Assembly (NCBI GenBank): GCA_010093815.1
Contig: ML996579.1
From: Pseudovirgaria hyperparasitica
Taxonomy: Eukaryota
Length of the DNA: 64,000 nt
Strand: one strand, 5' to 3'
This document shows, piece by piece, positions 1 to 64,000 of this stretch. Position numbers and translations under genes: made by a program. Positions within the stretch are counted from its first letter, which is position 1. Each line of letters opens with the position of its first letter. The notes under the pieces were generated by a model, which was given only the letters and a program-made list of their open reading frames with translations, searched no databases and was not told where the DNA came from.

Positions 1-909
1 CATGCGACTCGTGCTTGGACTTTGCGCTCCTGCATTCTCCAACGGCTCATCATCGTCATCGGCCTCGTCAAACGTACGCTTATTGTTCTGGGGTGGGTCA
101 CACGTTAACATTCGACTCGAACTTGCGGCTGGTTCTTCTTGTCTCCCGTTACCAGACGGACTGTTGTCATCGGTATCAGGACCATGTTCTTCAAGATCTT
201 GCACCAAGTCGGACGTGAGCAGACGACTGGCCTCCTCTATCCGATTCTCAATTCTGCCCTCCCCATGACTCGTGCCCCCTGAGACGGTTCGGTTCGAAAT
301 ACTGCCCGAGAAATCGCGATTATGGGCCCAGGAACTCGAGTCAGAAGGTGTACGCTGGGAATCCTTCCCCGAAGCAGAGTGAGCAGTGGTGGGATCGATT
401 CCTGAACTTGAGATGACTCTCATGAAGTCGTTAAAAGCCCTGCGACGTAGCTCGTCCTCGGCAGCAGATCCGTTTCCCAAAGCTGCGACGTTGCCGGTGG
501 ATGTTTTTAGCACATCAACATCCATATCGTCGTCGATGTCTGCAGCATCCCAGCTCTCGTAGTCGTTGGGGTCGGGCAATTCTTGATCTGAATCTTGATG
601 GCCATCGGCGAGGTCGTTGTTCTGCTCAACATGGTCTTCTACTGTGGGTTGGCTGTGTTGCTGTTGTGTTCGGTTACGGTCGTGATCCTCCTCTTCTAGA
701 TATTCCGCGTCGAGAAGATTAGCATCGCTAAGCTCCTGTACATTCTCGACTTCGGGTTCCAAGTGGTCAGTACTCACGAGTTCGGAAGCCTGAGTATAGG
801 TCTGGTTGATTTGGTGGGACATAGACGTGTAAGTATTTGGCTGACCATCACTACCTTGATCTGCTTGCAAGTTGCGCGAAGGGAGTTCCCAGCTGGCTGG
901 TTGAACCAT
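1..909 (-). CDS. Hypothetical acidic, low-complexity protein; 5' part only, runs off the window's left edge
   Basis: Manual translation of the minus strand gives an uninterrupted frame from ATG 909 (MVQPASWELPSRNLQ...ELVSTDHLEPEVENVQELSDANLLDAEYLEEED...) to position 1. It is absent from the ORF track because no stop lies in the window. An extra upstream exon is possible. Confidence 0.6.
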   Translation of the reverse strand, partial: MVQPASWELPSRNLQADQGSDGQPNTYTSMSHQINQTYTQASELVSTDHLEPEVENVQELSDANLLDAEYLEEEDHDRNRTQQQHSQPTVEDHVEQNNDLADGHQDSDQELPDPNDYESWDAADIDDDMDVDVLKTSTGNVAALGNGSAAEDELRRRAFNDFMRVISSSGIDPTTAHSASGKDSQRTPSDSSSWAHNRDFSGSISNRTVSGGTSHGEGRIENRIEEASRLLTSDLVQDLEEHGPDTDDNSPSGNGRQEEPAASSSRMLTCDPPQNNKRTFDEADDDDEPLENAGAQSPSTSRM

Positions 910-2540
910 GGCTGTTGACTACTAGTATATAGGTGTGTGTCAGGCAGTGGAGTGTCGCTGTCGCGAGGTGGCTGGTTCGAAGTGCACTCCATGGCTTGTA
1001 TTTTGAGGTTGACGACGACCGAGGCGGAGACAATAGCAACAATAGCAAAGACACACAATACTAAGGAAAGTCTTGGCAGTGTTGTGTGTTGAGTTGAAAG
1101 TGAATGGACACGCGGGAAGTAGCTACCAGTCACTATCAGGTAACAGGACGGTGAGAAGGCACGGCCAGCACAGGCATTGTGACGACAAGAAGCTCCGATC
1201 ATGGTGCACTCGACCACGCATTATCACACTCGTCGCCAGCCATGCAGGAGCCAGTATTGTTGTTTAAGTGCAATAAGTGAAGCTGCTTGTAAGTCAATAG
1301 TCGCTGAGGCGTTGGAGTGCCGCTGACTAATTAAGGACGGTACGTATGGACCTCCCGGTCAAAGGACTCCGTAGAGCCCGGACAAAACAAGGTACCCATG
1401 TATTATATATGTACATAAGCAGCACAGCCACAGGAGCCACACCCCGCATCTCCAGAGCTTTCTTTTTCCTGTTGCGACCGTCTCTGGTATCTTCTATCTG
1501 GCCGGTCTGCTTGTCTGCCTGAGCGCCTGACAGCCTGACAGCCTGACAGCCTAACAGCTTGAGAGCCTGAGCACCCCATTCGGCCTCAGAGTCATTAGTG
1601 CACCAACATCCAACCATGCATCCGTCCAGCCGCTCAATTAGCAGTCGGGGATATAAAGTCTAATTGCTACAAGCGTTGAGCAGCACCATCTAATATTAAA
1701 ATTATTGTTGTTGTCATTGCGAAGCGCTTTGGTCACTCCGCTTGCTGTTTGCTGCTTGCTGGAACTGACGCGTTGGGACAGGGATGGGATTAGTGCCTGC
1801 ATTCATCCCGTCCCTCATCGTATTCCGGCGCAAATTTCGAATCGTTTGTATTGTAGAATGCATTCAGTTGTCGTGCTGGGCCGATTCGACCAGATGACGC
1901 AGCTTGTATACAAGATAGATACTGCTGCATATGTCGCGCAAGAAGTAGATTGATGCTATCAGTCACATGCCCCAGTGGCACAGCAATTCGTTCTTCCCAG
2001 GGACCATCACGAGACGCACTTTGAGGCAGGCTGAGGTCATACTCGTAACGTCGACGCCAGATTTTAGGAACGTAGAAGCGATGCTGCCATGCATTAGCTG
2101 CCCACAAACCCCCCGCACAGACACTTTTGACGGGGAAGATGGGCGGAGACGGGGTGGAGCTTGGTCCCTCAATCCACACATTACATTAGACATCCATCCA
2201 CTTGGACGGGTTCCAGCCTCTCGCTTTCCACCTCTCTACACTACTACATCATAACATCCCCGTTTCGTCCTCATACTTAACTCTCCTCTATCCCCCTTCT
2301 CATCCTTGCTCTGCAGCTCCACCGTCAACATTGGTCTGTTGCCGCCCACACGAGTCCCACCATCTCCCGTCCCTGATCTCCCGCCGCTCCACCCTCCCCT
2401 CCCACCTACCTCGCTGCAGAGAGCTCTCTCTCCCGAGGTCTCTTCTTATCAAAGATCAATTGCTCTACACAACCGAGTATATTGTATCGCCCCCGACAGC
2501 TTCATTCATCTTATACTTCTGACGAAGACGACTAACCATC

Positions 2541-4913
2541 ATGTCTGCCCCACAGATACCCTTCAGAACGAGAGAGATGGGTGACTCTCAGCCGAGAGAC
2601 GTCGCTAACCACGTCCTCTTTGAGGTCGCAACTGAGGTTGCCAATCGAGGTACGGATGTTATGAAGTGCTGCCGTTGCGGACTGGTGCTGATCTGTAATA
2701 GTGGGTGGCATCTACTCGGTCTTGAAGTCCAAGGCCCAGGTCACGACTGCTGAGTATGGCTCTGCCTATACGTTGCTAGGGCCGTGGAACCGGTCGTCGG
2801 TAAGCATATAATTGGCACGTACCTTGCAAATACTCAGCTGATCTTGTTGATGGACAGGCACAAGTCGAGGTCGAAGAGCTCGAACCGAAAGACCCCGCCC
2901 TGGTCAAGACGATCCAGTCTATGAACGAGCGAGGCATCCAGACATTATATGGTCGTTGGCTGATTGACGGTGCTCCTAGAGTGCTTTTGTTCGATACTGG
3001 CACTGGGTATAGCTATCTGGATGAATGGAAGGGCGATCTGTGGAATGTCGCTGGTATCCCATCCCCGCCGAATGACGCCGAGACCAACGAGACGATTGTG
3101 TTTGGGTACCTGATAGCTTGGTTCCTGGGAGAGGTTAGTCATGAACGAAGCCATGCAGACCTGAGACAACCATATACTGACAAAGGATAGTACGTCTACC
3201 ATGAGAAGCGCAGAGCTGTTATTGCCCAGTTTCACGAATGGCTTGCTGGTGTCGCCATTCCTCTCTGCAAGAAACGTCGTATCGATGTCACCACCATCTT
3301 CACTACTCACGCCACCCTCCTCGGACGTTACCTCTGCGCCGGTTCTGTCGACTTCTACAACAATCTTCAATACTTTGACGTTGATGCGGAAGCTGGCAAA
3401 CGCGGCATCTACCACAGGTACTGCATCGAGCGGGCCGCCACCCACTCTGCGGACGTCTTCACTACCGTTTCTCACATAACAGCCTACGAGAGCGAGCATC
3501 TACTGAAACGGAAGCCTGATGGCGTGCTTCCCAATGGACTGAATGTCAAGAAGTTCTCCGCCACTCACGAGTTCCAAAACTTGCACGAGCAGGCCAAGCA
3601 AAAGATTGGTGACTTCGTGCGCGGGCATTTCTACGGTCACAACGACTTTGATCCGGAAAACACCCTGTACTTCTTCACTGCTGGCCGATATGAATACCGT
3701 AATAAGGGTGTGGACATGTTCATTGAATCATTGGCACGACTGAACCACCAGATGAAGAGCGCCGGATCCAACATGACTGTGGTCGCCTTCATCATCATGC
3801 CTGCCCAGACGCAGTCTCTTACTGTAGAAGCGCTAAAGGGTCAGGCAGTCATCAAGTCACTCCGTGACACTATTAAGATCATCGAGGAGAATGTCGGCAA
3901 GCGGCTGTTTGAGCGCGCACTGCTCTGGCACGAGGGATCAGAAGTTCCAGAGGACAAGGAGCTGCTCACGTCGCAAGATAAGATCATGCTGAGGCGTCGT
4001 CTATTCGCCATGAAGCGACACACTCTGCCGCCCATTGTCACACATAACATGGTCAACGACTCCGAGGACCCCATCCTGAACCAGATCCGCCGCTGCCAGC
4101 TGTTCAATCACCCCTCCGACCGTGTCAAGATCGTCTTCCACCCCGAATTCCTCAACGCCAACAACCCGGTCCTGCCTATGGACTACGACGACTTTGTTCG
4201 GGGAACGCACATGGGTGTGTTCTCCTCCTACTACGAACCCTGGGGTTACACGCCTGCTGAATGTACGGTCATGGGCGTGCCGAGCATCACTACCAACTTG
4301 TCTGGCTTCGGCTGCTACATGGAGGAGCTGATCGAGAACGCCTCAGACTACGGCATCTACATCGTCGACCGCCGTATGAAGGGCGTTGACGACTCTGTCA
4401 ACCAGCTGGCAGACTACATGTTTGAATTCACAAAGAAGTCCAAGCGCCAGCGCATCAACCAGCGCAACCGCACCGAGCGTCTGTCAGACCTGCTCGACTG
4501 GAAGCGCATGGGCATGGAGTATGTCAAGGCACGCCAGCTTGCCCTAAGACGTGCATACCCAGCCGCGTTCGAGGAGGGCGACGAGCCGGACTTCTTCTCG
4601 TCTGCTGAGCACAAGATCTCGCGGCCGCTGAGCGAGCCGGGCAGTCCACGAGACCGGAGCGGTATGATGACGCCCGGAGATTTTGCGAGCATCCAAGAGG
4701 GACGGGAGGGCTTGAGCACGGAGGACTACATTGCGTGGAAGTTGCCGTAAGTCGACCTCGAACAACCTGAGTGTAGATAAGAAATGCTGACGGTTGTACA
4801 GGGAGGAAGAAGACCCAGAGGAATACCCATTCCCGCTGACCCTTAAGCAAAAGAAGGTCGCTGCCGATGCCGCCGCAACAGTCCCAACGACAAACGGGGC
4901 TTCCAAGTCATAA
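2541..4913 (+). CDS. GSY1: Glycogen [starch] synthase (GT3), 5 exons
   Basis: Motifs [56 protein letters not shown] and C-terminal SEPGSPR. GT-AG introns start near 2650, 2800, 3133 and 4747; the last exon [15 protein letters not shown] ends at TAA 4913. Confidence 0.97.
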
Positions 4914-5599
4914 CGCTAGATACATGGCCAAGTAGGATAGAGCTACAACAGAGGATACAGTACGTTGGGGGGTCTATTAATTCTGCTCACCATCTGATAC
5001 ATACATATATGTTGTTGTTGATGCATTTGCGCTCCTTTTTTTTCTGGTCTGCCTCCTCCCCTGCTGAAGGCGGGAGGGGGTGTGTTGGGGGGAGAAGGTC
5101 ATCGGACGGGAACCTTGTGGCATAGCCTGCGCTTCTTCTTCTTCATGTTCTTCTATCGTTGAAAGATCTTTTCTTTTGTAACAATCATATACTATTCGAT
5201 CTTTTATTTACCACCTCCACATGGTTCAATCCACGGGGCTTAAACGTGTGTGTGTCGCCGTAGTAGTGTGGACGTCCCAAGCGTCTTTTCGTCTGTGTTG
5301 GTGTGGGTGCGTATGTGTGTGTGTGTGGGCAGAGTGAATGGTGAATTTGTTCATGGGAATGAATGGGTGTCACGTATACGCCGTCCGTCATGTCCATCCA
5401 TCTGTCTACCCGTCCGTCGTCCTCATGCCTCATTCCATATATGCCGGGTACGTAGGTAGACATGTAGACAATATACCAGCTACGTCTACGTCTATATGTA
5501 TACTCCCTCCCACCCATTCCTCCTTGTTCTCTTCCCTTGTTTCCCCTTCATTCCACCCTCGCACCCGGCGCGCATCGTTCAGATCAGATCCAATAATGC

Positions 5600-5638
5600 C
5601 TAGTCTGGTCTGGTCTGGTCTAGTCTGGTCTAGTCTGG
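5600..5638. repeat. (TCTGG/TCTAG)n pentanucleotide microsatellite
   Basis: tagtctggtctggtctggtctagtctggtctagtctgg. Confidence 0.85.
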
Positions 5639-5883
5639 CGGTGTGGGGCTTGTGTGCTTGTGCTACATAGGAAAGCTGGGATGTGTGTGGGCAGGTTTGC
5701 GGGTGTGTTTGTGGGTGGATTCGGAATGGAGGGATGGCTTGGAAGATAGGAGAAGATGGGGTTGGTGTTGGTGTTTGGTTTTGGGTGAGGGGTGGTTTGG
5801 GGGTGGTGGTGGTGATGGACATTGGGGGGTGGTGATGGTGATGAGCATCATTGTATGTGTCTATGAGCGAGTGAGTGAATTCT

Positions 5884-6021
5884 CACATGTGGGTGTGGAA
5901 GAGGCACGTAGAGACACCATGTGCACGGGAGGAGGCACACATAGGCACCATGTGCACGGGAGGAGGCACACATAAGCACCATGTGCACGGGAGGAGGCAC
6001 ACATATAGGCAGCATGTGCAT
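5884..6021. repeat. 31-bp minisatellite: 3 near-perfect copies plus degenerate flanking copies
   Basis: Unit CACCATGTGCACGGGAGGAGGCACACATARG starts at 5915, 5946 and 5977, with degenerate copies at ~5884 and ~6010. Confidence 0.9.
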
Positions 6022-8098
6022 GTAACAGACATGTACCCACAGTGTCGACACGAGAGACAGATATCCCGTAGTTTTGAGATGAGTGGCATATCGACATGGT
6101 AGTGGTAGTGATGGTGGTGGTGGTGGTATAGATATATATACTATGTTATATAGACGTAGGTGCTGGGTACGTATACCTAGTAGCCGGGTACGTATACCTA
6201 GTCGAATGGCCAGGTAAGTAGTAGGTGCCGTGTGACCTGTGACCTGTGACGTATACCCAACACACACATAACAAACCTACCGGGTATGTTAGTTAGTAGG
6301 TCAGACATCGCTACCACACGGCAAACTTGTATCCGTATCTATTTGTATGTATATATAAGGGCCTATAATCATGTCTGGGAAATATTCTTCTACTTGCCTA
6401 CAACCACATGGCGCATTACAGATAGGGACAATGGTATACATGGGTTGGTTCAAAAGGTTGATGCTGAGACGGCATGTTTGTTTGTTTGTTTGGTTGGTTG
6501 GTATAGTAGCTATGATGGGTGGTGCAGCACTGGGCTATCAAAAGACAAAGCGAGGACGATGGTGTTGGGTTGCTAGGGGGTGGTGATGATGTGTGTTAAA
6601 GATGGAGAGTAATGAGTATTATTAGTGGATGTGTTAGGGGGTGATAATGACAACGATCATGATTGAAATAATAACAATGATGATCCGCACCACCACGACT
6701 CCCGTTTCACAACCACATGTGCCTCTCCCGTCATACTACCGACAGACCAGCAGAGCTACACAGCGCAGCTTATCTCAGCCCGAGTCGTGATGATTGATCA
6801 ATCAAGATTCAGTCTTGTGTTTTATAGTGGTGCTTGTGCTGTATTGACTGCCGGGTGTGCTTGTGGAGAAGTGTCTGTTACAAGAGCGGTATATGCTATG
6901 TTCACTGGTCTGTTTGTCCTTGTCTCCCTTTCACGAAGGAAGCTCTAGTTTGCCACACTCAAAGCGCATCTCGGAGGTTGAACGAAGCAAGCCTCCTAGG
7001 CTTGTATTGTATTATCTACGGAATGATTCCTTCAGGGGTTCGATTGTGAGAATTTTCAGTGTCACTGAAAGGTATACTGTGAGCAAACCTCTTCCCTCCT
7101 CAGACTCGATCCTCACCTGAGACGTCTGGATTCCTCCATATATGACATCACAGCACACGTCTGAACAGCCACCAGGATTGAGAATGCCCTGAATCTTTCA
7201 ATATCAAGGCTATGCATACTCCCATCCCATTCAGAACGCAGATCCCCCTCCACAACATCGTTCGAGGTCACGCTAAGTTTCTCACATACATCGCGTCTAA
7301 TAATATCAGGAGACAGGATTGGATATATCCCTCTAGTGAGTCGCCTTTATACCTGGAAGGACCGAGGAGTTCCAGTCGCCTTCTCTGCTGCTCTGTGGTC
7401 TTGTCGGCGAGGAAGACTGTGCTGCGCTGACAGCATGTCACTCACTCATGATGTTGCAGTATGCTGTTTGCATTGACTTCACTTTGAACGACGCTCTGAT
7501 TTGTGGCTACGCAGCTTCAGTCACGCTTCATGGGAAGACCTAGTATATGCCTTATGACTTACTCCTTAGCTGGTGGTAGTCCTCTTAATTCGAGCCGACT
7601 AAGCATATTGTTGTCCTTTGAGAACGCTCGCTCCTCTTCGCACAATGAGTCTACACGTCGGTTGCTATAGACAATGTCTGTGTCTTCCTGCTCGGGGATC
7701 TGTATGTCGCTCTCACCTGACTCCTGACTCACTAACCGCCCATCGATCTCAACTCAAACTCGTCGCTTCGAGGCCAGGTACGACTGACGCAGTAAAGATG
7801 GCTTGAAGATGGCGTCATAGAGAGTTAGCTCCAGTGCGTATATAAGCACAGCGCGGAGAACGTATTGGGATTGATAAGTTGCGCCACCCAGGCTGCAGTG
7901 CGACCGTACACATGATCACAAGCAAGATTTGACGCTCATTGAGCCGGATGAATCAATTCTCCATGAGTCTGCGGGCAAGTTCCTGAACTGAAAAGACTGC
8001 TTGGGTATTTTCCATGGTACAATATTGCTCCATCCTTTTGTACGCCTAGTAATGCTCGATAGTCTGAAGAACACCGTGCTCCGTCGCCTCACGCCAGC

Positions 8099-9385
8099 TT
8101 AGTTCCATTTCTTTGCTTCCATACCATCTGGTGGGCTCGTCTCAACCTTGCCCTTCGATACCTCTGCCCAGTTCGTACTTAGCGCCGTTCCGTTGCTCTC
8201 TTGGTAGCTCTTCATCATCGCTTTGCGTGTGTCAGGGTCTGCATCGGCGAACAACTTCTTGAAGAAGAAGTTGACGTCGTCACCGCCATCCTCAAGATCT
8301 AGGTCATCGTATTCCTCCTTATTCTGACCCTTCTCGCCCTCCTTGGGCTCTTTCCTTGTCGCTTCTTTCACGACCTTGTCCCAGTCTTTCGGCCCTTTGC
8401 GTGAGGAGGTTGGATATGCGGGTGCGGAAGGTCTACCTGTGAGGACTTCCTGTGGTATCCTGGGCGCGGGGGTCGGCGCTGTACTACCATCGTCTACGCC
8501 TTCGAGGCGCTTCCAGTACCCCGGGCTGACCTTCTTGAGGACGACGAAGATCTTATTGGGTGTGACTGAGTAGCTTGACTGTGAGGGATCAATGGCCGAG
8601 AATAGTGGATCGACGTTGTATTCATATGTAGAGGAGCTGTCAGCCAATGGGAAGTTGATGGACACAGATCGCTCTTGGATGTCTACAACGGCTTGGTCTT
8701 TGGGCACCCCTCGAGCGTTCAGCAGTTCAATAGTCATGTTTTCTTGGTTCTCGAGCCAGGTCGGTTTGATCTTCTTGACATCAGTACTGCTTATAGGCTT
8801 TGGAGCAGCTGCGGCGGGTGCTGGTGCAGTGGCAGCTTTCGGTGCCGTTTGAGGAGCTGCGGTAGCTGAGACATTGGCATCGGGAACGTCTTCCACAGTG
8901 ACAGTCACAGCTTGTTCGAGTTTTTTCTTTTCCTCTTCGGTGAGGCCCTCACTGTTCTGCAGCCCCTCCTTGGCGGTCTTTATACCTTTGGTGATTTTCT
9001 GTTCCCATATTTGAAGCAGCACGACCTTCTTCTTTGCTTTGTCAGAGCTCTTCTCCATGTTCACATCGTGCATCTTCTTCACAATCTTATATACATATTC
9101 CGCATCTGCATACCTCTCTAGTCCATAGAGACATATAAACCGCTGCTGCTGAGATTCGAAAATTGCCTCGCGCCTCTGACGGGTTGTAGCCAGATTGACA
9201 GCTTTGTCTGCGTCTGCTAGAGCCTGGACACGATTCGGAGGGCTTCTTCGATGGCTTGCCTGCGAGCGAGCTATGTAGTAGTCGACAGCATTGGGCTGTT
9301 TAGCAATAGCTTTGGTGTATAGTTCGATAGCTTCATCATACTGTTTGGCTTCGAGAGCTATCTTTCCCAGTTGTGCTTCGTCCAT
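8099..9385 (-). CDS. SGT1: SGT1 Hsp90 co-chaperone (TPR-CS-SGS)
   Basis: N-terminal TPR-like helices, a CS domain, YPTSSRKGPKDWDK, and the SGS signature FFKKLFADADPDTRKAMMKSYQESNGTALSTNW. Confidence 0.95.
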   Translation of the reverse strand: MDEAQLGKIALEAKQYDEAIELYTKAIAKQPNAVDYYIARSQASHRRSPPNRVQALADADKAVNLATTRQRREAIFESQQQRFICLYGLERYADAEYVYKIVKKMHDVNMEKSSDKAKKKVVLLQIWEQKITKGIKTAKEGLQNSEGLTEEEKKKLEQAVTVTVEDVPDANVSATAAPQTAPKAATAPAPAAAAPKPISSTDVKKIKPTWLENQENMTIELLNARGVPKDQAVVDIQERSVSINFPLADSSSTYEYNVDPLFSAIDPSQSSYSVTPNKIFVVLKKVSPGYWKRLEGVDDGSTAPTPAPRIPQEVLTGRPSAPAYPTSSRKGPKDWDKVVKEATRKEPKEGEKGQNKEEYDDLDLEDGGDDVNFFFKKLFADADPDTRKAMMKSYQESNGTALSTNWAEVSKGKVETSPPDGMEAKKWN

Positions 9386-9872
9386 GGCGGAGTCTTTCTG
9401 TCGGAATGAATGTGGAGGTCTAACGAATAGATACCCGATATGCTCAGCCTAAAAAGAGTGATCGTGAAAGAATGGTGCTGGAACATTCCAAGAGTTGCCT
9501 GCAACGGCACGTCAGTGCAGGTGGGGCAGTATCCGTTGTGTTAAAGCTTAAGTAACGCACGGACTTTCCATGAAACGTAAACGTAAATATATCACTGCAT
9601 TCTGGAGAATCTTGATTGCTGTGGAAAGAAATTTATCTCAGCCTACTTGGAGAAGTATGGCGAGCCTACTACCACTTTGTCCAAGCAGTAGTCATAGAAT
9701 GCTAACATGGCGGCATTGCAAGCACCGTAGTGCTAAATTGGGACTTGGAGCTAACTCGAAGAGGTCAAGTCAAAACTGGTCTGAACGTCCTGTTGCACTT
9801 GTTTTTATATTGCGAGATTACATCCCTGGACTCTTCAAACCATGTCCATCTCCGTACATCCCTTGAACCAGG

Positions 9873-10303
9873 ATGAGCAGTCGGTTTGTAGCCTTGATAC
9901 GAACTCATCACATCACATCTCGTAAAAAGGTTGCCACGCTCAAAAAGGCAGCAGACAAACTTGAATGTCACGTCCTTCTAAGGAGCGGGAGCTACCCAGG
10001 GATGATGTACTGCGAGGGCACTGAGGAACGCGTGAGTGAGTGGATAGCAACGGTGAAGGTGGGTTTGATGACCCTTCGGACTGGCAACTGGCCCTGACCA
10101 TTTGTAAGCGATTACGATACAAGGACTACAGACTGATGGCTCGACCGCAAGACAGCGCTATGGTCGAGGATTGTTCGCAACCTAAGAATACCAGTGGTCT
10201 TGAGGAAGTTGCCTCTGTGAGTGAATTTGGTTCGCGCATGGAAAGGAATGGCCTCAGAGAGTGGTATCGCAAGGCCATGGGCTATGTTCAGGACGACGAG
10301 TAG
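9873..10303 (+). CDS. Small conserved protein, DUF1115/RWDD2 C-terminal-like, 2 exons
   Basis: HHITSRKK...SGSYPGMMYCEG joins RLRYKDY...EFGSRMERNGLREWYRKAMG in frame through an intron at 10059-10108 (GTGGGT...CTGAC...AAG). The family is recalled from the motif pattern. Confidence 0.65.
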
Positions 10304-10913
10304 ATGGAAAGGGGCCATTGGTCGAATAGCAAACCGACCTTGCAGATGGAAAGTCATTTTTCTTGGCAGTCCTTCATGTCGAAACGCTGACAAGGCTGTG
10401 AAGAACCTGAAGACTATCCTCACTTCAAGCGGTCTAGATCAAGACGGGGATTCCATTGTCCCATTACTATGGCAGACGATAGCTGGGTCAAACACACGTT
10501 GAGGATGCGACTATCACTATTATGCAGAGGTTATAGCCCTGTTGGATCGATCCGAAAGCTTTCTTAAGCAGTTGAAGAACCTCGAGCTCTTCCGGAGTCT
10601 TAGCTATATTCGCCTTGGACTCGGCTGCAGTTGGTGAGCGAGTGAAGAATCGCACTGGAGCCTCAAGCGCCCATGAAACCAAGACAGGAGCGTAAATTTC
10701 TGGCATCTATGCACAGATGAAAGCGACATCCTCTGGCTCACGAGCATTACGTTGTGTTTGACTATGCTATCGGGACTCTGAAGAATGCAATTTGAGGACT
10801 GTACGTTTTAACCTCGAAGCACTCGTCTCACATATTTGTATTTTTAGCACATGTATCGACACGTGCTAGCGGTATTTACATTAGAGCCCTGGTATGTTTC
10901 TTTTACATGTCAC

Positions 10914-12232
10914 TTATAACTTAGCTTTGTTATCAGCCAACTCCAATGCCCCTTCCACTTCTTTGTATTGCATTCCCTTCTGCCACCCTATCCAAGACTT
11001 CAACAACCCTTCGCCTCCTGTCCCAGGCATGAGTCCTCCACTGGTCCATCCGTTTCCCTTCACACCTTTCCCTTGGCCTACAGCAGCAGGGCGACCCTCT
11101 GGCCCTTGCTGTATGGCAAAACCGGGGGTACTTTTGAGCGTCACTGCTGGCCTATGGTCGTAGCCTCGCTCTTCTAACTCTGAGTGTGTGAAGACTGGAG
11201 TACAGCACGCGTCTGTGCCATCAAATATCCGCTCCCATTGCGCACGCGTCTTTGTCATAAATGTGCCTGTAAATAATCTCTTCAAGTACGGCCACGTCTT
11301 TTTGTCTTCCCGTGGCCCTGGCAGATCCTCCCTCTTAATCCCCAAACCCTTCAAGAACGCTGCGAAAAACTGCGGCTCTAAACAACCTCTAAATTGCTGT
11401 CAGCACCCTCAGCCCACACAAAGCCACGGACACAACTCACACCGCCATAAATTTCCCATCGAGCGTCTCATACGTATCGTAATATGGACACCCGCCATCT
11501 AAAACGTTCGTCCCCCGTTCGTCCCCCCACATCGGCGTCTTGAGATTAAACCGCGGCATACTATTCAGCACCGCACTCCCATCGACCATATTTGCCTCCA
11601 CAACCTGGCCCCTCCCACCCCTCTCCCGCTCAATCAACGCCAGCAAAATCCCCATAAAGCACATCGCCCCACCGCCCGCAAAATCACCGAGCAGGTTCCC
11701 TGGCGGCAGCGGCTTCTCACCCTTGCGCCCCAGCATACTAAGCACGCCCGAGACGGCAATGTAGTTGATGTCATGACCCGCCATATCCTTGTACTTCCCG
11801 TCGCGGCGGAAGCCTGTCATGCGCGCGACAATCAGACGTGGGTTCAGCTTGCATAGCACGTCTTCGGGGCCGAGACCCAGTTTTTCGAGCACGCCGGGGC
11901 GAAAGGGGTCTATCACAACATCAACGTGTGGGATGAGGGCCTTGAGGAGTGCGGTGCCGGAGGGCGATTTGAGGTTTATGCAGATGGAAGATTTATGGCG
12001 TGTCAGTTGGTCGCCGGTCGGGGCGGGAGAACGGTCGATGCGCAGGACGGACGCGCCATAGTCGGCGAGGAGGAGGCCTGCAAAGGGGCCCGGGGCGAGG
12101 CCGGCGAATTCCTGGGATGGTGAGTAGGTAGTTCATTATCAGAAAAGTATCCTTCGGGGGTCCGCTGGGTAGTGATCGTGATTGGAGACCTACTAGGACT
12201 TTGATCCCTGCGAGGGGTGGGGGAGAAGTCAT
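10914..12232 (-). CDS. CoA-transferase family III / alpha-methylacyl-CoA racemase, 3 exons
   Basis: [66 protein letters not shown]. The C-terminal -AKL is a PTS1-like peroxisomal signal. Confidence 0.93.
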
Positions 12233-12773
12233 TCTGGAATATCACAGGAAAACGAATACTGAGAGAGAGGCAGAATGTTGAAGTGGCTTCTACAGCTACA
12301 GGATTTGTATATACATGTATATAAGCAGTAGCGTGTATGTTATGTTTGCGGTTGCGGTAATGCACGGGTATAAGGACGGCGAGGTGTCGGAGCTTGAGCT
12401 TGAGCTTCACTGTGGGGTCTGGGGAAACCGAGGTCTGCTTTGGGCCTACTCGGTTGAGCCTTGTTGTCTATGCGATCTCTGATTGGTAGATTAGAGACAA
12501 AAAGGGTAAGTTGCAGCCCTGATGGGGTCATTCGACATCGTGCGCGAACCTAAATCTTGGGAACAGAAACGTCCGTACAGCAAGTATCGTAATGCTCCAC
12601 CACCCACTCTGATGCACTGCTATCATATGGCCAGATTGGCGACATCAGATTTATACTTTGGCTTATCATACGTCTGCATACTACTCTCTGGGTCTAATGT
12701 CTCTGAGTCACTGACGGAAAGATAGACCTGTCTGTATGCAGCATAAGTGCAGGCATGATATTGTGAAGCTCTT

Positions 12774-13732
12774 TTAGCCACTGGCGGGTGGGCCAGGGGA
12801 AGGAGGCCCGCTTCCTTTCCTCCCGCCAAATATCCCTTTCAATCTCGTCCATATTGGGGTCACCGTTCTCCTAGCTATGGGCTCTACAGCGACTCTCGCG
12901 AACCATGGCGTTCCCCATATGCTGAACAACACTCGTGGGATCATGAACGCCTTGACGACCGCATAAGCAGTTGCAAACTCCACTACAAGCCTGACACCTC
13001 CCTCTCCGCGTCCCCACCACGTCGACCTGTTGTCCTTATCGGCAACTTGTCCCCACGCTCCTTGCGCAGCTCTGGTGACGAGGTTCTTCTTTTTCTTCTC
13101 AATTGCTTCTTCGCTTACATCTTGCTCGTCTTCTCTTTGCTTGATCCACCTTCGCCAGCCCTTGTTCTGTCGCTGTTGCTCGCCCTCCTCACGTATTGCT
13201 TCCTGCTCCACGTATTCGCCTGCCTCTCTTTTCTCTTCCTCGCTAATCCAACCACGTTTGCGCATCCACTTGCCAAACCTCAGTGTTCCTTCCTTAACCC
13301 AGTAACCTTCCGCAAAACCCGGTGGTAACCAATCATAGTAGTGAAATGCGCCTACGAGTCCGAATAAAGGTATGATAGCTGTTAGTTCGTGTAATATAAG
13401 GAAGGCAGAGATATGTGAGAGCGGCGCTGTGCGAAGAGCATGAGCGCGAAACCGCGTAAATTTGGGGACTGGACGCAGATAATTAGCTTCATGTGTGCGT
13501 ATCATGGGTCTTCGGTGTATATACGGCGATTGATTAGACGTTCCACGCTCGATGCTTGTTGCTGTGCGGCTTTGACATTGGCTGCTGGATTACTTTGTGT
13601 GTTGCCCGGCGTCAATGGCTGCTTTCCTGTATAACATCGCCTTTGCGACCGCAAAGATGACTGATAGGGAGTCCTGAAAAGATATCGTATCGTCGTCGGC
13701 GCGTGTGGCGGCGTACGGAGTGGCATCATCAT
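12774..13732 (-). CDS. FLILHELTA-family mitochondrial protein (yeast Mrx11-like), 2 exons
   Basis: Contains the literal family motif AFLILHELTAIIPL and FATAYAVVKAFMIPRVLFSIWGTPWFAR. Arg-rich presequence-like exon 1 from ATG 13732; intron ~13528-13469. Confidence 0.85.
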
Positions 13733-14597
13733 AGGTATGCTGGAGAGACAGAAGGTCGCATGAGCTGGGGTTGAAGCTAGAATATGTAGCGTAGCGTCGT
13801 ACAGTACAAGAAAGAGGTTGTGGAAGCGGATACTGTGTTGCATGCACCGTTCGATCTAACAACGCGCAAGTATCACAAGGATCCGGAAGATACTCTCACA
13901 TATCTTTTAGGATATCGCAATGCGAGTCAACAACAATCTCAATTGGCGTGAGGTGTTGATCATAATACTGTACTTTCGAGGACTGGGCTGGTGAGAGGAA
14001 ATAGCATGGGGACTGTATTGTACGTAGGTGTGCCCAGAGATGCCGATGGTCCCTCGCTTTTTAGGTGGTTCGTGCCGTGCGTCATCGTCAGCTCCAGGGC
14101 TTGCTCCGCCTCCACCAGCTCCACGTGGGGTCTTCTCCATGTTCATGTTCCTATTCACTCCTCTTTCACGACGTTCCACCACCTGCAACACGCATCTTCC
14201 CCTACATCCACCTTATCTCATCAGAGATCCGCATTCCGATCTACCTGTAACCTCGCTGCGCTGTCTCAATCGTTCACATAGTCACTGCCTTGGCCTCACG
14301 CGTACCACGTTGCGGTCGCTTCCGATTAGCTAGCCGTAACTACGAACTCGTAGCCCTTTGGTCGCATCGCCTTGATATTCACACCCTCGAGCCTCATAAG
14401 ATTTCAACGCGGTATACGTTCACACTGACGGCAGTACGGGCACATTAGTCCGAAGCGTTATCCCGGTCATGACTGTCGTTTGCCTATCGCCTCAGTAAGA
14501 GGCCTCAAAAGATTCGAGCTTCCGCGTGCACCTCTCAGTCCTTGCAGAGCTAAGTCCTCAGGCCGTACCAAGACTCTTTCGCAGCATCTACACCCCA

Positions 14598-17500
14598 ATG
14601 GCTCCATCTAATCCGTTTTCGTCGTACTTCCGCTCTCATTCCAAACGGAATACCTCGAACCATTCGTCTCCAGATGGGGGTCCGTACACAAACAACCTAC
14701 CATCATTGAGTAATTTCCGCCCGGAACTTTCTCAGCCGTCACGAAATAATAGCGATGGAAAGAGCCCCCAAACTGAGTTTCCAACAGTTAAAAGGCCACC
14801 ACTATTACCTCCCATACCTCGAATTGCACCCACACATGCTGAACCAAATAACACTACACCCGAAAGCATCCCTCCCACTCCTCCACCAAAGAGCCCAGGT
14901 CGGGACTGGGGAACCAAATTGGCGAACAAAGTCGAGCACTGGAAAGACGGTGCAAGGGAGAACACCGCCCCGTTCCCAGGTGCTGGTATGCATGCCAATT
15001 CAATAAAGCCTACTCAAGATGTTCAGGGCTTTTCAACGTCGACGCACGAGACGGTAGGACTGGATCCATCCGGTCTGGCTGCGCATGGATCTCAAGCATA
15101 CCTCATGAACGAGTTCTCATCCAACTCGCTATATCCCCCATCCTCCGTGTCACCAATCTCACTTTCAGGAGAACATACCTCGACGAGATCTCCCAGTACT
15201 GAGGGCTCACATGCACCAAAGTCAGCACGGGGCAGGTTGAACCTATTGAATCCCATGGGGCTTTTTATGCGACGGAGATCTCATCAAACGGTAGAAACGT
15301 CTAATAATGATACTGCATCACGTAGTCCATTTGTTCCTGCTATGACCCTACCTGAGGACTATGACCCCCGAATTCGAGGTAACAAGGTCCACGACTTCAG
15401 TGCTCCGAGGAAACGAGCAACACCCCCGGTGGATAATTCTTTTTCTTTCGGAGGTCATACACGTAACGACACCCCGGAATGTCAACGAGACTCTGCTGAT
15501 TCGAGTCCATCAAAACTCGATCACACTCCGATATTTAAGGAGAACTTCGATGATGACTTTGGACCACAGGAAATGGATCGTGCTTTACGAGCGGAGCAAT
15601 TGGCTAATCAAAGCTTCCTGAAAAGGGCTTCTCTACAGCCGCCGTCTCCGCCAGACAAGGTGCCTCCTACGATACCGAGCGAGACTGCTCCCTCGATAGC
15701 TAGTCGTCGATCGGTCTGCCCCCCATCAAATCTGAAATTGGACACTAATAAGGACTTACCTCCTCTTTCTCCCGTACGTGAGACGGATGATGTCAGCGAG
15801 GATCCGCCAAAACAAGGTTCATCTCCGAAATCCCCGAAATCACCGCCCATCACGAGATCACGTGCTGCATCCGGGGCGGACCCATACTTTCAAACTGCTG
15901 GTATACCTCAGCATACGACAAGTAAGGCTTCTAGATTTAGCTTCCAGATACTAGGCAATGATTCAGCGGCGCAAGAGAAGCTGCTTGAAGAAAGGCATAA
16001 GGAGAAAGCAGCTGCGAAGGCACTCGCTGAGCGCCCTTCTCAACCGGATGAGTTCGCCGAAGACGATTACGACGAAGACGCGATGTATGAAGAAATGATG
16101 AATGAAGATGGTTTCGACGAGGAAATTCCAGGAATGCAAGATGATGATGAATTAGGTTATGGTGGGTTTTCCGGGTACGGGGGCCTGGCGAATGCCGACT
16201 TGAGCACGTTTGGCACACAGCAACCTATAGTGTCAATGCCAGCTGCTATGAATAACGGTCAAGGTTTTCCCTATCACAGCGAGAGCAAACTATCAAAAGA
16301 CGCCGGCGTAATTCTAGATCTCCAAATTCCAGCTCTGGGAGAAACCGAAACCATCAACGACACTAAATCTATTGATTCTGACACTTGTGTAGATCTTCCA
16401 ATCAACGAAGGCATACATGAAGCTATTGGAACTTCTCGAGGCGACTTTCGGATGTCCTTCTCTAGCCACGGGCTTGAAAAGTTGCAAAACAAAGTGCAAC
16501 GCGAAAGTGATGATCTTTACTTCGATGATGGTATGATTGATGACCCTGTTGATCAAGACGGCGAAGGCTTCGATGAGTCTGTCTTCGACGATCCGACGAA
16601 TCCGTTGTACGAACGTCCTGGACGAAAGTACAAGCCCTCGAATGGGCCAGAGCCATCATTGGACAATGATCTGGGAGAAGAAATGCCAACACTCGCGCCG
16701 AAGTCTAGTGTTCGAAGGGACTTTAAAGTAGATGGGTACAAGGACATCCCTATCACCGATCCTAGTGCCGATCTTGATAATCTCAATGCATACCATGAAG
16801 CTCTTGCCGAAGCTGCGAATCAAGCAGCAGCGAGTGGCCGTTTCAATCGACACAGCATCCTCGAATTGACTCATGAGGCACACTCTTTGTCTCCCTCACA
16901 TTCTCAATCTGATGGGACAAGCTCGTCGCGTCCCAGCCTCATACCTGATGATGGCCGCTTTAGTACGTCTACGGTCGCACCATTTTCCCCGACAGCTATG
17001 GGTAGCGGCGTCGGCTTTCCGGTCGAAGATGACTATGGTTACGATGATTTCGATGGTGGCCTAGAAGACGATCCCATGATTGCAGAGGCCAATGCAGAAG
17101 CCCTCGCGTGCAACTTCGAAGAAGACTACGGTCAGGAATTCGGATTCTATGCATCTTCATCTGGACAAGGCGATGCTGTCTTCTCCAACGGCGGTTACTT
17201 TGGACCACGCGATCAGATGATAGGACGTAGCACCAGTGGAAGGAACGCGGTCCAGGAACCGAATCTCACGCCTATTACAGAGCGCAGCGAGTACAGCACG
17301 CGGAATTCTTTCATTAGTATCACCAATCAGTACCCATGGCATGGACAGGGTCCTCAAGCTCTTACCAGTCCTGGGCTGGCCCAGCTTGCGCGCATGAGCC
17401 CAATTGCGTTTCCCGAGGACGATTCGGACATCAGCCTAGAGCAGCTTCGTAAGCTAAGGAGAGGCGCATTCGGTGACAGTTCGATGAGTCTGAAGAGCCC

Positions 17501-18272
17501 TGGCAGCTCCCCACGGAATTCGCTGCCTAGCGATGCTAATGTCCCCAAGCACGGCAGCTCAGGCCTTGTTAGTGGGATGAACTTCGTCCAATGGGACTTG
17601 GAAAGCTTAAGTGTCCAAGGCACCAGCGACAGTGCATCGCAATTTGGTCCAGATTCATCTCATCTTGACGATCCAACACTGGAAGAAGACCCCGAAGCGC
17701 TTGATGCCGTGAACTTCCCCAACGGCTCTGACTCTGATTTTGAGCCCGATGACGACAATCACAATTCATTTCATGGCTCGTACCTCGACGACATCGACGC
17801 CGAGGATAATGAGTCGCCCACAATCAGAGACTTCCATCCGGACATCCACACCACACCACTATCATCCCAATCCGCAGCGCCTCTCAGCCCGCAGCTCAGC
17901 ATACCTAGCGCTTCAACTCCATGCACTCTGGATCTCTCCCCTCCAACCTCGCCTACCGCGCCACTTCCCTCGCTCCTGTCGCCTCTCGCGCCCATGTCAC
18001 CATTCGCCATCGCCCCGCCCTGGGCACATTGCACGCCGCAGCAGCAGGGGTCCGTCGCGTCATCTACGGTCACGATGAGTCCGAGCGGCCCGCCGCCGAA
18101 TGCATCCTGGAAGACGCATAGCCGGAAGAGTAGCGCGGCCGATAGCGTGACGTATGTGCGTGAGCGTGACGAGCAAGGCGAGCAGAGGTGGGTGATTGAG
18201 AGGAGGCGGACAGCGAGTACGGGCGAGATGGAACTGGTAGGGAGGGAGATTGTCGAGGGAGGGAGAATTTGA
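14598..18272 (+). CDS. Large intronless, mostly disordered hypothetical protein (~1224 aa)
   Basis: 3.7-kb ORF, S/P/D/E-rich, with motif-like islands (LNLLNPMGLFMRRRS, LPEDYDPRIRG, EPNLTPITERSEYSTRNSF, C-terminal SVTYVRE...RWVIERRRT...GGRI). First ATG is at 14598. Confidence 0.85.
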   Translation: MAPSNPFSSYFRSHSKRNTSNHSSPDGGPYTNNLPSLSNFRPELSQPSRNNSDGKSPQTEFPTVKRPPLLPPIPRIAPTHAEPNNTTPESIPPTPPPKSPGRDWGTKLANKVEHWKDGARENTAPFPGAGMHANSIKPTQDVQGFSTSTHETVGLDPSGLAAHGSQAYLMNEFSSNSLYPPSSVSPISLSGEHTSTRSPSTEGSHAPKSARGRLNLLNPMGLFMRRRSHQTVETSNNDTASRSPFVPAMTLPEDYDPRIRGNKVHDFSAPRKRATPPVDNSFSFGGHTRNDTPECQRDSADSSPSKLDHTPIFKENFDDDFGPQEMDRALRAEQLANQSFLKRASLQPPSPPDKVPPTIPSETAPSIASRRSVCPPSNLKLDTNKDLPPLSPVRETDDVSEDPPKQGSSPKSPKSPPITRSRAASGADPYFQTAGIPQHTTSKASRFSFQILGNDSAAQEKLLEERHKEKAAAKALAERPSQPDEFAEDDYDEDAMYEEMMNEDGFDEEIPGMQDDDELGYGGFSGYGGLANADLSTFGTQQPIVSMPAAMNNGQGFPYHSESKLSKDAGVILDLQIPALGETETINDTKSIDSDTCVDLPINEGIHEAIGTSRGDFRMSFSSHGLEKLQNKVQRESDDLYFDDGMIDDPVDQDGEGFDESVFDDPTNPLYERPGRKYKPSNGPEPSLDNDLGEEMPTLAPKSSVRRDFKVDGYKDIPITDPSADLDNLNAYHEALAEAANQAAASGRFNRHSILELTHEAHSLSPSHSQSDGTSSSRPSLIPDDGRFSTSTVAPFSPTAMGSGVGFPVEDDYGYDDFDGGLEDDPMIAEANAEALACNFEEDYGQEFGFYASSSGQGDAVFSNGGYFGPRDQMIGRSTSGRNAVQEPNLTPITERSEYSTRNSFISITNQYPWHGQGPQALTSPGLAQLARMSPIAFPEDDSDISLEQLRKLRRGAFGDSSMSLKSPGSSPRNSLPSDANVPKHGSSGLVSGMNFVQWDLESLSVQGTSDSASQFGPDSSHLDDPTLEEDPEALDAVNFPNGSDSDFEPDDDNHNSFHGSYLDDIDAEDNESPTIRDFHPDIHTTPLSSQSAAPLSPQLSIPSASTPCTLDLSPPTSPTAPLPSLLSPLAPMSPFAIAPPWAHCTPQQQGSVASSTVTMSPSGPPPNASWKTHSRKSSAADSVTYVRERDEQGEQRWVIERRRTASTGEMELVGREIVEGGRI

Positions 18273-18801
18273 GGAGAAGAAGCATATTGATTAGTAGTGG
18301 ATAAAGAGGAGGTAAAAAAAGAATTTGGGACAAAGGCAATATTTTTTTCAGGTACATATTTGCACTGAAATGCTTCAAAGGTTCGTGAAGCTATAAAAGG
18401 ACATCACAACAACGGGGAGGACATTAGTTTTGCATATTAGCACTGGCGCATACATCATTCACGGCGCCTAAGCACGACACAGGACAGGCTTAAGAGTGAG
18501 AGGCGAGGCCGTCGACATCTACATGTTCATATCGCATCGCATACATTAGCATGCCCACCACCACAGTCAATAACTTCTAATAACAAAACAACGCAGACCA
18601 CGAAATTTTCGCGTTCTGAATTTTTTCTGTTTCCAAACTCCAAGCATCTGAGTATCGTCTGAACCGAATGAACCCGTCCCAGTACATCCGTCCTAGCGTA
18701 ACCGTCCTAGCGTGTGTGAAACTCCGGGTTATGCAAAAAAACAAAGAGCGTATATGACCTGGCTAATGCCCGGCGATCGTGTATGTCGTATCGTGAGCTA
18801 G

Positions 18802-20930
18802 CTAGGCGCGACTGCTTCCCGGCCTGCTCTTGTTCATCGCCTTACGACAGTCGTCGCAGTACCATTTTGCTGCTACTTTGTTAGCTGAATGCCCGGTACG
18901 TCATACTCTATACAATCAAGGGAGGAAGTTTTTAAAAAAAAAAAAAAAAAAAAACTCGCTTTTGTCCGGCGGCGCCTTCTTGATGCCGACACATTCCCAA
19001 TGAAACCACTGGCGCGGGCAATCATCGTTATCACATCCAATCATCTGCCCATGGCTCACGCCGTTGCAGAAACAATATCGCTCCTCGCCCGCTTCATCGT
19101 CGACGTCTATATCATCTGATAAGTCGCCCGGCTCGCTGCTGTGGGGTGCGTCGTCCTCGGGCTCCGACCCTTCGTCTGGTTGGAGTAGTGGTGGTGGCGG
19201 TTTCGTCGGGCTTGGAGGAGCAGCAGTAGCAGGGGGTGCTGGAACAGTGGCGGATACAACCGAGCCGCGTTTCTTATGCGACACTTTGGATCCGGCGGAG
19301 GGAGCGTTGGATTCGGAGGAGGCGTGCGAGCCGCCGTTGGACTTCTCTTTGTTGCGAGTACTACGCGAGCGGGCCATGGGAGCAGAGTCAGACGTGTCAG
19401 CGGGAGGGGAGGAAGGTGGGAGGATGGGCGTTTTCTGAACTGCCATTGTCGGTGTGGTTTCGTCTTTCTTTGACGGGGCGGCTTCGCTTTTGGGCAGTGC
19501 TGCTGTGATGGTTTTGCGCAAATCACGCCCGCCGGCGCTGTCTTTGCCGCGACTAGAGTCGATTGAGGGGGAGCGTCGTTCGCGGATTTGCTCGACGACT
19601 GAGGCATGTGAGGTTGGCGTGGAACCTCTGCGTCCTCTTGTAGATTGTGGACGTTCGGAACCGAAGTCTTTAAAGGTGGTCAGGGCTGGAGATTGCATGG
19701 GAGATGCTGCGACACCAGGAGCTCTACAAGCCATGTTAGCATAACGTGTGACAGCCTTCGTCTCATATGTATATACCTTTTCTTGACGGGCGCAGAAGAT
19801 GTTGGTGGTGCCCTGGCACGCTTTTTAGGTCCTTCTGCAGGAGTTTCTCGAGGACTGCCGCCAGTTTTGGCACTGGCTGTGGACTTTATGGCCGTGCTCA
19901 TAGAGCGTTGCATGACCTCACCGCCCGCAGGCGCTTTTTCTGTCTTCCGTTTCTTGGGAGCTGCCACACTCGTGATACCAAGGCCGTTTACTTTATTCTC
20001 ATCTGCCGGTTTTCGCGCCTTGCCAGTATTGACTTTCTTCGGTGGAGGCCTGTCATCAAAATCAGAGTCGACGTGATGATTGCGAGCTCTTTTAGACAGC
20101 ATGGCCTCGCGTCTTGCCTCGCTTCTCGATGCGATCTCACTTTCCTGCATCGCTGTTGCGGCAGCAGCCATGACGTTTGTCGCGGCTACGTCTCTCCTTG
20201 TGCGCTCCGTCGCGGCCGCCTTGGTTTTTTCCACCTTGTCAATATAGGCCCAGTGTGTTGTACTGCCAAAGCGAGCTTCGTCGGAGATCTCCTCACCAAG
20301 GTGTACGTAGGAGCTATTCATGCGAACGAGACCTTTGCTCAAGGTTTGATTTGCAGAGGAGAGAACGTGTATCTTTTCGTCCAGGGTGGGGATCATTTGA
20401 CCTATTAGTGAGCGCATTTGGAAGAAGATCTGCCGGCGCTTGAGGCCTGCCTGCTCCTCTGGTGGGAGACTCTCAAAATTTGCTGGATATAGCTCGAGCT
20501 GAAGTTGTTGGTGATGGGCGATCATATCCTGCTGCATGGATCCCGTAGCACTGGGGGCAGCACTCATAGGAACGTTTCCATCAACGGATTGCGGCTTAGT
20601 CTTGTAGCTTTGCGATCGGTTCGGTACCGGCATATGTGCGATCTCTTCAAAAATCTTTTGTACATGTTTCTCTGGTTCGTGAGACTTTGCTTCCACCTCT
20701 TTCAGCATCGAGAAGTGCTTGATCAACTCCTTCGGCAAAGCCGCGACTGAGTCTGTGAAGTGAGTGATTGCTGGGCAGAACCCGGGAGCAGTATTAGCGG
20801 GAGGCGTATCGGCATTTCCCAAGGATCCTCGAGGACCAAAGGGTCGCGCATAGTAGTTTGAAGGTCTTGTTGTGCTCGTGCGCACTTGACGAGTGGAGGT
20901 TCGCCGGTTGCTCGAGGCTGGAGGAGCCAT
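18802..20930 (-). CDS. ING-family PHD-finger chromatin reader (Pho23/Yng-like), 3 exons
   Basis: ING N-terminal domain (FTDSVAALPKELIKHFSMLKEVEAK) and PHD finger YCFCNGVSHGQMIGCDNDDCPRQWFHWECVGI...KWYCDDCR. Introns at 19776-19724 and 18959-18873/18870; stop TAG at 18802. Confidence 0.92.
18934..18954. repeat. A21 homopolymer (T-tract on the coding strand) inside ING intron 2
   Basis: 21 consecutive A on the plus strand. Confidence 0.95.
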
Positions 20931-21561
20931 CGCGAGCAGGGCGGGCGCGAGGTGAAGCTCGCGTCGTATCTGACCTGAAAGCTTTGATTCGGAGCTCTGT
21001 CGAGAAGATCTAAGCAGGACAAATGAACATGGAATAACTACATGTCAAGTGGTAGCGGAGTAGAAGAGGTCGGGAGAGTTATGAGGCTGTGGGGAAGACG
21101 CGAGCGGGTGTTACTGTTAAAGCCCCCAGTGAATTGGTGCAATGACCGCACTCAAAGCGCTCCCGTTAAAGCACTTGGGCCGAGCTACTGAGCCAAGACC
21201 AAACAGTTTATTGCGCGTAAGTCTCTTTGCCTGATGCCTTGTTGCCTTGTTGCCTCATATGATCACGCCTGCTCTCATTGGTCTAAGCATTTCACAATGT
21301 CTATACGTAGTAGATTCTGTATGTCGTTGACTAATTACCGCATATGGTTCTGCTTACCCCTAGGTCAAACTCCTTGGTGAAACTCGCAGATCTACAGTGT
21401 TGTTGGTATACCATTCATGACGTTCATGTAGCTCAATCAGTAAAATTTATGCTCTAGAACATGACTTCCTGTCCAGAAACTAATTACATGAAGTCAATTC
21501 GTACTCTATCGACACTGGGTCTGGAATATATATAGTACAATGCCCGCAAGGCTGCTTAGTT

Positions 21562-22367
21562 TCATACAGTCGCCTCTTCCTCTGGAATCATACCAATAGG
21601 CTTTAAAATTCTCTCTCGCACCATTCTGTTAGCCACCTCACCCCCTCTCTCTAATGCTAGGGCGCCAATGATGGCGTAAATTGTTCCGTTGATTACCGTA
21701 TGCTCGCCTGATAGTGATAGATTGTCCGTCTAGAAGCGCCTGTGTTAGCTGCAGTCAAGTGTTGTTGAGAGGTAGTTCTTACACGCCGTGGTTTCCACCG
21801 CATCGCGGACCGCATTCCAGCTTTTATTCCCAGAGCATAAAGCTTTTTCGGGCTCACCAACTCCTTTCTCCGCTCAGCAGTCAGGAAGTCCAGACCGTCC
21901 AGCGCTGGATGCGCCGAAGGATACTGGTTTGCTCCATTCGCCAACACCGCCAGACTTGCCTGCAGGTCTACAATCCGCTTCCCTAGAAACGTGAGACGAT
22001 CGTTGAAACCTCTTCGGCCATGATCGAATGATTTGTGTGTAACTGCAAGCCACTTTGTCTCTTCTGAAAGCAAATCGCAGCTGCCCGGACCCAGAAACTG
22101 GTTATACATCTTGTCGAGCCTTTTCGGTTCGGTGTTGACGACGTAGTGACTGTTCGGTGTTAAGGGATTGAGGCGTACCGGTGCGATCATAGCTTTAGGT
22201 GTTTGCTTCCATCGTGGGGCTGTCAATTCTTGTTCGTTTTCGGGAGTGTACAGGCGAGCGGGTGTGCTGGAGATACAGCGTTTGTTGGGCAGCGAGGGGC
22301 ATCGTGATTGGGGTATTGCGGACGTGGAGGTGCTATGTAATAGCTGTAAAGGTCGCCTAGAGGCCAT
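21562..22367 (-). CDS. MRPL15: Mitochondrial ribosomal protein mL57 (MRPL15), RNase III-like fold, 2 exons
   Basis: LSEETKWLAVTHKSFDHGRRGFNDRLTFLGKRI, RWKPR, and last exon IYAIIGALALERGGEVANRMVRERILKP. Mitochondrial presequence-like N-terminus. Confidence 0.88.
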
Positions 22368-22554
22368 TGTGGCCGGTCTGTAAAGGTTGGCGAGCAGGAT
22401 TCTGATCTATGCGATGAAGTGACGGAGAATGTCGAGCTGTTGAAAAACGACGCTAGTAACCTAAAAGGCCAGCCAGTCGCGCGGCGCGTCTTCCCCGTAC
22501 AAGCGTCGTTTCCTGAATATCGTCAGCTCCAAGCCTCTTGCTGTCTCAGCATTC

Positions 22555-24243
22555 ATGGCATCGACACCGGCTACTTTGGAACAGGCTCTAGCACAAGAGC
22601 TACCAGAGGGGCTGCGCTTCATATTTCACCACATCTCAACAACTCCCACTAGATGCGATGCCATATTTGCAGCAGCGCCTCAGACAAAGCCCGACAGAAC
22701 ATACTGCGAATCGCATCTTCTGAACGTGTCAATTGCACCCAAAGGCGGAGCTCAGGATGAGCGACTGATTGTCCTTGCGATTGAGATTCAGATATACACT
22801 ACGAATCGTCTGACCACAATCTTCGTCTCCAAGGCTGACACCACCGGGTATCTCTCCGTCGCGAATTATCCTCGATCGAGAGTTTCTGTAGCCAGAGCTG
22901 TGTCGAAGGCCTTCATAGGATACCTTGCAACAAACAGGCAAAGACCTGGGAAGAGACTAGTCATCTCACTCTTCGCTCGTGCACAAGACCAATACCTGTT
23001 CCCTGGGAGCATTGACAATGGGCTGAAACATGTTCTGGACGACCGAGGGTTGATCAAGTGGTGGTGTCGTGTGCTTGACCCTATCTTGAAGGACTACAAC
23101 CCAAAGACCAATCCGACAATCCAAGAGTTGGAAGGTGGTGCTGAAATGGACACGGACAAGTCCACAGCCCATGGATATCTGATCGTGCCGGGACTGGAAC
23201 TCTATGAAACACTTCGTTACTTCCCCTCGCCAAATACCCAATGGACACATGGAGACCCTCTGCGAGAGATTTCTCAGAACCCAAACGCACCTCCGCGCTC
23301 ATTGATTCCTCATTTCCCAGACGATCCAAAGGCGCGTTATCTTGATGAACTGGACATTGAGCTTCCGGACCGGAACGCTTCAACATTGAAAACTCCAACT
23401 CACTCTGACGGACAGTGGAAAAGCATCAAGACCCTCGAACAATTCTGGGAAATGATGTCCTACCGCCAGGAGTGCTCGTCCGGCCGTCTAGTAGGGTTCA
23501 TTTGGGTGGTAGTCACACCGCCTGATCTATCGACCCATGGCGATGAAGCAGCTACTGTTGGAGAGAAACAGACCTCACTTTCCTCTATGGTCAACCCCTT
23601 GCCTCCTGTGAAGTCAACACATCCAAAGAATGCCCTAAGAAATACATATTCTCCAGCCCGCGCGTGTGGAGTGAGACGCCCAAAGCCGAAATCTACAGGG
23701 CGGCCAAAACTATGTGGTCCCATCAAACCGCGTCTCCCGAAGATCAAATCTGCGTCCTCAGGGTCATCCTCGAATTCACAGCCTGAATCTACACCATACT
23801 ATTGGTGGCCGATCGCAGGACGCGGCGAGCTTGTCTTCGGTCCAAAAGACTATCAACGTGCACTTGATATACTTCTCAACCAAAATTTCACAGACCGCGA
23901 TAAAGCAGGTCGAAGTACTCGAAAATGGACCGAGGAGGTAGGTCTATTAGGAGGACGTGACAAGGCAGCATGGGGCTTGGAAGTAGCGGGGACGCAGACT
24001 GCAGTGAATACCACCACAGAAACAGGTGACGTGACTGGTGTCAATACTCTTGATATAACGATCATGAAAAAAAAGCGCAAGGTCGATGTGTGCGAGGAGG
24101 TGAGCAATGAACCACCGACGTTGAACGCGGGATTGGTGCGCAAGAAAGCGGCGAATCAAGTGGACGTTTCGCAGAAGGCGGCATGTGACCATGATGTGAA
24201 TGTGCTTGGAGGTGGACTGGTCAGGAAGAAACCAAAGACGTAA
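22555..24243 (+). CDS. RTT109: Histone H3K56 acetyltransferase Rtt109 (KAT11)
   Basis: FVSKADTTGY, SLFARAQDQYLFPGS, KHVLDDRGLIKWW, IPHFPDDPKARYLDEL, FWEMMSYRQECSSG. Confidence 0.95.
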   Translation: MASTPATLEQALAQELPEGLRFIFHHISTTPTRCDAIFAAAPQTKPDRTYCESHLLNVSIAPKGGAQDERLIVLAIEIQIYTTNRLTTIFVSKADTTGYLSVANYPRSRVSVARAVSKAFIGYLATNRQRPGKRLVISLFARAQDQYLFPGSIDNGLKHVLDDRGLIKWWCRVLDPILKDYNPKTNPTIQELEGGAEMDTDKSTAHGYLIVPGLELYETLRYFPSPNTQWTHGDPLREISQNPNAPPRSLIPHFPDDPKARYLDELDIELPDRNASTLKTPTHSDGQWKSIKTLEQFWEMMSYRQECSSGRLVGFIWVVVTPPDLSTHGDEAATVGEKQTSLSSMVNPLPPVKSTHPKNALRNTYSPARACGVRRPKPKSTGRPKLCGPIKPRLPKIKSASSGSSSNSQPESTPYYWWPIAGRGELVFGPKDYQRALDILLNQNFTDRDKAGRSTRKWTEEVGLLGGRDKAAWGLEVAGTQTAVNTTTETGDVTGVNTLDITIMKKKRKVDVCEEVSNEPPTLNAGLVRKKAANQVDVSQKAACDHDVNVLGGGLVRKKPKT

Positions 24244-24623
24244 AGATTATGAGATACGCGATCATCGGGATGGGTTCCTAGGATGCATCTAATTATTCAT
24301 TGCAGCGCGCCAGGGAGTATCAACGGTAAGAAAGTGCATTGGATCGGCGCATAGGCAAAATCGAATCATTGGGTATTATTAGCATGGAGCTTATTTGAGG
24401 CGCGCCGCGACGCACGTACATTGCTCGCGTTGACATAGAATGCTGCATACTTTCCGTAGGGATATCTTGTTTATTTAAATGAGCCCTGTGAAGCCTCCCT
24501 GCGCACGGACACTTGACGTATCCATCCGTCATATCCATCTACTGGTGGCCTCATTACACTCCAAATTCAAGCTCTGCCTGTTCACCTAGAAGTATCGAAC
24601 ATCGACGAACATGTAGTCGGGGT

Positions 24624-25934
24624 ATGGCGGCCAGTATGCGTCTCCCGCGCATTCCTTTCTTCCGCATCTGGTACAGCACTACATATACTATCCTATTCTT
24701 GATATTGCTCGTCCTCCTCGCCGTCATTCCCGCCGATCATATCTACCAAGCCATACGCTTCGGCAGCAGGAAGAACGCTTTTGTAATTGCTGGTATTGAA
24801 GTCATTACTGCTCTGCTTGCGATCTCCGTATACGCGACACGTCTATACACCAACCGTACTGTCCTCAATTCGATACCGAAGCCATACATACCTGTAGAAG
24901 CTGGGGAAGTAGGCGAGAATGTGCGTCGCGTCATTGCGCGAAATCTGGAGCGGAGCGCTTTGATCGCATGGGATACGAGACCCAGAGATATCCGGCCCGA
25001 GATTCAAGAGAATGGTACAACTGGTAGACGACTGTCGGATAACGAGAGGAAATCGTCTAGGTGGAAGAAGAGGAGCCATGCAAGACCGGCAACTATCGTA
25101 CCAATCAGTCCAGGTGACCCTCCATGGGGTCACATTTCGCACCCGGGATGGTCTCGTCCGGACTCGGAAGACCTGCCTGAGCTCCAGTACTGGATGGTCG
25201 TGACCGAGCTTCCCAACTTGATTGAAGCCAAAGCTGTATCTTTGGCGCCGCCGGATTTGTTCTTGAGAGGGCTCGGCCAGCCTGGAGAAAGCATTCCTGA
25301 TGCCCGTATTGTTGCTTTACTTCAACGGCCGTCTTCCATGGGTCTTCGCGATTATCTTGGTCGATTGGCATCATTCAATCTTATAAGCCCACCCGAGGTC
25401 AGCGCCCAATTTCTTGCGCAGTATGAATACGCGCGCTTCTCTACTTTCAACCTGACTGAGAAAGAGTTTCGAAGTCTGATGGACATCTTTGCGGACTTAC
25501 TGAGCGGCATGACAGATCTTGATCCGGTGCTTATCGCGCAAATTCAGGCAGAGTCAGACACCTTCAGCTCGTCTTCTGGTACATCTTTTGTCGCTTACAA
25601 CCATTCTACGCACCAGTCAAGCCTTCCAGATAATAGTTCTGCTTACAGCGATGGCGCCTCCACCAATTCTGATGCTGCTAGTCCTACTACGATGAGGACG
25701 GCACCGTCGCAAAGGCGCGATGCAAGCTCAAACTATCCAGGCATATCGAGGACTGAGAGTGCCTCGACGATTTCACTCGGATCCGTCCGTATACATCCAG
25801 TCTCTGAAAGAGGCCAAGCGGAAAGTTTTACCTCTTCGACATCCTCTATACGATCGGCTCAATCAGTCATCAGGCTGACCCCCTCACCTAGCTTGGGGGA
25901 CCGACCCTTTCAGTTCACATTCAACAATGGTTGA
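24624..25934 (+). CDS. DLT1: Defect at low temperature protein 1 (Dlt1)-like membrane protein
   Basis: Two N-terminal hydrophobic segments, then RLYTNRTVLNSIPKPYIPV, ISHPGWS and YEYARFS. The family is recalled from the motif pattern. Confidence 0.75.
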   Translation: MAASMRLPRIPFFRIWYSTTYTILFLILLVLLAVIPADHIYQAIRFGSRKNAFVIAGIEVITALLAISVYATRLYTNRTVLNSIPKPYIPVEAGEVGENVRRVIARNLERSALIAWDTRPRDIRPEIQENGTTGRRLSDNERKSSRWKKRSHARPATIVPISPGDPPWGHISHPGWSRPDSEDLPELQYWMVVTELPNLIEAKAVSLAPPDLFLRGLGQPGESIPDARIVALLQRPSSMGLRDYLGRLASFNLISPPEVSAQFLAQYEYARFSTFNLTEKEFRSLMDIFADLLSGMTDLDPVLIAQIQAESDTFSSSSGTSFVAYNHSTHQSSLPDNSSAYSDGASTNSDAASPTTMRTAPSQRRDASSNYPGISRTESASTISLGSVRIHPVSERGQAESFTSSTSSIRSAQSVIRLTPSPSLGDRPFQFTFNNG

Positions 25935-26019
25935 CGTAGCAAATCAGCTGTGTTCTCATGGCAAGCCAAAAGTACGCCACACATCTATTCGTCTATGAAT
26001 TGAATGGATCGAACGCTAC

Positions 26020-27221
26020 TTACCAGCTGGTAAGTTGCCTTTCTCTATCAAACCCACCTCTTAGCTGACTCTGGGGCTTTACAACCTTACCCTGGAGAAC
26101 CGTGTATCTGATGATATTCTCACAGTCCTCCGGCCGCACCCTCGCAAGCCAGATACACTGCCCGGCCTCTCTCGACGCCTCTACCACCGCTGGCGTCTCG
26201 ACACTTGGATCATCTTCGCCCATGGTCACAGCTGGTACAGCTTTCACACCATTCTCGCTTGTAGCAGTCCCTGCATTCTCCTCCTCCACGACCGACGTCT
26301 TCCGCTCGTGCACACTCTCCCGCCCCATGCCCGCGCGCCGATAAATCATGACGTTCGCCGAAAACTTATGGCCACCAACATGGCTAATGAAGTAAATACC
26401 GACGCCACCAGGCCTCTCGTCTGTCAAATCACGATACATGCCCAGTGGACGTAGATGCCTCTCAAACTCCCTCCGCAATAGCGGCGCCGATTGTCCACAG
26501 CGTGCATCGCGTGTTTTCTGGCTACACAGCAAGATCAGGTAGTCGTGTGGACACGGACGCGACCTGAGTGGCGAGTCGACTGGAAGAGCAGGTATAGAGT
26601 TGTGAGCCAGTGGCGTAGTATTCGTTGGTCCGGCATTCACGAAATGTGTTATGAGGTCGGGGACTGTGGACGGGGTGACGTTGTCGATGAGGGTGAAGGC
26701 AGGGAGAAGGAGGACGGTCGAGGGCGTTTCGTGTGTGTTGTTGGGGTAGTCGCAGTGGTCGGGGCGAGGCATATTCGAGGCGGACAGCATGAGTTTCTGC
26801 GGTCGGAGTTAGCTGCGCCTTTGCACATATACACATGTAGTGCTCTCTCTCAAGATCTAGAGCAGTCTAGAGCTGGAACACATACCCCATTCACAGCCTT
26901 GACATCCCCCTTATCCACCGCCTCCATCACACTACCCTTCTCATCCGCCACATCACGCACCCAATCGCTCTTCCCCGTGCCCACAATCAAGTGTGTACTC
27001 CACCCCTTGACATGCCCGTACAGCTTCTCCGTCTCGTCAATGCTGAACTTGGCCGGGTATTTGATCGTGCATGTCGAGCAGTCTTGCAGACACTCTGGCC
27101 CGTCGACGGCTTCGTTTGTGACTTCGAATAATTTGTCTTCCGTGGGGGCTTTTGTAAATGAGAGGGAGGCTTTGCGGTCACGCGTCTTGACGTTCCAGAA
27201 GAGGGTTTTGAGGGCAGACAT
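26020..27221 (-). CDS. Sucrase/ferredoxin-like (thioredoxin-like ferredoxin, Apd1/Aim32 family), 2 exons
   Basis: LILLCSQKTRDARCGQSAP and ISHVGGHKFSANVMIY (Cys2-His2 [2Fe-2S] ligand pattern). Exon 1 MSALKTLFW...HLIVGTGKSDWVRDV. Confidence 0.9.
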
Positions 27222-28221
27222 TTTGTGGCTTGCTTGATAGGATGGGATGGGAATGGTAGAACAGAAGAAGTGGAGGGAGGGGCCGCGAGGATGGCGGTAG
27301 GAGGCAACAGTGTCGCGCGGAGTGTGTAGGTACGTATAATGTATAATAATAATCAAGGCACGTTATCAATGTTCGCAGCGCGCGCAATTGAATTGAATGC
27401 TGCACGCAAAATGACGTCGTCGTGCAAAGAGACAAGATCAGATAAAAAAGTAGTGGTTGGGAGTTATCAGATCTTGGCTGGGCAGGGGAGCTTCAAGGTC
27501 TTAAAATAAGTTTCGGGGGCTACCTAATGATAGCTGGTGGTAATAGTAACTAGTTCTTTTTGAATTTATGCTACCTGCGGGAGACGCTCGGAGAGGATTC
27601 GTAATTGCGACTCGTGCACGCGATATGTGCTGCTGATTGGAACCTTACCGTGCTGAATTGAATGGATCCGGATTGTAATAGCAGTTGTTGGTTAACGCCG
27701 AGAACTGCGAGCTCGAGACGCGTCGGTAGACAAGGTCGGGATTCAATCGGTCAAGAACCATAATGCTCGTCGCTTGCGCTGGACCTTTGTCGCCCCTGTA
27801 CCATGCAATCGGGATTTGATTCGTCGTGGCTATGAACTTCTCTGGAATACTGTTTCTGCAAATGGCTAATATCATACACAAGCCAGGGTTTGTTTACCAG
27901 AAGGATCTGCCTACCTGTGCGCTGTTGTGTTGATGAATGACGGTCCTACGGCTTCCCATGACGGGTAGTTTTGCCGAGCGAGACTGCCGCGTTCGGAGAT
28001 CGCGCTAATGTCCGAGCTGTCTTGTCCGAGCCATGAACGACACATTCACATCACCCAAGACCATCAGGTGTGATACCTGCGGGATACGACACTAACGGCT
28101 CAAATGATGTTTTATTGTTGTGATGCGGCTGGTCGACACAATGGCAGGCGACTTTGAATCACCGACCCACGATGGCTAGAGAAAGTTGGCCACATCACGT
28201 TCGAAGAAGACGGAAAGCGAT

Positions 28222-29439
28222 ATGCCGCCTCCGCGAGTAAAAGGCTTCTTTGGAGCACCGGTTGCCAGGGATCTCAAGTGGGATGAGAATCTACTGTTTG
28301 ATACTTTCCAACTATCGTACACAGTCCTCAAGGATATCCTGGAGGGCCAGTCTTCCTCATCAGGACTATATACAGCAGAACCACTCAGTACACATTCAGT
28401 ATCAACGACGAAATGGCGAAGTGTAGCTACAAATCCAAATATATGCCTACCTACCGGTTTAACCCAACCAACGGGTTTCTATCAGGATCATGAGACTTTA
28501 TCCAACGACCCAGCTGTCCATCGTTCCGGCATCTCTCTCCCGTATATGTCGACATCCTTTGCAAGCACAATCTCCTCGAGCGAACCCGAACAGCCAGTTT
28601 CCCCATCGTGCCTCCGCCACTCGTTCAAATTCCACGAACGCATCACAGCCGCCCATCTTACGCAGACCCAAGACGTCACCTCATTCATCAGCGCCCCATC
28701 CTTCACCTCTCTTGGCGACACGACTCTCGACGCAACGCTTTTTCCCTCAACATCTTCGCTCCCGGCCTTGCAGCTCCATCCAAGTCTGACTAACACGCCT
28801 CTTTCTGCACTTCCATCAGCTGCACGCCTGGACGCCTTACAGCCACAGACACCAACCGCAACACTTCTTGTAGCCGTGCTCAGCACTACGATACGATCCA
28901 TTATCATCAAGCGCAAGCCATCAAAGCGGTCGCGCCGAACTGAGCCATCAGAACCCGTTGAGCGACATCTTATCGATCTTCTTGTCGCAGATCAGTCGCG
29001 TGCAGGGTTCAAATGCACGTTCTGGTTGCCGCCATCGACGTCCTTATCGTCACCCCTGATGGAGATAGAGGCTCACATGTCACCTATTGACATTCCGCTC
29101 ACAAGCATATCTTCGCTGCGTCGGGGGTGCATAGTTCTGATTCGGTGCATTGCACTGGCAAGTTATGATGGCTCTGTGTACGCACAGAGCCTGAATCCAT
29201 ATCTGACGAAGATGAAGACGAGTATAGATTTACTAGTCGACGCAGATGGGAGGGATCGGGTCGAGGTAATAGATCCAGTGTGGCGAAGCAGGATTGGAGA
29301 GACGAGAGAGTGGGTAAAGACATACGTGGGAGGGGCTGGTACGAAAAGGAAGGCCAGGGAGGATAGGACAAAAGACAGGGTAAAGGTTAAGATGAAGAGG
29401 TTCGAGGAGGACTTGCCACCAGACGAGAGTGTGCTCTGA
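28222..29439 (+). CDS. OB-fold nucleic-acid-binding protein (SHLD2/RPA-like OB domain in the C-terminal half)
   Basis: TATLLVAVLS...LIDLLVADQSRAGFKCTFWL...LRRGCIVLIRCIALASYDGSVYAQSL matches an OB-fold strand pattern. The N-terminal half is S/T-rich and probably disordered. Confidence 0.6.
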   Translation: MPPPRVKGFFGAPVARDLKWDENLLFDTFQLSYTVLKDILEGQSSSSGLYTAEPLSTHSVSTTKWRSVATNPNICLPTGLTQPTGFYQDHETLSNDPAVHRSGISLPYMSTSFASTISSSEPEQPVSPSCLRHSFKFHERITAAHLTQTQDVTSFISAPSFTSLGDTTLDATLFPSTSSLPALQLHPSLTNTPLSALPSAARLDALQPQTPTATLLVAVLSTTIRSIIIKRKPSKRSRRTEPSEPVERHLIDLLVADQSRAGFKCTFWLPPSTSLSSPLMEIEAHMSPIDIPLTSISSLRRGCIVLIRCIALASYDGSVYAQSLNPYLTKMKTSIDLLVDADGRDRVEVIDPVWRSRIGETREWVKTYVGGAGTKRKAREDRTKDRVKVKMKRFEEDLPPDESVL

Positions 29440-31123
29440 TTGCAAGATACCATCTTCCTCGTCAGATCGCTGAACAGCTGGCTTCTACGCCAAGTTGAGA
29501 AGGCGTCAGCATAGAGTGAGGCTACACGACCTTCACCCGTAACCCGTAACATACGGATCCACCACCTGAGCTCCACGTACTCACTGTGCCGTCAATGGCT
29601 GATGCCTGTTTGCGTGGTCAATGAGTCAACAACTGTTCTTCGACCTTTACGTATACTGTTTCTAGGCAGAGCATCGTCGATGGACAAGGTCTCGCTGAAT
29701 TTTTGCCATGGCCGGGATCTCAGGTCATGACTAGATCGGCAAGCATGGAATCTCCACTGAGCTGAGAGACCGCCCCTGTCGGAGGGTGGTTTGCGTGCGC
29801 CAACTCAACAATGTGCGTCATCTATATCGATTAATCTCACTGGTCAGAAGCAGCAAGCATGGAAGAAAGAGTGACGACAAACAATTCCGTCCGCTGTCGT
29901 CAGATTCATCTTATATTGGTTTGCTTTTTGTATTATCTTCCAGGATCAGGCATTTTTGTAAACATGAATGAAGCCTCTAACGCAATAGGCATGGTCGCCA
30001 AGATTAGTCAGGTGTCAACGCGTCCGAACGGCAAATTAGCGTTCGCGGACTCTGTTGTCTACTTCCGCGTCGGTACACCGCCACGAATCTGTAAATTGTA
30101 CAGTATGAAGCGTACAAAAAAGATGTATCATAGCACAGCATGTGTTGGGCAGGGAAGAGTCGGAGAGGCTGAGGCTACTATTACCAGGAGCCGCGCACGA
30201 CGCTCCGAGCCCATCGTTGGCGCACACCGCTCTTCAAGAACCCGAAGGCTCCAAGGGAGGGGTTTAGGCGCCTAGCCCGGACCTGTTTCAGGCTTCTTTG
30301 CTATTTCACTTAGTGTTAATTGAGTACTGTGGGGTTTTCTTTGCAGTTCGTGATCCAGCGGGACTCTCCACCTCGCGACTTCACCTCACGTCCCTGTACC
30401 TCACGTCTCTTCACCTCACCCCTACGGATAGTTTAATATAGTAACGACCTCGTTCAGCAGAAGACACTGCAAAGAACGACCAGCTGTTCAGCAGTCAAAG
30501 ACTGTGTAACCTCGCAGCCTTCTTCACAGCCCTCCTGCCTCTCGTATATCTACCTCAGCCATCTCAACTCAACCATCTTTCCTACACCTCACTCATATCT
30601 TACTCTTCAACTACCTTCCCTCTATCTATCTTTGTTAGGTCATCAAACGGCTTATCGCTACATACCAAACAGCCAATCGGCCTGGTTTGCTTCGAAAAGA
30701 TACCGTTCGTGTTGACTTTACCACAGTGAGTATTTACTTCTTGAACTCTCAGCTCCCCAATCTGCCCTCCTCTGATTGCCATCTTACTTTCATGTTTCCA
30801 TTTCAAGGTTGTCACATACACATAACTTTCTTCAGCTTATGATATTCTTTGCTATCACAGCTATCTGGCCAGCTCGAACAATCTTGACCAAGTTTCTAAC
30901 TTCACTTTTGTTACGTGCTATCACTCACTTGAAGGTGCTAACGTGGCGCAGGAACGTGAACGACTACTTTCCAACTTCAGGTGCTCAGCGAATGCCTTAG
31001 TCTTAAGACATCAGATCTTTCTACTAGGGACAGTCAACGCACATCTCGAGAGCAAATCTAATCAGTTCTTCTAAAGCCCTCCGCTTCTCATTTGGGAAGA
31101 TAAGTTAAGACACCAAATCAATC

Positions 31124-34100
31124 ATGGCTGATCGTGGTCGTGGTCGTGGTGGCGGCAGAGGTAGAGGCGGATCTGATGGTCCGCCGCGGGGTGGTTTCCA
31201 AGACCGGGGAGGGCACCGGGGAGATAGGGGAGGTGATCGGGGAGGAGGAAGAGGTGATCGGGGAGGAGGAAGAGGTGATCGGGGAGGAGGAAGAGGTGAT
31301 CGTGGAGCGTTTCGAGGAAGAGGCGGGGATAGAGGCGGCTATGGTGGTGGTGGCCGTGGAGGAGGAGCAGGTGGTGGTGGTGGATCGTTGATCTTCCAGT
31401 AAGTCGACATAGGTCGAATGTGTATCCAGTGCTAATAAGTCTTGTAGGCAGGGTTCTATTACAGCTCCTGATGCTGGCGTCGATGCTCACGAGAACAACA
31501 TCGTGGCTGGAGAACTGTCGACTTCACTGTCGAAAATGACGATTGGCGAGGATGCCATATCTTTGCCGTTCCGGCCCGGCTGGGGTGATCGAGGGAGAAG
31601 TATTGTTGTTCGGACTAACTATTTCCAAGTAAAGCCGTCCAAGGATGTGGTTCACTACGCTTACACTGTCGGGTCTACCCCCGAGGAGACTAGCAAACGT
31701 AAACGGCGCCGCGTCATCGAACTTGTACTTCAGAAGCCGTATTTCCAAGGAGTGACATGGGCCAGTGATTATGCCAATTGGATAATCACTTCGAAGAAGT
31801 TGACACTGCCGAACGACAGAGATGCGTTTCCACTCGTCTATCACGACATTGACGAGGACGCATTTAGTGCTCCTACTGCTGGAGAGGCACCAGCCATTAC
31901 GGCAGCTCGTAATCGCCGGACTCGTCAGATAACCCTGCAACTACTAACGACACTGAGCGTCAACGACATCATGGGATATCTGAATGCGAGTACGGCTAGC
32001 ACGTTCTACGCGAACAAACCAGAGGCTATTCAGGCGATCAACATCATCTTGAATCAGCATGCGATTTCATCGCAAGGGGTTGTCGTTGTTGGTGGAAACA
32101 AGTACTTCCCAACCCAGGGTCCGCTCCTTGAACAAATGACCTTGAGCGGAGGACTAGTGGCCATCCGCGGCTACTTCTCTTCGCTTCGGACCTCAAATAT
32201 GAGACTATTGTTGAATGTAAATGTAGCTGCGGCTGCATTCTTCCAACCTGGCCCGCTAATCGACCTCATGACAGCGTTTAGACAGCACAGTTTCCGCGGT
32301 CAGGCGAGCCCTCAGCTCTACTCTGCAATGACGGACTTCATACAAGGCCTGAGAGTGACTACGTCGTACCTCAAAAAAATCGACAGGAGCGGGAAACAAG
32401 TCCTCGACAGCAATCGCAAGCCGATTCCTATCAACAAAATCAGGACTATCGCAAAACGCCCGTTCGTGTACGGGCCCGGGCCCAGGCTCGCACAGTCCTG
32501 TATGGATGCCAAGTTCGACTGGACGGATGTGAACGGAACTACCACCAACATCTCTATAGAGCAATACTTCTTACGTATGCATAACATTACACTAAGGGTC
32601 CCACAAGCACCAGCAATCAATTGCGGAACTGTCGATCGTCCAAACCTCATACCATCAGAGCTATTGACGGTCTTGCCGGGGCAGCCTATTGGGGGTCTCC
32701 TGGAGCCAAGTCAGACTGCAGAAATTCTGAGGTTTGCGGCAAGAAAGCCTGGTGAGAATGCCACTTCGATCACAACTCGAGGACTCCAGGTCTTGGGTTT
32801 GAACAACCCGACCAGCCAGCCCTCGGTCAGCAAATTTGGCCTAAGTGTTAGCACTCAGATGATCACGGTTCACGCACGCATTCATAATCCACCCAAGGTC
32901 AACTATGCTGGTAACAAGGTGGCTGAGGTTTCTGGAGCTTCGTGGAACCTCCGAGGAGTCAAGTTTTTCAAAGGGGCCACCGTCCCAAAGTGGGGTCTCC
33001 TGGTCCTCAATGACAAGAATCGGCCAATGTCAGTGCAGACAGCCTCTCTCATGGGCACGTTTTTAAAACAATTCCAACTATACGGGCTGAAGGCCAGTCC
33101 GATAGATCCGAAATGCACGCGCAGCACGAATTACGACTTCGGGGTCAACAATAGGAAACAGGGGGATGCACTCCTCAAAAACGAATTTGCCGGATTTGAA
33201 AAGGCAGGCGTAAGATTTATGTTGATCATCTTGGGATCTCAAGATGCTCACACATATTCCCGACTCAAATTCTATGGCGATGTCAAGTTTGGCATCGCCA
33301 CCCAGGCAATGGTTGGTGAGAAGCTCCTCAACGAGAGGGGTCAAATTGGCTATATCGCAAATGTTATCGCCAAGATAAATCTCAAGCTGGGAGGCATCAA
33401 CCAATTCGTGAAACTGGAAGAGCTAGCCCCCGTTGACTCCAAAACGATCGTGTTTGGCCTGGATGTGTCGCATCCCTCCCCGAAGAGCTCAAAGGGAGCA
33501 CCCAGCGTCGCAGCCATCGTAGCATCGGTAGACTCCTTTTTTGGACAGCTACCTGGCGACATTCGAGCCCAAAGATCTCGACGAGAGATGATCGACGGTC
33601 TTGAAGAGCTTGTTGTGGATCGTTTGAGGTTCTGGTCTTCGAAGAATTCCGGCGAGCTGCCCAACAAAGTTGTCGTGTTCCGGGATGGCGTTTCTGAGGG
33701 CCAGTATAGGCAAGTCCTCGAAGTCGAAGAAGCAGCTTTCCAAAAAGCCTTCGACAAGCTTTACAAGGTCAAACCCAAAATCACCTACATTGTCGTCGGC
33801 AAAAGGCACCACACTCGGTTCTACCCAACGAAGCCCGAAGACGGCGATAGAAACGGCAACACTCTCCCAGGTACCGTCGTCGACAGAGGCATTGGAATGG
33901 AGCGGGGTTGGGACTTATTCGTCCAGCCTCATTCGGGTCTCCAAGGAACAGTTCGACCTGCACACTACATTGTTCTCAAAGACCAGATTGGCTTCAAGGC
34001 CAATCAGCTCGAGCAAGTCCTCATCAACATGGCTCATACCTTTGGTCGCGCGACGAAGGCCGTCAGCATCGCCCCAGGGGCATACAATGCTGATCTGATC

Positions 34101-34232
34101 GCTGAGCGGGGTCGTGCCTTTTTGCACTCGTCAATGAACGATAGCAACCAGGGAACGGACTTCAACTGGCAGACCGCGGAATGGACTCGTGGCGTGCACG
34201 ATCGGCTCAAGAACACCATGTTCTACACCTAA
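31124..34232 (+). CDS. Argonaute (QDE-2-like) with N-terminal RGG tail, PAZ, MID and PIWI domains, 2 coding exons
   Basis: RPGWG..G..I.V.TNYF, RGYFSSLR, PSELL.VLPGQ, KINLKLGGIN, FGLDVSHP, FRDGVSEGQ, VVGKRHHTRF, QGTVRPAHY, RATKAVSI and VHDRLKNTMFY. Intron ~31399-31451. Confidence 0.97.
31232..31303 (+). repeat. 21-bp coding tandem repeat encoding (GDRGGGR)n of the Argonaute RGG tail
   Basis: GGTGATCGGGGAGGAGGAAGA repeated 3 times, followed by a partial copy. Confidence 0.9.
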
Positions 34233-35404
34233 GAATAGACACACTGCGCAGAAGCCGCTGCTGATGTATGTCGGCATTGGTGCGATGATCACCATCATCA
34301 TCGTCGTTGTCAGTGGTGGCCACGTGGTGTATCTCTCGGCCTCTTCTTCAGCACAAACGCCTAAACGTCAATTCGGATTTCCTTCGCTCGTTATACCCTC
34401 GGTCAAACTTACACATGAACTCAGCCCCAAATAAAACAAAACACCGAAAAAAAGCCTTAACACTTACACATTCCCGGCCTTCACACAAGGCCTCAATTTC
34501 AAAGAATGGAGGAACAAGAGAACAGACAACATGCAAAGCCGCACATCACTCTAGATTGTTGTGTATGTGTGTGCTTGCAAGCATGCAAAGATTCATATTT
34601 GTTAACGACGCTGCGTCGTCGTTGTCATCGTCGTCCTCGTCTTGATCTATCAAATATGTTCTTTTGATTGACAGACAAACAGACGAGACAGACGAGACGA
34701 GACCGCTGCTCAGTCCACTCGCTTGCGTTACCTCCTTTTTTCGTTTTGCTATCTTCCTCTTATCTTTCTTTTTTGTTCTCCTTTCCTTTCCGTTCCTTCT
34801 CTTCTGGACCTTCTTTTATGCCGAATATTGAGTGGAAACAGAGAGATGATTTACTTGAATTTTCCTTGATGATGATGTTGGAAGTTTTGGGGCACTACAA
34901 TGAGGAAATTTTGGGATTTTCGTTCGCTGGGACTTTATAGTGATTGGAATTAGGAAAACATAACAAATGAAGAAAAAAATTCGTGGTGGAATTGTGTGCT
35001 TTGTTGTAGGTGTGAGCGTATATGCGTTGTGACATGTATATCTATCTACCTGCTCGATCGAACAAAGCGATATCCGAGAGCACTAAAGATGTTGAACAGA
35101 TCGGTCAAAGACGCGCTGAGACTCCGTCTCGCCTCACAAGTCTGATTAATTCACATGACTTGTCCACACGAATCTACAGCCGCTGGATAAAATCCCCAGA
35201 TAAATCCCAACACAATCAACGCACCACCACCACGACTACCACAACAACACGTTAAGGAAATATACCTCACCTCAGCAAACACTATACCCAACGATTGTGA
35301 TACTCACCCGAATGGCGCTACAAGAAGTCAACCAGGCATGAGAAGACGAACCACAAACCGTAAACCGGAACATCGATAATCTAATGTATAGTTACAGACT
35401 GGTG

Positions 35405-35443
35405 GTAGGTAGGTAGGTAGGTAGGTAGGTAGGTAGGTAGGTA
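35405..35443. repeat. (GTAG)n microsatellite
   Basis: About 9-10 tandem GTAG units. Confidence 0.95.
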
Positions 35444-35509
35444 TGTAACAAAGACTAATTATATCCTATTTCATGTCCATGCGGGCCTTTCCTTCCATTC
35501 CAAAGCGCA

Positions 35510-35580
35510 ATCCATCCATCCATCCATCCATCCATCCATCCATCCATCCATCCATCCATCCATCCATCCACACACACACA
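35510..35580. repeat. (CCAT)n microsatellite followed by (CA)n
   Basis: About 15 ATCC units, then cacacacacaca. Confidence 0.95.
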
Positions 35581-35963
35581 TCCCTGCTTGGTTTACACAG
35601 CATACACGGCTCTCCCTTCCTCTTCTTGCCCCTCTTACATTCTCGCTTTCTCAAACAATCGCATCATGCACGCATGCTCGCTCGTCATTAGCGGGGGTGC
35701 AAACAAGACAAGAAAGAAAAAACAACCGCTCTTTCTTCATTCTATGGAAAAAAAATACCCCGGCAGATAAGATACCAACTCGACTCACTCACAACCCAAA
35801 CAAAGCGTCTCAACGCGGAAAGAGGAAGGGACTTGGCTGACTGACTGATCGGGCTCAGTTTCCGCGCGTGTCAATCGATGCCTATGGACAGAACCTTAAT
35901 TAGAAAACAGGACTCTATGTCTTTCTTCCTTTTCATTTGGCAAAGGGAGGGACGGTCGCGGAT

Positions 35964-38318
35964 TCATACCTGATTGACAATGTCGCTCGCCCTCCTTAGG
36001 CTATCGACCATCTGAATACACTCCTTCCTTCGTCGGATAGTGTGATCGCTCTCCTTAAGCAGATCGTCCAGCTCCTCAGTCTTGTACATGTTCTCGAGCA
36101 ACTCACGCTGCATCTCATCCTTTGTCATGGCGACTAGATTCAGCATGATTGCCTTGGGCACCATGTCGATCATTGTGCGGCGCACAATGCTATAGTACGA
36201 CGCAATGAGGAGTTTGATGACTTCAACCTCCATGGCCTCCTTTTCGGACAGTGTTCCGGAGGCTCTAAGCGTCGGTGGTGGGGCTTCCATGGCAGCCATC
36301 TTCTTCTTGTTTTTGGACGCGAAGAACGAGCCGAAAAAGCCAGAACCACCGTCTGGGTCGAGCACAGGGGAGACTGCGCGTGGGGGAATCGCAGAAGCGG
36401 GCAGGGGCTTGCCGGTTTTCGGGTCGACCTGTGTGGGTTTCGTGGCGGAGTGACGCTCGTGAACGATTGCCATGGCCTTTGAGCCGTTGATGAAGTCTGG
36501 ATGACCGGTGTTGATGTAAGTAGCCTCCATGGACACAAGATCGCGGACAAGCTTGTTGGTGGGTTCCATAGATTTCTTGAAGAAGGCGACGACGACGGCG
36601 TGGAATTTCTCTTTGAGTGCTGGATAGCGGCGGAACATAGGCTTGGTGAGGAGTTGACCTAGGATGCGGATGAGCTCGTCATAGACGAGTGAAACACACT
36701 TTAGGCTGGGCTCTTCGAGGCGACGGATTTGTTGCTTGACGATAACCTCAAAGGCCGACGTTCCGACGAAGAGAGCTGGGGACGGACCGGAAGAGTTGAC
36801 CAGATATGTGCGGATGTCGTTATCTTTGACTTGGTCGAATGGGTCGACTGCCTTGACACCATTCGAGTATAGCTCGTGGTATACAAAGCTGATTCTGGCA
36901 CCTCCGGAGAGTTCGATACTAGACAGCTCCGTGTTCTTACCTTCTAGAACAGCCCGGTACTCGTTTGAGAACTCCGTGATCATATTTAGGACGACGTTTG
37001 AGTTGTTACCGAGCAGTGAATCACCAAGTGAGGCGAGCTCGGCGGAATATTTTTGCAATGAGGAAGCAATTCGAGCCTTTATATCTGGTAATGTTTGTTT
37101 GATGTGCATCATAAGAATCTGTTGCCCGTGTTAGCCTGATCTGACTTTGAGACTTTTACGATCAACGAACCAGGTTGAGTTTGCGGGCCAGATACGGCGT
37201 TCCGCAGTACGCTGCCTTGCTCCTGTACGCCTTGTGTTGCTCGAAAAATTGCCTCTCGTGTTCCAAGGCATAAGAAATAGCCTTCTTATTTTCGATATCC
37301 CTCTGTCCTCTGTTGACCACAGGTACGTAGCCTAGTCTGAGCGGAATGATACGTCCGGCTAAAATATCCACAACGTCGGTACCTTCGTCCATGAGATCTA
37401 CCTTGGTGAGGACACCGATGGTTCTTTGACCTTCTGGATCCACTTCTCTCGCCAACTTAAGGCCATCTGAGTTTGCCAGATCTGTATTGGCCGCCGTGAC
37501 AGCCAATATGATAGCATTGGTCTTGCTGATCTGCTTTAGAACCATTTCTCGGATCTGGCGCTCGATATCTCTGGGCTGATCGCCAACAGGCACTTTTGTC
37601 AGACCGGGCAAATCCACCAATGTGAGAGTCAGGACGTTGGGCGAGTAGATGCGCAGGTTAATGGGAGCAGGAGAAATGCCCCCATTGCGGCCTGTCTTCG
37701 ATTCAGTCTCGCGCACAATTTCATCACGAATTTTGCCAAAGTCATGGAACTTCTGGCCCGGAATATGCAGAAACTCGCCCCATTCATCAACATTGGCTTC
37801 CTTGTCATCTGCCTTAGACACAGTTTCATCGGCTTCGCCGACTGGCTCGCCATTGGTTTCGATCTTTGGTATAGCAGGTGGTCGGTTTATGAGTTGAAGG
37901 ATGAGTGGGCGTCTTGTGACAATGCCTGTTCCTCTTGGAAGACTGAGGGTATTACAGTATCAGCGAGGCGAGGGTGCCCATGGGGGACTAAGTGCTCACA
38001 AGTCTCTTCCAACGATATTTTCCAGTACTGAACTCTTTCCGCTCGATTGTGACCCTACGACAGCGATTTGCGGTAAATCTATGGGATTTTGAACCTATAG
38101 GGGTCATATCAGCAGGGTGTTTACAACTTCTCACGAAGGTTGAGAAGGGTCAAGGGCACACGCATACCCCTACGGTGGTAAAAACATCCTGAAGCTTGTT
38201 GACGAGTGTGATGAGGCCGGGGTCGTTGACGTTAATGCTATAAACACAGTTTCGTCAGCTTCTCTGTGGTCCCATATCAGTCGCAGCCCACTTACGCAGT
38301 TGAGCTTATAGACGCCAT
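35964..38318 (-). CDS. VPS1: Dynamin-like GTPase Vps1, 5 exons
   Basis: [79 protein letters not shown], and [27 protein letters not shown]. Confidence 0.95.
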
Positions 38319-38762
38319 CGCTGGCGGTGAAGTGAAGCGCTACTAGAGATAGATATTGATGCTACGTGGCGAAGTTGTAAGTGGTATATGTATAGAAGTA
38401 ACGCGGTTTGCGGTTTGCGCGAGAATGCTGCAGTGGTCCAGAATGCAAAGAGCTGTCGTGGTATCAAATGATCTACCTCTGCTTCAACCACAACCACCAT
38501 GTGGCTAGGGCGCGCACGGCCACTCTGCATTAGCTGTGGCGGCCAACACAGCGGAATACTCCCCAGGCAGCAGCAAATCTCTCAACTCTTACGTACCCAA
38601 TTAGGCAGCAGTATTATTCACTATTTGGGCAAGGTCCATGCTAACGCCTTGTATCAGAATCTTAAGAAGTCTATTGTTTGAGACTACGTCCAAAACGCTT
38701 CTCAGGGGACCATGCACTAGTCAAGCTACAGAACACAAATTCACGAGAATCAACATCTTGAC

Positions 38763-40872
38763 TTATTCGTCTGTCACAGATGCAAACTTGTCCATCATCT
38801 TTTGTTGCAGCGCTTCGTACTAGGTGAAAAGTTAGCGAAGTTCGCACGTCGTTGCTGAAAGAATGAACTCACCTTCTTCGTAATCTTTTCCTCGCCCTCT
38901 GAAGGCACTTCGAACTTCATACGACGTAGATCAGCTTGTATCTCAGATGTTGCCTCTCGAATCTTTGCCCAGCTCTGGCCTTGGGAAACTGCTTTTTGTG
39001 CCTCGTCATGGAATCCCATCATGCACTTCATCATCCACTCTGTTTTCCAGAGCGGACAGAATTGGTCGTAGTCACTATAGCCGTTTTGCTGCAGGAAGTC
39101 CTCTTTGATCAAAGTCGCGATATCCAGAGTAATCTTGTCTCCATCACCAAGAGCAGATTTACCGACCAGTTGAACGACTTGGTCCAAGTCCTCAGATGTC
39201 GTGAGAAGCTCCTTGACCCTGTCACGAAGGCGGGGAAACCCAGGGTTGTTCTCTTGATAGTACTTGTCCAAAGATTTCGTGTACTTGCTGTAACTAGCTG
39301 AGGTGTTGACTGACGGGAAGTGCTTTCTTTGCGCTAGCTTCTTGTCGAGACCCCAAAATACTTGGACAATGTTGAGAGTAGAACTGGTGACAGGTTCCGA
39401 GTAGTCACCACCCGGAGGGCTGACAGCACCAACAATACTTACACTTCCTTTGCGCTCTGGGCTACCCAATGCCGTGACTCGGCCAGCACGCTCGTAAAAA
39501 GAAGCGAGCTTGGCACCGAGGTAGGCAGGGAAACCTTGATCAGCAGGCATCTCTCCGAGACGTCCAGAAATCTCACGGAGCGCTTCAGCCCAACGCGAAG
39601 AAGAGTCAGCCATCATAGCCACAGCCTTCCCTTGATCGCGGAAATATTCAGCCACGGTTATACCTGTGTAGATAGAGGCCTCTCGTGCAGCCACGGGCAT
39701 GTTGGACGTGTTTGCAATCAGAGTCGTGCGCTTCATGATCGCTTCCTTGCGACCGTCCACGTCAATAGTCAGCTCGGGGAAGTCCATCAACACTTCGGCC
39801 ATTTCGTTTCCTCGTTCACCGCAACCGACATAGACAATAATGTCACTATTAGAGAACTTCGACAAACTTTGACTGATGACCGTCTTTCCACAGCCAAATG
39901 CGCCAGGAATACATACAGTACCACCTTGCACAGATGGGAAAAGGGCGTCAAGGACACGTTGTCCAACGATAAGGGGCTGATCGGATGAAAGCTTCTCGTT
40001 CGACGGACGAGGTACACGAACAGGCCAGTTGTGTACCATTGAGTATTCTGTTTTCTTGCCTTCAAACTCAAGCTCAAGAATCTTCGTGTCCACAGTATAG
40101 CTGCCCTTCTCGGCAATACGGGTGATAGTACCGCGGGCCCTTGGTGGCAAGAGAATCTTGTGGTCATTCAGGAGAGAGTTTTCGAAAACGCTGCCGAACA
40201 CATCACCTCCTGTGATGTGATCTCCAACCTTCAGCTTGCCAGGAGTAAAGTCCCATTTCTTCTCACGGTCGAGCGCAGGAATGTCAATACCTCGAGGAAT
40301 GTAGATAGAGTTCGAAAGATCGCTGATCTTCTTCAAAGGTCTTTGAATTCCGTCGTAGATCGTTTCCATAAGACCAGGGCCCAGTTCTACGGAAAGAGGC
40401 TTCCCAGAACGTATGACAGGGTCACCAACCTTTACACCAGCTGAATACGGAGCTCGTCAGTCATGCCTTCTGTTGAGTGGGACCTTTGCTAGGGCCAGCG
40501 CACCTGTCTCTTCATACACCTGAATAGTAGCTTTATCTGCATCGAGTCTAATAACTTCTCCAACAAGTTTATCGTTTCCAACTCTTACAAGCTCGTACAT
40601 AGCACATCCGATCATGCTTTCGGCGACAATAACGGGTCTGTTCTTATCAGTATCAGGATTGTAGTTGTTCGAACAGAAGTGGAGATATACCCAGAAATCG
40701 AGAAAACGGTACCTTTAATGGCACGTTAGTAAGAGATCTTTGGTTATGGATTGACAGATTATGGCATACCATGCTCCTCGCCATTGTCTTCCGTCTTCTT
40801 AGAGTTCTAGCGGGCCGCCCTGGTTAGCTACTCGCTCATGACAATAGGATCATCAAGACGTACAGGTGCCAT
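38763..40872 (-). CDS. VMA1: V-type ATPase catalytic subunit A (no intein), multi-exon
   Basis: P-loop [19 protein letters not shown] (uninterrupted at the VDE intein site), [24 protein letters not shown]. Micro-exons MAP | [12 protein letters not shown] | GTVFSISG; stop TAA at 38763. Confidence 0.97.
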
Positions 40873-41248
40873 TGTGGTAGATTTCAGCTGACCTCTATAG
40901 GGCTCTTCGACGACGCTCTTGTGTGTGGTAGCTGGAGCGGGTGAAGACGGTAAAGGGACTTCGATTGGGGTCTCAACTGTGACTCCGAAGTAATCTGCGC
41001 CCCGGGGTGTTGAGGGGCGGGACGGTGAGCGGTATTCAGAGCTCTGACTTTGGATGAGATCAAGTAGGGAAGGACGAGCTTTCAATCGAGGGCGGAGACC
41101 AAGCATACAATTGTGGTAGTCAATAGTTAATGGGGACGCAGTAGCCAAGAGCTGCTGCTTGCAAGCCGTCAGAGCTGCTCCAAGAGTGGGGCACACAGAC
41201 CAGCTAGGTTAGTACTACTGGGCAGCTGGCTCCCTCCTTGGCGCCTTA

Positions 41249-41732
41249 ATCCGTATATCCATAGTTACATGGGAAAGCTTGGCTGCCGATGTTCGCCCAT
41301 GTCACCAACACGCACGATTTAGTATAATTAACATTTTTATCTATTACCGCCGTATAATATATATATAGCTATAAAAATTACTATATATTAGTTCTATATA
41401 GTCCTAGTTATATATCTATCCTCTTTTTATTACTTTATATTATCTATAATACCTCTAAAATTAAAGAAAAAGAGTAAAAAGAGTAAGTAATAGAGAGATA
41501 CTCTTAGGTCTAGCTAGCTATATACCCCTATATTTAAACGCGCTCTAGAAGGATATAGAGAGAATACTAAGGATCTATAGTATTATATATTAGTTATACT
41601 ATCTCTTAAATACTATATAAGCGTAGTATAGTAGTAGTATATAAGAATATTAATTATACTTAATCGTGTGTGTTGGTGACATGGGCGGACATCGGGCGCC
41701 AAGCTTTCCCATGTAACTATGGATATACGGAT
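41249..41732. mobile_element. Non-autonomous TIR element (MITE/foldback), RIP-mutated interior
   Basis: 41249-41340 is the reverse complement of 41641-41732, with 7 mismatches in 92 bp and the first 35 bp perfect (ATCCGTATATCCATAGTTACATGGGAAAGCTTGGC). The interior is extremely TpA-rich and has no ORF. Confidence 0.9.
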
Positions 41733-41842
41733 AGTGGTTCTCTCTCACAAGACACGCCGTGCTCGAGTCGTTGATTTAAATCGATATTAAGGCTATGTGT
41801 ATATGAATTTATGCACCAAATGAACCACGAGTAGCATAATGT

Positions 41843-43199
41843 TCAGGTTTCGCTCTGCCGGTCATGTGTCTCCCAATTTATGTGGCCAAAGATATTTTGA
41901 GAATGCATCCGCATTGAGCTCCAGCTTTTCTTCGCCCTTGCTGGCTTCGTAACACTACTGGCTGTCTTCGAATCTACTCGAAGCTGAGAAGATGTCGATG
42001 TATTCATAGTTTCGGATAGAGGCTGACCCCAGAAGCTAATCTTACGAAGCCGCATACTGTGAGCTGGCGTGCTGTCGGACTCGACAAGATGAGGAAATAG
42101 CTTCGCTACCAGTGGTTTGATCGACAAGAGGCAAGCAAAAGCTATTCCAACATTGGCTTCTACAATTGATCAGGTCAGTGCCGCAACACCGGAGCCTTAG
42201 GTTGGATTAGCCTTGAAATGTAAGGTACTGACTGTACGGCAACTTACGAGTCAAATCATGCCAGACTTTGGCGGCGACGTCTACCATGACCACACGGAGT
42301 ATGCCGATAATACATACCCTTCAATATTTAGCAAATGACATACATCAGATCTGTTGTCATAGACTTACATTCCACCCAACGTAAACAACACCATAAGCCC
42401 TATTTTCTGTCGCCGCGGAAGCTTGAGCTGACTGACCAATGGCATTGGCAATAACCATACTACAAGGTCCAGAATAACATTGATTGGTGCTGTCGTATAC
42501 CAATATACCATAGCATCAATACACATGCCTGGTGTGCTTGGATTCTACATCTTCCGTATCGGAATACAAAGGAATACAGAGCCAAACACGCCCCAGATTG
42601 GAATAAGCGTCAAGACTATAAGTACGGCTTGGCACGTCCGACGAAAGATGATGACCGGAGTAGATGAAAATATACGCAGATATTGAGTAACAATTGAGGC
42701 TTTGGTTACGTTGACGACAATTTGATAGATCACGTTGCTGGCGATGATAAGCTAGTCACGGATCAGTATAGCTTTCGATGTCATCGAAAATCTTACCTTC
42801 GCCATAGTAGGGATTCTAGCATGGTTGTCCGCCCACTGAGATTCACCAATCCCAAGATGAACCTCTGTAATTGTCAACACCCTGTCGTGTCACATTTCCA
42901 TTTTATGGGATGAGCTCTAACCTGCTGCAACAACACCAGTCAAGGCAATCGCAAGTATCTGTGTAGTTCAGTAACTATACTCAGTTTATAATGTCTTAGA
43001 TATTACCCACCGTTGAGAAGACAATCATATAATCATCCAAACCAATAACTCGCGTGATGCACCAACGAGTATACCACCTTGCACCTACCGCAACCAAAGT
43101 AAGACCAACGCAACCGATTGCTGGCCCGAGAGCCGCCCATCCTATATCAGCTGGATGTCCTGCGATAACAAGAACAGTCGGTGGTTCTGAGTGATCCAT
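41843..43199 (-). pseudogene. PTH11-like (non-CFEM) rhodopsin-domain integral membrane receptor with two in-frame stops, 6 exons
   Basis: VGARWYTR...GLDDY, TKASIVTQYLRIF, FLCIPIRKM*NP...C, LDLVVWLLPMPLVSQLKLPRRQKIGL..LFTLG, LT*SIVEANVGIAFACL. Splice phases are consistent; stops at 42545-42547 (TAG) and 42170-42172 (TGA). Confidence 0.85.
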
Positions 43200-43970
43200 A
43201 TCATCAGCGCCAAAGCATCAGTCAAGGATAGTAGCCTTTCCAATCAGTGTGGGACACTCAGTTGTAAGATGCTCTGCACAGTACGTAGGCAAATGTCTCG
43301 GACCTCGCGGATGAAAATCCCCCTAACGTCTATTCATTGCGAACCAATAATTCCACCGCAACGAGACATGTTTTCTAAAATAATATCAGTGTTCTTCCTT
43401 CACCACTTACTAATATACTTTAGTTATATATTCTAATTCTCTGATGTATTTCTCTAAAATATAAGTTTGCAGATATAACAATATAACATTTCGATTGATA
43501 TTATCAACTATTCTTATCGAGCGGTTTCAAATAGCTTTAGGGTTATGCTTCTACTTTACCGGGACTGAGGACGTATTCTTAGCTTCGAATTTAGTCTTAG
43601 GTACTTGCTTTACCGACATATACGACAGCGAATTATAAACATTTGTATCCGAGTGAATTACGCTTTGTTGAGTCTCTCCGTGGACAGAGATCTACCATAT
43701 TATATGACGTTCGATTAACCACTAAGCTGCTGTACTATAGTTTTGCGCTATTCCTATAGTAGGCAGCAACTAGCTGTAGATAGAATAGTGTAAAAGTCGG
43801 TGGGACAAGCCATGCGCGATGATCCGAAGCTTCGTTTCGACAATTGCTTTGCCAAAGCCGCCTTAGCATATATCGTTCTCCTTTTCCTCCTCCCACCTCG
43901 CCTCGCTCCTCGACTCGCTCTAGTCACCCTTTCCCTCCCTCTTAGTACTTCTTAACACGCTAGTTGTTAA

Positions 43971-44720
43971 ATGTCTTGCGAAATTCCGAGCAAGATACAT
44001 ACAAATGCGATATTACCAGACAAACTAGAGTATCTCGGTGCTGGAAAATCTGCGGTGGTATATGGAATCGATTCTGAAAGGGTTTTGAAGGAGTTTCACG
44101 ATAGCGAAGGGAGTGGGACTGAGCGCAGAGTGTATCAGCGGCTTGGCTCACATCCAAATATTGCAAAGCTGCTAGATACTTGGGCAGATGGTTCTATTAT
44201 CCTCGAGCGAGGCACACCGCTTCGAAAGATCTGTCGAGCTTCTTCGTCGAACAAGATACCGGTTCTGACGAAAGTTCGCTGGCTGAGACACGCAGCTGAA
44301 GGCTATCGATATCTACACGCTTGCAATATTATTCATAGTGATGTTGGATGTAACAATCTGATTCTTATGGAGGGAGATCTGGTCAAATTAATTGACTTCG
44401 AAGGCTGTAGTATCGATGGTGGAGTTGCAGGTTCTTGCTATGAATGGTTCAGCTACTGCCCATCAACACCTAGGGTGAGTCAGCGTACAGATATTTTTGC
44501 ATTTGGTTGTGCAGTTTATGAAGTTATCATGGGGCAACCACCGTACCATGAGCTCGAAGCATCAGATCAGCGATACCTGCAGGTTGAAGAGTATTACAGA
44601 AACCGACAGTTTCCGGATGTTACAAACGTTCCTCTAGGTCCATTAATACAGAGTTGCTGGTCGGGCGATGTTAAATCCATGGACGAGATCATTCAGCAAC
44701 TAGAAGCTGTGAAAGATTAA
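43971..44720 (+). CDS. Small intronless atypical protein kinase (249 aa)
   Basis: G-loop LGAGKSAVVY, VLK, HPNI, catalytic loop IHSDVGCNNLIL, KLIDFEG, TDIFAFGCAVYE, CW. Confidence 0.88.
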   Translation: MSCEIPSKIHTNAILPDKLEYLGAGKSAVVYGIDSERVLKEFHDSEGSGTERRVYQRLGSHPNIAKLLDTWADGSIILERGTPLRKICRASSSNKIPVLTKVRWLRHAAEGYRYLHACNIIHSDVGCNNLILMEGDLVKLIDFEGCSIDGGVAGSCYEWFSYCPSTPRVSQRTDIFAFGCAVYEVIMGQPPYHELEASDQRYLQVEEYYRNRQFPDVTNVPLGPLIQSCWSGDVKSMDEIIQQLEAVKD

Positions 44721-45329
44721 GATATTATCATAAGCGTCAGGGTCCACAAGTATATATGAGCAGAACAGACCTATGTCCCTCTATCTACGGACTATCATCG
44801 TTACAAAGGACGAAGGTCTAAAGCGGCACAAGCCTAGCATTAGCAGTACCTCACCCTCCAAAAAAGAAAGTCTTGGTAGGGGTTCTATTGTTAACGTCTA
44901 GTTTCGAACAAACTAGCGAATCAAATATATACGTTCCCTAGCCTTCTGCATCCTCCCAAGCCAGCAAAGTAGGAAAGATATATTACATAGAATCCTCAGT
45001 GTGATTAATGGATGATGAGCTTTAGATGTGACCGCTTCTTGTCATCATGTGCTTAGAGGTGCTTTATTCAAATTCTGGTTCGCAAAAGCTTCTCTATAAC
45101 AACGTGGAGCTCTAATAACCTGACTCGCGAATGTTTGCCAGATAGAGGAGCAAGTTGTTTAGGTGAAGCCTTGTCCATATGATCTTTCAGGAGATCTACA
45201 CACTCCCAGGATTCGGAAATGAATGGGTCACCAGATGAGATCAACAGTGTTTTAGCACTTTTCACTACCAGTACATGAAGCCACTATCATGTGTTACAAC
45301 GGCGTGCGCAAGTAACGACGATGACTATA

Positions 45330-47503
45330 TCAGTCGATATCCATGTGACCATCCTCTTCGTCACTTTCGTCATCCTCATTTGCCATCTCTGCCTCCTCAT
45401 ATGGACCGTCTTCATCCCCGTCGTCCTCTTCGTCCTCTTCGTTGTACTCAAACAGGTTGATGGCTTCTTCTTCATCCTTGATACGAACATCATCTTCATC
45501 TCCAGTCCCGATGATATTCGCGCTGGCATCATTTGCTGCGAAAAGCTCTTTCAGGTTAGTACGCAATTTCCTGGATTGTGAAACGATGGTCCTAAAATCA
45601 CCAAGCAGGCGAGCCTCTGTCTCATTGTAGACATCCCCTGGCGGAATCCTAGTCTTGTCGATATTCTCATCGGTGATATGGTCTGGAAATCCAATGATTC
45701 TTTCATATAGAATCGGATCCAAAGGAACACCGTTGCGCAAAGCCAACATCTTGTCGCGCATGATAATTTTTGCTTTTCCGATTGTGCCCATATGATACCA
45801 TCCGGTTTTTTGGTTCTATGGAAGGATTAGTATATGACATGTACGAAGGCCCGAACAAACACTCACATCACACGTGGATCTGAGGTCTGTCGTCGAAAAG
45901 ACTTGTTGCAGCTGAGTATCCGTTATATCGCATATCTGCCACACGCAATGCTCAGAAGTGAAGCGTTCGCCATCGAATGTATATATTGGACTTCTTTGCT
46001 GACTTTCAAACATCACAGAGGTAGCTGTGTTTCGAAGTTGAGATAGGGATGTCATTTCTGGCAGGTCCGAATTCAGCTGAAATCCAATCGTCTGATATGA
46101 ACGATATTTTGGATTTTTTCGTGGATCGACCCCACGTCTGATGATGCAATTTTTCCATGGACCCATTTTGAAGCTATATCCGATGTAGGGCAAGGCTACG
46201 TGAAACTTGTTCTGGCGAGAAGAGCTGAAATCGATACGCAATACGCGGGTAGTGTTGATTGGCCGTTTCGCGAAATAAGCGCGAAGCTCCTTGATCAATT
46301 GCCGCACAGGGAGAGACTGTTTCTCTTCTGGTTGCATACCGATCGGGGCATCTGGGACATTTTCGGCGTCCCACTCGATCCTGGCTATCTGCGGCTTACG
46401 AAACTGATTTGAATTGAATGCTCTTAGGGGGCCGCCTTTCGAAACTGGGGCAAAATAGGTCAAAGGATTTTGAAGGTACCTTTTTTACGATCAGGTTTTG
46501 TTACTTGCTAGTGTGTCGCTCACTTACGAGTAATTGAATGGAACATCGATGCGGAAAAATTCTGCTGGTGGACCGGCGTCATTATCAGGACTATATAGAG
46601 CTAGAGCTGGATTGAGTCTGAAGTTTTTGAGTTTGGAATCTAACACAGCTTTCAGCATACACTTTATAGAGGCCGTAGTCTATACTCACAATCCAGAGAC
46701 ATCATAGTATTGCGGAACTCTCTGGTGAAACTGCTAGCAGTCGTGGCATATTGTGCGTCAGGGAGACCTAAGAATGGAGTCAGACATGATAAATTCGTGT
46801 GCCTAGCTCGCACATACTTCTGAATCTATGAGTGTCTTGAATGACACCAAGGACCCTGAAATTATATTTCTGTGGGTTATCACGAAGACTTTTGATCATA
46901 ACTTTCGGATCAGACATTACGGCGGCCTTAGTGGCATCAGAACTGACTTCGACATCCCCAGAAAACGCCTCTAAGCTCCCTCGTTTTCGCTTACGGCCTG
47001 TGCGTTTGGGGACGGTGACTTTGATTAACACGTTATTCGTGTTAACAATTCGAGACGTTATCTTCTTGGCCATTGAGTCGTCTGGGCGAAGAGACACACC
47101 GATGGTCCTTTTGTCTCTCTTGATAGGCGCAGCCTTATGCATGTGCTGTACCTTCTCCTTGTCTCTTGACTTTGATATGTCTCCATTCTTCTCCTTGGCT
47201 TCTTGCTTTTCTTTAGCTTCTTGCTCCCTGGCTTCATGTTCTGCCTTTGGCGATGCAGTATCGAGAAACTAGTAGGTATCAGCGTATGCGCCGCATTCTG
47301 ATCGCCGTGGGTAACGTGCTCACCCGCTCGAGAGCTACCTGACCACCAAGGGATTTGATACCTTTGTCGAAGTCTTTAATGATGCACGGATGTTCGATAC
47401 AAACAATAGAGTACGGTAGCACGTCTGAACGGGGTGCTGAAGGTATGTTCTTAACAATCCCGATCTTGGATGTATCAACTCCGGTGCTTTTTGCGGCAGA
47501 CAT
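45330..47503 (-). CDS. TFC1: RNA polymerase III transcription factor IIIC subunit tau95 (Tfc1/Sfc1/GTF3C5), multi-exon
   Basis: VCIEHPCIIKDFDKGIKSLGG, NVLIKVTVPKRTGRKRKRGS, THRFRS, FAKRPI, YSFKMGPWKNCIIRRGVDPRK, WQICDITD; acidic C-terminus. Confidence 0.88.
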
Positions 47504-48344
47504 TTTATTGTCGAGGAAAGGAGCCCGTTGATGAAGTGAGAAGCTCGAGTGAGAGCAAGAGCAAGAGCATTGAGCGAAATATCGGGACACGCGTGAAATC
47601 CACTTATATTCAAGTAACTGGGTTGTTTAGACGTAAGTGAGCACCGTATTCTCAGTAGATAGCCCAGTTCCGTCTCCGAAAAAGGTTGAGCTGGTGCTCA
47701 AATTGATTTGTACAGATTTGTGGTGTTCCAATCGTCCTCCGCCACGCCAAGCCTTTCCGCGATAGCTCTTGAGTAGACTTTTTCAGGATTCACGCCGGTC
47801 TGCTACACGCTGATGGCTATAAGATTCATCGGGGACTACTTCCATGTTCGATGTGGTGGATTTGCGAGCCATCAACGTTGAATGGTCGTGAGCTGTGACA
47901 GAATCATAAGTGGTGGTTCTCGGGCCCCTCCCTGGCACCTAGGTAGCTCGGCCTGAAGCAGTTGCCCATCGGCCGCATCACGTCGACCAGCGCCACCCGT
48001 GACTCGCTAATCCACTTGTTGCTCCCACCTCTAATGAACCGCCTGCCTTGCGATGGCCATGCAACATTATTCCCTTTCACCTCTTGCTACTCGATGACCA
48101 TGCCACATTTGCATCGCTAGGACCTCCGTCAGAAGTACCTCGCCGTCCTCTTATTTGCGACTCCTCGGACCTAAAGAAGCCGCAAGCCTACCTCTACCTC
48201 CTCCGACCTGTTCTTCAAACTGGCTGACATCCGTCACCATAACGTCCGTCATTGATCGAAGCTGCGTTCCGAGACCCGTGGAATCAATCCTGACCTGCCC
48301 ACCCGTGATTTAGGGCCACTGCTGCCCTCTACGCGCTGGCCGCC

Positions 48345-50945
48345 ATGAAGAACTTCAGACAGCGAGTTGTATGTCCCCCTGAGAACCCCACCTACCGCCC
48401 GGTTCCGTTTGTAGCTCTATTTTCCCACAATTGCAACGTATTGACCGGTCTGGCTGATATCACTAGCACGAACAGCTCTCTCGAGCTAAAGATTCATCTA
48501 AAAGCTCGTCGAAGAAGAAAGAGTCCAATTCAGGCACATCCTCACCCTCACATGGCGCCTCTACCAATTCCCCAGCTGGCTCAGGTCAAGCAACACCAAC
48601 TTCCTCCCAGACACAACTCGTAGACCCTCGAAACAAGCAAACAAGCTCGGGCGACAACACAAGTGGAGTAACGAGTGCGAACATGTCACAGACACATACT
48701 GGGATGAATTCGTCGAGCCCCAGTCCATTTATGCAGCAGACGCAGCAACAACAGCCCCAAGGTAGTTCAGCTGCACCTGGCGCACACACTCCAATTCGTG
48801 GAAACCAATCGCTACCTCCAAGCGTCGTGATTAGCCCGAGTGCTCCCGTAAGTTCAAGTGGTCATTGTTGTTTATGCGATTCTGTATTCCCTTTCAAACT
48901 TTCATGTGTTTGCAACCGTCGCCCATAGGCCGTCAAACTCTGCACAGCGATCACCAAGCGCGCAATTACTTCCTATGTGCTGACATGTAGCTCTCTGCAG
49001 CATATTCCTCCACCAGGAGCTGCGGAAACGATGCCAGGTGATCTCCTACCTCCACCCAAAGCAGGCCAAAAATCGCTCCTACTTGATCGACTTGGTACAA
49101 CGCCCAAAGATATTGCAGAAGGCATCCGGACTCCCAAACGTCAACACTCGTCAAGATTCGACATATCGGATCAGCGTGCAAGAGATTTGGAAAAACTTCC
49201 AGGGTTTCACGAAGTTGCTCCTCAAAAACGAGAGGAACTCTTCATGCAAAAGATTGATCAGTGCAATATCATATTCGACTTCAATGATGCTAGCGGCGAC
49301 ATGAAGTCAAAAGAGATCAAGCGTCTAGCGCTGCACGAACTACTAGACTATGTGGCGAACAACAGACAGGTCATCACCGAGCGGATGTACCCACGAGTGG
49401 TCGAGATGTTCAGCAAGAACCTCTTCCGACCAATTCCTCCCCCTATGAATCCACAAGGCGAAGCTTTCGACCCTGAAGAGGACGAGCCGGTACTGGAGGT
49501 GGCCTGGCCTCATATTCAGGTCGTTTACGAATTCTTCTTACGCTTCATCGAAAGTGCCGACTTCAATACCAATATTGCAAAGCAGTATATCGATCATGGC
49601 TTCGTTCTTCAGGTACTACTTGTGACAGTAAACTTGTAGCCAATGCTAACGCATTCAGCTTCTTGAGCTCTTCGATTCTGAGGATCCACGCGAACGGGAT
49701 TTCCTGAAAACAACGCTTCATCGAATCTATGGAAAGTTCCTTAACTTGCGCTCATATATCCGACGCTCGATTAATAACGTGTTTTTCCAATTTGTTTACG
49801 AAACAGAACGTTTCAATGGTGTCGCTGAACTGCTTGAGATCTTAGGATCAATTATCAATGGTTTTGCTTTACCTTTAAAAGAGGAGCATAAGTTGTTCTT
49901 GACGCGGGTGCTAATACCACTGCATAAAGTCAAAAGTCTTAGCATGTACCACCCGCAACTCGCTTACTGCATTGTCCAGTTCCTAGAGAAGGATGCTGCC
50001 TTGACTGAAGAAGTAAGTTGTACCTGTTGCAAACTAGTGGACGATACTGACACGAGAAGGTTGTTCTTGGACTTTTGCGCTACTGGCCTAAAGTAAACAG
50101 CACGAAGGAAGTCATGTTTCTCAATGAAGTTGAGGACATCTTTGAGGTGATGGATCCAGCCGAATTTGCCAAGGTTCAGGAACCTCTTTTCAACCAGCTT
50201 GCAAAATCCGTTGCAAGCCCACATTTTCAGGTTGCAGAGAGAGCACTTTATTTCTGGAACAACGAGTACTTCTGCAATCTTGTCAGTGACAATGTAGATG
50301 TCATCTTGCCCATCATGTTCACCCCGCTTTACGAAAACTCTAAAGGACATTGGAATAGGTGCGGAGCATTACTGCAATCACGCTAGCTTTATGCTAATTC
50401 CCAGTAGGACAATCCACGGTATGGTCTACAATGCCATGAAGCTGTTCATGGAGGTGAATCCTCAGCTTTTTGACGATTGCTCACATGAGTATGCGGAGAA
50501 TCAAAACAATGCTGGTCAGAAGCAACTAGAACGACAGGCTCGATGGGACAAGCTGGCTGAACTTGCCAAGCTGCAACAAAATGGCAGAATCCCTGTGTCC
50601 GATGGACGCGCAAAAGGCACGGAAGAATCAGATCCCCAGGAAAGCCAGAGACGTCTCGAAGCTCTTAGACTGAGAGACGACGAATCGGCCGATTCAGTAC
50701 AAGCCCGAAGACGGCAGGAGAAACTGAATCGGAAACCTGGGGACCTACGTGAGTCAGATCTGCCCTCTCCAAAAGCCATTCCAGCCACCACTGACTTCTG
50801 AACAGCAGCGTCGACAGCGAGTGAGGAGGTTCGGGGTCATCGTTCTGGTCGGTCTCGTAGCAATAGCAGACCAGGATCTGCCGGACTAGGCTCTGTTCCA
50901 GGACCAGTGCGAAGCAATTCAGGAGGGTCATCGCGGGTTGGATAA
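48345..50945 (+). CDS. RTS1: PP2A regulatory subunit B' (B56; Rts1/Par1-like), multi-exon
   Basis: [86 protein letters not shown] probable terminal exon lies at 50806-50945; without that splice the stop is at 50801. Confidence 0.93.
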
Positions 50946-51933
50946 CCGTATGCATACACGGCGTTTGTTTGTTGCGAGTACTACGATCGTGCGATGGCCT
51001 TACCATTCTTTCGCGCCAAGTGGGCGCATTACTTTTCGAGAAATGGGACTTGGTTGCATGTCATGCATGAGGTGTTGCGTCATCAGGGCGTTGAAGTATA
51101 CAGGCGAGGAGGTTCCTTTGCTACCATGTTGCTTGCTTTCCTGTCTCTACCTACCAAGACACCCGCAAAAGAAGCTGAAACCATGGAGTTGTTAATGCGT
51201 ACACAAGAGAGGATTCCCTTCTTGAACGACGTGCTTAGAGTGCTTAAAAAGGCGTTGTTTAGAAAAACATGCTCGTCATCACATTAGTATGGACGAACCA
51301 TGAAGTCTAGAGTAGCCTTGGAAGCTTGCTTTCATAGTAAATTATTGATTACAACCGGATGCTATAGAGTGCTCCGTCCCCGTACGGATGTCGGATCACA
51401 TGTCTAGACAACACCAACCATTCAATAATATACACCAACAACAAGCCAAGCTTCTGACCTTAAAGGCTGAGCAAAGCGAAACACGCGTCAAAGATTGGTC
51501 GCCAACAAGGTTGCATTGGCCAGGCAATATGACCAATCGAAGGAGCCAATTGGAGCGGCGCAAGTGCATTACTGTTGCTGCCGCCGCCACCGCGTTGGGG
51601 GAGAAGCTGGGCTGGTAGGTAAGGTTAGGTACGGGGAGCTTGCGCACCAATCTCCCGAACTCCTGAACATCCTAGCGCGATTTATTGACCTTCGGTCTTG
51701 CGAAATATTTACCACCTACGTTCTTTCTTCCATCTCTTCCTCCCCTTCTTCCCCCCAAACTAATCCTCCTCGTGTGCGCATATTATACCTTCTCGTCTTC
51801 ACTTCATCCGTCACTCCTTCGACTTCCTTGAATGACTTCGCATTGTTCTTAGACGTCCCTTTTCCGCGTCTTTGCCCCTTTCCCACATATCACCGAGTGG
51901 CTCATCATAACCTTGACCTGTCAACGCCCCAAC

Positions 51934-53113
51934 ATGTCAAAGCCTGACTGGATCCGTTACGGCGTACCGACGCTCGACAGGCCGTTTGGACTTGAATTAT
52001 GGCCTATCTTCGAGAAGGCATTCGAATCAGTGAAGGGTTATAAACCCCAAGACTTCCGCTTCACCCCGGGCGAAACTCCCATCTCGACCTTTTCAGTTAC
52101 TGCCACAATCTTGGTATCATACTATATTATAATCTTTGGTGGACGTGAGGTTATGCGCAACAGACCTGCGTACAAACTTAATGGCTTGTTCAAGATCCAC
52201 AACTTCTACCTGACCGCCATCAGCGGCGCGCTACTTGCCCTCTTTGCAGAGCAATTGATCCCAACTGTGTGGAGACATGGCGTTTTCTATGCTATTTGCG
52301 ATCACTCTGGAGGTTGGACTGATAAATTGGTTATTCTCTACTACGTAAGCAAAGCCCGCCGTAGATCCGCGTCTTGTTCGCTGATGAATCTCCAGCTAAA
52401 TTACCTCACCAAATTCGTTGAGCTGATCGACACTTGCTTCCTATTCCTTAAAAAGAAGCCACTCAGTACGTATCTCGAAAGCACCGTATCTCTTTCAACT
52501 GCTAACAGATTGGAAGCGTTTCTGCATACCTATCACCACGGTGCCACGGCTCTCCTCTGCTACACCCAGCTCATCGGACATACCTCTGTTTCGTGGGTTC
52601 CCATCACCCTCAATCTCATGGTGCATGTCGTTATGTACTGGTACTACTTCCAGAGCGCTCGTGGGATTCGCATATGGTGGAAGAAGTATATCACAATCAT
52701 GCAAATTACCCAATTCGTACTTGATCTAGGTCAGTCCGCGGTATCGTAGTTTGCATATGCAAGACTAACAATTCTTAGGCTTCGTCTACTTTGCATCTTA
52801 CACCTACTTCAGCTCCACGTACTGGCCAAACATGCCCAGCTACGGCAAATGCGCCGGCGAGGAATTTGCTGCTATCGCGGGTATTTGCATCCTTACTTCG
52901 TACCTCGTTCTGTTCATTGGGTTCTATATTGCGACATACAAGAAGCCACTTCCCAAGGGTCGCCCACGTGCTACCAGTGCACTTATCGAAATGGCCGATG
53001 AGAAGATTCCTACTATCCAAGAAACTCGCAGACGTCTTTCGAGCGCTGGAAACATGCCATATGCGTCGGGTGCTCAAGCCAACGGTCGCGTCACCCGATC
53101 ACGTAAGGCCTAG
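51934..53113 (+). CDS. Very-long-chain fatty acid elongase (ELO/GNS1/SUR4 family), 4 exons
   Basis: LNYLTKFVELIDT, FLHTYHHGAT, NLMVHVVMYWYY, TIMQITQF; C-terminal di-basic ER-retention-like RSRKA. Confidence 0.95.
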
Positions 53114-53683
53114 GCTCAGCAGTGCGGATATCGTGGAAACATTTTGCAGCTGTTCTTGACTCGGGCCCTGAAGCATACGTTCTGTGCCAAGGATGTCAGA
53201 ACAAACGACCCCATCGCATGTTGGAAGGGCTTATTTAAGGCCTCAGATCTCCAATTTCTTGTTTTGAATTAGGGTAAATAAGCATAAATGGGAGGTTACG
53301 AACGGGTACTGTATGAATATGTGATATGGGAGGGACGTAGAGCATAGAGCCTCCTGATGCCCAGCCCGGGCGGAAAGGGCATAAGCAAAAGCCCAGAATC
53401 ATATAAGATTAACGCAATAGAGATTGGATCTATATCCTGGCTTGAAATAACTGTGGTGTAATTAGCATATGTGCAAGAGGTCAAAGCCGACTCCCTAACC
53501 TTTTAAAATACGTCACGTGTGCCTCCTTGTCGTTCGAAAGTGCAGTGTCTTCGGCTGAAGAGGCTTAGTTCAATTCTTGGCAGAACGAACTTCACTTCGT
53601 TAAACTTCACTTGCAGCGTCATTACGACTTTACTTGCCTCTCGCGAACCCACATCTCGACCCTCTCCACTCCAGTCTTTCGCA

Positions 53684-54504
53684 ATGTCGGCGAGCAGTAT
53701 CTTCCGCATTACCTCGCGAGCTCGCACGCCTGCGCTGAGGGCGGTCCGCCGTCCTATTGCCCCGAAGCGTGCCGGCTTCGTGACTCCCGTTTACAAGAGC
53801 TTCAGCAGCACCGCAAGACAACTCTCTGACTCTCATGGAGAGGAAACGTTCGAGGAATTCACTGCCAGGTACGATTGATCAATGGAAGAGATGGGCGACA
53901 GCCAATGGCTGCGCGGAGGACAGCTATTGAACCTTTGTTCAATTAAAGCTCTTTGCGTCTTATTAGGGGATACCAGAGTTCAGTTGGATAGCTGCTAGCA
54001 ACAGTGGCCAGACTGGGCCAGGTCGCGTCTTAAGATAATACTAACTTTGGGCAGATATGAAAAGGAATTTGAGAATGTAACCGATGTCTTCGAGCTTCAG
54101 GTATGCTCCTCGACCAGGCACCTCGGTGGCTATCAGAATTGACACTCGTCCCAGAGGAACCTCAACAACGCATTCGCATATGATCTTGTTCCTTCGCCAA
54201 CCGTACTCATCGCTGCTCTCCGTGCTGCCAGGAGGATCAATGACTTCCCAACCGCTATACGCGTTTTCGAGGGTATGTATTCATACAAATATACAACTTT
54301 ATTCGTCGGCTGTGGTCTCATTACGAACCACGCGGAACGAGAAGACCTCGCTGTGGAACAGACTAACCATGACTTCCAGGCATCAAGGCTAAGGTTGAAA
54401 ACCCCTCCCAATACGAAGAATATCTCAAGGAGCTCGAGCCAATACGGGAGGAACTTGGTGTCCCATTGAGGGAAGACATTTACCCCGATATCAACTCATT
54501 CTAA
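53684..54504 (+). CDS. COX6: Cytochrome c oxidase subunit VI (mammalian Va), 4 exons
   Basis: Presequence, then HGEETFEEFTAR|YEKEFENVTDVFELQ|RNLNNAFAYDLVPSP...AARRINDFPTAIRVFE|GIKAKVENPSQYEEYLKELEPIREELGV; stop TAA at 54504. Confidence 0.95.
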
Positions 54505-55048
54505 GAAGTAACAACTTTTAAGTAAGGGTACCCAGACCCACAGCAGATAGACCTTTGGGCGCGGGCTAGTTTGTATCATCAATACCGGGAGACAGTCGAT
54601 GCCAAGTGTGCTTAGAGGAATAACGGTAGCTACTACCATGTACAGAACCCCAATTGACTGTGTTCCGTTTGTGCATCTGATGTCAGAATCGTACGCATAT
54701 ATTACCGTGAGAATTGATTATTTGTTACAGTCTTAGGGCCGTATCACACCGCAACATCTGATCTAGACATGTTTCGAATTATGGATGCATAATGATCTCT
54801 CTGGCCAAGCACTACCATTCGCACAATCCGAGCATGGGGATGGTGTTTGATCAAGGATCTTCGAAATGGTTATGAAATCTAAGGAGGTATACGGAGCATG
54901 CTGATGTTTCTTGCATGTATGATCTCTATACTCATACAATAAACTCCCAACCGAAACGCCAACGCTTGTGAGGCGCGGTCTGTGCCTGCGCAGTTTCCCT
55001 ATAGTTTAATTTACAATTCAGAACTCATAATCTTCATCACGTGTAGCC

Positions 55049-56292
55049 CTAGCCATGCCCAGCATATTTAAACCAACTCGGCCGACAATCCTCTTTGTAC
55101 AAGAACGGCTCGCCGTCTGTGAGAACGCCCGTCTTACAGCCCTTACACTTTGGCGAATTAGGGCAGTTGAAGAAGGGAATATGCTGGTACCCAATATCTC
55201 GGAACCAGTGGATCTTCTCCTTGTCCTCGAACAGCCCCAGGGCAATTGAATGCACCGGCGCATCGCCCCAGCGCTCGTAGAAGAACCCACCCGCACGATC
55301 CAGGTGCGCAAAGTAATCCTCGTATGCGGGCGAGCGCCAGAATTCCATATCTGCGACCTCGAAATTTGACCAGAAATGGCACGTGGAGTAGCCGCCGGCC
55401 TTGAGGTTGTGCTCCGGGCGTGTGGCGCTGTCGGTGACCCAATCAAGGGCGTTATTTTTGTGCAAGTATTCGGGATGGTCGGCGATGAATTTCTCTGTCT
55501 CGGGCCACAGGGTGGCGACGCTTTGGGGGCTGTCGTAGAGGTTTATTGTGAAGCCGTAGGTTTTGTTGTGGTCCTGCATGTAGGCGAAGACGTCGTAGTC
55601 GACGTCGCAGAAGAAATGAACGTTGGGCTCAACGCGCCAGTAGTATCGTACGTCTTGAAGCGCCGGCAGGTGGTAGAACATGCCGCTGTTCCAGCGGCAC
55701 ATTTGGTGGTATGATGTCTTGCCCATGTATTGCACGTTTTGCTCGGTGAGGATCTCGACGGACTCGTGGTAGAGGTCGTCATTAATCCAGGAGGGGACGG
55801 CCCAGTGGTCTTCGGGCACGATTTCGTAGCGCACTTCGGCTTTGGTTGCTGCTCTCGTTTTCCGCTTGAACTCTTCTGAGAATGGCTTGTCGTTTATGAA
55901 CAACCAGGGGTAATTGAATTTGTGGTTCCATGTGCGCTCTAGGTCACGCATGGATTGGAGAAGGTCGTTGACTTCTTCATTGCGGACGAGGGAGAGGAGG
56001 GTGGCATTTATACGAGCGGACTTGGGATTGTTGGGAGCGTAGTTGTCGCCATCGACTCGGCGGAGTGGTTCAGGTGGCTCCCCGGTCGCTGCCCGGTGTC
56101 AGTGTACTTTCATCGGAAGCGGAAGCACTTGGACTTACGTTCGTAATTAGGGTCTCTGAAGTCCCCCTGATATTTTGGAAAGCCCGTCGGGGTGTCTAAT
56201 TTACTTGGGGATCTGAACAGAATGACCAAGAGGTAAACAAACAGGCCCAAAGTTAGCAAGGCCAGTAGCCGCATACCCCGAGGCAGCGACAT
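55049..56292 (-). CDS. KRE2/KTR family alpha-1,2-mannosyltransferase (GT15), 2 exons
   Basis: Type II TM anchor, INATLLSLVRNEE, SYHQMCRWNSG, YYWRVEP, CHFWSNFEV, GGFFYERWGDAPVHS. Confidence 0.93.
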
Positions 56293-56569
56293 TGTGCATT
56301 AGGAATGACAGCGATTACGTCCTCGAGACTGGAACAAAGAAGGATGCAAATCGCAGCCTTAAATTGCATGCGACGCATACGCAGCTTTGACAGGGATGGA
56401 TAAGCAAACGGAAAGATAGATAAGGCTTAGTTTGGTAGGTTCGAGCTTGAACGAGCCTGCCCGCAACACGTGAAATTCTCGACTAATTACAACTACGCGA
56501 CGCGCTTTGGGACACACAATGTCAACCAATGTTTTGCGAGATGCAACAAAACAATGGACATGATGAAAT

Positions 56570-59307
56570 ATGGCGCATACTGCGAGACTAAATACCCTCA
56601 CAAATGATTTGATCAGATCCTTGACTGGTCTAGATCCTGCAAAGAAATGTGACGCTTCCAGATTCAAGAAAGCAAAAGAACTAGCTGCACGAGAACTACG
56701 GACTTCTCAGCATGGGCGTACGAATCAATTTGCTGTTCAGGAGCGGCTGTCTGGCTTGGAGGAGAAGTTTTTTGTGTTAGGTCGGGAAGATTTGGCTAAA
56801 GCTATCAAATTTCGATTGAAGGAGCTGGACAAGCAGAGGTTCAGATGGACTCCAGAATGTTTGTCACTCATGCTGGAACTTTCGAATCAGCCCGCGACAA
56901 ATGTAGATCTCAATGAGTTGGAGCATTTGAGGCCTCCAGAACCTCAGCCAATACTGACGTGGGAGGAGATCATTGCTGATGATCCCATGGACGAAAATGG
57001 TATCTGGGAGGATATCGACTATGTGGTTCCATCTTCTGAAGACGAACTTGAGGAGGAAGAAGAGCTCCGTAAGACTGTATCTACGGCCATCATGAAACAA
57101 GCAAGCGACATCATCGCTCCTGATTCATGTCTTCTGCCCATGGACGATGCCCAGACTCACTCGCTGACCAGAAATCAGTTCTGGAGGTCTAATGCGAGGC
57201 GAAACGATGCCGAGGATTATGATTCAGGCATCGATACAGATGCCGAGACTACCAACAGCATAACTGAGATCCAAGCGATTCGCGAAATTCTTTTCATGTT
57301 AGGAGGCTTGCCGACGTCATTGTTTCGCGTATATAACAGTGAGCAACCAGTTGAGTATAACGGTAACTTTGTCCTGAGTCACATTTCTTCTGTCCAATTT
57401 CGCGCTGTTCTGGATGAGTTCAGTTCGATAGGAGGGCCTTTGCTCCGCCTACGACATTGGGTTGAGCAAGAGCAAAGTGCGTCTCTCCTCCAAACATTCC
57501 AGAGTGCCGTAGAAGCGAAGCTCCACTCATTCGACACAGAGCTTTCAGAACTTCACCAACAGCATATTCAAACCAATGCCAAAGTCTTGGTTAGTCTTCA
57601 ACAGCTGCTCACCAAAGTTCAACACCTGGCGAGACCTCTACAGCGCCTTTCCGAGGTCGTTGTCCGTGTGGCCGTGAAATCAAGCCCTGTTCCATATGTG
57701 TTTTTAGAAGAACTGTTTGGAGTGACCAGCATGGCACAATTGCTTGGCGAGACCGACGTCTATGAGTCTCTTGGGACTATCTTCTTCCAATGCTTTCAAA
57801 CTTATTTACGACCAATCAGGCAATGGATGGAAAGCGGCCAGCTTAACCTAGACAAGGACAGCTTCTTCATTGAGGAAAGCAACTCGAAAATAGATATGTC
57901 TTCGCTTTGGCACGACCGCTTCAGACTTCGATCCAACACCTTGGGTCAATTATATGCTCCGAAATTTCTTCAACCTCGGACGAAGAGAATATTCAATACA
58001 GGGAAAAGCGTCGTGTTTCTGCAAGAGCTAGGACAAACCTCAGGGGCATGGTCTAGCACAAGTCCAGAACCTCGACTAGACTTTGATGCGGTCTGTTGCA
58101 ATGCTAATAGCTCGGCAATCGAGCCCTTTTCCAGTCAATTCGACGCGGCCTTTGACGAATGGATCCAAAGTAAACACAGTCTGGCGTCTGAAATACTTCG
58201 AAAGCATCTCTACATTAATAGTGGGCTTTGGAGAGCACTTGATGCACTTGAGCTCGTCTTCCTCAGCCGAAATGGCGTTTTGTTGCAAACTTTCGCCGAT
58301 GCCATGTTCGAAAAGTTGGATGGCAAAACCAATACATGGAATGATCGTTTCGTCATGACAGATGTGGCACACCAGATCTTTGGTGAGCTTGTATGTGTAG
58401 ATGCTGAAAAGCTGACCGTTCGCACCACGGCGCCTAAGCACTCAGGAAGGACTCTCAAGAATCTAGCGTCAATCTCTATTGACTACACCGTGAGTTTCCT
58501 CTCGATGTTTTTACTCTATGGCCTAACATAAAGAAGCTATCATGGCCGCTCCTAAACATTATCCCCCGAACTGCCATCCCAACATTCCAACAAACCACCC
58601 GCCTCCTCCTCCAATGCTACCGCGCAAAATACCTCCTTCAGCAACGCACCATTCCCTTCCCATCCCACTACAAAGGCCGAAAGGATCGAACCACCCACCT
58701 CGCCGCCTACCTCCGCCACAGACTCATCTGGTTCGCGGATTGCATGCGCTCCCACGTCTCCGAAATAGTCCTGCCAAAGCTCACCTCTGATCTCCGCGCC
58801 TCCCTTGCCACCGCCGACGACATTGACGAGATGGCCCTCGTCGTCGGCAGCTTCGTGTCCAAGCTGCAGGACCAGTGTTTGCTAGCCAAGAACCTGGCTC
58901 CCATCATGCAAGCCGTTGTGGGCATCTTGGACCTCGCCGTCGCGCTTTCGGATGCGCTGTCCAGAGACTCGCAGTCCGGACTCTTCACGTCGCGCAGGGT
59001 GCCGAGTAAGGGGAGTATTGTGGGGAGGTCGGAGGCCAGTTGGCGCTCGCGGAAGCGTCATGATGAGTCAGACGAGGAGGAGGAGGAGGAAGAGGAGGGT
59101 AGTGATGATGAGGGGTATAGTGGCGATGGCGAAGACGTGCCGTCGCTCGGCACCCTTGTGGAGACGCTGGACAGGGCGCGGGAAGAGTTTGATAGGTTGT
59201 TGCCGTTTGTCGTTGCTGGGCTGAAGGGCGTGGCTAGGGCGAGGGGAGGATTAGAGTGGCAGTTGCTGGTTGATAAGTTAGATTGGGAGGGCAAGGGTGA
59301 TGTATGA
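56570..59307 (+). CDS. Gamma-tubulin complex component, Spc97/Spc98 family (GCP5-like), 2 exons
   Basis: RTNQFAV, LMLELSNQP, ITEIQAIREILFMLGGLPTSLF, YLRPIRQWMESG, APKFL...IFNTGKSVVFL. The intron at 58490-~58536 joins IDYT to LSWPLLNII. Confidence 0.85.
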
Positions 59308-59570
59308 GTATCGTAGCCAGCTTGCACAGGTCCTGATATCGATATGTTCGAACGTACCGCCACGATACGATATGTCTATAAAAGCTAATATGCTACAAGT
59401 CTATGATACTGGATTTTTTTAGCCGTCTATTCGGTTTGCCTAGATGCCTGGACCCATAAATTGATATCTCGAACTCGCCTTTCCTTACATGCAGAAACAT
59501 AAGAAATCTCGCTGCTGGAAATGCGACTTTCAGTCCTTCGCCAGCACCGAAGACACCCATACCACCTCTT

Positions 59571-62500
59571 TCAGCCTACCCACCTTCTCGCACTTTTGAA
59601 GAGCCGGATCCAAGGCCCATACTCACCCCACTCCTTGGCCTGTTCCTCGGGGTAGTAGCTAGCCACCTCTTTAAGCACAGTCCGTTCCGGATGCGGCATC
59701 ATAGCCAGGACTTTCCCGTCCGGCGTCCTCACACCCGTGATACCCAACGGGCTACCATTAGGATTCGCCGGATACTCCTCCGTCTGATTGAGGTGATTGT
59801 CGACGTACCGCATCGACACAAGCCCACGCTCGTACAGTGCCTGGGGCGTGACGCTAGACGCGACATCAGCAGGAAACGTGGCGCGGCCTTCGCCGTGCGC
59901 GACGGCAATCGGAATGCTGGAGCCATGCATGCCATGTAAGAAGGCGGATGGCTGGATGGGGTATCCGTCTGTAGCAGCGCGCGGGGGATCCATGACCTCG
60001 ACCATACACACGCGCGCTTCGTACTGCTCAGACACATTACGCTCGAATGTGGGCCAGCTATCAGCGCCCGGGATAAGTTCCTTCAGGCGGGACAAGAACT
60101 GACAGCCATTACAGACACCGAGGGTAAATGTGTCTTTGCGTTCGAAGTAGTCTATGAATTCGCGACGTGTGTCGGCATTGTAGAGGACTGACTTCGCCCA
60201 GCCCTGGCCGGCGCCGAGCACGTCGCCGTAGGAGAAGCCGCCACAAGCAGCGAGGCCGACGAACGAGGCGAGAGAAACCCGTCCGTTGATGATGTCGGTC
60301 ATGTGTACATCGATGGGGGAGAAGCCGGCGCTGGCGAAGGCAAAGGCCATTTCAGCTTGGCCGTTGACACCTTCTTCGCGGAGAATGGCGACGCGGGGTT
60401 TCGTGGAGATGACTGATGTGATGGAGGTTTTTAGGGGTAGGATGGATTCTTGGGGATTGTATGTGAGATTGAAGCTTAGGCCGGGGTTTGCGTCTTCTAA
60501 GATGCTGGCATATTCACTCTCGGCACATGCAGGGTTGTCGCGTAATCGCTGCATGTGGTAGGATGTTGCGGACCAGCGCTGCTGAAGCTTGCTCCTGCTT
60601 CCCCTATATATGAGATCCATGCCATGACGCAACGACAACTCTTGTTTCGAGGTTGCTGGGATACGTCCAATCTTCTTGATCAGCCCAGGGGGAGGGCCAC
60701 ATGTAGCAAAGCACTTGTTGAACCGGATCTCATCCTTCTTCCTTATCTGGAACACAGCACCCAGCTCTTCATTGAAAAGTGCTTCCAACAGAGAGGGGAC
60801 ATCTTTTGTAGGACATATGTTCTCAAGGGATATCTCGAGTCCGCATCGGCCAGCAAACATCATTTCCACAAGCGTAGTGAACAGCCCACCTTCTGATCGA
60901 TCATGATAGGCGAGCACGATTTCCTCCTCATGAAGTTGCTCGATAGCATCATAGTAATCCTTGATCAAATCCACATCCCTGACATCGGGGCACTCGTCCC
61001 CGATTTGACCGAAAACCTGTGCTAGAGCAGAAGCTCCCATTGATTTCATGCCTTGGGCGAGATCGACAAACATGATAACAGTCTCTCCAACATCTTCGAT
61101 TCTGCGGAGTGCTGGGGTCCAAGTCCAGTCGATCCTATTGACGGGAGCGAAAGCAGAAATTACGAGCGAAAGAGGTGCTGTAACTTCTTTGGGTTCCTTC
61201 GAAGACTGATCTGACCATTTCATTTTCATCGACATCGAGTCTTTCCCCACGGGAATGCTAATCCCAAGCCTAGGGCAAAGATCCATACCAATGGCTTCGA
61301 CAGCTTCATAGAGATTGGCTCCCTCTCCTGGATGACTACTGGCTGCCATCCAATTTGCGGAAAGTCGCACACGCTCGAGGCGGTTGAATGTACTTGCTGC
61401 AGCCAGATTCATGAGTGATTCCACGACTGCCATGCGTGCCGATGCTGCCGGTGATATCAAAGCATGGAGAGGTTTTTCGCCCATACACATGGCCTCTCCA
61501 GTCTTGATACCCCCTTGTAGTGATGTCGCTGTGACGGATACATCTGCAACCGGTGTCTGGTAGGGACCAACCATTTGATCTCGGACAGTCAGACCACCAA
61601 CCGTCCGATCGCCAATGGTGATGAGGAAAGACTTTGATCCAACAGCAGGGAGAGCCAGGACCCTTTCTATGGCCTCGTCTAGCAGCTTATCATTTGGGTG
61701 GCTTGGAAGGTATGTCGATAGGCTCGAGTCGAACTTTGGTAGGCGTAGTTTCCGTGACTCTACTATCCGTGACATCTTTGGTGGCTTGCCGAAAAGGATA
61801 GACATTGGTAGATCGATCGGTGTCGGATGATCCTTGGAGTCTCGATCCATCAGGATGAGTTGCTTCCCCTCATCGGATTCACTACCGGTCGCGGTACCAA
61901 CCTTGGAGTATCCGCACCTTTCGCGCTTGCATATTCTCTCGAACTCCGCAACTCTCCCGGGGGCGACCGCTAAGACATATCTCTCCTGGGCCTCGCAACA
62001 CCATATCTCCATGGGGCTCATACCCTTATCTGTGTTGTCAACCTCACGCAATTCGAACTTAGCTCCAAGCCCGGCGTCATGAACAAGCTCTGGCAAGGCA
62101 TTCGACAGGCCACCAGCACCAACGTCATGTATCAGTCGAATAGGGTTGTTAGTCGCCATAGCCGTGCAAGTATTGATGACCTCCTGTGCTCTTCTTTGAA
62201 CCTCCGCATTCCCTCTTTGCACACTGGCGAAATCTAGCTCTGCAGAGCCTTCTCCTGACGAGATACTAGAAGCAGCACCACCTCCAAGCCCGATCAACAT
62301 TGCCGGGCCTCCAATGACGAAGATCTGCGCTCCAGGACCTACCAGCCCTTCTTCTTTGACAGCATACTGGGGTCTGACTGTACCAACACCTCCAGCAATC
62401 ATGATGGGCTTGTGATATCCGCGAATCTCGGTGGTCTTGTCATCGATAGGGGCCTCTGTGGTAAGCGTGCGCCAATAGCCACTTGTGGCAGGGCGTCCAA

Positions 62501-63695
62501 ACTCATTGTTGAAGGTAGCAGCTCCGATAGGCGCCTCAAGCATGATGTCCAGAGGGCTAGCAATATGCGACGGTTTGCCGACGTCAAGCTCCCAGGGCTG
62601 GACAAAGCCAGGGATCAGGAGGTCCGAGACGCTGTAACCTGTGAGACCCGTCTTAGGCTTCGATCCACGTCCGACTGCACCTTCGTCTCTGATTTCACCA
62701 CCAGAGCCTGTAGCCGCACCGGGATAAGGCGATACTGCTGTGGGATGATTGTGTGTCTCGACCTTGATAAGAATGTGAACTTGCTCCTTCGTGGACGTCC
62801 ATACACCGCTGGCGTGGTCCGGAGCCCAGTAGCTCGCCTGCTCACCCTGCAGGACGGCAGCATTATCACTGTATGCGCTTACTACGAAACCAGGATGCTT
62901 CTCATGTGTATTCCGGATCATCTTAAACAAGCTATGTGGTTTACGCATACCATCGATGGTCCAATCGGCGTTGAACTGCTTGTGCCTACAGTGCTCCGAG
63001 TTCACCTGAGCAAACATAAATAGTTCTACATCCACAGCATCTCTCTTGAGCTTGTTAGCATATGTGTCGACTAGGTATTCTATTTCGGAGGCGTCCAAAG
63101 CCAGTCCTAGCCTCCGATTTGCCTGTTGTGCAGCCGTAGCATCTGTCAGGGGGATCAGCTCTGCAGACTCTGGAATACCTTCGGCGAAGACGTCGTTGAG
63201 GTTGGGAGGTTCGCGGGTTATGTCTTGTGTCATGCGATCGTACAAGGTATCTCTAGAAGGAATTTCTGACTTGTCGATAGCCGTCTCGAATCTGGCCGCG
63301 ATGACCAAGCCACGCTCAATTCTTCTTACGCTGTTCCGTAGGCCGCATACATAGGATATGTTCGTGGCCTGCGAACTCCATGGTGAAATTGTACCCTTTC
63401 GTGGGACGATGTAAAACAGGGCGGTATGCGGGTCCAAGGGTTCTGCTTGACGATGGACGGCGTCAAGCAAAGTGGCAGATAGCCTATCTTCTGACGACGG
63501 GGAGTCGCCATATCGCAGGATGTCGGTCAACTTGAGTCTTTCTTCCTCTTGAAGTGCCTGTTTCGCGTCGACCAGATGAATCCATACGGCGCGAGCTTCA
63601 ACTGCTCCTATGTTCTTGGCTAGCTGTTGAAGGCGAAAGTCTGAGGACGCCAAAGAGCCCGGAATGATGAGGTAGGGGCCCTGCTGAGAAGTCAT
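59571..63695 (-). CDS. ADE6: Phosphoribosylformylglycinamidine synthase (FGAM synthase, large PurL), intronless
   Basis: [69 protein letters not shown]. An alternative upstream in-frame ATG lies near 63773. Confidence 0.97.
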
Positions 63696-63887
63696 GTTGG
63701 GCTCAGAGCGTGGAATCCCACCTGTAGTGGTGGTGAATGGCGACGCGCTGGATAAAAGCTCGTGGTGGGGCATAAATTATTCACTCTCACCCCACCAAAA
63801 AGCTTGCCAGGCGCCTGAAACTGCTTCCACATTATCAGCCAATCCGAGAGCTGCATGGAGGTCCCAACCCGGTTAGCTGAGAACCTA

Positions 63888-63906
63888 TAACCCTAACCCT
63901 AACCCT
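63888..63906. repeat. Interstitial telomere-type repeat (TAACCC)x3 upstream of ADE6
   Basis: taaccctaaccctaaccct. Confidence 0.8.
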
Positions 63907-64000
63907 GATATACGAGATGCTCCCTCAGAGTGTGACGCAGCGTGACGCAGACATTCAACGAGGGCCTAACTGCAAAATTACCCCATCTATCCCAAAGGGG

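Follow-up and report, generated by a model that had tools for sequence, protein, structure and literature searches.

Two genuine in-frame stop codons at conserved tryptophan sites in a PTH11-like receptor gene of Pseudovirgaria hyperparasitica, a very likely recent pseudogene

We found that a PTH11-like receptor gene of Pseudovirgaria hyperparasitica is interrupted by two in-frame stop codons, TAG and TGA, and that both are genuine in the DNA. The gene is very likely a recently inactivated, single-copy pseudogene of a PTH11-like receptor subfamily that is conserved in Dothideomycetes, the group to which this fungus belongs. All positions refer to the window, i.e., the whole stretch of 64,000 nucleotides of contig ML996579.1 (assembly GCA_010093815.1) that was analyzed. 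The species is a mycoparasite of rust sori (PMC3317363; papers are cited by PMC identifier, each for the part of its text that was available). What was lost, by the rust mycoparasite or by this isolate, would be the sole representative of a receptor subfamily conserved in Dothideomycetes; as a pseudogene of a known receptor family, the gene itself matters little. One public gene model is corrected, the invented introns of which conceal what is in all likelihood a dead gene.

Gene Structure and the Two Stop Codons

The gene was rebuilt as a spliced frame on the minus strand of the window, with support from a profile match and an alignment of homologues. Its features are as follows.

41843..43199, minus strand: PTH11-like receptor pseudogene (PF20684, without CFEM), 6 exons, 366 codons
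43011..43199, minus strand: exon 1, with the ATG at 43199; spliced frame, identical to the start of the public model
42922..42958, minus strand: exon 2; spliced frame and public model
42797..42864, minus strand: exon 3; spliced frame, joint 42751/42797 in run X3
42369..42751, minus strand: exon 4, with the premature TAG and the loop cysteine pair C160 and C175; fully covered by the X3 contig with no gap or variant
42248..42318, minus strand: exon 5; spliced frame and public model
41843..42195, minus strand: exon 6, with the premature TGA, the last helix and the C-terminal tail; joint 42194/42247 in X3
42545..42547, minus strand: codon 167, a premature TAG where Trp is conserved; the change TpG>TpA is of RIP type, and the X3 contig reads it unedited
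42170..42172, minus strand: codon 258, a premature TGA where Trp is conserved; the change GpG>GpA is non-canonical for RIP, and a G precedes the editable A
42137..42139, minus strand: codon 269, Phe, probable third lesion

The five GT-AG introns measure 52, 57, 45, 50 and 52 nt, and the coding sequence (1101 nt, made up of 366 codons and the terminal TGA) contains no frameshift and stays open for 108 codons past the premature TGA. This rebuild agrees with an earlier description made from the letters alone (hereafter, the sequence-only reading), which had noted an intact frame, five phase-consistent introns and ~110 open codons beyond the second stop. The 11 Trp codons elsewhere in the gene are all TGG, which bears on the idea of an altered genetic code. 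Assembly error was ruled out as the source of the stops: DNA contigs of two runs, at a depth of ~270-320, have no variant letter anywhere in the gene, the two runs being one sample, possibly the assembly's own source, and not independent. When all single-base routes to a stop codon in the whole coding sequence are considered, the probability that both stops fall on Trp codons is 0.21-0.32 under a transition bias of 4-10 (0.055 without bias); thus, their placement is not beyond chance.

The receptor gene sits between the gene of V-ATPase subunit A (vma1) and an intronless kinase-like open reading frame. It should be noted that this frame (43971-44720, 249 aa, GC3 0.39) is covered by contigs of runs X3 and X4 that extend beyond 44800, and that the receptor gene and the kinase-like frame make up an island of lower GC, flanked by vma1 and the Tau95/TFC1 gene. 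Elsewhere in the window, a long open frame at 31413-34232 reads as Argonaute-like by eye.

Comparison with Intact Relatives

Exon 4 alone matches the profile PF20684 (Fung_rhodopsin) with E=4e-33 and 115 bits, compared to a curated cut-off of 27. The subfamily was defined as those 77 proteins, out of 166 homologues, that are 36% or more identical across 100 columns or more. Among the subfamily proteins with a residue at the site, codon 167 is Trp in 70/75 and codon 258 in 61/70, so that the sequence-only reading had correctly placed the TAG and the TGA at conserved tryptophans. The two loop cysteines, C160 and C175, are both present; these sites are Cys in 76/76 and 75/75, respectively. In the WSxxE region S259 and E262 are retained; both conserved tryptophans are stops, and the cysteine at position 269, found in 67 of 68 subfamily proteins, is replaced by Phe. 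A seven-helix open frame is interrupted at codons 167 and 258, and the replacement at codon 269 is a probable third lesion, so the two stops are probably not the only visible lesions, as had been thought. The motif ACLL, taken earlier for a departure from the usual ACLP, was rejected as a lesion; it is the usual state of the subfamily (Leu in 43/69, Pro in 6/69).

The nearest named relative is the Lepidopterella palustris protein K432DRAFT_296485, with 51% identity over the core; the closest proteins are ~50% identical, and further near relatives belong to Phyllosticta, Cercospora, Aplosporella and Saxophila. At conserved columns the gene differs in 7 of 62, two of which are the stops (5/60 without stops), and 22 homologues differ at 0-20% of them. 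The root-to-tip length is 2.59, within the subfamily range of 2.25-3.28 (FastTree, 40 hand-picked rows). The loss is very likely recent, because the frame has no frameshift, conservation is near that of intact relatives, and the branch is not long.

We also retrieved 80 related loci with search patterns that excluded both tryptophans. Codon 167 is TGG in all 71 readable loci. At codon 258, which could be read in 60 loci, 57 have TGG and 3 have Phe; neither codon is ever a stop. These loci include many near-duplicates and are all distant (best segments 25-51% identical), so that a stop of old date, conserved among them, is excluded, but a recent one is not. Among the 80 loci, with flanks of up to 3 kb, none matched the neighborhood of vma1, the kinase and TFC1. 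Within the same genome the gene is single-copy, its paralogues being at most 35% identical, and none of 29 paralogous loci (the others among the best 30 of 106 PF20684 matches; 29 and 22 aligned at the two codons) has a stop at either Trp site. A literature search, with subscription papers mostly outside its coverage, returned no report of a PTH11 pseudogene.

Transcripts and the Public Gene Model

Four sequencing runs cover the region and none is labelled RNA; runs X3 and X4 were treated as RNA because their contigs skip GT-AG introns (in vma1 and, for X3, also in the receptor gene). One X3 contig of 740 nt at a depth of 4.8 covers the receptor gene, and its joints 42751/42797 and 42194/42247 correspond to introns 3 and 5. 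Between 42247 and 42751 it has no gap and 0 variant letters: the TAG is unedited and intron 4 is retained. Intron 2 is retained as well, according to the depth table. The first 108 letters of the contig lie at ~42087-42194, as placed by the joint and the depth tables, and no difference is listed at 42170, in the TGA; all 15 listed differences, including 4 T>C, fall within an adjoining MITE. The locus still gives rise to a weak, partly spliced transcript, which the X3 contig shows unedited. This evidence comes from one shallow contig of one of two RNA-like runs, with unlabelled tissue; contigs of the other run, X4, do not cover the receptor gene, and this counts neither for nor against editing. 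Since contigs drop rare variants and the tissue is unlabelled, sexual-stage editing would escape the X3 contig; it shows that an unedited transcript exists, and the absence of editing does not follow from it.

The public model EJ05DRAFT_503727 of P. hyperparasitica (P0001, 328 aa) is the same locus and is letter-identical to our frame outside two skips.

42490..42567, minus strand: 78-nt "intron" of the public model that takes out the TAG and both loop cysteines; unspliced in the X3 contig
42160..42247, minus strand: 88-nt intron 5 of the public model, with which the TGA disappears along with 12 codons; the intron spliced in X3 is the 52-nt one

If the model were real, splicing would remove both stops, the TAG with the 78-nt intron and the TGA through a downstream acceptor. 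Both extra introns are GT-AG and keep the frame, and a branch-like site CTGAC lies 11 nt before the downstream TAG acceptor, the acceptor in use ending in AAG. However, the X3 contig keeps 42490-42567 and splices the 52-nt intron 5. The product would lack both loop cysteines and the start of the last helix and, because of the near-invariance of those cysteines and the loss of that helix start, would hardly be a working receptor. We regard such stop-skipping splicing as very unlikely.

The most probable course of events is inactivation. As seen in the DNA, the receptor frame is interrupted by two G-to-A transitions, each in a Trp codon. The first stop would leave a fragment of 166 residues, truncated after helix 4 and without the last three helices, and the truncated transcript would probably be degraded by nonsense-mediated decay. 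Following gene death or relaxed selection, the second stop and the Cys-to-Phe change would have accumulated as neutral changes. The TAG may stem from RIP leaking from the neighboring MITE, while the TGA and the Cys-to-Phe change look like ordinary mutation. Plain pseudogenisation, which the sequence-only reading had rated at least as likely as editing, is favored by the lack of a stop in any relative, by the probable third lesion and by the unedited X3 contig.

It could be argued that ribosomes read through both stops, or that the 166-residue product is itself functional, given the low-level transcription of the locus. A C directly after the stop is a feature of leaky stop codons; here, neither stop is followed by C (UAG-A, UGA-U), two leaks would multiply, and the transcript seen in X3 retains introns 2 and 4. 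Past the first stop there is no sign, one way or the other, of faster decay. It is very hard to credit this explanation over pseudogenisation.

Editing of the Stop Codons

The sequence-only reading had put forward an editing-dependent receptor. In such a scheme a Tad2-Tad3-cofactor complex would deaminate both stops in the sexual stage, and the full seven-helix protein would exist only in fruiting tissue. A single A-to-I edit per stop would yield Trp, the rest of the frame is well preserved, and in the public model false introns mask both stops, as was the case with the stop of PUK1 before editing was discovered (PMC7306014). The edited A of the TAG has U before it and G after it; the feature of UAG with U before the edited A, known from PSC genes, is thus present at codon 167. 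It is absent at codon 258, where a UGA with G at position -1 would have to be edited efficiently. In three Sordariomycetes the frequency of editing at TA exceeded that at AA, GA or CA by a factor of 21.8-233 (PMC13431901). The premature-stop corrections of Fusarium graminearum involve 71 PSC genes, all treated as TAG sites, and 6 of the 71 have two sites (PMC10776026, in the part available); TGA or UGA as a whole word has 0 occurrences in the text of that paper. Moreover, neither of the two A's lies stably in a hairpin loop: their pairing probabilities are 0.59-0.99 and 0.32-0.95, depending on the size of the folding window, with z-scores of -0.01 and +1.26.

The taxonomic distribution is also of interest. 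Single species outside Sordariomycetes carry premature stops at PSC sites (PMC10776026), which is a point for editing, and a supplement file of that paper, in the part available, has no match to P. hyperparasitica or its family. According to PMC11156358, Sordariomycetes and Pyronema edit mRNA, and Aspergillus nidulans and Botrytis cinerea do not; the available parts of the cited literature describe it only from Sordariomycetes and Pezizomycetes. Whether pseudothecia-forming fungi edit mRNA was named as an untested question (PMC7306014), and PMC13123824, in the part available, reports no editing in Dothideomycetes or pseudothecia. Our literature search, from which subscription papers were mostly absent, likewise found no such report. 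Neither the relatives (0/71 and 0/60 at the two codons) nor the 29 paralogous loci have a stop at either site.

Editing requires Ame1 with MV at positions 500-501, replacing the ancestral KN (PMC11087585). P. hyperparasitica is listed with two Ame1 orthologues, as are many Dothideomycetes (supplement of PMC11087585), and lineages with duplicated Ame1 were flagged by the authors as worth testing (PMC11087585); for this reason, the duplication is the best point in favor of editing. We found three DUF726 genes in the genome, two of them Ame1-like (L013 on contig C2; L015/L016 on contig C21) and the third more distant (L014/L017). The two copies read RS and KS at the inferred MV site, and none of the 118 homologues that could be read, among 120 listed, has MV; positions 500-501 were located indirectly, by their spacing from the catalytic Ser and by the ancestral Lys (85/118 homologues). 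Thus, the Ame1 copies lack MV, and the presence of two is common among the listed Dothideomycetes.

The genome contains a gene with PF00145 (L044), the spliced frame of which is open (~645 aa), and another with an open spliced frame of ~855 aa; on the basis of motifs, we label these RID-like and AMA1-like, respectively. In Fusarium, RID and AMA1 need stop correction by editing (PMC11156358); the open frames found here count in favor of pseudogenisation of the receptor. The AMA1-like gene includes a candidate AT-AC intron of 49 nt (L080:2540-2588, contig C2, minus strand), with an ATATGT start, a branch-like site CTGAC and a TATAC end; it restores the conserved PFR/VLDAP join, whereas frame-keeping GT-AG alternatives delete or add residues. 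A MAT1-1-1 alpha-box gene with an open frame was found on contig C9 (L084), with another ORF just upstream. In a search for MAT1-2-1, at least 6 HMG matches were obtained, all of them away from the MAT contig, and heterothallism is only suggested. P. hyperparasitica is described only from the asexual form (PMC3317363, in the part available). The presence of the MAT1-1-1 and RID-like genes makes a sexual cycle plausible, a point in favor of editing.

On balance, with the X3 contig unedited, a UGA as the second stop, Ame1-like genes without MV, no relative with a stop and a likely third lesion at codon 269, the proposal of an editing-gated receptor found no support in our tests, in which the RNA was of unlabelled tissue, and we consider it very improbable. 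The broader claim, that a Dothideomycete independently evolved sexual-stage A-to-I editing through a non-MV Ame1 copy that corrects both a UAG and a disfavored UGA, is no less far-fetched. If true, fungal mRNA editing would have arisen a third time, and this would be, relative to the cited literature, the first correction of a UGA; it would also answer whether pseudothecia-forming fungi edit mRNA, as asked in PMC7306014.

RIP and the Adjoining MITE

Two features next to the gene are relevant to the origin of the stops.

41249..41732, no strand assigned: MITE-like repeat of 484 bp at a distance of 111 nt from the terminal stop; its inverted ends measure ~100-120 bp, and its interior is rich in TpA and poor in CpA/TpG
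43380..43620, no strand assigned: AT-rich, RIP-like, TpA-enriched single-copy patch, the approximate borders of which lie 180 and 420 nt upstream of the ATG

The MITE family has 91 matches in the genome, counting both arms; 25 loci were retrieved (L018-L042), 17 of which have alignments of at least 400 nt. The GC-rich ends of ~100 bp are conserved, the interior is almost without CpA/TpG, and there are at least three subfamilies. Full-length copies begin and end with AT and have no other common target duplication; AT may be the target duplication, as is typical of ISL2EU/Pangu-type elements. The nearest copy is 98.6% identical, with 5 transitions (3 of them CpA) and 0 transversions, and this identity points to recent movement. 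In 16 copies compared to the most GC-rich one, changes are distributed as CpA 142, CpG 172, CpT 164 and CpC 130, with no excess of CpA; the context is uninformative overall because the interior is already depleted. The upstream patch has a single genome match and was rejected as a current repeat; perhaps it is an old RIP relic in the promoter.

RIP leaking from this MITE could have made both stops in one round, which would be a version of pseudogenisation rather than an alternative to it. Both stops are C-to-T changes and share one strand. At 438 and 813 nt from the MITE, they fall within the leak range of 930 bp cited for Neurospora (PMC2973834), and the whole single-copy gene is at 111-1470 nt from this multi-copy element. 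The nearest copy differs by transitions only, and the PF00145 gene, with its motif-based RID label, would supply the methyltransferase. On the other hand, the TGA change is of the CpC type, the coding sequence has TpA/ApT of 0.68 and (CpA+TpG)/(ApC+GpT) of 1.34, like unaffected neighbors, and the 16 copies have no CpA excess. The Cys-to-Phe difference at codon 269 is a transversion; thus, one of the three lesions fits CpA>TpA, and CpA/TpG are not depleted. A duplicate of the receptor gene as a direct trigger of RIP was searched for in the genome and was not found.

The earlier description of the gene as a casualty of RIP therefore stands in part: the TAG is in a CpA context and within leak range, whereas the CpC-type TGA, the transversion, the single-copy state and the normal indices do not conform. 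As the origin of one stop, RIP leakage is a reasonable guess; for both stops the case is weak, and a single round that made both is rather unlikely.

Comparison with Known Systems

The gene shares with PTH11-like PF20684 proteins the domain match, the loop cysteine pair, the WSxxE motif, the A(S/C)LL motif and a similar length; unlike these relatives, it has two in-frame stops and a Phe at the near-invariant Cys269. Magnaporthe Pth11 itself has a CFEM domain, whereas here CFEM is absent, with ~20 residues ahead of the first helix.

The PSC genes of Fusarium graminearum (PUK1/PSC03, AMD1, FgRID, FgAMA1; PMC10776026, PMC11156358) are similar in having a stop at an ancestral Trp, an open frame and a false intron in the annotation. 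However, these are UAG stops edited in Sordariomycete perithecia, whereas the receptor gene has a UGA as one of its stops and belongs to a Dothideomycete with non-MV Ame1 copies; the PSC genes are edited, and here no editing was seen (one X3 contig) and no relative has the same stops.

The RIP alleles of AvrLm6 in Leptosphaeria maculans (PMC2973834) likewise concern a single-copy Dothideomycete gene with premature stops near a RIP-affected repeat. Those alleles have 4-6 stops and many CpA/TpG changes, whereas the receptor gene has one CpA-type stop and normal RIP indices.
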